From assembly GCA_019058295.1 (NCBI GenBank), contig JAHPZI010000020.1:1-42621 (forward strand): DNA of 42,621 nt, in the 5' to 3' direction. Under the pieces are notes generated by a model. The model was given only the letters and a program-made list of their open reading frames with translations. It made no database searches and had not been told where the DNA came from. Below, piece after piece: positions 1-42,621 of this stretch. Every line of letters starts with the position of its first letter. Position 1 is the first letter of the stretch. The translations under genes and the position numbers were made by a program. This DNA is from Promethearchaeota archaeon (GTDB lineage: Archaea; Asgardarchaeota; Lokiarchaeia; Sigyniarchaeales; SOKP01).

Positions 1-1053
1 CTCATAAATTCCATACCCATAATCATCACCTTGATAGAGATCCCATCCCGTTGCAACTATTATCGTTCCAACCTCTAATTCAACGATTTCGTCCTGCATA
101 CTGAAATCTATTGCTTCTGTTTCGCAAGCATCTTTACATGCAAAACATTCTACGCAAGAATTTCTGACTATATCAGAAACCGCAGGAACCGCCTGAGCAA
201 AAGCTATGTCAATTACTTTCCTTGCAGATAAGTTTTCGTCAAAATAATTAGGTACGTATATTGGACACACTTCTGTACATGCTCCACACCCCGTACACAA
301 CTCCTCATTGACGAATCGACTTTTTCGCTTAACTTTTACGTTAAAATTTCCAATATATCCATCCACTTCTATAACTTCACTATAAGATAAAATATCAATA
401 TTAGGATGGCGTTCTGTCTCTAACATTTTTGGTCCCAATATTCATATTGAACAATCATCTGTTGGGAATGTCCTATCAAGCTGAGACATTCTTCCTCCGG
501 TTGTGGTATTTTTTTCAATTAAATATACCTTATACCCTGCATCTCCTAGATCAATAGCTGCGGATAAACCAGCAATACCCCCACCAATTACTAAGGCAAC
601 TGGTTTTACTGGTACAACTTTTATTGGAATATCTTCTAATAATCTAGCCCTTGAAACTCCCGCCTTGATTAACTCAATTGCTTTATTATCTGCTTTATCT
701 CTTATTTCTGGATCTTGATGTACATAACTGCAATGTTCTCTAATATTTACAAATTCTAAATATCTCTGTGGCAGACCTGCTTCCTTCAAAATTGCATGAA
801 AGACAGGTTGGTGGGTTAATGGAGTGCATGCAACGACTACTATTCGATTAAAGTCCCTTTCCTTGATCTGTTCTTTAATATATTCAGAACCTCCTGAGGT
901 ACACATATTTAGATATTCATAGGCCCAGACATTTTCTAATTTATCGATTTCTCGTACTATTTTTGGAACATCTAGAATTCCAGCAATGTTAATTCCTCAG
1001 CGGCACACGAAAACACCAATTTTCAAATCTTCTATGGTCTGATTTTCAGACAA
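1..1053 (-). CDS. hdrA: Heterodisulfide reductase subunit A (FAD/[4Fe-4S]), predicted selenoprotein with two in-frame UGA; 3' end lies outside the window
   Basis: Reading the minus strand from TTG 1051-1053 gives ...KIGVFVCR-TGA(997-999)-GINIAG..., then the tracked 442..906 segment (VVAACTP, NIREHCS, Rossmann VIGGGIAG), then ...TFPTDDCSI-TGA(442-444)-ILGPKM...CTGCGACTEVCP...CVECFACKDAC...GTIIVATG. The frame is continuous to position 1. Confidence 0.95.
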
Positions 1054-1229
1054 TTTTTTCACTTTTTTTAGTTATAACCTTATATTATTATTCTAAAATT
1101 ATATTGATGATTATGTTAATAGTTCTATCATTATAAAAATAATTATTATAAATAATTGCTATTTAAATAAATTCTAATCTTAGAAGACGAGATACTTAAA
1201 ATAAAAAAAAATAAAATAAAAAAGATTAA

Positions 1230-1772
1230 TTATTTGCTTTCATAATCTTCAATTATTTCGCCAAATAACCGCTTTACTGCATCGATACGACTCTCTTCAC
1301 CAATTTGCTCTACGTCTTTGAGCGAAATAGCTTCCTTAGGGCAAACAGCAATACATTGAGGTTCTCTTTTTCCAACTTCTGGATCAATAAATTCCTCTTT
1401 CATAGTCTCGCATAGATCGCAGATTAGTGCTTTCTGGGTCTCCATATGAAACGAGATTACTCCAAAATCGCAGCCACGGATGCAAAATCCACATCCATTG
1501 CATTTCTCATCATCAATCAGTATGGAACCTGTGTCAGGATCTTTTTCAAGAGCATGTTCGGGGCAAGCTCTAATACATGGAGCATCTTCACATTTTTGGC
1601 ATGCGAGAGCAATATTAAAGACTGGTTCTATTCGAACTCTATGAATTCGGGCGTTAATTGGTTGAAATTCTCCGTCGTGTACAAATGAACAAACGCTCTC
1701 ACAGGTTTCACAACCTGTACAGAGGTTCGGATCAACAATGATAAAGCTATGCACCTTTTTCTTAGTCGCCAT
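1230..1772 (-). CDS. Multi-[4Fe-4S] electron-transfer subunit (DmsB/HydN-like), partner of AOR
   Basis: Motifs CTGCETCESVC, CQKCEDAPCIRACP, CNGCGFCIRGC and CDLC...CIAVCP. The AOR stop directly abuts this ATG (TAAATG on the minus strand). Confidence 0.9.
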   Translation of the reverse strand: MATKKKVHSFIIVDPNLCTGCETCESVCSFVHDGEFQPINARIHRVRIEPVFNIALACQKCEDAPCIRACPEHALEKDPDTGSILIDDEKCNGCGFCIRGCDFGVISFHMETQKALICDLCETMKEEFIDPEVGKREPQCIAVCPKEAISLKDVEQIGEESRIDAVKRLFGEIIEDYESK

Positions 1773-3695
1773 TTATTTCTTTCCTCCGCTCTTCTCTAAT
1801 TTCCCAATAACAAAATCTAATCCTAATTTCTTTAAAGTTTCATCAGTAGGAATCCCTGTATTTTCGTCCCATTCTCTTGCTTTATAATAGCCTGATAACA
1901 ATGTCTGATATCCTTTTTCCTCTAAAGTAACTCCCTTTGTAGGACCTCTAGTGTGAGCTTGCTTGAAAAACCTTTCTGGTGGATGATCATCATCTCTTGT
2001 CCAGCCTGCTCTTACGTTGAAACATTTTGAAAGAGTCACTATTGCATCTCCCCTCAATAGGAGAGTTTCATCAGTATGAGGAATACCTGTAACAAGTTCG
2101 AATACTTTAGCCATCTCAGCGTCATTCTCATAAATTCCTCTTGTGAATTTGCAAATAATATAGGAGTCTATTAATGCATATACATCTTCAAGTCCTTTTA
2201 TGGCTTTTCCTCTCTCAACAGGTTTATCATAGCCAAATCTATCAAATGTTCCTTTAGCATCTAATCCATACGCACCATTCCTTAAATGACATGCACCTCG
2301 TATTGAAACACTTTCTCCAACAGCAAACGAAGACATTCCATGGAGGTCAAATGCTGGCAGTTCTAATCCTTTTATTTGCATTGCATAAAAACTTGCGTTC
2401 TTTCTACCCTTTTCTTCAAGCCTTCTTCCAGCTTCTCTAGAACCATCACCAAAGATCTCACCAGGAAAACCTTTCCCTAGAATCATTTCTTCATTAAATC
2501 GAACTAGATTTTTAGTTGAGCCAAATGGTAATTCATATCCTAAATCGTCTTTTGTAATTAACCCATCTTCATATAGATCACATGCCATCGCACATGTAAC
2601 TCCTCCCGAAATAGCATCAATTCCTAGATCATCGCATTGAGTAATACATTTAAAAATAGTTGGCCAATCAGCATTACCACACGCTGTACCATATCCATAT
2701 ACTAATTCAACGTCAACACTTGCTACAAGATTTGGATAATCAGGATGGGTTTTAGGGATTCTTGCTAAATGATCACATGCAATTGAACATTGAGAACATG
2801 CGACTTTTTTTACAATCCACTCTTCATTTAAAACTTCTCCATTTACTATACTTTCGCACTTGTCCCAGGTGCCTTCACGCATATTATTTATAGGAAACAT
2901 ACCAAGTTTATTATAACTGAGGATTCCAGCGGGCGTACCTTGATCACGATATTTTGCTGTCGCAGGACCATTGGCAACTTTAATTAGCTTCTTAGCAAGT
3001 TTATAAAATTCTACTGGATGTGCAACTTTGGTTCCTTTTGTACCTCTAAAAGCTATAGCTTTAAGGTTTTTAGAACCCATTACAGCACCCATTCCAGTTC
3101 TTCCAGCTTGACGATTTCTATCGTTTGTAATGCAAGCCATTTTAGACATTCTTTCACCTGCTGGGCCAATACTTAATACAGCAAGTCTTTGATCTTGAAA
3201 TTCCTCTCTTATTATTTCTTCTGTTTCCCAGCATCCTTTTCCCCATACTATATCTTTACAAGGTACTAAATATCTGTCATCATCATCAACCACGAGATAA
3301 ACGGGTTCAGGAGCCTTTCCTTTAAACACAATCATATTAATTCCTGCTCTTCTTGCTTGAGCACCAACACTTCCTGAGGAGATAGCCATCCCAAACATTC
3401 CAGTTAACGGAGATTTTGCAAATAAACCATATTTAGAGCTTGTTGGTAAGATCGTTGTAGGAAAAGGACCTTGTGCGTAGACAAAAACATTGTCCGGACT
3501 TAATGGGTCAACACCTGGTTTTAATTCGTCCCATAAAACCTTAGCAGCAAAACCATATCCCCCAATCCAGTCTCGACAGAACTCTTTGGAGAGAGTTGAT
3601 TCTTTAATTTCTCCACTCGTTAAGTCAACATCTAATCTAACCTGAGAATAACCGTGTATATCGTCTGGAATTGTTACATCTTTGGACTTACTCAT
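1773..3695 (-). CDS. aor: Tungsten-dependent aldehyde:ferredoxin oxidoreductase family protein
   Basis: AKSPLTG, AGRTGMGAVMGSKNLKAIA, CSQCSIAC, DDLGIDAIS, RGACHL and ICKF motifs. ATG at 3693-3695 is preferred; the tracked GTG at 3704 looks like part of the RBS. Confidence 0.93.
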   Translation of the reverse strand: MSKSKDVTIPDDIHGYSQVRLDVDLTSGEIKESTLSKEFCRDWIGGYGFAAKVLWDELKPGVDPLSPDNVFVYAQGPFPTTILPTSSKYGLFAKSPLTGMFGMAISSGSVGAQARRAGINMIVFKGKAPEPVYLVVDDDDRYLVPCKDIVWGKGCWETEEIIREEFQDQRLAVLSIGPAGERMSKMACITNDRNRQAGRTGMGAVMGSKNLKAIAFRGTKGTKVAHPVEFYKLAKKLIKVANGPATAKYRDQGTPAGILSYNKLGMFPINNMREGTWDKCESIVNGEVLNEEWIVKKVACSQCSIACDHLARIPKTHPDYPNLVASVDVELVYGYGTACGNADWPTIFKCITQCDDLGIDAISGGVTCAMACDLYEDGLITKDDLGYELPFGSTKNLVRFNEEMILGKGFPGEIFGDGSREAGRRLEEKGRKNASFYAMQIKGLELPAFDLHGMSSFAVGESVSIRGACHLRNGAYGLDAKGTFDRFGYDKPVERGKAIKGLEDVYALIDSYIICKFTRGIYENDAEMAKVFELVTGIPHTDETLLLRGDAIVTLSKCFNVRAGWTRDDDHPPERFFKQAHTRGPTKGVTLEEKGYQTLLSGYYKAREWDENTGIPTDETLKKLGLDFVIGKLEKSGGKK

Positions 3696-3875
3696 GATTT
3701 TCACATTTTCTAAAAATTTTTAAAATTATATTTATAATAGAATTGTATTTCTTTTAATGTTGTTTGTTAATTTGAATAATGTATATTTTTATCAATATTT
3801 AATCATATGTTAAGATCTAATTTAAAATTCCCATTTTCCATAATTTCAAAAAGAACAAAATCTAATAAAAAAAAA

Positions 3876-4745
3876 TTACTTTTTTGGATGCCCTAAACTA
3901 CAGATTTTAAGACATACGCTACAATAATTATTATTCAGTAAGCTTGCAATGCATTTCGGGCGATCTATATGTGTGAATACACCAGAATCTTTTACCTTCT
4001 CAATTGGTTTCTCAAGAACAGCACCTCCTCTACAATTCTTTATGCAAGCCCCACATTTATCACAGAAATCTTTCATTTCGCTAAAATCCCTTTTAACACT
4101 TTTTGGAATCTCTGCATCAGTAGAAATTACGCTCCATCTTTGACGAGGTCCAAATTCTGGTGTAATAACAAGTCCATTTCTTCCCATTATTCCAAGATTA
4201 GCGGCGACAGCATGAGCAGTAAATAAAAGTTTACCTCCAAATGGATGATGAGCCTCTGATTTATAACCTTGCTCTTTTAAATAATTTGTTAATTCAATAG
4301 TCCTATTTCCTAATTCTTTATATACTCTAAACGCTTCAATTGCGCCATCAACACTGGGAGCTGTCTTAATTTTATCCCATTTCATTTCCATACCGAGAAC
4401 AATACCATTTTTACCATAGATTTTGAGATTTTTAAAAACATAATTTGGATCTATAGGAGTATATCCTATTAGGTCAATTCCAAGTTCTTTTGCTTTATTT
4501 TCAAAATTTTGCCAGAATTCAGGTGTAGTTTCCGTTTTAACGTTATTTTCATTTCCATCTTTGGTTTTTTGAGCCGCTTGAAATCCTTTAAAAGTTTCTT
4601 TAATATATTTACCAAATACTTTTGCAGTTTCGGGATCCAACCTTTTTCCAGGAGACATTTTCATTCTAAATAGTTCAATTGGTACAACAAAAACGAGTCC
4701 ATCATTATTCCCTACATATGTGGGTTTTAATTCTTCAGAAGCCAC
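3876..4745 (-). CDS. Reductive dehalogenase/epoxyqueuosine reductase-like cobalamin and 2x[4Fe-4S] protein
   Basis: AVAANLGIMGRNGLVITPEFGPRQR..ISTD motif, FCDKCGACIKNC and C-x9-CSVCLKIC. No Tat signal is visible. Confidence 0.8.
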   Translation of the reverse strand: MASEELKPTYVGNNDGLVFVVPIELFRMKMSPGKRLDPETAKVFGKYIKETFKGFQAAQKTKDGNENNVKTETTPEFWQNFENKAKELGIDLIGYTPIDPNYVFKNLKIYGKNGIVLGMEMKWDKIKTAPSVDGAIEAFRVYKELGNRTIELTNYLKEQGYKSEAHHPFGGKLLFTAHAVAANLGIMGRNGLVITPEFGPRQRWSVISTDAEIPKSVKRDFSEMKDFCDKCGACIKNCRGGAVLEKPIEKVKDSGVFTHIDRPKCIASLLNNNYCSVCLKICSLGHPKK

Positions 4746-4850
4746 GTTATTATCCTCACTATTAGATAATAATCAAATTTTTACTGTTTATTATATTTGA
4801 ATGAAAATTAAAGCAGATTAAAAATTTTAAGAAAAATAAACAAGAGTTTT

Positions 4851-7229
4851 TTATTCATTTGTTTTAGCAGCTAATTTTTTGTTTTTACCGGCCAATTTTG
4901 AGCCTCGTTTCTTTTTAGCTCTTTTATATAAAATCACTAAAACAGCAATAATTCCAACCACAATACAAACGACAACGATAACTGTTGTTATGAATATTAT
5001 ATCTGTGTCGCAGTCATTATCTTCAATGACATTGCCCTCACAGATGTCTTGGTAAATACATTCTTTATTTCCTTTAAAGGTATTTTCCCTTATAGTATTA
5101 TCATCACTTATATACAAAAATATTCCATATTCTCCATTATCTTCTATTGTATTTTTTTCTATGGTGTTATCATCGCTTAAAAATAAATGTATCCCATTTT
5201 CATCATTATCATTAACAGTGTTATCTTTGATTTTATTATCATTGCTATTACGTAAATATATTCCATCATCTTCATTATCATTTACTTCGTTATCTATAAT
5301 CTCATTATCATCGCAAGTGGATAAAAAGATTCCATTATTACCGTTCTCATTTGCTTCATTATCCTCGAGGGTATTATCATCACTAGTCGACAGATAGATT
5401 CCGTTATTGCCGTTATCGTTTGCCTCATTACTCTCAATGGTATTATCACCGCTTGCAGATATGTATACTCCATTATCTCCATTTGAATTTGCCAAATTAT
5501 TTGAAATTGTAGAGGAAGAGCAATAACTTATATGTATCCCTTTAAAAACGTTATAACATGCGCTATTTCCAATAATAGTAGCAAGAATGCAGGAATATAA
5601 TTTTAAACCAGCATAATTATTATAATTAATTTGAAGGTTTGAAGAAACTGTAGCATAATCACAATCAGATAAATATATACCATAACGATAGTTAGAGTTA
5701 GCTACATTTCCAGAAATTTGAATGGAATCACTATTTTCAACATATATTCCATGATAATTACTGTACGCAGTATTTTTAGAAGCAGTTATTCCCCCACTAT
5801 TTTTAAAAAATATCCCATCTTTACTATTTTCATATGCGGTATTATCATCTACTTCTAAATTATTTTCATTTTCAAAATAAAACCCATCTTCATTATTATT
5901 CCCGGTACTACTTAAAACCTTATTGATATCACCATCAGCTAAATATATCCCATATTTTCTATTTCTTTCTGTCTTGCATTCTTCGATTGTATTATTAATC
6001 CCTTCATATATATATATCCCGTGGTAATGATTATACGATGAAGTAATATTCGAAAGCGTGTTATTATGGGAATGATATAAGGAAATCCCGATTGAATTGT
6101 AAGAAACATCATTTCCTATTGAATTATGAGAAACAATACTTGATTTAGTGCAATTGATTAAAATAATTTGACCAGCATTCGTAAAATTATTTGAAACTAA
6201 TTTTGTCTCATTGGTGTAATAATACAAAGGCTTATTATTCACTATATTTGTACTGTCCATAGTATTTGAAGTCATAAGTTTAATTGAAGCTTCGGTAATC
6301 ATTATTCCACATAAGGTCATATTGTTTCCCAAAACAAGGTTATTATAACTGAAGTATAAATATATCCCATTATTATAGTTTTGAAATGCAGTGTTATTTA
6401 AGATTTTTGTATAATTGCTGCGTTCTATATTTATCCCATGCAAACCATTATTATCGACTCTATTATCAAAAATGGTATTATTATTTCCTCTTACTAAATG
6501 TATTCCATTGTTTGAATTTTCACTTACATTGTTTTTAATTATTGTAATATTGTTGCATTGGTTTATATATATCCCGTTATGGTTATTCTGGGTAATATTG
6601 TTATCCGTTATGTCAGTGAAATTGCTGTTTAAAAGGTTAATGCCATCTCTATTATAGTTTAATGAATTTCCTGAAATTGTGTTATTAGTACAATTTTCCA
6701 TATATATTCCAAAATAGTTAGTGGTACAATTACTATTAATGATTGTTCCGTTGTTCACATTGATCAATTTAATTCCGGCATTTGAACTCCCTGAACCAGA
6801 ATTAATTATCGTACAGTTTTCAATCCTAAAATACTTGCTAGAATTTCCAATAAGGACACCATTATCTAAGCTACCATCGATAATAATAACATCCTCGATA
6901 ACATATGGATTTCCTGGGGTACCTGCTCCATCACACCAATCAGTATCATTTGCATCAAGCCAAGTCATTGCCCCAGGGGTTCCTCCACTATCATCAATTG
7001 TAATATTAGTTAGCTCCCAACTTCCCGAAGGTTTAGGTGCTTTCAAAATAAGCTCTGATTTGACATCCAAATCTTTGTTTTGATCTATTTGAACACTATT
7101 GAAATTAATATAATAACTAGGAAATGTTAGGAAAATGATACCCAATATTAATAATAATAATTTTATTTTCGATGTCCGTTTCAATTTTAATCTATTGAAA
7201 TTGAAATTTTGATAATTTATTCTATTCAA
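4851..7229 (-). CDS. Membrane-anchored cell-surface protein with NosD/CASH right-handed parallel beta-helix repeats
   Basis: N-terminal hydrophobic segment, many GIYL..S..N.I..N repeats of about 22 aa, and a C-terminal TM helix followed by a Lys-rich tail. Confidence 0.88.
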   Translation of the reverse strand: MNRINYQNFNFNRLKLKRTSKIKLLLLILGIIFLTFPSYYINFNSVQIDQNKDLDVKSELILKAPKPSGSWELTNITIDDSGGTPGAMTWLDANDTDWCDGAGTPGNPYVIEDVIIIDGSLDNGVLIGNSSKYFRIENCTIINSGSGSSNAGIKLINVNNGTIINSNCTTNYFGIYMENCTNNTISGNSLNYNRDGINLLNSNFTDITDNNITQNNHNGIYINQCNNITIIKNNVSENSNNGIHLVRGNNNTIFDNRVDNNGLHGINIERSNYTKILNNTAFQNYNNGIYLYFSYNNLVLGNNMTLCGIMITEASIKLMTSNTMDSTNIVNNKPLYYYTNETKLVSNNFTNAGQIILINCTKSSIVSHNSIGNDVSYNSIGISLYHSHNNTLSNITSSYNHYHGIYIYEGINNTIEECKTERNRKYGIYLADGDINKVLSSTGNNNEDGFYFENENNLEVDDNTAYENSKDGIFFKNSGGITASKNTAYSNYHGIYVENSDSIQISGNVANSNYRYGIYLSDCDYATVSSNLQINYNNYAGLKLYSCILATIIGNSACYNVFKGIHISYCSSSTISNNLANSNGDNGVYISASGDNTIESNEANDNGNNGIYLSTSDDNTLEDNEANENGNNGIFLSTCDDNEIIDNEVNDNEDDGIYLRNSNDNKIKDNTVNDNDENGIHLFLSDDNTIEKNTIEDNGEYGIFLYISDDNTIRENTFKGNKECIYQDICEGNVIEDNDCDTDIIFITTVIVVVCIVVGIIAVLVILYKRAKKKRGSKLAGKNKKLAAKTNE

Positions 7230-7314
7230 TATTAATTTAAAACTTAACTATAATTTAATATTTTTAACGAAATTATTAGTTAAGTCAAGGAAAAAAAAAG
7301 AATTCACCTAATTT

Positions 7315-7830
7315 TTAGCGATTCATCATTTTTCGAACTAATTGAATAAATGCATCTTCAACATTTTCCCCTGTCTTTGCAGACGTCTCAATAAATATTG
7401 AATTTTCTTTTTCTGCAAATTCTTGGGCCTCGCTTTTTTCTATAATCTCACCAATATCTTCAACTAAGTCGGCTTTATTTCCAATTAATACAAAAGGAAT
7501 ATTATTTCCAGCAAATTGGCGAAATTCTTCAAGCCATTTTCTAATCTCTTTATAAGTTTGATTTCGTGTGAGGTCAAAAACTAAGAGAGCTCCCATTGCC
7601 CCATCGTAAAAACGATTACGCATGAATTTAAATCGTTCTTGGCCACCAATATCCCATATCGTAAGCCTTGCGACACCTTGATCCAATTCCACGGTTTTTG
7701 CTAAAAAATCTACTCCAATAGTCAGTTCATATTTTTCAGAGAATTTATTCTGCACGAATCTATGAAGTAAACTTGTCTTACCGACAGCTGCAGCACCTAT
7801 TAGGACTAATTTAAAGACATATTCCGCCAT
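7315..7830 (-). CDS. Rab-like small GTPase (Ras superfamily; Asgard eukaryotic signature protein)
   Basis: G1 GAAAVGKTS, LTIGVDF, G3 WDIGGQERF, G4 GNKAD and G5 ETSAK. No C-terminal Cys prenylation motif. Confidence 0.93.
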   Translation of the reverse strand: MAEYVFKLVLIGAAAVGKTSLLHRFVQNKFSEKYELTIGVDFLAKTVELDQGVARLTIWDIGGQERFKFMRNRFYDGAMGALLVFDLTRNQTYKEIRKWLEEFRQFAGNNIPFVLIGNKADLVEDIGEIIEKSEAQEFAEKENSIFIETSAKTGENVEDAFIQLVRKMMNR

Positions 7831-7920
7831 AGATCATCTTTAATTTTTAATTAAAATTTATAATTTTCAATGTTTAACGCTATATATTCTTTTTTAAATT
7901 TTTCTTATTCTTTCATTAAA

Positions 7921-8904
7921 TTATTTAGTTCTCATAATTTTTCTTAAGGATTTTATAAAATAATCATTCTCATTCTTAGATCCTATGGTCACTCGAATAT
8001 ATTCTGAACTTAAGGAATAATGATTTGATACATCAGAGACTAGTACATCATGTTCTGCGAGTTTTCTTGCAAGATCATGCATTTTTGATTTCATTAAAAA
8101 AAAATTTGTATAACTTGGGTAAACTATTAAATCCATATCTGATACTAGACTCATTATTCTCTTTTTTTCTTGAGCAATTTCTTCAATATATTTAATCATA
8201 TAATCAACATTATCTAAGGCATGGATTGCAGCAATTACGCTTGGAGATGGAAGCATTATATCAAGCCCTTCAAATTTTTTTTGAATTATCTCCCCGGCGA
8301 TTAAATATCCTATTCCTGATCCTGCTAAACCAAACGATTTACTTAAAGTTCTTGATACAGCTAAATTTGGATAATCCTTTATCAAATTAGCGAAAGATAT
8401 TTTTGAAAATTCAAAATATGCCTCGTCTATTAATAAAATCACATTTTCATTTTCTGAAATCATTTCAACATCTTTTTGGTTTAAAAGTAGACTTCCTGTA
8501 GGATTATTTGGATTATCCAATACGATTAACGTTGGTTTATTAATCTCATCGATAAGCGATTCTATTGAGAGTTTAAATTGGGGTTCTCTTAATCTTATTT
8601 TTAATAGTGGAGAAGAAGTTTTTTGAGCAGCATTGGTAATTAAAAAAAATGTAGGGTCGGCTATGATAATTTCTCTTTCCCTTGAAAAAAGAAAAATAAA
8701 TTCTTTAATTAAAATATCTGAGCCCGAGCTTAAAATTATTGAATTTTCAGGTGCTTTTGAATAATCTGATATTAATTTAACTAATTTATTGACTTCACTT
8801 TGGGGCGTGTAGCGGTTTATATTTTCAATATTAAGTTTCACAGCTTCAATAATCTCATCTGGGGGGGGGTTAGGCATTTCATTTTTATCTAACTCAATTT
8901 TCAT
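7921..8904 (-). CDS. PLP-dependent class I/II aminotransferase, histidinol-phosphate aminotransferase-like
   Basis: LDKNEMP, NRY, DNPNNPTG, IDEAYFEF and SRTLSKSFGLAG. ATG (MKIELD) preceded by GGAG is preferred over the tracked TTG. Confidence 0.85.
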   Translation of the reverse strand: MKIELDKNEMPNPPPDEIIEAVKLNIENINRYTPQSEVNKLVKLISDYSKAPENSIILSSGSDILIKEFIFLFSREREIIIADPTFFLITNAAQKTSSPLLKIRLREPQFKLSIESLIDEINKPTLIVLDNPNNPTGSLLLNQKDVEMISENENVILLIDEAYFEFSKISFANLIKDYPNLAVSRTLSKSFGLAGSGIGYLIAGEIIQKKFEGLDIMLPSPSVIAAIHALDNVDYMIKYIEEIAQEKKRIMSLVSDMDLIVYPSYTNFFLMKSKMHDLARKLAEHDVLVSDVSNHYSLSSEYIRVTIGSKNENDYFIKSLRKIMRTK

Positions 8905-8955
8905 AGAATTAACTCCAACACATAAGAGCAATTTATTATTTTTAATTTAGCTAAT

Positions 8956-9801
8956 TTAATCTAAATCATTTAAAATTGCATCCATTCTTTCTTTTATTGC
9001 GTCTTTCACAATTGGTTGCTTATGAGTAAATATATAGAATTTTTCTTCCCTAATTTCTTCAAAAATAATATCAGCAGCCTGTTCGGGGGTTATTCCAGGT
9101 GATTCTTCTGACACAAATTTAACTTTAGCTATGATTTCTTCAGAATTAATATCTCGAACTGTGATTTGTCTGTCATCTTGATATTCCGATGGACGATTAA
9201 GCCAATTAGAAAAAATATTTGTGCGAACATAACCAGGACATATAACAGATACTTTAATCTTTGAATTAATTTTATCTAAATCAAGTTTCAAAGACTCAGT
9301 AAGTCCGATAATACCAAATTTGCTAGTCACATAAGCAGCACCACCCAGTAATCCAGTTATTAATCCCTCTAATGATGCTGTATTAATAATATGACAATCA
9401 GTATTTTGTTCTAGCATGATTGGTACAAAGATCCTAATTCCATTAATAACACCCCATAAATTTACATTTAAAATCCATTCCCAATCTTTCTGAGTAAACT
9501 CCCAAGTATTTCCGGGAATGCCTATGCCAGCGTTATTGATTACTAAATCAATCTTTCCGTACGTTTGTAATGTTTTCTGAGCTAATTTTTCTACATCTAC
9601 ACTCTTAGATACATCTGTTTCAATAATTGAGAATGCATTCCCAATCTTTTCTAACTTTCTTTTCGCTTTTCTTAAGGCTTTGGTATTATAATCTGCAACC
9701 ATAACTTTCATTCCTTCTGTTAAACATTTCTGAGCTAGAGCTAAACCTATACCACTTGCGGCACCAGTTATTACCGCAATTTTATCTTTAAATTCTTTCA
9801 T
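8956..9801 (-). CDS. Short-chain dehydrogenase/reductase (classical SDR)
   Basis: TGAASGIG, NNAGI, catalytic YVTSK, CPGYVRT. Confidence 0.92.
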   Translation of the reverse strand: MKEFKDKIAVITGAASGIGLALAQKCLTEGMKVMVADYNTKALRKAKRKLEKIGNAFSIIETDVSKSVDVEKLAQKTLQTYGKIDLVINNAGIGIPGNTWEFTQKDWEWILNVNLWGVINGIRIFVPIMLEQNTDCHIINTASLEGLITGLLGGAAYVTSKFGIIGLTESLKLDLDKINSKIKVSVICPGYVRTNIFSNWLNRPSEYQDDRQITVRDINSEEIIAKVKFVSEESPGITPEQAADIIFEEIREEKFYIFTHKQPIVKDAIKERMDAILNDLD

Positions 9802-9831
9802 AATTACACATCTATTTTATATTTATTTTAA

Positions 9832-10938
9832 TTAAGTTCTATTTTCTTGATATATTTTATCCATTAGTTCTTTATAATAGGCGGGTATTTCTGAACGTTC
9901 TTCACGATGGAGTTTTATTGCCTCAGTTGGACATGTTACAGCACACACTCCACATCCATAGCATTTTGTTGCATCTACACATGCTTTCTTTTCTTCCAAG
10001 GTAATCGCTTTAAAAATGCACCTAGTGGTACAGAGCCCACATCCCTTACATAACTCTTGATTAACAATAGCAATATTATTTGACTTACTTGTATTATATT
10101 GATTTTTATCTTCAAAACGGGTCATACCTCTCATAAGACTACAACAGCACTCACAACAAGCACAAATAATCTGGTGAAGTGACTGCTGAACATTCTCTGT
10201 AGTAAAGACCAATCCTAATTTAGCCATTTTATCAATGTGTTCATGGGCTTCTTCTTTTGTTAATTCTCTACCCTCGCCCCGCTCTAAGAAATAATTGCCA
10301 AATGGTCCTAATTGTAAACAAGATTCTTCAATAGGGTACTTCTCCTTACATTCTCTAATTCCAAGTAATTCCGTTCGACCTCTACATGGACAATCTGTAG
10401 CAACAATTGGACCTATGCAATTATCAATAACGCGATGCATTTCTTCTGCATTAGATATTTCTGAATGATAATTTAAGGCTTGTTCAACCGGAATAACTCT
10501 TGTAAGGGATGTTCCAGCATCCGAAGACTCATATCTTTTATAAAATTTCTCTTCAATGAAGAATTGTAGATATAATTCTGCTGCTTTTTTGCCCAAACGG
10601 TCTAACATCTTTTTGGACTTTAATCCGATATTGAGAAAATGAGCCATTGTCAAAAAATGAGAATACCCTCCAATATCTTGAATAAGAGCTTTTTCCGTTA
10701 ATTCCCGCATGATTTTTTTTGTTTCAGCTCTCTCTTTACCAAGACGTTTGGAAATTTCTCGCAGGCTTAATGGCTTAACCTCTAAATGTTGGAGGATCTC
10801 AGCTTCTTCGGGTGTAAAAAATAATTTAACATACTCACGAAACGCTTCTGAAACATTACCTTCTTTATCAAGGGGAACATCGTTCGGATATTCCCTCATC
10901 TTTCTTATTATCACTTCATAAGGATCTTCTACAGTCAA
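9832..10938 (-). CDS. Cys-rich Fe-S protein: N-terminal wHTH-like region, CxC/ICxCCxCCC domain, C-terminal 2x[4Fe-4S] ferredoxin
   Basis: CPCR, ICACCECCCS, CKGCGLCTTRC and CYGCGVCAVTCP. Paralogous to 14904..16019. Confidence 0.85.
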   Translation of the reverse strand: MTVEDPYEVIIRKMREYPNDVPLDKEGNVSEAFREYVKLFFTPEEAEILQHLEVKPLSLREISKRLGKERAETKKIMRELTEKALIQDIGGYSHFLTMAHFLNIGLKSKKMLDRLGKKAAELYLQFFIEEKFYKRYESSDAGTSLTRVIPVEQALNYHSEISNAEEMHRVIDNCIGPIVATDCPCRGRTELLGIRECKEKYPIEESCLQLGPFGNYFLERGEGRELTKEEAHEHIDKMAKLGLVFTTENVQQSLHQIICACCECCCSLMRGMTRFEDKNQYNTSKSNNIAIVNQELCKGCGLCTTRCIFKAITLEEKKACVDATKCYGCGVCAVTCPTEAIKLHREERSEIPAYYKELMDKIYQENRT

Positions 10939-10944
10939 AACTAC

Positions 10945-11013
10945 TCAAATTACTCCGTTTATTAATAATGGAATTTCTTCTCTTTCAAATCTCTTTATAG
11001 TAATTGCTTCTTC
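10945..11013 (-). pseudogene. Probable 3' remnant of a ferredoxin-domain gene
   Basis: The start-less frame EEAITIKRFEREEIPLLINGVI* resembles the C-terminus (TEAIKLHREERSEIP) of the adjacent Fe-S protein. Stop codons lie directly upstream. Confidence 0.45.
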
Positions 11014-11127
11014 TCATTAAGAATTTAAAAATATTAAATTAACCAATTAACATAACAAAATGTAAATATAACTTAACATATAAAATTAAAAAAGTGTAAA
11101 TAAAAAAAAAAATTGAATAAAATTCAA

Positions 11128-11556
11128 TTATAGACCCTTATCTTCCATTATTTCGCCGGCTAAGCTTGCTATCTCGCCGAAAGCCATCGCATCTTGAAGG
11201 TTTCCTTCGATTGTAAGATCTCCTGCCATGTATGCTGAGGTGGCATCCACTTCTTGTGAAAGCATTCCAGACATTATGCTATATGCTGCTTTCAATGTAA
11301 CAGATACATCAGGACCGTCACCTTCACCATAAGAAATTTCACCTTCTCGGGCGGAAATCCAAAATTTATAATCCTTATCGGTTATTACAAATTGCATGCA
11401 TAAATCTGCATCCTCAACTTCCTCTTTCAAGTCTTCATCTTCTGCGGCTAATTGTTTAAAGACTTCGAAGATCTTAAGAACACTGTTTGGTGGGGCGTTC
11501 TCAGGACCAGCCTCACGTAGGGCTTTTAATTCCTCTATTAATTTTTCATCAACCAT
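11128..11556 (-). CDS. SCP2 (sterol carrier protein-2) lipid-binding domain protein, copy 2
   Basis: Typical SCP2 C-terminal half: PDVSVTL...ATSAYMAGDLTIEGNLQDAM. Confidence 0.9.
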   Translation of the reverse strand: MVDEKLIEELKALREAGPENAPPNSVLKIFEVFKQLAAEDEDLKEEVEDADLCMQFVITDKDYKFWISAREGEISYGEGDGPDVSVTLKAAYSIMSGMLSQEVDATSAYMAGDLTIEGNLQDAMAFGEIASLAGEIMEDKGL

Positions 11557-11643
11557 TTTATATCCCTTTTTTTGATTTTTTTTTGTTTTGGTTTATTAAG
11601 GTTTTAATTTTATTAGATCTTCAAGAATATGAATCAAATTCGG

Positions 11644-12072
11644 CTAAAGGCCCTTATCTTCCATTATTTCGCCGGCTAAGCTTGCTATCTCGCCGAAAGC
11701 CATCGCATCTTGAAGATTTCCTTCGATTACAAGATCCCCTGACATGTATGCTGAGGTGGCATCCACTTCTTGTGAAAGAATTCCAGACATTGTTTCAAAT
11801 GTTGCTTTCATTGTAACAGATACATCAGGACCGTCACCGTCACCATAAGAAATTACACCATCTCGGGCGGAAATCCAAAATTTATTATCCCTATCGGTTA
11901 TTACAAATTGCATGCATAAATCTGCATCTTCAACTTCCTCTTTCAAGTCTTCATCTTCTGCGGCTAGTTGTTTAAAAACCTCGAAGACCTTGAAGATTGC
12001 ATCTGGTGGGGCGTTCTCAGGACCAGCTTCACGTATTGCTTTTAATTCCTCTAATAGTTTTTCATCAACCAT
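11644..12072 (-). CDS. SCP2 lipid-binding domain protein, copy 1
   Basis: Same motifs as copy 2; 122/142 aa identical by manual alignment. Confidence 0.9.
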   Translation of the reverse strand: MVDEKLLEELKAIREAGPENAPPDAIFKVFEVFKQLAAEDEDLKEEVEDADLCMQFVITDRDNKFWISARDGVISYGDGDGPDVSVTMKATFETMSGILSQEVDATSAYMSGDLVIEGNLQDAMAFGEIASLAGEIMEDKGL

Positions 12073-12083
12073 TTTATATCACA

Positions 12084-12215
12084 TTTTTTGGTTTTTTTTT
12101 TGTTTTGTTTTAGTTTTGTTTTATTTTTGTTTTGTAATATCTTTGTTTTATTTTTTTTTTATTTTATTTTTTTTTGTTTTTCTTTTATTTTATTGTTTTT
12201 TTTTTTATTTTTTTT
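12084..12215. repeat. Low-complexity T-rich tract (A-rich on the SCP2 sense strand)
   Basis: About 108 of 132 nt are T on the plus strand (manual count), mostly as T4-T11 runs broken by G or A. Confidence 0.85.
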
Positions 12216-12379
12216 ATCTATCTCCCGAGTAGCATTAAATCCAGAATTATTGAGATTATGAATAACATTTTTAAAACCAATTTTTGTTGAGATTATTATG
12301 ATTAAATCTTATTTAAGGATTACTCTTAGTGATTACCATTAATGGAAAGTTTAAATAAAATCCTTCTAATATTAATACA

Positions 12380-13048
12380 ATGAATAAAAACGGAGAGAGA
12401 AGGGATTTTTCAAAAGAAATTTTGAATTATCTACTAATTAATCCTTCTGGTGTAACTATTACTGATATTGCAAAAGGCATAAATACATCTAGGATTACCG
12501 CTAGCAAATATGTTAGTGTTCTTGAAGCTAAGAAAAAGATAACTACAAAGCAAATTGGAGCATATACACTATATTTCAGTGTCCAAAGAGATTTAATCCC
12601 CAAAAACGTCATGCTTTCTTTTTACACTGGATTATTAAAAGGAATAAAGGAAGAAATTACAGATAAAGAGACATATAAGAAATTTGGCAAAATTATTGCT
12701 GATTTTATGAAATTTCCTTACGGGTCACCTGTTTCTGCTGATATATTACCAAATAAAGGAGGAACAAAGGAGAAATATTACAAGTATATAGGAGAGAATC
12801 TCTCTCTTCTTGGTTTCATCTATGAACGGAAACCTAAAATAAAGACAGAAGTAATGGATGATAAAACATTTTATACGATAAGCGATATAGAATTATTTGA
12901 CAAATCTGAAGATTTTGATGTTCATTATTATATTACTTCGGGCGTTATTGAAAAAATAGCTTCAAGGTTTTTTCCGAAAGCATTTTGCAATGTTGAGGAA
13001 ATAGACGTAAAGAAACGGATTGTAAAAATATCTCTTAAACTTAATTAA
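12380..13048 (+). CDS. Winged-HTH transcriptional regulator with a C-terminal V4R/Bet3-like ligand-binding domain
   Basis: N-terminal TITDIAKGINTSRITASKYVSVLE HTH. The C-terminal pattern (YKKFGKIIA...ITSGVIEKI...CNVEEI) fits a V4R-like fold (inference). Divergent from the SCP2 pair. Confidence 0.75.
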   Translation: MNKNGERRDFSKEILNYLLINPSGVTITDIAKGINTSRITASKYVSVLEAKKKITTKQIGAYTLYFSVQRDLIPKNVMLSFYTGLLKGIKEEITDKETYKKFGKIIADFMKFPYGSPVSADILPNKGGTKEKYYKYIGENLSLLGFIYERKPKIKTEVMDDKTFYTISDIELFDKSEDFDVHYYITSGVIEKIASRFFPKAFCNVEEIDVKKRIVKISLKLN

Positions 13049-13067
13049 TGAAAAATGGTAAATTAAA

Positions 13068-13916
13068 ATGGTTGATAAAAACAGTAAAGAAGACTACCAA
13101 GCAGCGGGGCAAGAAATATATGATAAATTACATCTTGCAACCTATCCTGTTGCGATTAAATTTTATAAGGACGAGAAGGAAATCCCCAGAAATGTGACAA
13201 GACCGCATGTTATGGGGAAGAAAATGAGTATATGCCAGACTTTTACGATGGCTAGAAAGTTTAATCAGAGCTATGCGATTTCACCGAAGGATAATTTTTG
13301 TACTCCCTCTTCTGTTGGATTTGGATGGGTACCAATAACAAAGGAAGAGTTTATCGAGAGTCAGGTGAGACAGAAATGGCATAAGGATGAGGCGGCTGAA
13401 AAACGCAGAGCTGAGAAAATATATATGAGGAATTATCAAAATCTTATTGCTCTGGGATATCGTGGGCTTATTGCTTCCCCACTGCCAGAGACTCGTGTAA
13501 TCCCAGATACCGTTCTGATTTTTGGTAATGGCGCTCAGATTACTCATATAATTCATGCGCTAAATTATGAACATAAAAAGAAATATGCCGTAAGCTCTAA
13601 TTTTGAGGGTTTTGGAGAATCTTGCGGTAAGGGTGGCTTAATGCCATTTATAACTCGTAAAGCACAGATTGTCATTCCCGGTGCGGGAGATCGCGCATTT
13701 GGGGGGATTCAGGATCATGAAATAGCAATTGGCATGCCTGGCAAGTTTATCTTCTATGTTTTACAAAACTTGTTCAAAACAGGTGGTAAACAAGGTCTTG
13801 GCTTCCCTATTCGAGCATTGATCCCTATGGGTTTAACTGAAAACCTTACCCCAGGATTTAAATATATGAGAGAAGTTATTGATAAGAAATTAAAAGAATT
13901 AGAAGAACAAGATTAG
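13068..13916 (+). CDS. DUF169 family protein
   Basis: YPVAIKF, SICQ...AR, FC, PDTVLIFGN..Q, ESCG and PGAGDR...DHEIAIG motifs. Confidence 0.8.
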   Translation: MVDKNSKEDYQAAGQEIYDKLHLATYPVAIKFYKDEKEIPRNVTRPHVMGKKMSICQTFTMARKFNQSYAISPKDNFCTPSSVGFGWVPITKEEFIESQVRQKWHKDEAAEKRRAEKIYMRNYQNLIALGYRGLIASPLPETRVIPDTVLIFGNGAQITHIIHALNYEHKKKYAVSSNFEGFGESCGKGGLMPFITRKAQIVIPGAGDRAFGGIQDHEIAIGMPGKFIFYVLQNLFKTGGKQGLGFPIRALIPMGLTENLTPGFKYMREVIDKKLKELEEQD

Positions 13917-13938
13917 ATTAAATAGACTAAAAAAAAAG

Positions 13939-14877
13939 GTGAAGAATCTGATAAGTCAAGATAAAATACTTAAAGATGGGAAGTTACATATCTTTTTACT
14001 AGGTACCGGAGGTCCTATGGGTAATGAACTTAGAGTCTCACCTGGTATTGCTGTGATTGCAGAAGGAGAGTTTATTCTTTTCGATGTTGGGCCAGGATCT
14101 TATAGGAATGCTAATATATTGAGATTACCCACCGAGAGTTTAAGTGTGATATTCTTTACACACTTCCATTCTGACCATATAGGGGATCTCGGAGAGGCAA
14201 ACATGGATTCATGGGGAAGGGGAAGGACTAAACCCATACAAATTTATGGTCCCAAGGGAGTAGAAAAAGTAGTTAATGGATTCATTATGGCGTATGAGTT
14301 AGATACAGGATATAGAATAGCTCACCATAACGAGGAGATTATGCCGCCAGAAGCAAGCATACCTATAATTAAAACAGTCGATTTAAAAGCTCCTGAAGAC
14401 AGAGAATTAATTTTTGAGAAAAATGGATTAGAAATCTATGCTTTTGAGGTTGATCATTCACCAATTAAACCTGCGTTTGGTTATAGAATAGAATGGAAAG
14501 GTAATATCGTGGTAATAACGGGTGATACTGTAAAAACAGCGAATCTTGTTAAACATACCCAAAATGCGGATATTCTTATTAGTGAAGCAATCTCTTTCGA
14601 TATGTTAAACAACTTAGTAAAGGGTGCTAAACGGTTTGGGCTTGATAGATTTGTAAAACTATTAACAGATGTTCAAGATTATCATATGGAACCTAAAATA
14701 GCAGCAGAATTAGCAAAAGAAGCTGCTGTAAAAAAACTCGTGATTGTCCATATTGTTCCTCCCCTCGCTAATGAAAAGCTTGAAAAAGTGTATTTAAAGG
14801 GTGTAGAGGAAATTTTTGATGGAGAAATTATAATGGGAAAAGATTGCATGAAGTTTAAGCTTGAACCAAAAAATTAA
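13939..14877 (+). CDS. Metallo-beta-lactamase fold hydrolase, RNase Z/ElaC/AtsA-like
   Basis: LLGTGGP, FDVG, THFHSDH, VDH..PAFGYR, TGDT, YH and VH motifs. The exact start is uncertain. Confidence 0.88.
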   Translation: MKNLISQDKILKDGKLHIFLLGTGGPMGNELRVSPGIAVIAEGEFILFDVGPGSYRNANILRLPTESLSVIFFTHFHSDHIGDLGEANMDSWGRGRTKPIQIYGPKGVEKVVNGFIMAYELDTGYRIAHHNEEIMPPEASIPIIKTVDLKAPEDRELIFEKNGLEIYAFEVDHSPIKPAFGYRIEWKGNIVVITGDTVKTANLVKHTQNADILISEAISFDMLNNLVKGAKRFGLDRFVKLLTDVQDYHMEPKIAAELAKEAAVKKLVIVHIVPPLANEKLEKVYLKGVEEIFDGEIIMGKDCMKFKLEPKN

Positions 14878-14903
14878 AAAAATTGATGAAAAGTGAATTA
14901 GTA

Positions 14904-16019
14904 CTAACCTGTAGGAATTACAGTCACAATTCTTTTCCCACTAGTTAAGGATATTGCATTCTCTGGACAAAAATAAGCACATACACCACATCCAATACAG
15001 TATTCTTCAATTCTTTCAGCTTTATCGTCATCATTTAATTCTATAGCAGCCATATGACATTTTTCCACACATGTTCCACACCCTACGCATATGTCCTGAT
15101 TAATTTCTGCTAGAAAGTTAGTCGCATTATTTGTAGGAATGAATGCAACATTTCTACTGTTTGGACAGCAGCAACTACAACAATTACATATCGCTACTTC
15201 CTCTTTATGGATGTCAGAATGGAGATGATATGCTTTATGAACCAATCCTGCTTCTTCGCATTTTTTTAGGATTTCTAATGCCTCCTCTTTAGACACCAGT
15301 CTAGAAAAACCATGATTAGATGTATGTCTCGCAGATTTACCCAAAGTAAAACAATTTTCAAATGAAGAATCGATTTGTTTACATGGATCTTCTAAAACCT
15401 CTTTTTGTTGTCGGCAAAAGCAATGACCCACGGCGATCTCATCGCATTTTTCAATGATTTCTTCAATTTTTTGTGCTGGTAAAATTTGTTCTGTTGGAAC
15501 TTCTAAATCCTTATCAACATTTATTTCTATATTTCCTATAGGCACAGTTCTATCAATCGGGGGCATTTTTTTCATCAAAGAAACATAACTATCGGAATTG
15601 GCTTGGAAAGAACTTCCTATTTCATTATGTAAATTATGACCCAATTCTGCTAACTTCTTAGTTTTCTCAGAATTATCAAGTTCCTTCATAAAAAGATATT
15701 CAAATTGACGCATAATCGGTAAAATTCGATACACCATTATTCCCTGACTATTTGGTTGATTAAATATTACACCATTCTTTGCCAAGGAATCTACTTTCTT
15801 TAAAATTTCTTCTTCAGATAACTTGCTATTTTTCTTTAATTCTTCCATAGTTTGAGAGACATTTCTTCTAAAAGCCATTATAAAATCCAGTTCGTCTTCC
15901 TTTATATTTAGCTTTAAAATGTCCAATAAAGTGTCGCTAACAGGATATGGAAAAGCTCCGGCTTTGTTTAATACACTTGCGACTTTTTTATACTTAGCAT
16001 CTATATTAGCATCTGACAT
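14904..16019 (-). CDS. Cys-rich Fe-S protein with C-terminal 2x[4Fe-4S] ferredoxin (paralog of 9832..10938)
   Basis: CFCR, ICNCCSCCCP, CVGCGTCVEKC and CIGCGVCAYFCP. Confidence 0.85.
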   Translation of the reverse strand: MSDANIDAKYKKVASVLNKAGAFPYPVSDTLLDILKLNIKEDELDFIMAFRRNVSQTMEELKKNSKLSEEEILKKVDSLAKNGVIFNQPNSQGIMVYRILPIMRQFEYLFMKELDNSEKTKKLAELGHNLHNEIGSSFQANSDSYVSLMKKMPPIDRTVPIGNIEINVDKDLEVPTEQILPAQKIEEIIEKCDEIAVGHCFCRQQKEVLEDPCKQIDSSFENCFTLGKSARHTSNHGFSRLVSKEEALEILKKCEEAGLVHKAYHLHSDIHKEEVAICNCCSCCCPNSRNVAFIPTNNATNFLAEINQDICVGCGTCVEKCHMAAIELNDDDKAERIEEYCIGCGVCAYFCPENAISLTSGKRIVTVIPTG

Positions 16020-16158
16020 TTTGATACATTTTTCAATATTTCTTTTTAATAAAATTAGATTAAATTAATATTTTTAAAAATTAGTTAATATAAGTAATTA
16101 ATTATCAATTTTTAATAGAATTTATTTTAACTATAATTAAAAAAAATGAGTTTTTAAT

Positions 16159-16992
16159 ATGTCAAAATCAAAAATAGATTTAAGCTCGATTGGAAAAACA
16201 AATGAGGGATCATTCAAGTACGATTGGAAAAGAGTCGTTTTATATAATTTAGGAATTGGTGCACAAGCAGAAGATTTACCTTTTGTTTACGAAAAAGCAA
16301 AGGGAGGTCTGAAAGCTTTTCCAAGTTTTGCTACAATAGTTGGAGGTAGCGCTCTATTTTTTCCGGGTGGGACAGATTTTGTCCGATTATTGCACGGAGA
16401 GCAATTAATCCGTCTTTATAAGCCATTTAGCCCAAAAGGAACTATTAAAACAAAAGCAGTAATAGAAAATATCTTCGATAAAGTAAAAGCTGCTCTCATA
16501 CATGTAAAAATATCTGGACATTCTAGAGGTGATCATATATTTGATACAAGGTATGTCTTTTTCGTTGGTGGCTCTGGAGGTTTTGGTGGAGATCCTGGAC
16601 CAAAGACTGAACCCTTAAACCCTCCAGAAGGTGTGGAACCCGATTTTAGCATTTCTTTTCAGACAACTACAAATCAAGCAGCATGGTATAGACTTAACGG
16701 AGATTTTAATCCGTTACATATAGATCCGAAATTTGCTAAAATGGCACGTCAACCAAGACCAATCCTACATGGTTTATGTACTTATGGTATTGCTACACGT
16801 TCTATTGTATATGGCCTTTGTGATGGAGATGTGTCCCGCTTTAAAGAATTCAACGCGAGATTTAAAGGTGTCGTGTTTCCTGGAGAGACACTTACGACAG
16901 AAGGGTGGAAAAATAACGGGCGTTATATCATTCAAGTTCGCAAGGAGGATAACACTGTAGTGCTTGGTAATGCCTATGCGATAGTAGAATAA
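16159..16992 (+). CDS. (R)-specific enoyl-CoA hydratase 2 (MaoC double hot-dog, MFE-2 hydratase-like)
   Basis: Hydratase-2 motif YRLNGDFNPLHIDP, plus PILHGLCTYG, LLHGEQ and LYNLGIGA. Confidence 0.92.
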   Translation: MSKSKIDLSSIGKTNEGSFKYDWKRVVLYNLGIGAQAEDLPFVYEKAKGGLKAFPSFATIVGGSALFFPGGTDFVRLLHGEQLIRLYKPFSPKGTIKTKAVIENIFDKVKAALIHVKISGHSRGDHIFDTRYVFFVGGSGGFGGDPGPKTEPLNPPEGVEPDFSISFQTTTNQAAWYRLNGDFNPLHIDPKFAKMARQPRPILHGLCTYGIATRSIVYGLCDGDVSRFKEFNARFKGVVFPGETLTTEGWKNNGRYIIQVRKEDNTVVLGNAYAIVE

Positions 16993-17083
16993 TAAAGTTA
17001 TTTTTTTTGTTACAATTTTAACTTTTAATAAAAAAAACTAATAATTAAAAATTCAAAAAAATAATTAGAGTGATAAATCTAAA

Positions 17084-18361
17084 ATGGAAATGAAAAATGT
17101 ATGGTTAATTGATTATGCCCGCACAGCTTTTTCCCGGTCCAGACCTAAAACACCTGAAAGAGATGTTTTTGGCGAAAAAAGAGGTGATGAAATACTTGCG
17201 GACTTATTAATCAAATTTTTTGACGAAAAATTAGCCAATAAAGGAATTGAAAAAAAAGATATGGAAGAAGTCTCCATAGGTGTTGCTGCGGGTGTGCTTG
17301 AGAGTTGGACTTATGGAGGAAGAACTCCTATTTTCTTGGCGGGCTTTCCTGTAGAAGTCCCATCATTTTTTATCGACCGGCAATGTGGTTCTGCGGGTTC
17401 TGGAATGCATGTAGGCATTATGGAGATTATGACAGGCAATTCAAAATGTGTTTTGGCAACAGGCTTTGAACACATGGGCAGAGAAAGAGGCAAAGGGGTA
17501 ACCCCTAATTTAAAAATGATGGATAAAAAGAGCAAATATTATCGTCCTTATTTAGATATGATAACCGCTTTTAGTATGATTCAAACTGCTCAAAAACTGT
17601 ATGAAGAAGAAGTACCAACATTTACGAAAGAAGATTTAGATAAGTTTGGTGTAAGGAGCCATAATTTAACAATTAAATCCCAAGAAGAAGGTTGGTTTAA
17701 GGGTGAGATTATACCAATAGAAGGGCATGTAGAGGGAAACATTGAGGAACCACTGATGGTTGATAGAGACATGAACGCAAGAAAATCAAACTTAGAATCA
17801 GTATCAAAATTACCACGATTATCAAAGCCTTTCTATTTAGAGAAAAATGGTGGCAGAAAAGGATACATAGAAAGAGAAGGTACAAAAGATGGAGTTATAA
17901 CAGTTGGAAATTCTTCACCTTTAAATGCTGGGGCAACAGCAGCAGTTCTCATGGAAGCTGAAGAAGCTAAGAAAAAAGGTCTTGAACCAATGGCGAAAAT
18001 TGTATCGATTGGATGGGGTGCGGTAGATCCTTCTGTTATGGGTCGAGGGCCTGTTCCTGCAACTCAAAAAGCTCTAGCTTATGCTGGTTTAAAAGCGGAA
18101 GACATAGACTATTGGGAAATTAATGAAGCGTTCTGTATTGTTACATTAAACTGTATGGACAAGTTTAACCTTCCTTGGGATAAAGTTAATATTATGGGGG
18201 GTTCAACTGCAATCGGGCATCCCTTAGGATCAACTATGGTACGGCTTACAGGCACTTTAGCGAGGATTCTGAAAGATAAGAAAGCTAAATATGGTGTTGC
18301 TAATGCTTGTTGCGGAGGAGGTCAAGGAGTAGCTACTATAATAGAAAATCTTGACGCTTAA
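17084..18361 (+). CDS. Acetyl-CoA C-acyltransferase (thiolase)
   Basis: Catalytic DRQCGS, GNSSPLNAGA, NEAF, GHPLG and CCGGGQG. Confidence 0.95.
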   Translation: MEMKNVWLIDYARTAFSRSRPKTPERDVFGEKRGDEILADLLIKFFDEKLANKGIEKKDMEEVSIGVAAGVLESWTYGGRTPIFLAGFPVEVPSFFIDRQCGSAGSGMHVGIMEIMTGNSKCVLATGFEHMGRERGKGVTPNLKMMDKKSKYYRPYLDMITAFSMIQTAQKLYEEEVPTFTKEDLDKFGVRSHNLTIKSQEEGWFKGEIIPIEGHVEGNIEEPLMVDRDMNARKSNLESVSKLPRLSKPFYLEKNGGRKGYIEREGTKDGVITVGNSSPLNAGATAAVLMEAEEAKKKGLEPMAKIVSIGWGAVDPSVMGRGPVPATQKALAYAGLKAEDIDYWEINEAFCIVTLNCMDKFNLPWDKVNIMGGSTAIGHPLGSTMVRLTGTLARILKDKKAKYGVANACCGGGQGVATIIENLDA

Positions 18362-18432
18362 ATAAAAAATTAATTTTTTTTTCAAATTTTTACTTTAATA
18401 AAGAATATTATAATTAAATATATTAATAATAA

Positions 18433-18711
18433 ATGGAACTCGAAAAGTTAATAGGTCAAAAAGTGACTTTGCTTGGCACTGCTAAGGATGCCAAAGGTGG
18501 GGCTGTGTTAATTACAACAGATGGTAATGTGATATACATTAAAGAATTTGAATCATGGTCCCCAGAGCTGTTGGATACGCAAGTATCGGTGAGCGGATTA
18601 CTTAATAAAGAGAAATTTATTCCCGATCCTGTAAAGAATGGAGCGATTAGCTCTGGAGCCTTCGGTTTTCAGTTCGTTTTAGAAAAGGCAGAAATTATTG
18701 TTAATAAGTAG
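18433..18711 (+). CDS. Small hypothetical protein (beta-rich, possibly OB-fold-like)
   Basis: Clean ATG-started 92-aa ORF filling the gap between co-oriented genes. Confidence 0.65.
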   Translation: MELEKLIGQKVTLLGTAKDAKGGAVLITTDGNVIYIKEFESWSPELLDTQVSVSGLLNKEKFIPDPVKNGAISSGAFGFQFVLEKAEIIVNK

Positions 18712-18749
18712 ATTAATTTTAATTGAAATACTTTATTTGAGATTAAAAG

Positions 18750-20111
18750 ATGGAAAAAAGTTCTGAACAAGATTTAAATCGAAATTTTAGAGCGATTTTT
18801 TTGCTATATATGGCTTTTTTCAACTGCAATCAAATATTATCTGTCAATATTGGAAATTTATTGCTTTACCTTCCAGACAGTACGGCATCCGGAATTGCGT
18901 TGCTTGTGGCCTTTACACTTCTCGTTCAAATTGCAAGTTTATTATTTTTTGGATATTATATTAGTAACTTTACTGAGAAATACTCAAGAAAAAAAATATT
19001 CCTTATTTCTAATAGTCTAATATGCATTTTTTTTTTTATGCTTGCATTTTCAATTAACTTTGTAATGTTCTTCATATTTTATCTTATAGCAAATATTGGT
19101 AATGGCGCGTTTCTTCCAATTGGATTTGCTATAATTGGTGATTCTTTCCCTCCAAAGGAAAGAGGTAATAAATTTGGGCTTATGAATCTTGCTTTATTAC
19201 TAGGAGCAGGGGGTGGAATCATTTTTGGAGGATTAATTGGAAGTCTAGGTGGTCCTATTGGATGGCGCATCGCATATTGTTTTGCTGCTTTTTTAGTGTT
19301 AACAGCAATAATCAGATATAATCAATGGGGGATCGAAGTTAGTAAAGGTCAATCTGAACCAGAATTTAATGATCTCAAAGCTGATAATCAAAATTATGGT
19401 TATAGAATTACCTTTTCTAATTTTAGTCAAATTTTAAAACGGAAATCTGTCATTGGAATATATATTCTAGTCATTCTTACTGCCATAACGACGACAACGA
19501 TGGGAACTTGGGCAATTTATTATATTAGCATGAAAATCGATAGTCCTTTTGCTACTTTTATTGCTTCAACGCTTCTTATTTTAACTGGGCTAGGTGGACT
19601 CTTTGGGACTATTTTTGGAGGGAAAATAGGGGACTCATTATCTCAAAAGGGAAAAGTAAGGGGTCGAGTAGTTATTTCTTTGTTTGCTACTCTCTTAGCA
19701 ATCATCTGTAGCATGATTTATTATTTATTTCTCCCTTTCAATGTAAACATATTCATTTTTTCTTTTATGCTTTTCTTCATTGTTGGATTTTTTGCAATGT
19801 TTCTTGCTTCAGTACCCGTTGGAAACATATATGCAATATATTCAGAAGTCTGTGTTCCTGAGAATCGAGGGTTAGCCAATGCGATGAGTGGTTTGATGGC
19901 AAAAGCTGGGGGTGTTATAGGGAATTTAATAATTTCTGTTTTGATAATAAGCAATATATCAAACTTAACATTAGCAGTGGTATTTCTTTTATCTATTTCT
20001 CTAATGGGCTCCTTTCTATGGTTATTACCCTTTTTTTATTATCCAAAAGAAGCACAAAAATTAAGAGATTTAATGGCTGAGAGAAGAAAAGAGTTAGAAT
20101 TGAGAAAATAA
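18750..20111 (+). CDS. MFS transporter (12 TM)
   Basis: About 12 hydrophobic segments, IIGDSFPPKERG, GWR, GGKIGD and PENRG motifs. Confidence 0.9.
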   Translation: MEKSSEQDLNRNFRAIFLLYMAFFNCNQILSVNIGNLLLYLPDSTASGIALLVAFTLLVQIASLLFFGYYISNFTEKYSRKKIFLISNSLICIFFFMLAFSINFVMFFIFYLIANIGNGAFLPIGFAIIGDSFPPKERGNKFGLMNLALLLGAGGGIIFGGLIGSLGGPIGWRIAYCFAAFLVLTAIIRYNQWGIEVSKGQSEPEFNDLKADNQNYGYRITFSNFSQILKRKSVIGIYILVILTAITTTTMGTWAIYYISMKIDSPFATFIASTLLILTGLGGLFGTIFGGKIGDSLSQKGKVRGRVVISLFATLLAIICSMIYYLFLPFNVNIFIFSFMLFFIVGFFAMFLASVPVGNIYAIYSEVCVPENRGLANAMSGLMAKAGGVIGNLIISVLIISNISNLTLAVVFLLSISLMGSFLWLLPFFYYPKEAQKLRDLMAERRKELELRK

Positions 20112-20119
20112 ATAAACAC

Positions 20120-21238
20120 TTAACATTCTACTTCCATCATTAGTTTTTCATTATACCCTACAATAACTTTGATATAACCTTTTAACATATTATCGATATC
20201 AATGTCTCCTGTATCAACTCTAAGACAATTTAATCCTTTTATCTTATCTTCAGTAGAAACAATTGTTATATTGTTTTTTTCAATCTTTTTAAAAATTTTC
20301 GGTGTAAATTGCTTATTTCCTCGACCAAAAATAAAGCCTTGTCCCCCGATTGGGGATACAATTATTTCTGCTTTAGGATATTTATTTAATAAATCTAAAA
20401 TACCGTTTTCATTAATATCTTTTCCGACAAGCTTGTAATCATAAATTGCATCTATGCCGAGTAAAGAGTTGGTAACTTTAAGCTCATCAGAAATTGCTTT
20501 AACCGTAGTTCCAGGTCCTAATAAATATAACCTATCCTTTTTCATATTTTCAATTATAAATTTGGCAATCTCAGTTTTATTCTCCTCTACTGATTTACCT
20601 GTTTTCGATGTTTGTTTACCAGATTGTAATAAAGTTTCGACTTTTGGAACTTTTAAAAAACCATATAATTTTGAGTCTAAGATTCCATTTCTAAAAGAAT
20701 CTTCGTTAATATCAAGAACTTCTTTTTCTAAAGTCTCTGTTCCATTTATAAAAGCATCCAGCATCTCTGCAGCTGACCTTGGATTAATAGCAAACACAGA
20801 GCTAAACATTTTAACTCCTGAAGGTATTGCTATAATGGGAATTTTTAGTTCAATCGCATCATAAATGTCTCTGGCGGTACCATCACCACCGCAAAAAATT
20901 AGTAATTCAACATTCGCTTCTAGCATTGTTTTAGCAATTCTCTTAGTATCTACTGCCGATGTTTCTTCTCCAATTTCTCCTATAACCTCAAACTTTAAAC
21001 CACTATCTTTTACGATATCAGCGCCCATTTTACCAGGCGCAACAAGTAAAGAAAAATTTTCTTTTATATTAGATAAAAATTGTTTCACTCTTTTTTGAGT
21101 AATTGGTTTTGCTCCTAATCTCAGAGCATCTTTATAGATTTGTCCATCAGTTCCTTTTAGACCAACGCTACCTCCCATCCCAGCAATAGGGTTAATAATC
21201 AGCCCAATTTTTTTCCTATTTTTATTGTTAATTTCAAT
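20120..21238 (-). CDS. ATP-NAD kinase-like family protein; true start lies upstream of the tracked ATG (possibly ATT)
   Basis: GGDGTARD, GVKMFS, GPGTT and GGQGFIFGRGNKQ. The frame continues upstream as IEINNKNRKKIGLIINPIAG-MGG. Confidence 0.82.
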   Translation of the reverse strand: MEINNKNRKKIGLIINPIAGMGGSVGLKGTDGQIYKDALRLGAKPITQKRVKQFLSNIKENFSLLVAPGKMGADIVKDSGLKFEVIGEIGEETSAVDTKRIAKTMLEANVELLIFCGGDGTARDIYDAIELKIPIIAIPSGVKMFSSVFAINPRSAAEMLDAFINGTETLEKEVLDINEDSFRNGILDSKLYGFLKVPKVETLLQSGKQTSKTGKSVEENKTEIAKFIIENMKKDRLYLLGPGTTVKAISDELKVTNSLLGIDAIYDYKLVGKDINENGILDLLNKYPKAEIIVSPIGGQGFIFGRGNKQFTPKIFKKIEKNNITIVSTEDKIKGLNCLRVDTGDIDIDNMLKGYIKVIVGYNEKLMMEVEC

Positions 21239-21349
21239 TAACTCTTCTTTTTTTTTGTTTGATAAATTTAAGTAATTTTTTAATTAATAAATTTTTAAAT
21301 TTCAAAACACTATAAATAATTTAAAAAATCAAATATTTGTAAGTTTTAT

Positions 21350-21730
21350 ATGGAATATATTATAATTGAAAACGAAAAAATAGGTCAAATTAAAGCAAAA
21401 TTACTTCTTGAGAAAAATCCTAAAACATGTCAGGCAATCTTGGATAGTCTCCCTTTTGAATTACAATTATCAAGATGGGGTGAAGAGTTATATGGAAGTA
21501 TACCAGTTAAAATTGGTGCCGAAAATTCTCAGACTGAATGTGAAGTTGGTGATGTGGGATATTGGCCAGATGGAAGTGGATTTTGTATTTTTTTTGGAAA
21601 GACTCCAGCAAGTTCAGGCGATAAACCTGTAGCAGCATCCCCTGTTAATATCTTTGCTAAAATTGAAGGTGATTCAAGCATTTTCAAACAATTTTCCTCG
21701 TTCGAAGGAAATGTAAAAAAAGGAGATTGA
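21350..21730 (+). CDS. Cyclophilin-like fold protein (DUF369-type)
   Basis: NPKT...LP, RWGEELY, GDVGYWPDG..FCIFFGKTP and PVN motifs. Confidence 0.85.
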   Translation: MEYIIIENEKIGQIKAKLLLEKNPKTCQAILDSLPFELQLSRWGEELYGSIPVKIGAENSQTECEVGDVGYWPDGSGFCIFFGKTPASSGDKPVAASPVNIFAKIEGDSSIFKQFSSFEGNVKKGD

Positions 21731-21745
21731 AAAAAAATAAAAGAA

Positions 21746-22567
21746 TTAATATTGAACTTCTTTTAAATAATGTGGTTGTACACCCACTTCTGATATACCC
21801 CCATCTACAGGAAAGCAATGTCCAGTAATATAATTTGAAGCTGGGGATGCCAAAAATAAAACGAGATTTACGACATCTTCCACAGTTCCAATTCTGATTA
21901 GAGGAACTTTAGTTTTTCCGTCTCTCATTGTCATTCTCATAGCTTCTTCGTCATTTAAATAGATTCCAGTTAGGTGAAAGCCTGGAGCAATGGAATTTGC
22001 GGTTATTTTTGGGGCTAAAGACTTTGCTAATAATTGAGTAAGGGCAATTACACCCACTTTTGTTATACTATATGCTGGAATTGCTGCATCTACAACCATA
22101 CCTGCAGCAGAGGAAGTATTTATCATTTTTCCTGCTAATTCTTCATTTTCAAATTTCTGAGCCTTCATTTTTCGGCATAATGATTTAGCGACTAACCATT
22201 GTCCCTTAAGATTAACTGCCATTATCTGATCCCAATCGGATTCTTTCACTCTACATATATTTCTTCCATAAGAAACCCCTATTCCAGCATTGTTAAATAA
22301 TACATATACATTATCCAATTCGTTATATGCTTGCTTTACCATTGCTTCTACTTGATCCGATTGAGATACATCGCAGACAATAGGGATTACTTTTTGTCCA
22401 GATACTTGAGCTATTTTTTTTGTTGTTTCTTCTAAAAGGTCTTCATTAATATCTACCAAAACTAAATCCGCCCCTCTCTCTGCAAATGCATATGCTACAC
22501 CTCTTCCAAAACCTGATGCCCCTCCAGTTATTAAGGCATTTTTACCTTCAAGAAATTTTTCAACCAT
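21746..22567 (-). CDS. Short-chain dehydrogenase/reductase (FabG-like SDR)
   Basis: TGGASGFG, NNAGI, YSITK, FLAS...YITG...VDGG. ATG (MVEKF) is preferred as start. Confidence 0.92.
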   Translation of the reverse strand: MVEKFLEGKNALITGGASGFGRGVAYAFAERGADLVLVDINEDLLEETTKKIAQVSGQKVIPIVCDVSQSDQVEAMVKQAYNELDNVYVLFNNAGIGVSYGRNICRVKESDWDQIMAVNLKGQWLVAKSLCRKMKAQKFENEELAGKMINTSSAAGMVVDAAIPAYSITKVGVIALTQLLAKSLAPKITANSIAPGFHLTGIYLNDEEAMRMTMRDGKTKVPLIRIGTVEDVVNLVLFLASPASNYITGHCFPVDGGISEVGVQPHYLKEVQY

Positions 22568-22659
22568 TTTTTCTCTCACAAATCCAATAAAGAGTTTTAA
22601 TTAAAAATATGATTAGTTTCTTAATAAAATTAGATCTAAAATTCAATTTTATTTTTATT

Positions 22660-23400
22660 TCATCCAGAATAGACTAATTTTTTCTTCCAGACAATTACGC
22701 TAATTATTGCGCAAATGATAATAATTCCATAAAATAATACAACATCATAGCCGGGTATCGCTTCTTTTTGTAAAACAATTTCTACAAATACATCGCCATG
22801 GATATCGATATATTCAAGTTTTTCTAAGATTCCATTAGTGCCATAAGTTAATTCTATTTCATATTCAGCTGTTACGACTCCATATTTTGCTATTAACGAG
22901 CTATCGTCTACATAAACAGTAATAACTGGATGATCAAATTCATCTCTAAACTCTTCTATATAATTAATAAAAGGAGTTGGAACTACCCACATATCAGCGA
23001 TTGTACCCATCGGGTCCGCATCAGAAAAAACATCATCTACTTTATCTTCGGGATCTTTGTAAATCTTTTTACTTCTCTCATCATCAGCATCATTGCTAAA
23101 ATCTTCGGTATCATCAGTATAATCCCATAAATAATAAATAATTCTCCAATAATCTGTTTTTTTATCTATATCAGTAATTTGAATTTTTTTGGAATCATCT
23201 TCATCAAAACCCGGTTTTTCAGGGAAAAAAATAGACTCATATGTATCTTGATCTAATTTTTCAACCTTCCATATAAATATATCATTTTCGTTAATATCAA
23301 GAGTGTAATCTGCACCAGCAGCGTTAATAATGAAAAATGCCGAAAAATAATTGAATAAAATTAAAGTTAAAACTAATAGAGAGATTTTTTTTTTTCTCAT
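22660..23400 (-). CDS. Secreted acidic protein with Loki-CTERM-like sorting tail
   Basis: N-terminal signal (MRKKK plus hydrophobic stretch); C-terminal IPGY, TM helix and KKK. Confidence 0.8.
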   Translation of the reverse strand: MRKKKISLLVLTLILFNYFSAFFIINAAGADYTLDINENDIFIWKVEKLDQDTYESIFFPEKPGFDEDDSKKIQITDIDKKTDYWRIIYYLWDYTDDTEDFSNDADDERSKKIYKDPEDKVDDVFSDADPMGTIADMWVVPTPFINYIEEFRDEFDHPVITVYVDDSSLIAKYGVVTAEYEIELTYGTNGILEKLEYIDIHGDVFVEIVLQKEAIPGYDVVLFYGIIIICAIISVIVWKKKLVYSG

Positions 23401-23515
23401 TATTTTTATATCTTTTAAAATTACTATTTTATAATGAATCTACTATATATTAAGAAAAATTATAACAAAAACTTTAATTATTTTATTATTATAAAAAATT
23501 TGAGATGATTAAATA

Positions 23516-25096
23516 GTGGTAGACAAAATAATTCCTTACATGATAAATCTCGGCGAGATTACCCCCACCCGGTCTAAAGCGACTTTTTTAAACGAGATTG
23601 CCATGGCATTGATAGAATGCATTAATAATTATGGTAAAAAGATCAATAAGATGGGTAAAATCGCTCGTATCGCAATGTGTTTTTGGCCCGTAAGACTTAT
23701 CCCATTAAATGACACAAGAGCTTTTGTTTGCAGCTATTTATTAAATAAACAAGAGAAGTTGCTCGTAGGAAGTTTTGCCCAATCTCCCCCTCCCCCCAAT
23801 AATGTAATAAAAGGTGCAGATCCAACCACCTTTTTAACTTCACTTCAATCGTACAATACAACCTATTTGAAAAAGGCTAAAAATTATAAAAGAGCACCAG
23901 TTATCCAAGAAGCGTTATTTACCGCCGCCGAAATCGGTTATTTTAAGAATTTTTTCCTTAATCAATACAATTTAAGTTCATTTAGCGAGCCTTATTTTTT
24001 ATTAGAGGGAGATCCAATTGCTAAAAGTGTAAATAAAATAAATGTCATTCCAGACGTATTCGATTTTGTTGCGCTAAAAGACGTTCAAATGCTTGATAAG
24101 TACGAACAGGATATAATAAATTTGTGTGAAAAATGGATTCAGAAAGGCGATATCGAAGTAGATAAAATAAAAGGAACGAAAGTGGATACAAGCGAAGAAG
24201 AACGGCAACTTGCTCGGTTAAATAGCGAATTAAAAAAGGAAAAAGAGAGAGATTTGAAGAATTCTCCCGAAGACTTAATCAAGAGCGGAAATTACAAAAT
24301 ACCTGATAAAACGGAAGAATTTAATAGTCACATTAACTCGCTTAAAGATGCTGTAAATCGTTTAAAAAATTCGGCAACTCAAAAAGATTTGTCTTTACTT
24401 GATCAAGGCTTGAATGAACTCGAATCGAAATATAAAGATTTTGGAAATGCAATTTCTAGATATAGTACTGAAATCTCACAATTATATAAGAATCTAAATC
24501 GTGAGTCAAGAGATATTGAAAGAGCGCAACAGAAAAAAATTGCAGACTTGGAGAGCAGAATTGCCGAAGTTCAAAAGCAGATTGATGAAAAGCATAGAGA
24601 TCTTGGTTCAGACATAACCTCAGCTGAAGATATTGTTCTACGTATAAAAAATGAAAAACAATCTTGTTTAGACAATATTGAATCAATAAAAGATACAGAC
24701 CTTACAAATCTACAAAGTTTTTTTAGCTCTTATACTCTCGAAATGAAAACAGAAAATATTGTTGTTGGAATCCCGATTTTCATTTTTTTCTTTGTAAATC
24801 GAAATACAAATAAAACCATCGAGAGAGCGCCAGTCCTCCCAATTCTGATTGATAAAAAAATTCAGAAAACTAAGGTAACAGAGAGTTTTAGAAAAGAACT
24901 AGCAAATTTAATGAATAAATTTCCGCCTATGGTGAACTTGATAGAAAAAGAGGGTGAGAAATCTAATCTCATGGAAGCTATAAAGAATTTTGACACAGCG
25001 ATAGAAGATAGTATAAACGAGCTGAGAATGAATAAGATCTTGGGGAAGAAAGAAGCTGAAAAGGCTAAGGATATTATAGCAAATCTGGTTTGGTAA
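23516..25096 (+). CDS. Hypothetical protein with long central coiled coil
   Basis: 526-aa ORF; residues about 190-400 are heptad-like and E/K/L-rich, flanked by globular regions. Confidence 0.75.
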   Translation: MVDKIIPYMINLGEITPTRSKATFLNEIAMALIECINNYGKKINKMGKIARIAMCFWPVRLIPLNDTRAFVCSYLLNKQEKLLVGSFAQSPPPPNNVIKGADPTTFLTSLQSYNTTYLKKAKNYKRAPVIQEALFTAAEIGYFKNFFLNQYNLSSFSEPYFLLEGDPIAKSVNKINVIPDVFDFVALKDVQMLDKYEQDIINLCEKWIQKGDIEVDKIKGTKVDTSEEERQLARLNSELKKEKERDLKNSPEDLIKSGNYKIPDKTEEFNSHINSLKDAVNRLKNSATQKDLSLLDQGLNELESKYKDFGNAISRYSTEISQLYKNLNRESRDIERAQQKKIADLESRIAEVQKQIDEKHRDLGSDITSAEDIVLRIKNEKQSCLDNIESIKDTDLTNLQSFFSSYTLEMKTENIVVGIPIFIFFFVNRNTNKTIERAPVLPILIDKKIQKTKVTESFRKELANLMNKFPPMVNLIEKEGEKSNLMEAIKNFDTAIEDSINELRMNKILGKKEAEKAKDIIANLVW

Positions 25097-25127
25097 ATTT
25101 AATTATAAGATTTTTTTTAATTTTTTA

Positions 25128-25298
25128 CTAACCTAAATAAGTCATTACTTTCCCACAACATTCTGGTTTTTCACTATATCCACATTTTTCACAGCAACAT
25201 AAAAGATTATCTTGCACGATCATCGATTGATCACAACATGTAGGTATTTCTTTTTCTTGACCACAAATTTCACAAACTAATTTAGGAATTTTTTTCAC
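25128..25298 (-). CDS. Small Cys-rich metal-binding protein (two CxxC-x8-CC-x3-M units), absent from the ORF track
   Basis: Manual translation: (V)KKIPKLVCEICGQEKEIPTCCDQSMIVQDNLLCCCEKCGYSEKPECCGKVMTYLG*; 10 Cys in 56 aa. Confidence 0.85.
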   Translation of the reverse strand: MKKIPKLVCEICGQEKEIPTCCDQSMIVQDNLLCCCEKCGYSEKPECCGKVMTYLG

Positions 25299-25438
25299 CT
25301 TTCTTAATCACTCTATTATTATGTATTAAAAGAAAGTTTATGAACTAAAATCCTAGTTTTATAGAATATAATTTACAAGGATTTTTCATTTTCTTATCAA
25401 AAGTAAAAATAAAGAATCTTTTTCTAATTATTATATTT

Positions 25439-26233
25439 CTATTCTTTAAACTCAAATCTTGCACAATTTGACATTTCTAAAAAACAATCATGCACAACAT
25501 TAACACGTTTATGCCATTCTTCTGCTGATTGAAATTGCGTCTTCCATTTTTCAAACCCAATTTCATCAATCTCAATTTTAAATCTATCAGGTGTTTCCCA
25601 TTCATGGCCTTCCACTTCTATATAACTTTTTGAATTAGCGAAGTTCCAGAAATAAATAGGCCAAGAACCATAGAAACCAGTTGTAGTGAAATTATTAATC
25701 TTAAGTATTTTTTCTCCTAAATCTTTTGAAAAAATATAACAAACAGAAATAAGATCCTTAGTATCTTCAAATCCTAATATTTTAGAACCGAATTCATTTA
25801 CAATTCGCTCCGTTCTTCTCTGGGTTGGAGGATGCGTATTAAAAGCGCGTTTTGTACGTCCTATGTGTAGATATTCCACATTTATATTGTTTTGGAGAAT
25901 ATTCGTAAGCTCCTCGGGATATGTATTAATCCAATGAACTAGACGATCAAAATCTATATGAAAAATCCTTTGGGAAATTGAATCAATATTATCTAAGGTT
26001 GTTCTCAATGCTGTTCTATATGTATCAATATTTCTTTCACTTGGTTCTACTATAACAATAAATCCTTTATTTCTTAAAAAAGTAAGAACTTCATTCGGTG
26101 TATAAGGAGTTAGGCAAATAATTCCTTTAACAAATAGTTCTTTTATTTTAGGTAGAGCTGACTCTATTAAATCTTTAAGTCTGAATTCTGGATCATGATA
26201 AGTAGCACATAAGAGATATTCTATTTTTCCCAT
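25439..26233 (-). CDS. Hypothetical protein, possibly GT-A/nucleotide-diphospho-sugar transferase-like
   Basis: DxD-like HIDFDR after a beta strand, plus TYHDP and EWETPD. Overlaps the upstream gene by 13 nt. Confidence 0.55.
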   Translation of the reverse strand: MGKIEYLLCATYHDPEFRLKDLIESALPKIKELFVKGIICLTPYTPNEVLTFLRNKGFIVIVEPSERNIDTYRTALRTTLDNIDSISQRIFHIDFDRLVHWINTYPEELTNILQNNINVEYLHIGRTKRAFNTHPPTQRRTERIVNEFGSKILGFEDTKDLISVCYIFSKDLGEKILKINNFTTTGFYGSWPIYFWNFANSKSYIEVEGHEWETPDRFKIEIDEIGFEKWKTQFQSAEEWHKRVNVVHDCFLEMSNCARFEFKE

Positions 26234-26466
26234 GACTTCATAATAACGTGTGTATTAGTTTTCACTATTCCCTCAATTGGATCAATTTTTTTTGCAAAAG
26301 CTTCATATAACTCATCTGATGTTTCAACTTCTATTTCAGCCAAAACATCATAATCTCCCGTCAGTGAAAATACTTTCTTAATCTCGGGTATCTTTTTAAA
26401 TTCCTCAAGGACTTTTACCATTGCGTTATGATATACTTGACAGAAAATTATTGCTTTTATAGTCAT
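26221..26466 (-). CDS. Stand-alone Lrp/AsnC ligand-binding (RAM) domain protein
   Basis: IPEIKKVFSLTGDYDVLAEIE...KIDPIEGIVKTNTHVI; no HTH. Confidence 0.9.
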   Translation of the reverse strand: MTIKAIIFCQVYHNAMVKVLEEFKKIPEIKKVFSLTGDYDVLAEIEVETSDELYEAFAKKIDPIEGIVKTNTHVIMKSWEK

Positions 26467-26490
26467 ATTAAGTGCTTTCTAATTTGATTA

Positions 26491-27798
26491 CTAGGAGGTA
26501 ATTTTAATAATTTTATTTATAAAAAGAATTTTTATATTTTCAATTTCCTTTAATTTTCTTATTTTATCATCCACTAAATAGCGAAATTCTCTAAATGAAT
26601 TTGTTCGGATATATACTAGGATATCGTGTGTTCCTATTAAGGATTGAATCGAAAATACACCACTAAATTTTAATATTTTTAAACTCAATCCTTTTAATGC
26701 CCCCGTTTTCTTGCTCAATAATAAATAGGCATTGACTTTATTTGTGGATTCATGTATGTAGCGTAGTAATATTGTGATAATTAATAAAAATAAGACTATA
26801 ACTAAAAATTCAATTGGAAAAGAATCAACCCCAAAAAGTACTCCAAAAAAGATTCCTCCAATTGGTTCAATAATTGTTAGTATACAATTCCACTGTCTAT
26901 AAGTTAAATTATAAGGGCTCCACTTTGCATACGCGATAAATATTAAAAGATAAGGAAATATAGTTGAGCCAAAGATTAAGAATAAAATCTCCCAACGTAA
27001 CAAAATCTGAGATATATTTGAGAAATCACTATAAAATTGTCCAATCTCAGAAGTTAAATCTGTGTGAACAGGAATTAAATATATAATGAAAATAAATGGA
27101 ATCATTAAGATAATTCCCATAAAAAAAGTAAATGAGATTTTTATTAACAACCTTGGAACTTTATAAAGTTCATTTTTATTTATCAATTGTATTTCATCTT
27201 TCGAATAAGAATCTTTATCAATTGTTATCTGGAAAAATGTTAGACACAGAGTAAATATAATGATATAAAAAAAACCTACAAGAGAAAATTGAGCACTTTC
27301 TTGAGATTTAACTAAGATAATTATTCCAATCGAAAAAACTAAAATTATTATGTAAAGCCCCTTAAATTTATCTAATTTTTCAGATTGAGCTCCATGTTCA
27401 TAAATCGCAACAAAAATTATTGCAATCTGAAAACCAATCATAGTTAATGAAATCGAACTTATTTTCAAAGCTAAAAAGAAAAAAATAAGCTGTAAGATAA
27501 TCCCGAAAAAACCTAAAATAGCAAAGTAATAGAGGTATCTTAATTTAAAGAAACTCTCATTCGTGGAATAAATAAATTTAAATAGATCTTTTAGTCTTAA
27601 TGGCTGGTTTGAAGAATATTTATTATTAATATAAGCAATTAAAACTGCAATAATCATTAATATTATTCCAGAAACAAAAAATCGAAGAAATATTATTGTT
27701 ATTATAGAAATTTCATTAAATAATCCAAATACTATTACAGGAATAAGACTCCAGAGAATATTTGCAATTATGATGTAAAAAATATTTTTATTCTGCAT
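26491..27798 (-). CDS. EamA/DMT-superfamily transporter fused to a C-terminal Lrp/AsnC RAM domain
   Basis: About 10 TM segments with ANILWS, IIFLRF and IIEPIGG. The C-terminal 80 aa contain FSGVFSIQSLIGTHDILVYIR...KIRKLKEIENI. Confidence 0.8.
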   Translation of the reverse strand: MQNKNIFYIIIANILWSLIPVIVFGLFNEISIITIIFLRFFVSGIILMIIAVLIAYINNKYSSNQPLRLKDLFKFIYSTNESFFKLRYLYYFAILGFFGIILQLIFFFLALKISSISLTMIGFQIAIIFVAIYEHGAQSEKLDKFKGLYIIILVFSIGIIILVKSQESAQFSLVGFFYIIIFTLCLTFFQITIDKDSYSKDEIQLINKNELYKVPRLLIKISFTFFMGIILMIPFIFIIYLIPVHTDLTSEIGQFYSDFSNISQILLRWEILFLIFGSTIFPYLLIFIAYAKWSPYNLTYRQWNCILTIIEPIGGIFFGVLFGVDSFPIEFLVIVLFLLIITILLRYIHESTNKVNAYLLLSKKTGALKGLSLKILKFSGVFSIQSLIGTHDILVYIRTNSFREFRYLVDDKIRKLKEIENIKILFINKIIKITS

Positions 27799-27872
27799 TA
27801 TTTTAATTTTAATTATTTAGAATCTTATAATATGATATTTATAATAAAAAAATTATTAGAAATTTTTCTGAT

Positions 27873-29117
27873 ATGAAAAAAAAACAGGTTGAATTGTTAG
27901 CACCTTTAAAAAATTTAAAATCACTCCACGCTGTTCAGAAAAATGCTGATGCAGTGTATTTTGGTGTTGAATCATTAAACATGAGGATGTTTAGTGATAA
28001 CTTTAATATAAAGGATTTGCCTAGAATTGTAAAATTATGCCATGACAATAATATTAAAGCCTATCTTACCACGAATATCATTATTTATGACAATGAGTTT
28101 GATTTATTAGAAAAGATTTTGGATAAAGCTGTAGAATCTGAAATTGATGCTGTAATTATTCATGATGCAGGAGCAATCCAGCTAGCTAAAGAAAAAGGGC
28201 TTAATCTTCATATTTCGACTCAAGCAAATATCTCAAATTATCAATCTGCTCGATTTTATGAGTCAATGGATGCCCAGAGATTAATTCTTGCAAGAGAATT
28301 ATCCTTACAACAAATTAAAGATATAAAAAGTAGGTTGAAAGAGAGCCAAATAGAAATATTCGTTCATGGTGCACAATGTACTTCAATATCAGGGCGCTGT
28401 TATTTTTCAGCAGAAATATGTGGATCCCAAGATTACTCTGCAAATAGAGGAAAATGTACTCAACCCTGCCGAAGGAAATGGACTGTATATGATGATCAAA
28501 ATAATGAGCTTTTATATGATGGTGTATTTTTTATTAGCGCAAAAGATCTCTGTATGATAGAATATATACCTGAATTAATTGAAGCAGATATAGATGCATT
28601 CAAAATTGAAGGTAGAATGAGAGATCCGATTTATATTGAAGAAACAACTAATTGTTATCGCGAAGCTATTAATTCTTATTATTCTAATTCATTTACACAA
28701 GATAAAATTCAAGAATGGTTGAAACGATTAAATAAGGTTTATAATAAAGGTTTTTCTACGGGTTTTTATTTTCAATTACCAAAAGGAAACGATATTGCAA
28801 GAGAAAGTGAAGGAAACATTTCTAACTATAGAAAAATTGAAATAGGAAAGGTCTTATCTTACTATCCTGAAAAAAGCGCCGCAAAAATACTTCTTACAAA
28901 GGGAAAATTAAAATTAAAAGATGAAATCTTTGTCATCGGGACACACACTGATACTTTTCTGCGTCAAAAAATTACATCAATTCAAATTAAACAAAAGAAA
29001 AATCTAACAGAAACTCCAAACGTCTCTGGTAAAGAGAATCGGTTGTCTGTTGGTATAAAAATCAATAAACCTGTTAAGAAAAACGACAGAGTCTACAAAT
29101 TAGAACAAATTACATAA
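27873..29117 (+). CDS. Peptidase U32 family Fe-S protein (TrhP/RlhA-like; family includes O2-independent RNA hydroxylases)
   Basis: ELLAP, HISTQAN, LARELS, EIFVHGAQCTSISGRC, NRGKCTQPCR and KIEGRMR. Confidence 0.92.
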   Translation: MKKKQVELLAPLKNLKSLHAVQKNADAVYFGVESLNMRMFSDNFNIKDLPRIVKLCHDNNIKAYLTTNIIIYDNEFDLLEKILDKAVESEIDAVIIHDAGAIQLAKEKGLNLHISTQANISNYQSARFYESMDAQRLILARELSLQQIKDIKSRLKESQIEIFVHGAQCTSISGRCYFSAEICGSQDYSANRGKCTQPCRRKWTVYDDQNNELLYDGVFFISAKDLCMIEYIPELIEADIDAFKIEGRMRDPIYIEETTNCYREAINSYYSNSFTQDKIQEWLKRLNKVYNKGFSTGFYFQLPKGNDIARESEGNISNYRKIEIGKVLSYYPEKSAAKILLTKGKLKLKDEIFVIGTHTDTFLRQKITSIQIKQKKNLTETPNVSGKENRLSVGIKINKPVKKNDRVYKLEQIT

Positions 29118-29228
29118 CAATAAAATTCCCACTTAATGGAATATGAGACAGTTTGAATATAATCCCTTTTAATTGATTTGAATCTTATTATATTATAGTT
29201 AGAATATAACGATTATTAGAAGTTTGTT

Positions 29229-30140
29229 ATGCCGAGAATTTTAATTACAGGGGCCACAGGTTTTATTGGAAGTTATCTTGTGAAATATTTTATAAAAAAA
29301 GGAACTCAAATCATTGCTCATGGAAGTACAAAAGAAACAATAAATAAACTCAGAAATACATTAGAAGATGAACATATAGATTCTATCGATTTTTGGCAAC
29401 AAGATTTTTTAGCTCAGAAATGGAATTTCCCTGATTTTTCTGAAATCGATTATATTATTCACACAGCTGCCGCCACTAAGATAAGAGAAGGTACTCTTGA
29501 GAATTATGATAAATATTTTAATTTAAATGCAATTGCAACAAAAAAACTAGCGAAAAAAGCATTAAATGAAAATATCCAGCATTTTATTCATTTTTCTAGC
29601 GGACAAGTTTTTGGAATACCCCCCTCCTTTCCATTTACAGAAACTACTCCTAAAAAACCCATTAATATTTACGGTTTTACTAAATTATTAGGTGAAATTG
29701 TGGTTCTTTCGTTTGCCAATTTGGGTTTGAAATACACGATAGCAAGGCCTTTTTCAGTCTATGGAAAGGGACAACAGAATATAATTTCAATAATTAATGA
29801 AAAAATAAATAAAGATGAAATCTTAACTATTTATGGAGATGGAACCCAATCTCGAGCTTTTACTCATGTTAACGACATTTGTGAAGTAATTGGTATTATC
29901 CTTAATAATTCTAAATGTTTTGGCGAAGAATATAATCTATCGGGCACTAAAGAGTATTCTGTAAACGATTTGGTAGGATTGATTTCTAAAAGCTTGAATA
30001 AGAAGCCTAAAATAGTGTATAAGAAAGCTAGCGTAAATGAATTAAGGCGAAACCTAGCAGATACGGCAAAAATTCAGAAATTAGGATTTAATTATAAAGA
30101 ATCTCTTGAAGAATTTATAGAGAATGAACTCAATTCTTAA
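29229..30140 (+). CDS. NAD-dependent epimerase/dehydratase (extended SDR)
   Basis: ITGATGFIG, HTAA, YGFTK, VYG and GDGTQSRAFTHV. Confidence 0.92.
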   Translation: MPRILITGATGFIGSYLVKYFIKKGTQIIAHGSTKETINKLRNTLEDEHIDSIDFWQQDFLAQKWNFPDFSEIDYIIHTAAATKIREGTLENYDKYFNLNAIATKKLAKKALNENIQHFIHFSSGQVFGIPPSFPFTETTPKKPINIYGFTKLLGEIVVLSFANLGLKYTIARPFSVYGKGQQNIISIINEKINKDEILTIYGDGTQSRAFTHVNDICEVIGIILNNSKCFGEEYNLSGTKEYSVNDLVGLISKSLNKKPKIVYKKASVNELRRNLADTAKIQKLGFNYKESLEEFIENELNS

Positions 30141-30149
30141 GAAGTACGA

Positions 30150-31736
30150 TTATTCGAAGAAAAGTAATCTATCCAAAAATGCTAACGCTAAATAAAATAG
30201 TATATTTATTTGAACTTCTGCGGCTAAATGTTCAAGTTCCCAAGAGTCTTTTTCTTGATTGTGCTTCCCAAGATTTATTAATTCTCCTTGGCCGAAATTG
30301 GCAATTAAATTCTCATAATTGTATAAAAAAACTTTTTCATCGCCAAAATGACGACAAATATCTAAATCGTCTAAATATTCCTTATCTTCCATGTAATCAG
30401 TATCGTTGAAAATCTTTTTCATTGTCCCAATAAAGATATAATGAGTACCACCTTTAATATCACCATTTCCACTATGAACCATTCCAACTCGATGATAAAA
30501 ATTGTATGCAGATAAAACATTGATCCCATCCTCTTTAACTTGGCCAAAGATATTTTCTTTCATTCTATCTGCAATATCATCTACAGTATCACCTGCACTT
30601 ACTATTGCGGCTCCAACTCTATAAGTCATCGTGATTGAAAAATCCCAAATAACATTTAGACTATAAATATTTCCAATCGCTAATTCTAGATCTCCATCTC
30701 CATCTAATTCGTCTAAGTAAGGCGATATTCTTATAATTCCTGCTTCTTTTCCATCAGATTGAACTTCCTCAACAAGTTCTTTCACATTTTTAGTGGCTTC
30801 TTTTATTTCATCATTAGTTGGAAATTCATCTATTATATAATTAATACCAGATACTATAGTTTTTTCTCTGACTTCTTCTATATATCGACTAGGTGGTTCG
30901 GCATCGACAACAAAAGCTTTTACAAATGAACTTTCAAATATCCCCTCATCAATAAACCATTCTTTAAAGCGTTCATAGAGTGGAAGATATTCCTCAGTTG
31001 TATCCATGTTCATAAAAGGATCTCCGGATGTTAGTAAACTAAAGTAAAGATTAACACCATTATCAATAGCCATCTTATATTTATCCATTAAACCGCTTTT
31101 ATTTAATGTTCTAGAGTTCATAGCAGGCATAAAACCAATATTATATTGTTTACAAAGGGCATAAATATTCTCGTCGTCTGGAAGATCATATGGATCTGTC
31201 CAGAAAATTAATTCAGGATTAGTCTCAGGTTTTATTAAAATTTTTTTTTCTGGAACAGATAAATTCCATATGCTTCCTATACTCAGCGAAATCAATATTA
31301 AAATTAAAATAATGCGCGTTTTCTTCCTTTTTGATTTTTTCTCTTTATTTTTCTTTTTTTTAGTGAATTTTAATGATAAATAACTTCCTAATATTCCTAT
31401 TAAGAAAAGAATTATCATTATACCTTTTAGAGTGATTAATGATTTTAAATAATTCAAAAAGATTAATCCCGCTCCAGAGATAAATGATATGGAACTGAAA
31501 TACAATAATCTAAAATTTCTATGTCTAATTCCTAAATTATTTATAAGGATGTTTATGGATATCGTTGCTATTTGCCAGTATAGTAGATATGTAAAATCTA
31601 AGAAAATCAATCTTGAAAAGACTGAAAGAAGGATTACTTCAAACGAAATGAAAAAAGAAATTGAAATTATGAGAAAAAAATAAAGGGAGATATACTCTTT
31701 TCTAAGGTATTTTCTAAGATGTAATTTCCATTTCAT
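30150..31736 (-). CDS. Membrane protein with about 5 N-terminal TM helices and a large soluble domain (possibly glycoside-hydrolase-like TIM barrel)
   Basis: Hydrophobic N-terminal 160 aa, alternating alpha/beta soluble region with FVVDAEP, and a hydrophobic C-terminus. Confidence 0.6.
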   Translation of the reverse strand: MKWKLHLRKYLRKEYISLYFFLIISISFFISFEVILLSVFSRLIFLDFTYLLYWQIATISINILINNLGIRHRNFRLLYFSSISFISGAGLIFLNYLKSLITLKGIMIILFLIGILGSYLSLKFTKKKKNKEKKSKRKKTRIILILILISLSIGSIWNLSVPEKKILIKPETNPELIFWTDPYDLPDDENIYALCKQYNIGFMPAMNSRTLNKSGLMDKYKMAIDNGVNLYFSLLTSGDPFMNMDTTEEYLPLYERFKEWFIDEGIFESSFVKAFVVDAEPPSRYIEEVREKTIVSGINYIIDEFPTNDEIKEATKNVKELVEEVQSDGKEAGIIRISPYLDELDGDGDLELAIGNIYSLNVIWDFSITMTYRVGAAIVSAGDTVDDIADRMKENIFGQVKEDGINVLSAYNFYHRVGMVHSGNGDIKGGTHYIFIGTMKKIFNDTDYMEDKEYLDDLDICRHFGDEKVFLYNYENLIANFGQGELINLGKHNQEKDSWELEHLAAEVQINILFYLALAFLDRLLFFE

Positions 31737-31883
31737 TTTTAGTCACTCAAACTAAAATATATAAATTCTGAACAGTTTTTAAAATCCTAGAAAAACTATT
31801 ACCTTAATTTTTAAAATGGAAAATTTATTAAAAATGTGAATTAGATCCATATTAAATAATAAAATTGAAAATTAGGGGTAAAT

Positions 31884-32354
31884 ATGAAAGTAGCTAACAT
31901 AAAAGAAAGGGAAATAAGAGCAAATGAGCTGGTGACCGAAGCTAAACTTGCAAATTTTGCATTTTTAGCAAACATGCTACTTGATTTATTTGGATTAGAT
32001 GTTGCCTTTCAAAAATACGTGAAACCAAAAAGAGAAGGACAAATTGTAGAGATGCATTTTCCAACTTTAAATGGAAGTATTACTTTCATACTTACTAGAG
32101 ATAGAAAAGAATTTCAAGCTCAAGTCAAAAAACCCGAAAATCCAGTAGCCAAAGTTATAATAAATGTAAAGCGTGAAAAAACTACTCTCCTAGCAGGTAA
32201 AATTATACGCTTAAAAAGCAATATTTTTGGATTAATGAGAATTTTTCCCCATATATTAACCAGAAAATTGAAAATTAAAGGTTCTTGGGCAGCAGCCATA
32301 GCGTTATGTCGTGTTTTAATGGTAGGAAAAAATCAAATTTATAAAGAGAAATGA
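31884..32354 (+). CDS. Hypothetical protein with SCP2-like C-terminus
   Basis: ILTRKLKIKGSWAAAIAL resembles the SCP2 terminal motif (xGKLKxxGx...A..L). First gene of a tight operon. Confidence 0.55.
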   Translation: MKVANIKEREIRANELVTEAKLANFAFLANMLLDLFGLDVAFQKYVKPKREGQIVEMHFPTLNGSITFILTRDRKEFQAQVKKPENPVAKVIINVKREKTTLLAGKIIRLKSNIFGLMRIFPHILTRKLKIKGSWAAAIALCRVLMVGKNQIYKEK

Positions 32355-32362
32355 GGTAAAAT

Positions 32363-33508
32363 ATGAGCTTAACGAATGATAAATTTCTCAATATTTCTAA
32401 TTCAATTAAGAATTCATATCTCGACGAGTGGAAAAATAATAAAAAGAAAGTTTTAGGATATTATTGCACTTATATCCCTGAAGAATTATTTTATGCTGCT
32501 GGTTTTCTTCCCTATCGTATAAGAGCCACTGGACATGAGCTTGATGAATTAGCTGATATTTATATGGTTAGATTTACCTGCGGTTTTGTACGCTTAACGT
32601 TGGATTTAGCGCTAAGAGGAGGGTATGATTTCTTAGATGGGCTGTTTATTACAAATTGTTGCGACCATGCTCGCCGAATGTATGAACTATATGATCTTGT
32701 AGTATTTAAGAGAAAAGAGATTAAACAAAAACCCCCCCAATTTTATGTCGCACTACCTCATGTTATTAATGAAGATGGATTTGAGTGGTATTTAGATGAA
32801 ATTAAATTACTCAAAGAACAAATTGAGCAAGAATATACTCTTAAAGAGATAGATAATTCTCAACTTAAAGAAGCTATAAAAATATATAATGAAAATCGAA
32901 GCCTTTTAAGAGAAATTTATAATTTAAGAACATTAGACAATCCAAAATTAACAGGTTCAGAATTTTTACAGATATCTATGGCAAACACCTCGGTACCAAA
33001 AGAAATTGCTAATAATGAACTAAGGCGCATTTTGGAAATCATAAAGAATAGTAAAGATTTAAGCAATAATAGAAAAAGAATTATGCTAGTTGGAAGCGTG
33101 GTCGATAACATCAATTTCACTAAACTAGTTGAAGATTCCGGAGCAATAATCGTATCAGATTTTCTATGTTTTGGTGAGCGTAATATTTTAGATGATGTTG
33201 ATTTAAATGGTGATTTATTGGAGAACATCGCAAAAAGAACATATTACCGCATGTCTTGTCCAAGAATGATGGATGACCATAAAAAAAGATATGATTTTTT
33301 ATTAAAAGAGATTGAAAGAGCTAAAGTAGATGGTGTTATTCTACAAAGAATAAATAATTGTGACCTTCATGGTTGTGAAAATATGTTACTTGAACATGAA
33401 CTTAAAGATTTAGGGATTCCGTCTCTTAATATTGACAGAGAAGCCTTCCTTACAGATACCACCAGGCTTCAAACTAGGATAGAAGCATTTTATGAGATGA
33501 TAAAATGA
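32363..33508 (+). CDS. 2-hydroxyacyl-CoA dehydratase subunit (HgdB/FldC/benzoyl-CoA reductase family)
   Basis: GYYCTYIPEEL..AAG, TNCCD, SCPR, DGVI...CDLH and TRIEAFYE. Confidence 0.9.
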   Translation: MSLTNDKFLNISNSIKNSYLDEWKNNKKKVLGYYCTYIPEELFYAAGFLPYRIRATGHELDELADIYMVRFTCGFVRLTLDLALRGGYDFLDGLFITNCCDHARRMYELYDLVVFKRKEIKQKPPQFYVALPHVINEDGFEWYLDEIKLLKEQIEQEYTLKEIDNSQLKEAIKIYNENRSLLREIYNLRTLDNPKLTGSEFLQISMANTSVPKEIANNELRRILEIIKNSKDLSNNRKRIMLVGSVVDNINFTKLVEDSGAIIVSDFLCFGERNILDDVDLNGDLLENIAKRTYYRMSCPRMMDDHKKRYDFLLKEIERAKVDGVILQRINNCDLHGCENMLLEHELKDLGIPSLNIDREAFLTDTTRLQTRIEAFYEMIK

Positions 33509-33520
33509 AAGGTGAAATTA

Positions 33521-34810
33521 ATGGTAAATAGAACAGAACTAGAGAATAAAGTAATTCCATATAAAATATTATTAGAAACTCTACAAAATACATATGATTT
33601 AGTTGATTCTATACTTCTTGATAATACTATCCCATCATTAAAAATTGGTTTGAAATATTTAATTCAAAATATAGAGGCTAATATTGAAAAAGCAGGAGAT
33701 GGTTTACCAGTAGTAGGTCATCATTTTGCATTCCAGTCAGAATACCTTGATTGCTTCGATGTAGTACCCATATGCATCGAAGGAACGTCTTATATACTTT
33801 CTGCGCTTCTACCCGATGGTGTCGAAAAATATTATGACCTTATGCGTAATTGGGGGCATCCCTTTCACACATGTTCTTCGCAAAAAGGTGTAATGGGTAT
33901 GACCTTAGATGATTTATTCCGATTCGATGCGATAATATGCCCAACAGCCCCATGTGATAATACTATGGCAAGTTATCCTTACTTTAAATATCAAGCAGAT
34001 GTTCCTATGGTTTTACCTGATATGCCCTTTATTCATAAAGAAAAAAGCTTTAAATATTATGCAAAGCAAATTAAAAAGGGTTTAGAAGATTTAGGGAAAA
34101 TTATTGGCCAAAAACCTGATTGGGATGAATTGAAAAAACATCTTGAGATAGATAATAAATCAATTAACACTCAACTTGAAATCTTCGAATTAAAAAAAGC
34201 AATACCTTGTCCTGTAGAAAATTTCTATAATGCTATGTCAGCTGCGGTTACTATATTTATGGCAGGAAAAGAAGAGAAAGTAAAATATTATGATGAGATG
34301 TTAGAAAGTGCTAAAAATAATTATAGGAAAAAAAAACATCATGGCGGAGAAGAAAAAATCCGATGTATTTTTCCTTATATGTTAATTTTTTTTGATCTAG
34401 GATTATGTGAATGGCTTGATCGCGAACTAGGAATGAGTATCTTATTTGATATCTTTAATTATAATTTTACCAAGCCAATCAGAACAACCGACAGTTTAGA
34501 TACAATGTTCTATGATATGGCTAGAAAAGGGATGGAATTTCCTATGATGAAACAAAGTACTGATTTCTATTATAATTTCATTGATGATTGTGTAAATATG
34601 GCTAAGGAATTTAAATCAGATTGTTTCATCTTTACAATGCACATAGGTTGTAAGCAATTTGGAAGTGTAGTACAAGTTCTCAGAGAAGCTTTAAGAGATG
34701 AAACTGGTATCCCTGTTTTAATGCTAGATTTAGATGTTGGTGATAAAAGAATGACTTCAATGAAGGTTTTGCGCGATAAAATCAGTTTATTTGCCCAAAC
34801 TTTATTATAA
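33521..34810 (+). CDS. 2-hydroxyacyl-CoA dehydratase subunit (HgdA/FldB family)
   Basis: HTCSSQKG, TAPCD, HIGCK and GIPVLMLDLD..D.R. ATG at 33521 follows a GGTGA RBS. Confidence 0.88.
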   Translation: MVNRTELENKVIPYKILLETLQNTYDLVDSILLDNTIPSLKIGLKYLIQNIEANIEKAGDGLPVVGHHFAFQSEYLDCFDVVPICIEGTSYILSALLPDGVEKYYDLMRNWGHPFHTCSSQKGVMGMTLDDLFRFDAIICPTAPCDNTMASYPYFKYQADVPMVLPDMPFIHKEKSFKYYAKQIKKGLEDLGKIIGQKPDWDELKKHLEIDNKSINTQLEIFELKKAIPCPVENFYNAMSAAVTIFMAGKEEKVKYYDEMLESAKNNYRKKKHHGGEEKIRCIFPYMLIFFDLGLCEWLDRELGMSILFDIFNYNFTKPIRTTDSLDTMFYDMARKGMEFPMMKQSTDFYYNFIDDCVNMAKEFKSDCFIFTMHIGCKQFGSVVQVLREALRDETGIPVLMLDLDVGDKRMTSMKVLRDKISLFAQTLL

Positions 34811-34827
34811 AAAACAGGGGAATCTTA

Positions 34828-35343
34828 GTGAGAGAAGATCTAGAGAACCTTTCAAAGGAAGAATTAATGGATTATATTGAAGACCTGAGTAAGAACTGGC
34901 TTGGAATTGATGGGACTTGGTTTGGAGCTGTTGAAAGAGAATTTGGATTGGAGAAGGCCATTGAATTAGATATTGAATCTTGGAAAGTTTTTACTGTTCT
35001 TGAAGCTAAGAGAATTATGCAAAGATTCAATATTCCAGAAAATGGTGGGATTCCTGCCTTAATGAAAGCTTTAAAATTTAGAGTTTACGCTAATATCAAC
35101 AAACAAGAAATCGTCGAGGTTTCTGAAAAGCGATGTGTGTTTAGAATGAACAATTGCCGCGTTCAATATGCGAGAAACCGCAAAAATCTTCCAGATTTTC
35201 CTTGTAAGCAAGTTGGAGTAGTTGAATATTCCTTTTTTGCTAATACGGTTGATAAGAGAATAGAAACTAAGTGCATCTGTTGTCCGCCCGATGATCATCC
35301 AAAAGACTATTATTGTGCGTGGGAATTTACGATTAATGATTAA
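34828..35343 (+). CDS. DUF6125-like Cys-containing protein (V4R/ATC-hydrolase-like fold)
   Basis: WLGIDGTWF..VE..FG, CRVQ..R...DFPCK and CICCPPD.HP...CAWEF. Confidence 0.75.
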   Translation: MREDLENLSKEELMDYIEDLSKNWLGIDGTWFGAVEREFGLEKAIELDIESWKVFTVLEAKRIMQRFNIPENGGIPALMKALKFRVYANINKQEIVEVSEKRCVFRMNNCRVQYARNRKNLPDFPCKQVGVVEYSFFANTVDKRIETKCICCPPDDHPKDYYCAWEFTIND

Positions 35344-35465
35344 GATAATTAAAGATAAAAGGAAGAATTTTTTTATAAAACGAGGAAAAATACAGAAATA
35401 GTTAAAAATAATGTAAATAAATCATAATTTAACAAAAATTAAAAAAATGAGTGAAATTAAAAAAA

Positions 35466-35876
35466 ATGAGCGAAAACGAAATACGTTCTCAAATTGCCTC
35501 AAAAGAGGATAAAATCACCAAAATTGAAGAAGACGCAAGTAAAAAAGAAGCTGCCGCTGAAAACGAGGTTGCGGCTGAATTTGATGCAAAAATTGCTGAA
35601 GTTGAAACAAAATTAACGGCTGAGGAGAGTAATTTAGCAGAAGCAACTTCAAAAGCAGAAGAATGGGTTGCAAAAAAGAAGGAACTAACTATTATAGTAA
35701 AGGATCTTAGAAAGGAACATAAAGGACTATCTAAGGAAAAAACCTCTGCTACAAAAGAGAAATTAAAAGAGATAAGTCTTAATAAGAAAAATCAGATTAA
35801 ACCTATTGAGAATGAAATTAAAGCATTACAAAAAGAATTGAAAGTTTTAGAGAAAGCAGCAGCTAGAGGAGAGTAA
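35466..35876 (+). CDS. Coiled-coil hypothetical protein
   Basis: All-helical, E/K/A-rich. ATG (MSENE) is preferred over the tracked GTG at 35451. Confidence 0.75.
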   Translation: MSENEIRSQIASKEDKITKIEEDASKKEAAAENEVAAEFDAKIAEVETKLTAEESNLAEATSKAEEWVAKKKELTIIVKDLRKEHKGLSKEKTSATKEKLKEISLNKKNQIKPIENEIKALQKELKVLEKAAARGE

Positions 35877-35877
35877 T

Positions 35878-35935
35878 GTAATAATTATCTCCAGTGAAAC
35901 TTGGGATTCCTTATTATTTTTTTTATTTATTTTAT
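35878..35935 (+). terminator. Imperfect hairpin followed by a T tract
   Basis: taataa..atctccag-tgaaa-cttgggat..ttatta followed by a T8 run, directly after the stop codon. Confidence 0.4.
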
Positions 35936-36111
35936 TAGCCTTTCAAATAAAGTTTTGTTTCTCTTTAACTTAGTTTTAAAATTTTCCTAATTACTTATTG
36001 TTTTAAAATAAGTTTAATTAACAATATAAAATGTTTATTATTAAATTAGGAAATATAATCATAATTTGAAACTATATTCTCCCACTTTATATTCTTTTTA
36101 AAACGGTTAAG

Positions 36112-37167
36112 ATGAGAGAACCTTTTACACCAAAACAAATATATCTTGATGTTAAAAATGGAAAGTTAAATAAATTGGAAGCTTCCGAATTGTTAATCTC
36201 CTTAATCGAAGGAAGCAATGAAGCAAAAACTCGGAAAAAATGCTTAGAAGCATTTGAAAAAATCGAACTAAAAACTGAAAAAGTTTTTAAAATTATTGAA
36301 AACTGCCTAGTCTCAGACGAAAATTCATTAGTCAGGAGTGTTGCGGCAAAAGCTATTATTCGTAATTTTCTTAAAAACGATTTAAGCTCGTTGAAGTGGG
36401 CAATTCAGCACGAAAAATCGCCTATCGTATTGAAAACAATTTTAGATTTGTTTAAAAATATTGATAACCAGAAATACAAATTTTTGAATAAAGAAATACA
36501 AACGTGGATTGAAAATTTCGCTTCAATTATCGGAGTCGTTCCAACTGAAGCAGAATTTATTTTAGACTTGGAGGCTCTATTTGCTAAAGACGGAGAAAAT
36601 TACGAAATTGATGGAACTACTTATAAATATTATCAAATTCTCACTGATAACAAGAATAGTAAGCCTTGGCTCGAAATAAAAGATAAACATATTGTAGGAT
36701 TAAGTCTTAATTTCTACAATTGGAAGTTTATAAAAGAAAATCCAGAATATGTGGATTATCTCTCGAGGTTAATTTATCGAGATTTATTTCTTTCATCATT
36801 TAAAAACTTAAATATTACCCGAAATGAAATTCGAGAAGTCCCCGAGTCAATAAGCTCTTTAAATTCACTCGAATGGTTGGATTTAAGTCGAAATAATATT
36901 CAAGAGATTCCTGAATCAATAAGCACTTTAATTTCGCTAAAAAAATTGAATTTAAGTCGTAATAAAATTCGAGAAGTTCCCGAGTCAATAGGTTCTCTGA
37001 GTTTGCTTGAAAGACTAGATTTGAGGCGAAATAAAATACGAAAGATTCCCGAATCCATCAAAAATTTGAATTCTTTAATTGAATTAAGGATTGATAATAA
37101 TAAAATTCAAATGATTCCTAATTCATTAAAAACTTTTTTAAATTCCCTCGAACATTTTAGCTATTAG
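36112..37167 (+). CDS. HEAT-repeat plus leucine-rich repeat protein
   Basis: N-terminal helical repeats (CLVSDENSLVRSVAAKAI); C-terminal 23-aa LRRs (LDLSRNNIQEIPESISTLISLKK). Confidence 0.9.
   Translation: MREPFTPKQIYLDVKNGKLNKLEASELLISLIEGSNEAKTRKKCLEAFEKIELKTEKVFKIIENCLVSDENSLVRSVAAKAIIRNFLKNDLSSLKWAIQHEKSPIVLKTILDLFKNIDNQKYKFLNKEIQTWIENFASIIGVVPTEAEFILDLEALFAKDGENYEIDGTTYKYYQILTDNKNSKPWLEIKDKHIVGLSLNFYNWKFIKENPEYVDYLSRLIYRDLFLSSFKNLNITRNEIREVPESISSLNSLEWLDLSRNNIQEIPESISTLISLKKLNLSRNKIREVPESIGSLSLLERLDLRRNKIRKIPESIKNLNSLIELRIDNNKIQMIPNSLKTFLNSLEHFSY
36811..37130 (+). repeat. 69-bp degenerate tandem repeat encoding about 4.5 LRR units
   Basis: Recurring aatXXXattcgagaagtXcccgagtcaata-type units at 69-nt period. 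Confidence 0.85.
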
Positions 37168-37312
37168 TGTTATTTTAAGGCTCATAAATTTCTACTTTTT
37201 ATCAGTTAGACAAAACCAAAGCAAAAAAAATAGAAATATTGAAATAGAAAAGAATAGAAAGATAATTATTAAAATAAAAAGAAAAAGATTATAATTCTGT
37301 TTTAATAATGAG

Positions 37313-39031
37313 ATGAAAAATATGGAAGAGAAAAAGAATATGATTAATGGGGGCGATGTATTAGTAAAATGTCTGCTCCAAGAAAATGTTCGATACATGT
37401 TTGGGATCCCAGGTGGGCAATTCCTTAAGATGTACGATGCGGTGTATAGATGGGGTCGGGAAAAAGGTATAAATACGGTTTTATTTCGACATGAACAGGC
37501 AGCAGCCCATGCGGCAGATGCCTACGCAAGAGTGACTAATACACCAGGGGTCTGTTTCGGGACTGTTGGTCCGGGAGCAACCCACCTTGTTCCTGGTGTT
37601 GGAGCGGCATGGGCTGATAATATCCCTGTAATCGCCATTGTCCCTCAGGTTAATAGTAAATTTGAAGACAGTTTCACTTTACAAGGGGGTCTTGATCAAT
37701 TAACTATGTTTAAACCAATTACGAAATATCAAAAAAGTATTCGAGAAATAGAGAAGATCCCTGATGCCGTTCATAAAGTATTTCGAGAAGCTACTAGTGG
37801 TCGTCCCAGACCTGTATTACTTGAGATTTATGAGGATGCTTTCTTAGCAGAAATCGAAGAAGATAAAATTCCAATTATAAGCTCAGATAGATATAGGGCT
37901 ATCGCAAAACCTGCTATTGATAATGAATTAATTAAGAAATCTTTAGATCTCTTATTAAATGCGGAAAAACCCTTAATAATTTCTGGTGGAGGAGTTGCGC
38001 GGGCAGAAGCGTGGAATGAATTGCAAGAGTTTGCCGAGTATTTGCAAATTCCCGTTATAACTAGTATCTCAGGAGTTGGAACTATTTCAAATAAGTCGAA
38101 ATGTTCCGTAGGGGTAACATTAGGCAGCATTGCAACGTCAGCAAGTCAAGTAGATGTGATTTTGGCTCTTGGTTGTAAGTTTTCATTTACAATGGCGCAT
38201 GGAGCTGAACCATTTTGGAAGGATTCTCAAAAATTAATACAAGTTGATATTGATCCAAGTATAATCGGACGAAACAAACCAATCGAATTAGGCATTGTTG
38301 GAGATTGTAAATTATTTCTAAAGCAAATACTTGAAGAAGTCAAAAAGACTCAAAAAATTGAAAAAAGAGAATGGTTGGAACATCAGATTGAATTGAAACA
38401 AAGACGTGATTCGACTTACATAAAAAAGGGTTCAAAAGATAAAATACCAATTTTTCCACAGAGAATGATAAAAGATGTTTTAGAATTTATAGATGAGGAT
38501 ACCATTCTTATTGTCGATGGAGGAGATATTCAAGCTTTTGCATATGAGCAAATCGATATTTATAAACAGAGGAAACCACTTTCAACTCTTTCAGCAATAG
38601 GCATGGGACACTTGGGCACATCCGTAGGTTATGGTATTGGGGCAAAACTGGCAAAACCTGATAAACAAGTCGTTTCAATATCGGGCGACGGTAGTTTTAT
38701 GATTAATATCCAAGATCTAGAAACAGCTGCGAGACTAGGGTTAAAAAATTTGATTTTTTGTGTCGGAAACAATTCTTGTTGGGGGATGATTAAATCTGGG
38801 CAAAGATATACTGTTAAAAAGCGTTATATAGATGTAGATTTACCTGGATTTGATTATGGAAAATGTGCAGAAGGATTCGGTTGTTATGGTGAGCAAGTGA
38901 CTGATCCCAATGAGATTAAACCCGCACTCGAGCGAGCTAAAAATTCGAATAAACCCGCGGTTATTGATGTTAAAATTCAGTTTGCCACACCTGAAATTAC
39001 TAAGTTGATGAGTTCGATCGGGGCTATGTAA
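37313..39031 (+). CDS. ThDP-dependent enzyme, acetolactate synthase/ILVBL/2-hydroxyacyl-CoA lyase superfamily
   Basis: FGIPGG, RHEQAAAHAADAYAR, GPG, GRPRPV and GDGSF...NN. Confidence 0.92.
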   Translation: MKNMEEKKNMINGGDVLVKCLLQENVRYMFGIPGGQFLKMYDAVYRWGREKGINTVLFRHEQAAAHAADAYARVTNTPGVCFGTVGPGATHLVPGVGAAWADNIPVIAIVPQVNSKFEDSFTLQGGLDQLTMFKPITKYQKSIREIEKIPDAVHKVFREATSGRPRPVLLEIYEDAFLAEIEEDKIPIISSDRYRAIAKPAIDNELIKKSLDLLLNAEKPLIISGGGVARAEAWNELQEFAEYLQIPVITSISGVGTISNKSKCSVGVTLGSIATSASQVDVILALGCKFSFTMAHGAEPFWKDSQKLIQVDIDPSIIGRNKPIELGIVGDCKLFLKQILEEVKKTQKIEKREWLEHQIELKQRRDSTYIKKGSKDKIPIFPQRMIKDVLEFIDEDTILIVDGGDIQAFAYEQIDIYKQRKPLSTLSAIGMGHLGTSVGYGIGAKLAKPDKQVVSISGDGSFMINIQDLETAARLGLKNLIFCVGNNSCWGMIKSGQRYTVKKRYIDVDLPGFDYGKCAEGFGCYGEQVTDPNEIKPALERAKNSNKPAVIDVKIQFATPEITKLMSSIGAM

Positions 39032-39057
39032 TTTTATTTTTTTTTTATTTATTAATT

Positions 39058-39201
39058 TCAAAGATTCAGTGGTAATTTTTGACCTTTCTCATTTAACGTG
39101 TCTCTTTTGTCTTCTCTATGTAATTTTAATTCTTCCATTAACCAGTTTAAGAGTCTCATTTTAGAGTTATAAATCTCTAGTTCCTCTTCTAACAATTCCA
39201 T
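39058..39201 (-). CDS. Possible 47-aa helical peptide (not in track)
   Basis: MELLEEELEIYNSKMRLLNWLMEELKLHREDKRDTLNEKGQKLPLNL*; protein-like composition in an otherwise empty gap, but no motif. Confidence 0.35.
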   Translation of the reverse strand: MELLEEELEIYNSKMRLLNWLMEELKLHREDKRDTLNEKGQKLPLNL

Positions 39202-39456
39202 TTTAAATCAATTAGGTTTTCGTAAATTTTTTTAGATCTATGGGATTTTATAACAGATATATATCAAAATGATATCCACATAATATCTAAAAAAAATAGT
39301 AAGAATTTTTTAATTAAGAAATTAAATAACTTAGAAAGATTTTAGATACAAATTATTTTAGAAAGACATTTTTCAAAAAGATAAAAAAAAAAATTTTTTT
39401 TAATTTATTATTTCTATGTTTACGCAATCCAGAGATTAATTAAATTCACTATATTA

Positions 39457-39717
39457 TTATTGACTAATCTTAAATTTATAAAGTAAGATAAAGCCAACAA
39501 TAATTAAGATAATTCCAATTATCAATAAAACGACACCATATGCTGTTAATGACGCGCCCACTGCACCTTGATACCCATATTGTGCAGCAGCAGACTCATA
39601 CGAACTAACCGTCGCGCCCGCACCTATGTAATAAATTCCCCAGATCAATAAGATGGCTCCTGTAACCATCATTATAATCCCAATAATCCATAAAATATCT
39701 TCTTTTTCCATTGACAA
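39457..39717 (-). CDS. Small two-TM membrane protein
   Basis: Two hydrophobic helices joined by an A/G/S/Y loop; GGTGA RBS upstream. Confidence 0.75.
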   Translation of the reverse strand: MSMEKEDILWIIGIIMMVTGAILLIWGIYYIGAGATVSSYESAAAQYGYQGAVGASLTAYGVVLLIIGIILIIVGFILLYKFKISQ

Positions 39718-39832
39718 AATTCACCTTTTTAATTTAAATATCAAATAAAGTTGCAAGCTTTATTTTATTTATTTTGTATTTAAATCTTATTATTATTAGA
39801 GAAGGATCTTTTTTTTCTAAATTTAAAGAAAA

Positions 39833-40498
39833 TTAGTTTATAATTTTAAATTTTAATTCTTGACCATTTTTATCAAAACACTTTACACAATCTAATCCAT
39901 TGTAAGGATAACCAAGAATAAAATGAAATCTTTTCAACTTAAAAACATTATTAAGATCTCCTAAAGAGGGAACTGGATTTCCTGATGGATGAGAGTGTAC
40001 TGTTCCTTCAAGTGAAGGGTCTAAAGGAAGCCTACTCGGGAAAAATATGCCTGAACTATCAGAAGTAAGTGCGCCGGGGGGTAAAATAAATTCTGTTATT
40101 ATTCCCTTTTCTACTCTTAGAAGACCTAATATTTCCCTTGGGTGTTGTTCTCTGCACAGCGCCATAATACCATCTAATAATTCCCTGTTTATTAAAACTT
40201 CATTGGATTGCATATTATTTATAAATACAAAAATTTCCTTAACAATCTCAACAATCGGAAGGGGTTCTTTTTTTTTCCAAGTTTTTAGTGCTGTTAGCAT
40301 CGTATCTAAACTGGTGTCAGTTTGACCATCTTCTCTCACTAAAATTACTTTCGGTTTCTTAGGGTAATTTTTAAATTTAATCTCTAAAGACACATTATTT
40401 ATTAGAGGAATAGCTATATTGTAAATCAAACCATTTATTAATTCTACTTTTGGAAACGCTTCCAGTACCTTTTGGTATTCTTGTTCTAAATCTTCCAT
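39833..40498 (-). CDS. JAB1/MPN+/JAMM metallo-isopeptidase with an N-terminal UEV/RWD-like domain
   Basis: HPREILGLL (catalytic E) and HSH-x7-S-x2-D (HSHPSGNPVPSLGD). The N-terminal 95 aa contain NYPKKP and LKTW...IVEIVKEI. Confidence 0.85.
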   Translation of the reverse strand: MEDLEQEYQKVLEAFPKVELINGLIYNIAIPLINNVSLEIKFKNYPKKPKVILVREDGQTDTSLDTMLTALKTWKKKEPLPIVEIVKEIFVFINNMQSNEVLINRELLDGIMALCREQHPREILGLLRVEKGIITEFILPPGALTSDSSGIFFPSRLPLDPSLEGTVHSHPSGNPVPSLGDLNNVFKLKRFHFILGYPYNGLDCVKCFDKNGQELKFKIIN

Positions 40499-40755
40499 TA
40501 ATATACTTAATCCTAAGTAGAAATTAAATCTTAGTATGATGTTTAATTATTCAAAGAATTATAACTAAATATTTATTAGTTGACTAAATAATAGAAAATT
40601 ATAATTAATTAGAAGTTATTAAAAATTGACAGAAATTCAATATTTTACTTATAGATAATAAGAAAGCAAAAAAAATACTCTGTTCAATTAAATTAACAGT
40701 TTTGAAGGATTTAAAAAAAATATAAAAAAGGAAAAAATAATGAAATTAGTTAAAT

Positions 40756-42621
40756 TTATTTTGGTTTTCTTTTTAGTTTGGAAAGATTTATGATATTTTT
40801 CTTGATTAAAACAAAGATAACAATAACACCAGCTCCTACACTTGCAAGAATGATTATACCTACAATTATAATACCCGCTCCTTTATCTCCTTCATCGTCA
40901 TCATCGTTATCACCATCGATGATTGCATAAGGTGATGGCTGAGGTTGAGTTTTATCAAATACCTCAGGGTCGACAGTGAAGAAAAATTCAAAATCTTTTT
41001 GGTCAAAACCAGACGCTATAATGCTCCCCTCTAATCTGATTGGATTTTCGCCAGATTCGACGGTTATCGGTGTTAAAGATATACTATAATTGCCACCTCC
41101 AATAGGAATAATATCACCCGACACATCAGTTCCATTCCACTTGAGCGACCAACCAACTCCTTCAATTCCCTGGGTAGGATCGCTCGCATCAAACACATAA
41201 AATGTCAGATTAAAATAACTATCTGAAAAAAACTGGTCTATGATATCCATACTTAATACTTTAGAAACAATTGTTAGATTTTCGAGCTTAAAATTATCGC
41301 TTTCTGAATTTAACCTCAACGAGCCATCTTTCGAGCTGTAAGTTTCATTAATTGAATTATAGGGATCAATTGTTAAATTCATTTTATAAGTTCCTATACT
41401 ATTAATTGGATCACATTCGACATTGATATATTTTGTTTCATCTACACTAAGACTTAATGGTGAATTAGAATTGTTGTATAAAATTATACCTAAATCTTCA
41501 ATCTTGAGAATGATTATTATATTCTCTGCCTCCCATATGCCATTATTGGTTATTACAAAATCTATCATAAAAGATTGATCTTTATATATAATAGTAGAAT
41601 AGAAATGCGATATATTCAAATTAGGCATTGGATACCACCATGGGTTTAAAGGATCTGTATTAAGATCGACTTCAGCACCGTCTTCAACAGGATCTCCATC
41701 TGTATTCGGATTTAAAGGATTCGTTGAGTTTTTCCATTCCCAATAATCTGATAAATCATCATCATCAGTATCTGGATTGCATGGTTTTGTAATGTATCCA
41801 TCTACACCTAAAGTTAATTCTTCACTGTTATTTAATCCATCTCCATCTAAATCCGATAAGAAGAATAGAGAAAAGGAATATATTGGATGATTATCATTTG
41901 AATTGGCACTACCATTAAGCCAATAGGGTATGTCACCAATCCCATCTACTGGGCAAAAATCAAACCCAGAATAATAACTCCAATAATTCCCAATACAACC
42001 ATTATCCCATTGATTATTTGAGCCGTTATCCACATTGTTGGGGCAAAAAATTGAATTAAAATAGCTCAAACAATTACTTGAATTTTCTAACACAAATCCA
42101 TAACAATTACCATTTAAACCATTTTGCCCGTCTGGACCAGGATTTCCACTTGGTGTACCCGTACCACCATCACCACCAGTACCACCAGCACCTCCCACTC
42201 CATTGATGATATTTGTAATATTATTCCAAAAATTTCTATTATCTCTGGAGTCATTGATATAGAAGCCTGAACTTAAGCCTCCCGCTCCACCAGTACCACC
42301 TGCGCCTCCATCACCAGCATCAACATTCCAGGAATCACCTCCATTACCACCTGCGCCTCCTTTACCACCATAACCACTCGAAATATTAAATATATCATTC
42401 CATTCAGATGTAATATGTGTAGAGTTTTTGTAATAAATACCTGAACTTAAACCTCCCACACCGCCAGTACCTCCTGCACCACCATCACCACCAGAACTAC
42501 CTGAGCCTGAGATTCCAGCACCCCCAGCGCCACCCAGAATAGAATAACCCCCAGTACACAAAAAAATAAAATTATAACAATATAAGATAAACATAAAAAA
42601 AATATAAAAAAACAAAAACAA
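40756..42621 (-). CDS. Large cell-surface protein, 5'-truncated: beta-helix with Gly-rich loops, Ca-binding DxDxDG repeats, CARDB/Ig-like domains, C-terminal TM anchor
   Basis: GGxGGxGG tracts between GFYI..S..N beta-helix rungs; WDNG..GNYWS; DLDGDGL/DTDDDDL/NTDGD repeats; PNLNI...ITNNG CARDB-like segment; acidic linker, TM and Lys tail. The frame is open to the window edge. Confidence 0.85.
   Translation of the reverse strand: MFLFFYIFFMFILYCYNFIFLCTGGYSILGGAGGAGISGSGSSGGDGGAGGTGGVGGLSSGIYYKNSTHITSEWNDIFNISSGYGGKGGAGGNGGDSWNVDAGDGGAGGTGGAGGLSSGFYINDSRDNRNFWNNITNIINGVGGAGGTGGDGGTGTPSGNPGPDGQNGLNGNCYGFVLENSSNCLSYFNSIFCPNNVDNGSNNQWDNGCIGNYWSYYSGFDFCPVDGIGDIPYWLNGSANSNDNHPIYSFSLFFLSDLDGDGLNNSEELTLGVDGYITKPCNPDTDDDDLSDYWEWKNSTNPLNPNTDGDPVEDGAEVDLNTDPLNPWWYPMPNLNISHFYSTIIYKDQSFMIDFVITNNGIWEAENIIIILKIEDLGIILYNNSNSPLSLSVDETKYINVECDPINSIGTYKMNLTIDPYNSINETYSSKDGSLRLNSESDNFKLENLTIVSKVLSMDIIDQFFSDSYFNLTFYVFDASDPTQGIEGVGWSLKWNGTDVSGDIIPIGGGNYSISLTPITVESGENPIRLEGSIIASGFDQKDFEFFFTVDPEVFDKTQPQPSPYAIIDGDNDDDDEGDKGAGIIIVGIIILASVGAGVIVIFVLIKKNIINLSKLKRKPK

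Follow-up and report, generated by a model that had tools for sequence, protein, structure and literature searches.

Two in-frame UGA codons predicted to encode selenocysteine in a Lokiarchaeial hdrA gene, with a single SECIS element behind vhuD in its orthologues

Is an hdrA reading frame that runs through two UGA codons a gene in use, and if so, how are the two codons read? This question is raised by the start of the DNA stretch analysed here (the window: 42,621 nt, C20:1-42621, from a Promethearchaeota archaeon genome). The minus strand of window positions 1-1053 translates into the first 351 codons of a Loki-type hdrA gene. Two TGA codons occur in one and the same frame, 185 codons apart, the first in the context GVFVCR-U-GINIAG and the second in the context TFPTDDCSI-U-ILGPKM (Table 1). 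A preliminary description of this DNA had reported these positions and the shared frame, as we find them, and had predicted an otherwise intact gene for a double selenoprotein. From TTG 1053 to base 1 we indeed counted no stops or frameshifts other than the two TGA codons. The UGAs are codons 19 and 204 if counted from TTG 1053 (22 and 207 from GTG 1062). The frame leaves the window at base 1, which is the end of the contig; hence, the truncation of the gene stems from the assembly, not from decay. In the reading that we consider very probable, hdrA is intact, both UGAs are decoded as selenocysteine (Sec) and the mRNA, covering hdrA and vhuD, carries one distal SECIS element.

Table 1. Coordinates of the hdrA locus and its upstream neighbours (window positions; -, minus strand)
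Feature	Position	Strand	Basis
hdrA, 5' part, 351 codons	1..1053	-	Translation; match to 5odc_A, E 4e-114
Likely hdrA start, TTG	1053-1051	-	Aligns with ATG of several orthologues
hdrA start in published catalogue, GTG	1062-1060	-	Entry begins VKKLSEN
UGA no. 1, predicted Sec19, C-R-U-G-I-N-I, N-terminal domain	997..999	-	Aligns with Cys13 of M. thermolithotrophicus HdrA
UGA no. 2, predicted Sec204, D-C-S-I-U-I-L (CxxU motif)	442..444	-	Aligns with Cys197
N-terminal alpha/beta domain, ~residues 1-140	634..1053	-	AF2 model, Foldseek, invariant Cys columns
FAD-binding Rossmann motif V-I-G-G-G-I-A-G, thioredoxin-reductase-like domain	472..591	-	Pfam: NAD_binding_8 155-194, Pyr_redox_2, FAD_oxidored
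Inserted ferredoxin domain, two Cys motifs for [4Fe-4S] clusters	109..327	-	Pfam: Fer4_7, Fer4_10, Fer4_9 at 243-315
AT-rich 176-nt spacer 5' of hdrA, presumed promoter region	1054..1229		Sequence
AOR Fe-S subunit, 180 aa	1230-1772	-	Upstream neighbour of hdrA, same strand
Tungsten-type aldehyde:ferredoxin oxidoreductase (AOR), 643 aa	1773-3704	-	Best PDB matches 8c0z, 1aor, E 1e-99

HdrA is the electron-bifurcating subunit A, with FAD and Fe-S centers, of the heterodisulfide-reductase family. Residues 8-351 of the window product align with residues 2-347 of the HdrA chain 5odc_A at 45-50% identity. In this alignment U19 falls on Cys13 of the motif C-H-C-G-V-N-I, and U204 falls on Cys197 of the motif D-C-S-I-C-I-L; both UGAs are thus located at conserved Cys positions of HdrA, as the preliminary description held. 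The N-terminal Cys set of HdrA (C-x-C-G-x-N-I, M-C and A-C-T/S-P) is present, with Sec predicted in place of the second Cys of C-x-C. The FAD domain has the GxGxxG and D-C-x-x-C/U-I-L motifs (Pfam matches at 153-203) and is followed by the inserted ferredoxin domain with its two [4Fe-4S] Cys motifs. In a 96%-identical orthologue (L034) HdrA has a full length of 653 aa, with a Fer4 match at 583-641. An AF2 model that spans the first 135 residues (pLDDT 84.6) superposes at TM 0.84-0.88 on the corresponding N-terminal domain in the HdrA structures 5odc, 8rvu and 7bkb in a Foldseek search. We make no claim that this domain is a paralogue of VhuD/MvhD with equivalent Sec sites: a BLASTP comparison gave E 0.059 with three Cys/Sec sites aligned, the hhalign probability was 3% and Foldseek listed flavodoxin-like folds and the N-terminal domains of HdrA proteins, and nothing else.

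A pseudogene in decay, or a gene that yields a truncated product, would leave a similar trace: the UGAs would terminate translation and the frame downstream would be a relic. Both codons are stops in translation table 11, gene callers yield pieces and the assembly lacks part of the gene. Automatic annotation does split the gene, as had been anticipated; the 154-aa piece between the UGAs is a separate NCBI protein, and other pipelines report either hdrA fragments (175 and 444 aa) or a 656-aa product with read-through. The 351 codons, however, have no other lesion, and the TGA codons are retained in related genomes. The search covered this genome and 40 relatives, and HdrA matches were found in 40 of the 41. 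All 19 closest orthologues from outside this genome (69-96% identical) have at least two TGA codons in this stretch, with open frames of 401-688 codons. Sixteen of them, from 16 genomes and spanning the same range of identity, entered the alignment, and TGA occupies both columns in every one, so that all 17 aligned members of the orthogroup, this sequence included, agree. Orthologues carry complete hdrA frames of 643-688 codons. The same two columns hold TGA in three HdrA paralogues of this genome (contigs C7, C18 and C1; ~50% identical), while the remaining HdrA copies of the genome that cover these columns have Cys there. Such retention in 16 of 16 orthologues and three paralogues goes well beyond chance. 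The alignment with homologues that had been suggested as a check therefore came out in favor of UGA conservation.

Comparison with six orthologues gave pN/pS of 0.10-0.21 for the segment that separates the UGAs and 0.07-0.17 for the codons beyond the second one (0.07-0.21 overall past the UGAs), with synonymous sites near saturation in the five more distant orthologue pairs (pS 0.66-0.86 per site). Low values on the 3' side of each UGA indicate that the frame is under purifying selection and is translated through both codons. Conservation and selection data taken together effectively refute the pseudogene explanation, and we regard it as extremely unlikely.

The number of TGA codons is not the same in all members of the family. 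Four orthologues (L035, L037, L045 and L049) have a third TGA at the Cys of A-C-T-P in the N-terminal domain, and one of the four (L045) has a fourth TGA in place of the first Cys in the motif of the inserted ferredoxin domain. Members of one orthogroup thus appear to differ in their number of Sec residues. The paralogue on contig C7 holds five TGA codons.

In a metagenome-assembled genome an error of sequencing or assembly, with TGC or TGT as the true codons, is an a priori possibility, and we found no other argument for it. Each TGA is spanned by a public contig with 0 differences (run X1 record 4, positions 182-548; run X2 record 15, positions 674-1190); TGC or TGT was not seen at either site. 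These two runs are possibly the sample of origin of this genome, so the independence of the TGA calls rests on the orthologues, where TGA is found at the same columns in sixteen other genomes. The chance of an error is, in our judgment, negligible.

If the UGAs are translated, they could be read as a standard amino acid, Cys or Trp, by near-cognate suppression or under a reassigned code. Two observations speak for this possibility: most HdrA proteins have Cys at both sites, and searches of the genome, estimated to be 79% complete, did not find PSTK with either TIGR03574 (no more than 22.9 bits) or PF08433. Reassignment, however, is at odds with the genome's use of TGA as a terminator of 231 among 1686 long stop-to-stop frames; the genetic code is therefore not reassigned. 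The in-frame UGAs of this genome are restricted to HdrA, VhuD, VhuU and SelD, all of them known selenoprotein families and each with a SECIS behind it. The Sec machinery argues against a standard amino acid as well. A tRNA-Sec(UCA) candidate with anticodon loop CUUCAAA was found by Infernal (RF01852) at C30:102616-102699; its score of 44.2 bits is 3 bits below the Rfam gathering score of 47, and ARAGORN made no tRNA-Sec call in the genome. We accepted the candidate because it has the UCA anticodon and adjoins the SepSecS gene, which lies ~220 nt downstream on contig C30 (386 bits). An EFSec/SelB-like factor (240 bits) is located ~3 kb away on the same contig, and SelD, itself with one in-frame TGA, is encoded on contig C9. 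The list of Sec genes that the preliminary description had proposed to look for was thus found except for PSTK. Decoding as Cys or Trp seems to us very unlikely. As to their arrangement, the genes for the EFSec/SelB-like factor, tRNA-Sec(UCA) and SepSecS form a cluster within 6 kb (C30:98363-104080).

Where, then, is the recoding signal? In the orthologues the stop codon of hdrA is TAA or TAG, and the next gene is vhuD with two Sec codons. In L034, HdrA ends in TAA and, after a 13-nt gap, is followed by a 152-aa VhuD/MvhD of the FlpD family (Pfam E 2e-41) with two TGA codons. One eukaryote-like SECIS is found 13 nt past the VhuD stop, ~2.4 kb from the first UGA. The SECIS core motif was located by pattern in eight of the 14 orthologues with vhuD. 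In seven of these eight, AUGA lies 12-19 nt past the VhuD stop, and the distance from the first hdrA UGA is 2333-2400 nt. In the most distant orthologue (L049) AUGA overlaps the last codons of VhuD; this sequence was excluded from the SECIS fold. The fold derived from 13 orthologues runs from AUGA through a helix of 8 bp and an A-rich loop to GA, and six of the eight pairs of the upper helix show compensatory changes; described more broadly, the element has an AUGA...GA core, an upper helix of 8-9 bp and an A-rich loop of 11 nt. An Rfam search of an orthologue locus gave no SECIS family match at E <= 1. The 3' eukaryote-like SECIS of Lokiarchaeia, which the preliminary description had expected behind the gene, is therefore present in the orthologues, at a position after vhuD. 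The two recoding events per mRNA of the same description become four by orthology, because the SECIS lies behind a vhuD gene with two further UGAs.

The orthogroup SECIS has additional structure. In L034 (1559-1668, minus strand) and in 12 orthologous loci a side hairpin, AAUGG-5 nt-CCAUU, is conserved 3' of the GA core. Together with a 5-bp basal helix, AUGUG/CACAU, it gives the element a three-way-junction-like shape. The sequence of the side hairpin hardly varies, and a single compensatory change was seen in it.

SECIS elements of the same kind occur in the genome of the window behind the paralogous operons, vhuU and selD. A pattern scan of the genome gave 134 matches, mostly noise at 31% GC, and matches were retained only where they stood behind UGA-containing genes. 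Two hairpins that resemble the lokiSECIS were observed behind small open reading frames. One (contig C14, ~94042, minus strand) follows a 75-aa TGA-containing ORF with an N-terminal membrane helix and the sequence G-G-G-G-U-G-C; the other (contig C8, ~18037, minus strand) follows a small ORF that ends in P-D-P-G-C-U-U, with two adjacent TGA codons. These ORFs fit no listed selenoprotein family.

The distance of ~2.4 kb, with another cistron in between, could be taken as an argument for a local signal, i.e. a bacterial-type hairpin or Sec-redefinition element beside each UGA in place of a distal 3' SECIS. The 70 nt after each hdrA UGA, however, fold no better than shuffled sequences (z -0.6 and -1.3), and a covarying AUGA/GA SECIS follows vhuD in every orthologue examined. 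Local elements are, in our view, highly improbable. A bicistronic hdrA-vhuD mRNA with one distal SECIS is the mechanism best supported by the SECIS and operon of the orthologues and by the absence of local folds. In this mechanism, the Sec system of the lineage (tRNA-Sec(UCA), SepSecS, SelD and an EFSec-type factor) would decode both hdrA UGAs as selenocysteine, the recoding signal being placed neither beside the UGAs nor within hdrA. Judging by orthology, hdrA would be co-transcribed with the downstream vhuD/mvhD gene bearing two more UGAs, and the single eukaryote-like SECIS past the vhuD stop would serve all four UGAs, up to ~2.4 kb away. One SECIS apparently serving four UGAs in two cistrons over ~2.4 kb bears on the origin of the eukaryotic SECIS mechanism. 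The proposal that both hdrA UGAs are read as Sec thus agrees with UGA conservation, purifying selection, the Sec machinery and the SECIS of the orthologues. In the literature examined, protein-level or 75Se proof was found for none of the Asgard selenoproteins.

The 3' half of this hdrA gene, its vhuD and its SECIS were not found in the 30 contigs of the genome by tblastn with C-terminal halves of the paralogues, or by blastn and tblastn with the 3' region of an orthologue and VhuD. As this 3' half is unassembled, the SECIS is demonstrated in orthologues and paralogues only; the present copy would have the same 3' end, vhuD and SECIS included, if it follows its orthologues. A sediment-metagenome contig of 9757 bases (run X2 record 11) overlaps window positions 1-537 with 4 differences and extends 9.2 kb beyond the contig end, so the missing half of hdrA exists in public data. 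A 485-nt contig from a sediment metatranscriptome (run X17 record 9) covers positions 508-992 with 27 differences (~94% match) and contains neither UGA. Being derived from a relative and lacking both UGA positions, it is no evidence for expression of this gene; it gives a weak hint that the hdrA orthogroup is transcribed.

Genes adjacent to hdrA bear on the role of the protein. The two upstream genes on the same strand code for an AOR and its Fe-S subunit (Table 1), and five or more orthologous loci preserve their synteny with hdrA. On the other side, a 379-aa FrhB/FdhB-like Fe-S protein is encoded 3' of the SECIS in both loci examined (L050:5348-6487 and L051:5466-6605). The conserved order, read from window 1230-3704, L023-L030 and these two loci, is AOR, Fe-S subunit, hdrA (two Sec), vhuD (two Sec), SECIS and the FrhB/FdhB-like protein. 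HdrA works with HdrBC, which includes the CCG-domain catalytic subunit, in heterodisulfide reduction. Neither hdrBC nor any gene with a CCG domain (HdrB/D-like) adjoins hdrA here; the genome has 48 places with a CCG-domain match, ~two per gene. The neighborhood of AOR, Fe-S subunit, HdrA, VhuD and FrhB-like protein may constitute an aldehyde-linked bifurcating module. We treat the link of this HdrA to aldehyde oxidation as a lead and not as a result, albeit a testable one on the role of this non-methanogenic HdrA.

We also considered a likeness of the set of AOR, Fe-S subunit, HdrA(Sec) and VhuD(Sec) to BamBCEF, the class II benzoyl-CoA reductase. This candidate was rejected: the AOR is nearest to canonical AORs (8c0z and 1aor), while BamB (4z3w) matched with only E 5e-46 and over a part of the AOR protein. 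Farther along the window, a Ras-family small GTPase is encoded at 7315-7830 on the minus strand (Pfam Ras, E 2e-56); as a eukaryote-signature protein typical of Asgard archaea, it fits the Lokiarchaeial origin of the DNA.

What the two Sec residues would do can be approached through HdrA structures. The preliminary description had suggested that both are Fe-S ligands. For the Cys197 site such a role is documented: in the crystal structure Cys197 of one HdrA is described as ligating the N-terminal [4Fe-4S] cluster of its partner (PMC9012536). A 2026 cryo-EM study of M. maripaludis, on the other hand, found Sec197 bonded to a Cys, a Cys-Sec bridge located between FAD and that cluster, and proposed a thiol-selenol relay (PMC13518236). 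Sec204 would accordingly be either a cross-subunit ligand of the N-terminal cluster or a member of a CxxU redox pair, and its motif C-S-I-U, a CxxU pair, is compatible with a ligand or a relay role. At the N-terminal site, Sec19 would be a ligand of the same N-terminal cluster, in the low-potential branch. In the AF2 model C17, U19, C51 and C76 lie where strands 1-3 reach their C-terminal ends. Folds of this type usually hold a cofactor along this edge, and the predicted strand-end positions make a ligand role of this site plausible. In the literature examined (PMC9012536 and PMC13518236 included) we found the ligands of the N-terminal cluster nowhere listed residue by residue, nor Cys13 named as one of them. 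Mariotti et al. (2016), in a paper that predates the structure of 2017, stated that these sites are not cluster ligands (PMC4989117).

These considerations can be joined in a single proposal. Sec19 and the Sec204 of the partner subunit would bind one inter-subunit [4Fe-4S] cluster (HA3/A3) of the low-potential branch, giving it two selenolate ligands, and the AOR/Fe-S/HdrA/VhuD/FrhB-like cluster would encode an undescribed aldehyde-linked flavin-based bifurcating complex of Lokiarchaeia and not a heterodisulfide reductase. We think this proposal unlikely.

Several known systems can be compared with the present locus. The two-Sec HdrA of Lokiarchaeia is already known. Mariotti et al. (2016, Mol Biol Evol 33:2441, PMC4989117) described Lokiarchaeota multi-Sec HdrA-VhuD pairs that share one lokiSECIS: vhuD is always directly 3', the single lokiSECIS comes after vhuD and the stop codon of hdrA is UAA or UAG. 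Our orthogroup shares with the pairs the Sec at the canonical ~200 site with further Sec at conserved Cys positions, as well as (in the orthologues) vhuD directly 3' on the same strand, one eukaryote-like SECIS after vhuD and an HdrA stop of TAA or TAG. We see no essential difference, apart from the truncation of the present copy by the contig end; the side hairpin and the basal helix of the orthogroup SECIS are not described in the parts of that paper examined.

Huang et al. (ISME J 18:wrae111, PMC11227280) catalogued 1439 Asgard selenoproteins in 2024. In their HdrA file (Sec given as X) X-G-I-N-I occurs 192 times and X-G-V-N-I 148 times, which amounts to ~340 occurrences of the motif C-x-Sec-G-[IV]-N-I. 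The N-terminal Sec site, whose earlier report in Asgards the preliminary description could not verify, is thus on record, this very protein included. In supplementary files 49/77/84, compared by eye in the printed text, the entry Lokiarchaeia_GCA_019058295_U_4 corresponds to the window product from VKKLSEN to GYGIYE at the contig end, with Sec at both sites. That entry starts at GTG 1062, while the ATG starts of orthologues favor TTG 1053. Another entry, GCA_019058395_U_5, is a full-length twin paired with a two-Sec FrhD/VhuD entry (PMC11227280). Given this listing and the class described in 2016, the N-terminal site, the double-Sec state and the gene itself are all published. Our analysis adds no new biology on this point; independent tests (conservation, selection, machinery and SECIS covariation) confirm the published reading for this copy.

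Outside the Asgard archaea, HdrA of Methanococcales and Methanopyrus is similar in having Sec at the Cys197-equivalent site (D-C-x-x-U-I-L) and a vhuD partner with two Sec. The Methanococcales entries show DDCAM-X-ILAPKM, which bears out the preliminary statement that the second site is Sec in that order. The N-terminal site in these proteins, however, is Cys (VCYCG or VCHCG), whereas here Sec is predicted, and their Sec-HdrA genes use an archaeal-type SECIS, not a eukaryote-like one, according to the literature (PMC4989117 included). HdrA of the MvhAGD-HdrABC complex of M. thermolithotrophicus (5ODC; cryo-EM structures 8RVU and 7BKB) has the same domain order as the protein studied here. The HdrA proteins of these three structures are all-Cys, come from methanogens and have HdrBC encoded alongside; the Lokiarchaeial hdrA has no adjacent hdrBC and stands next to the genes of an AOR and its Fe-S subunit instead.
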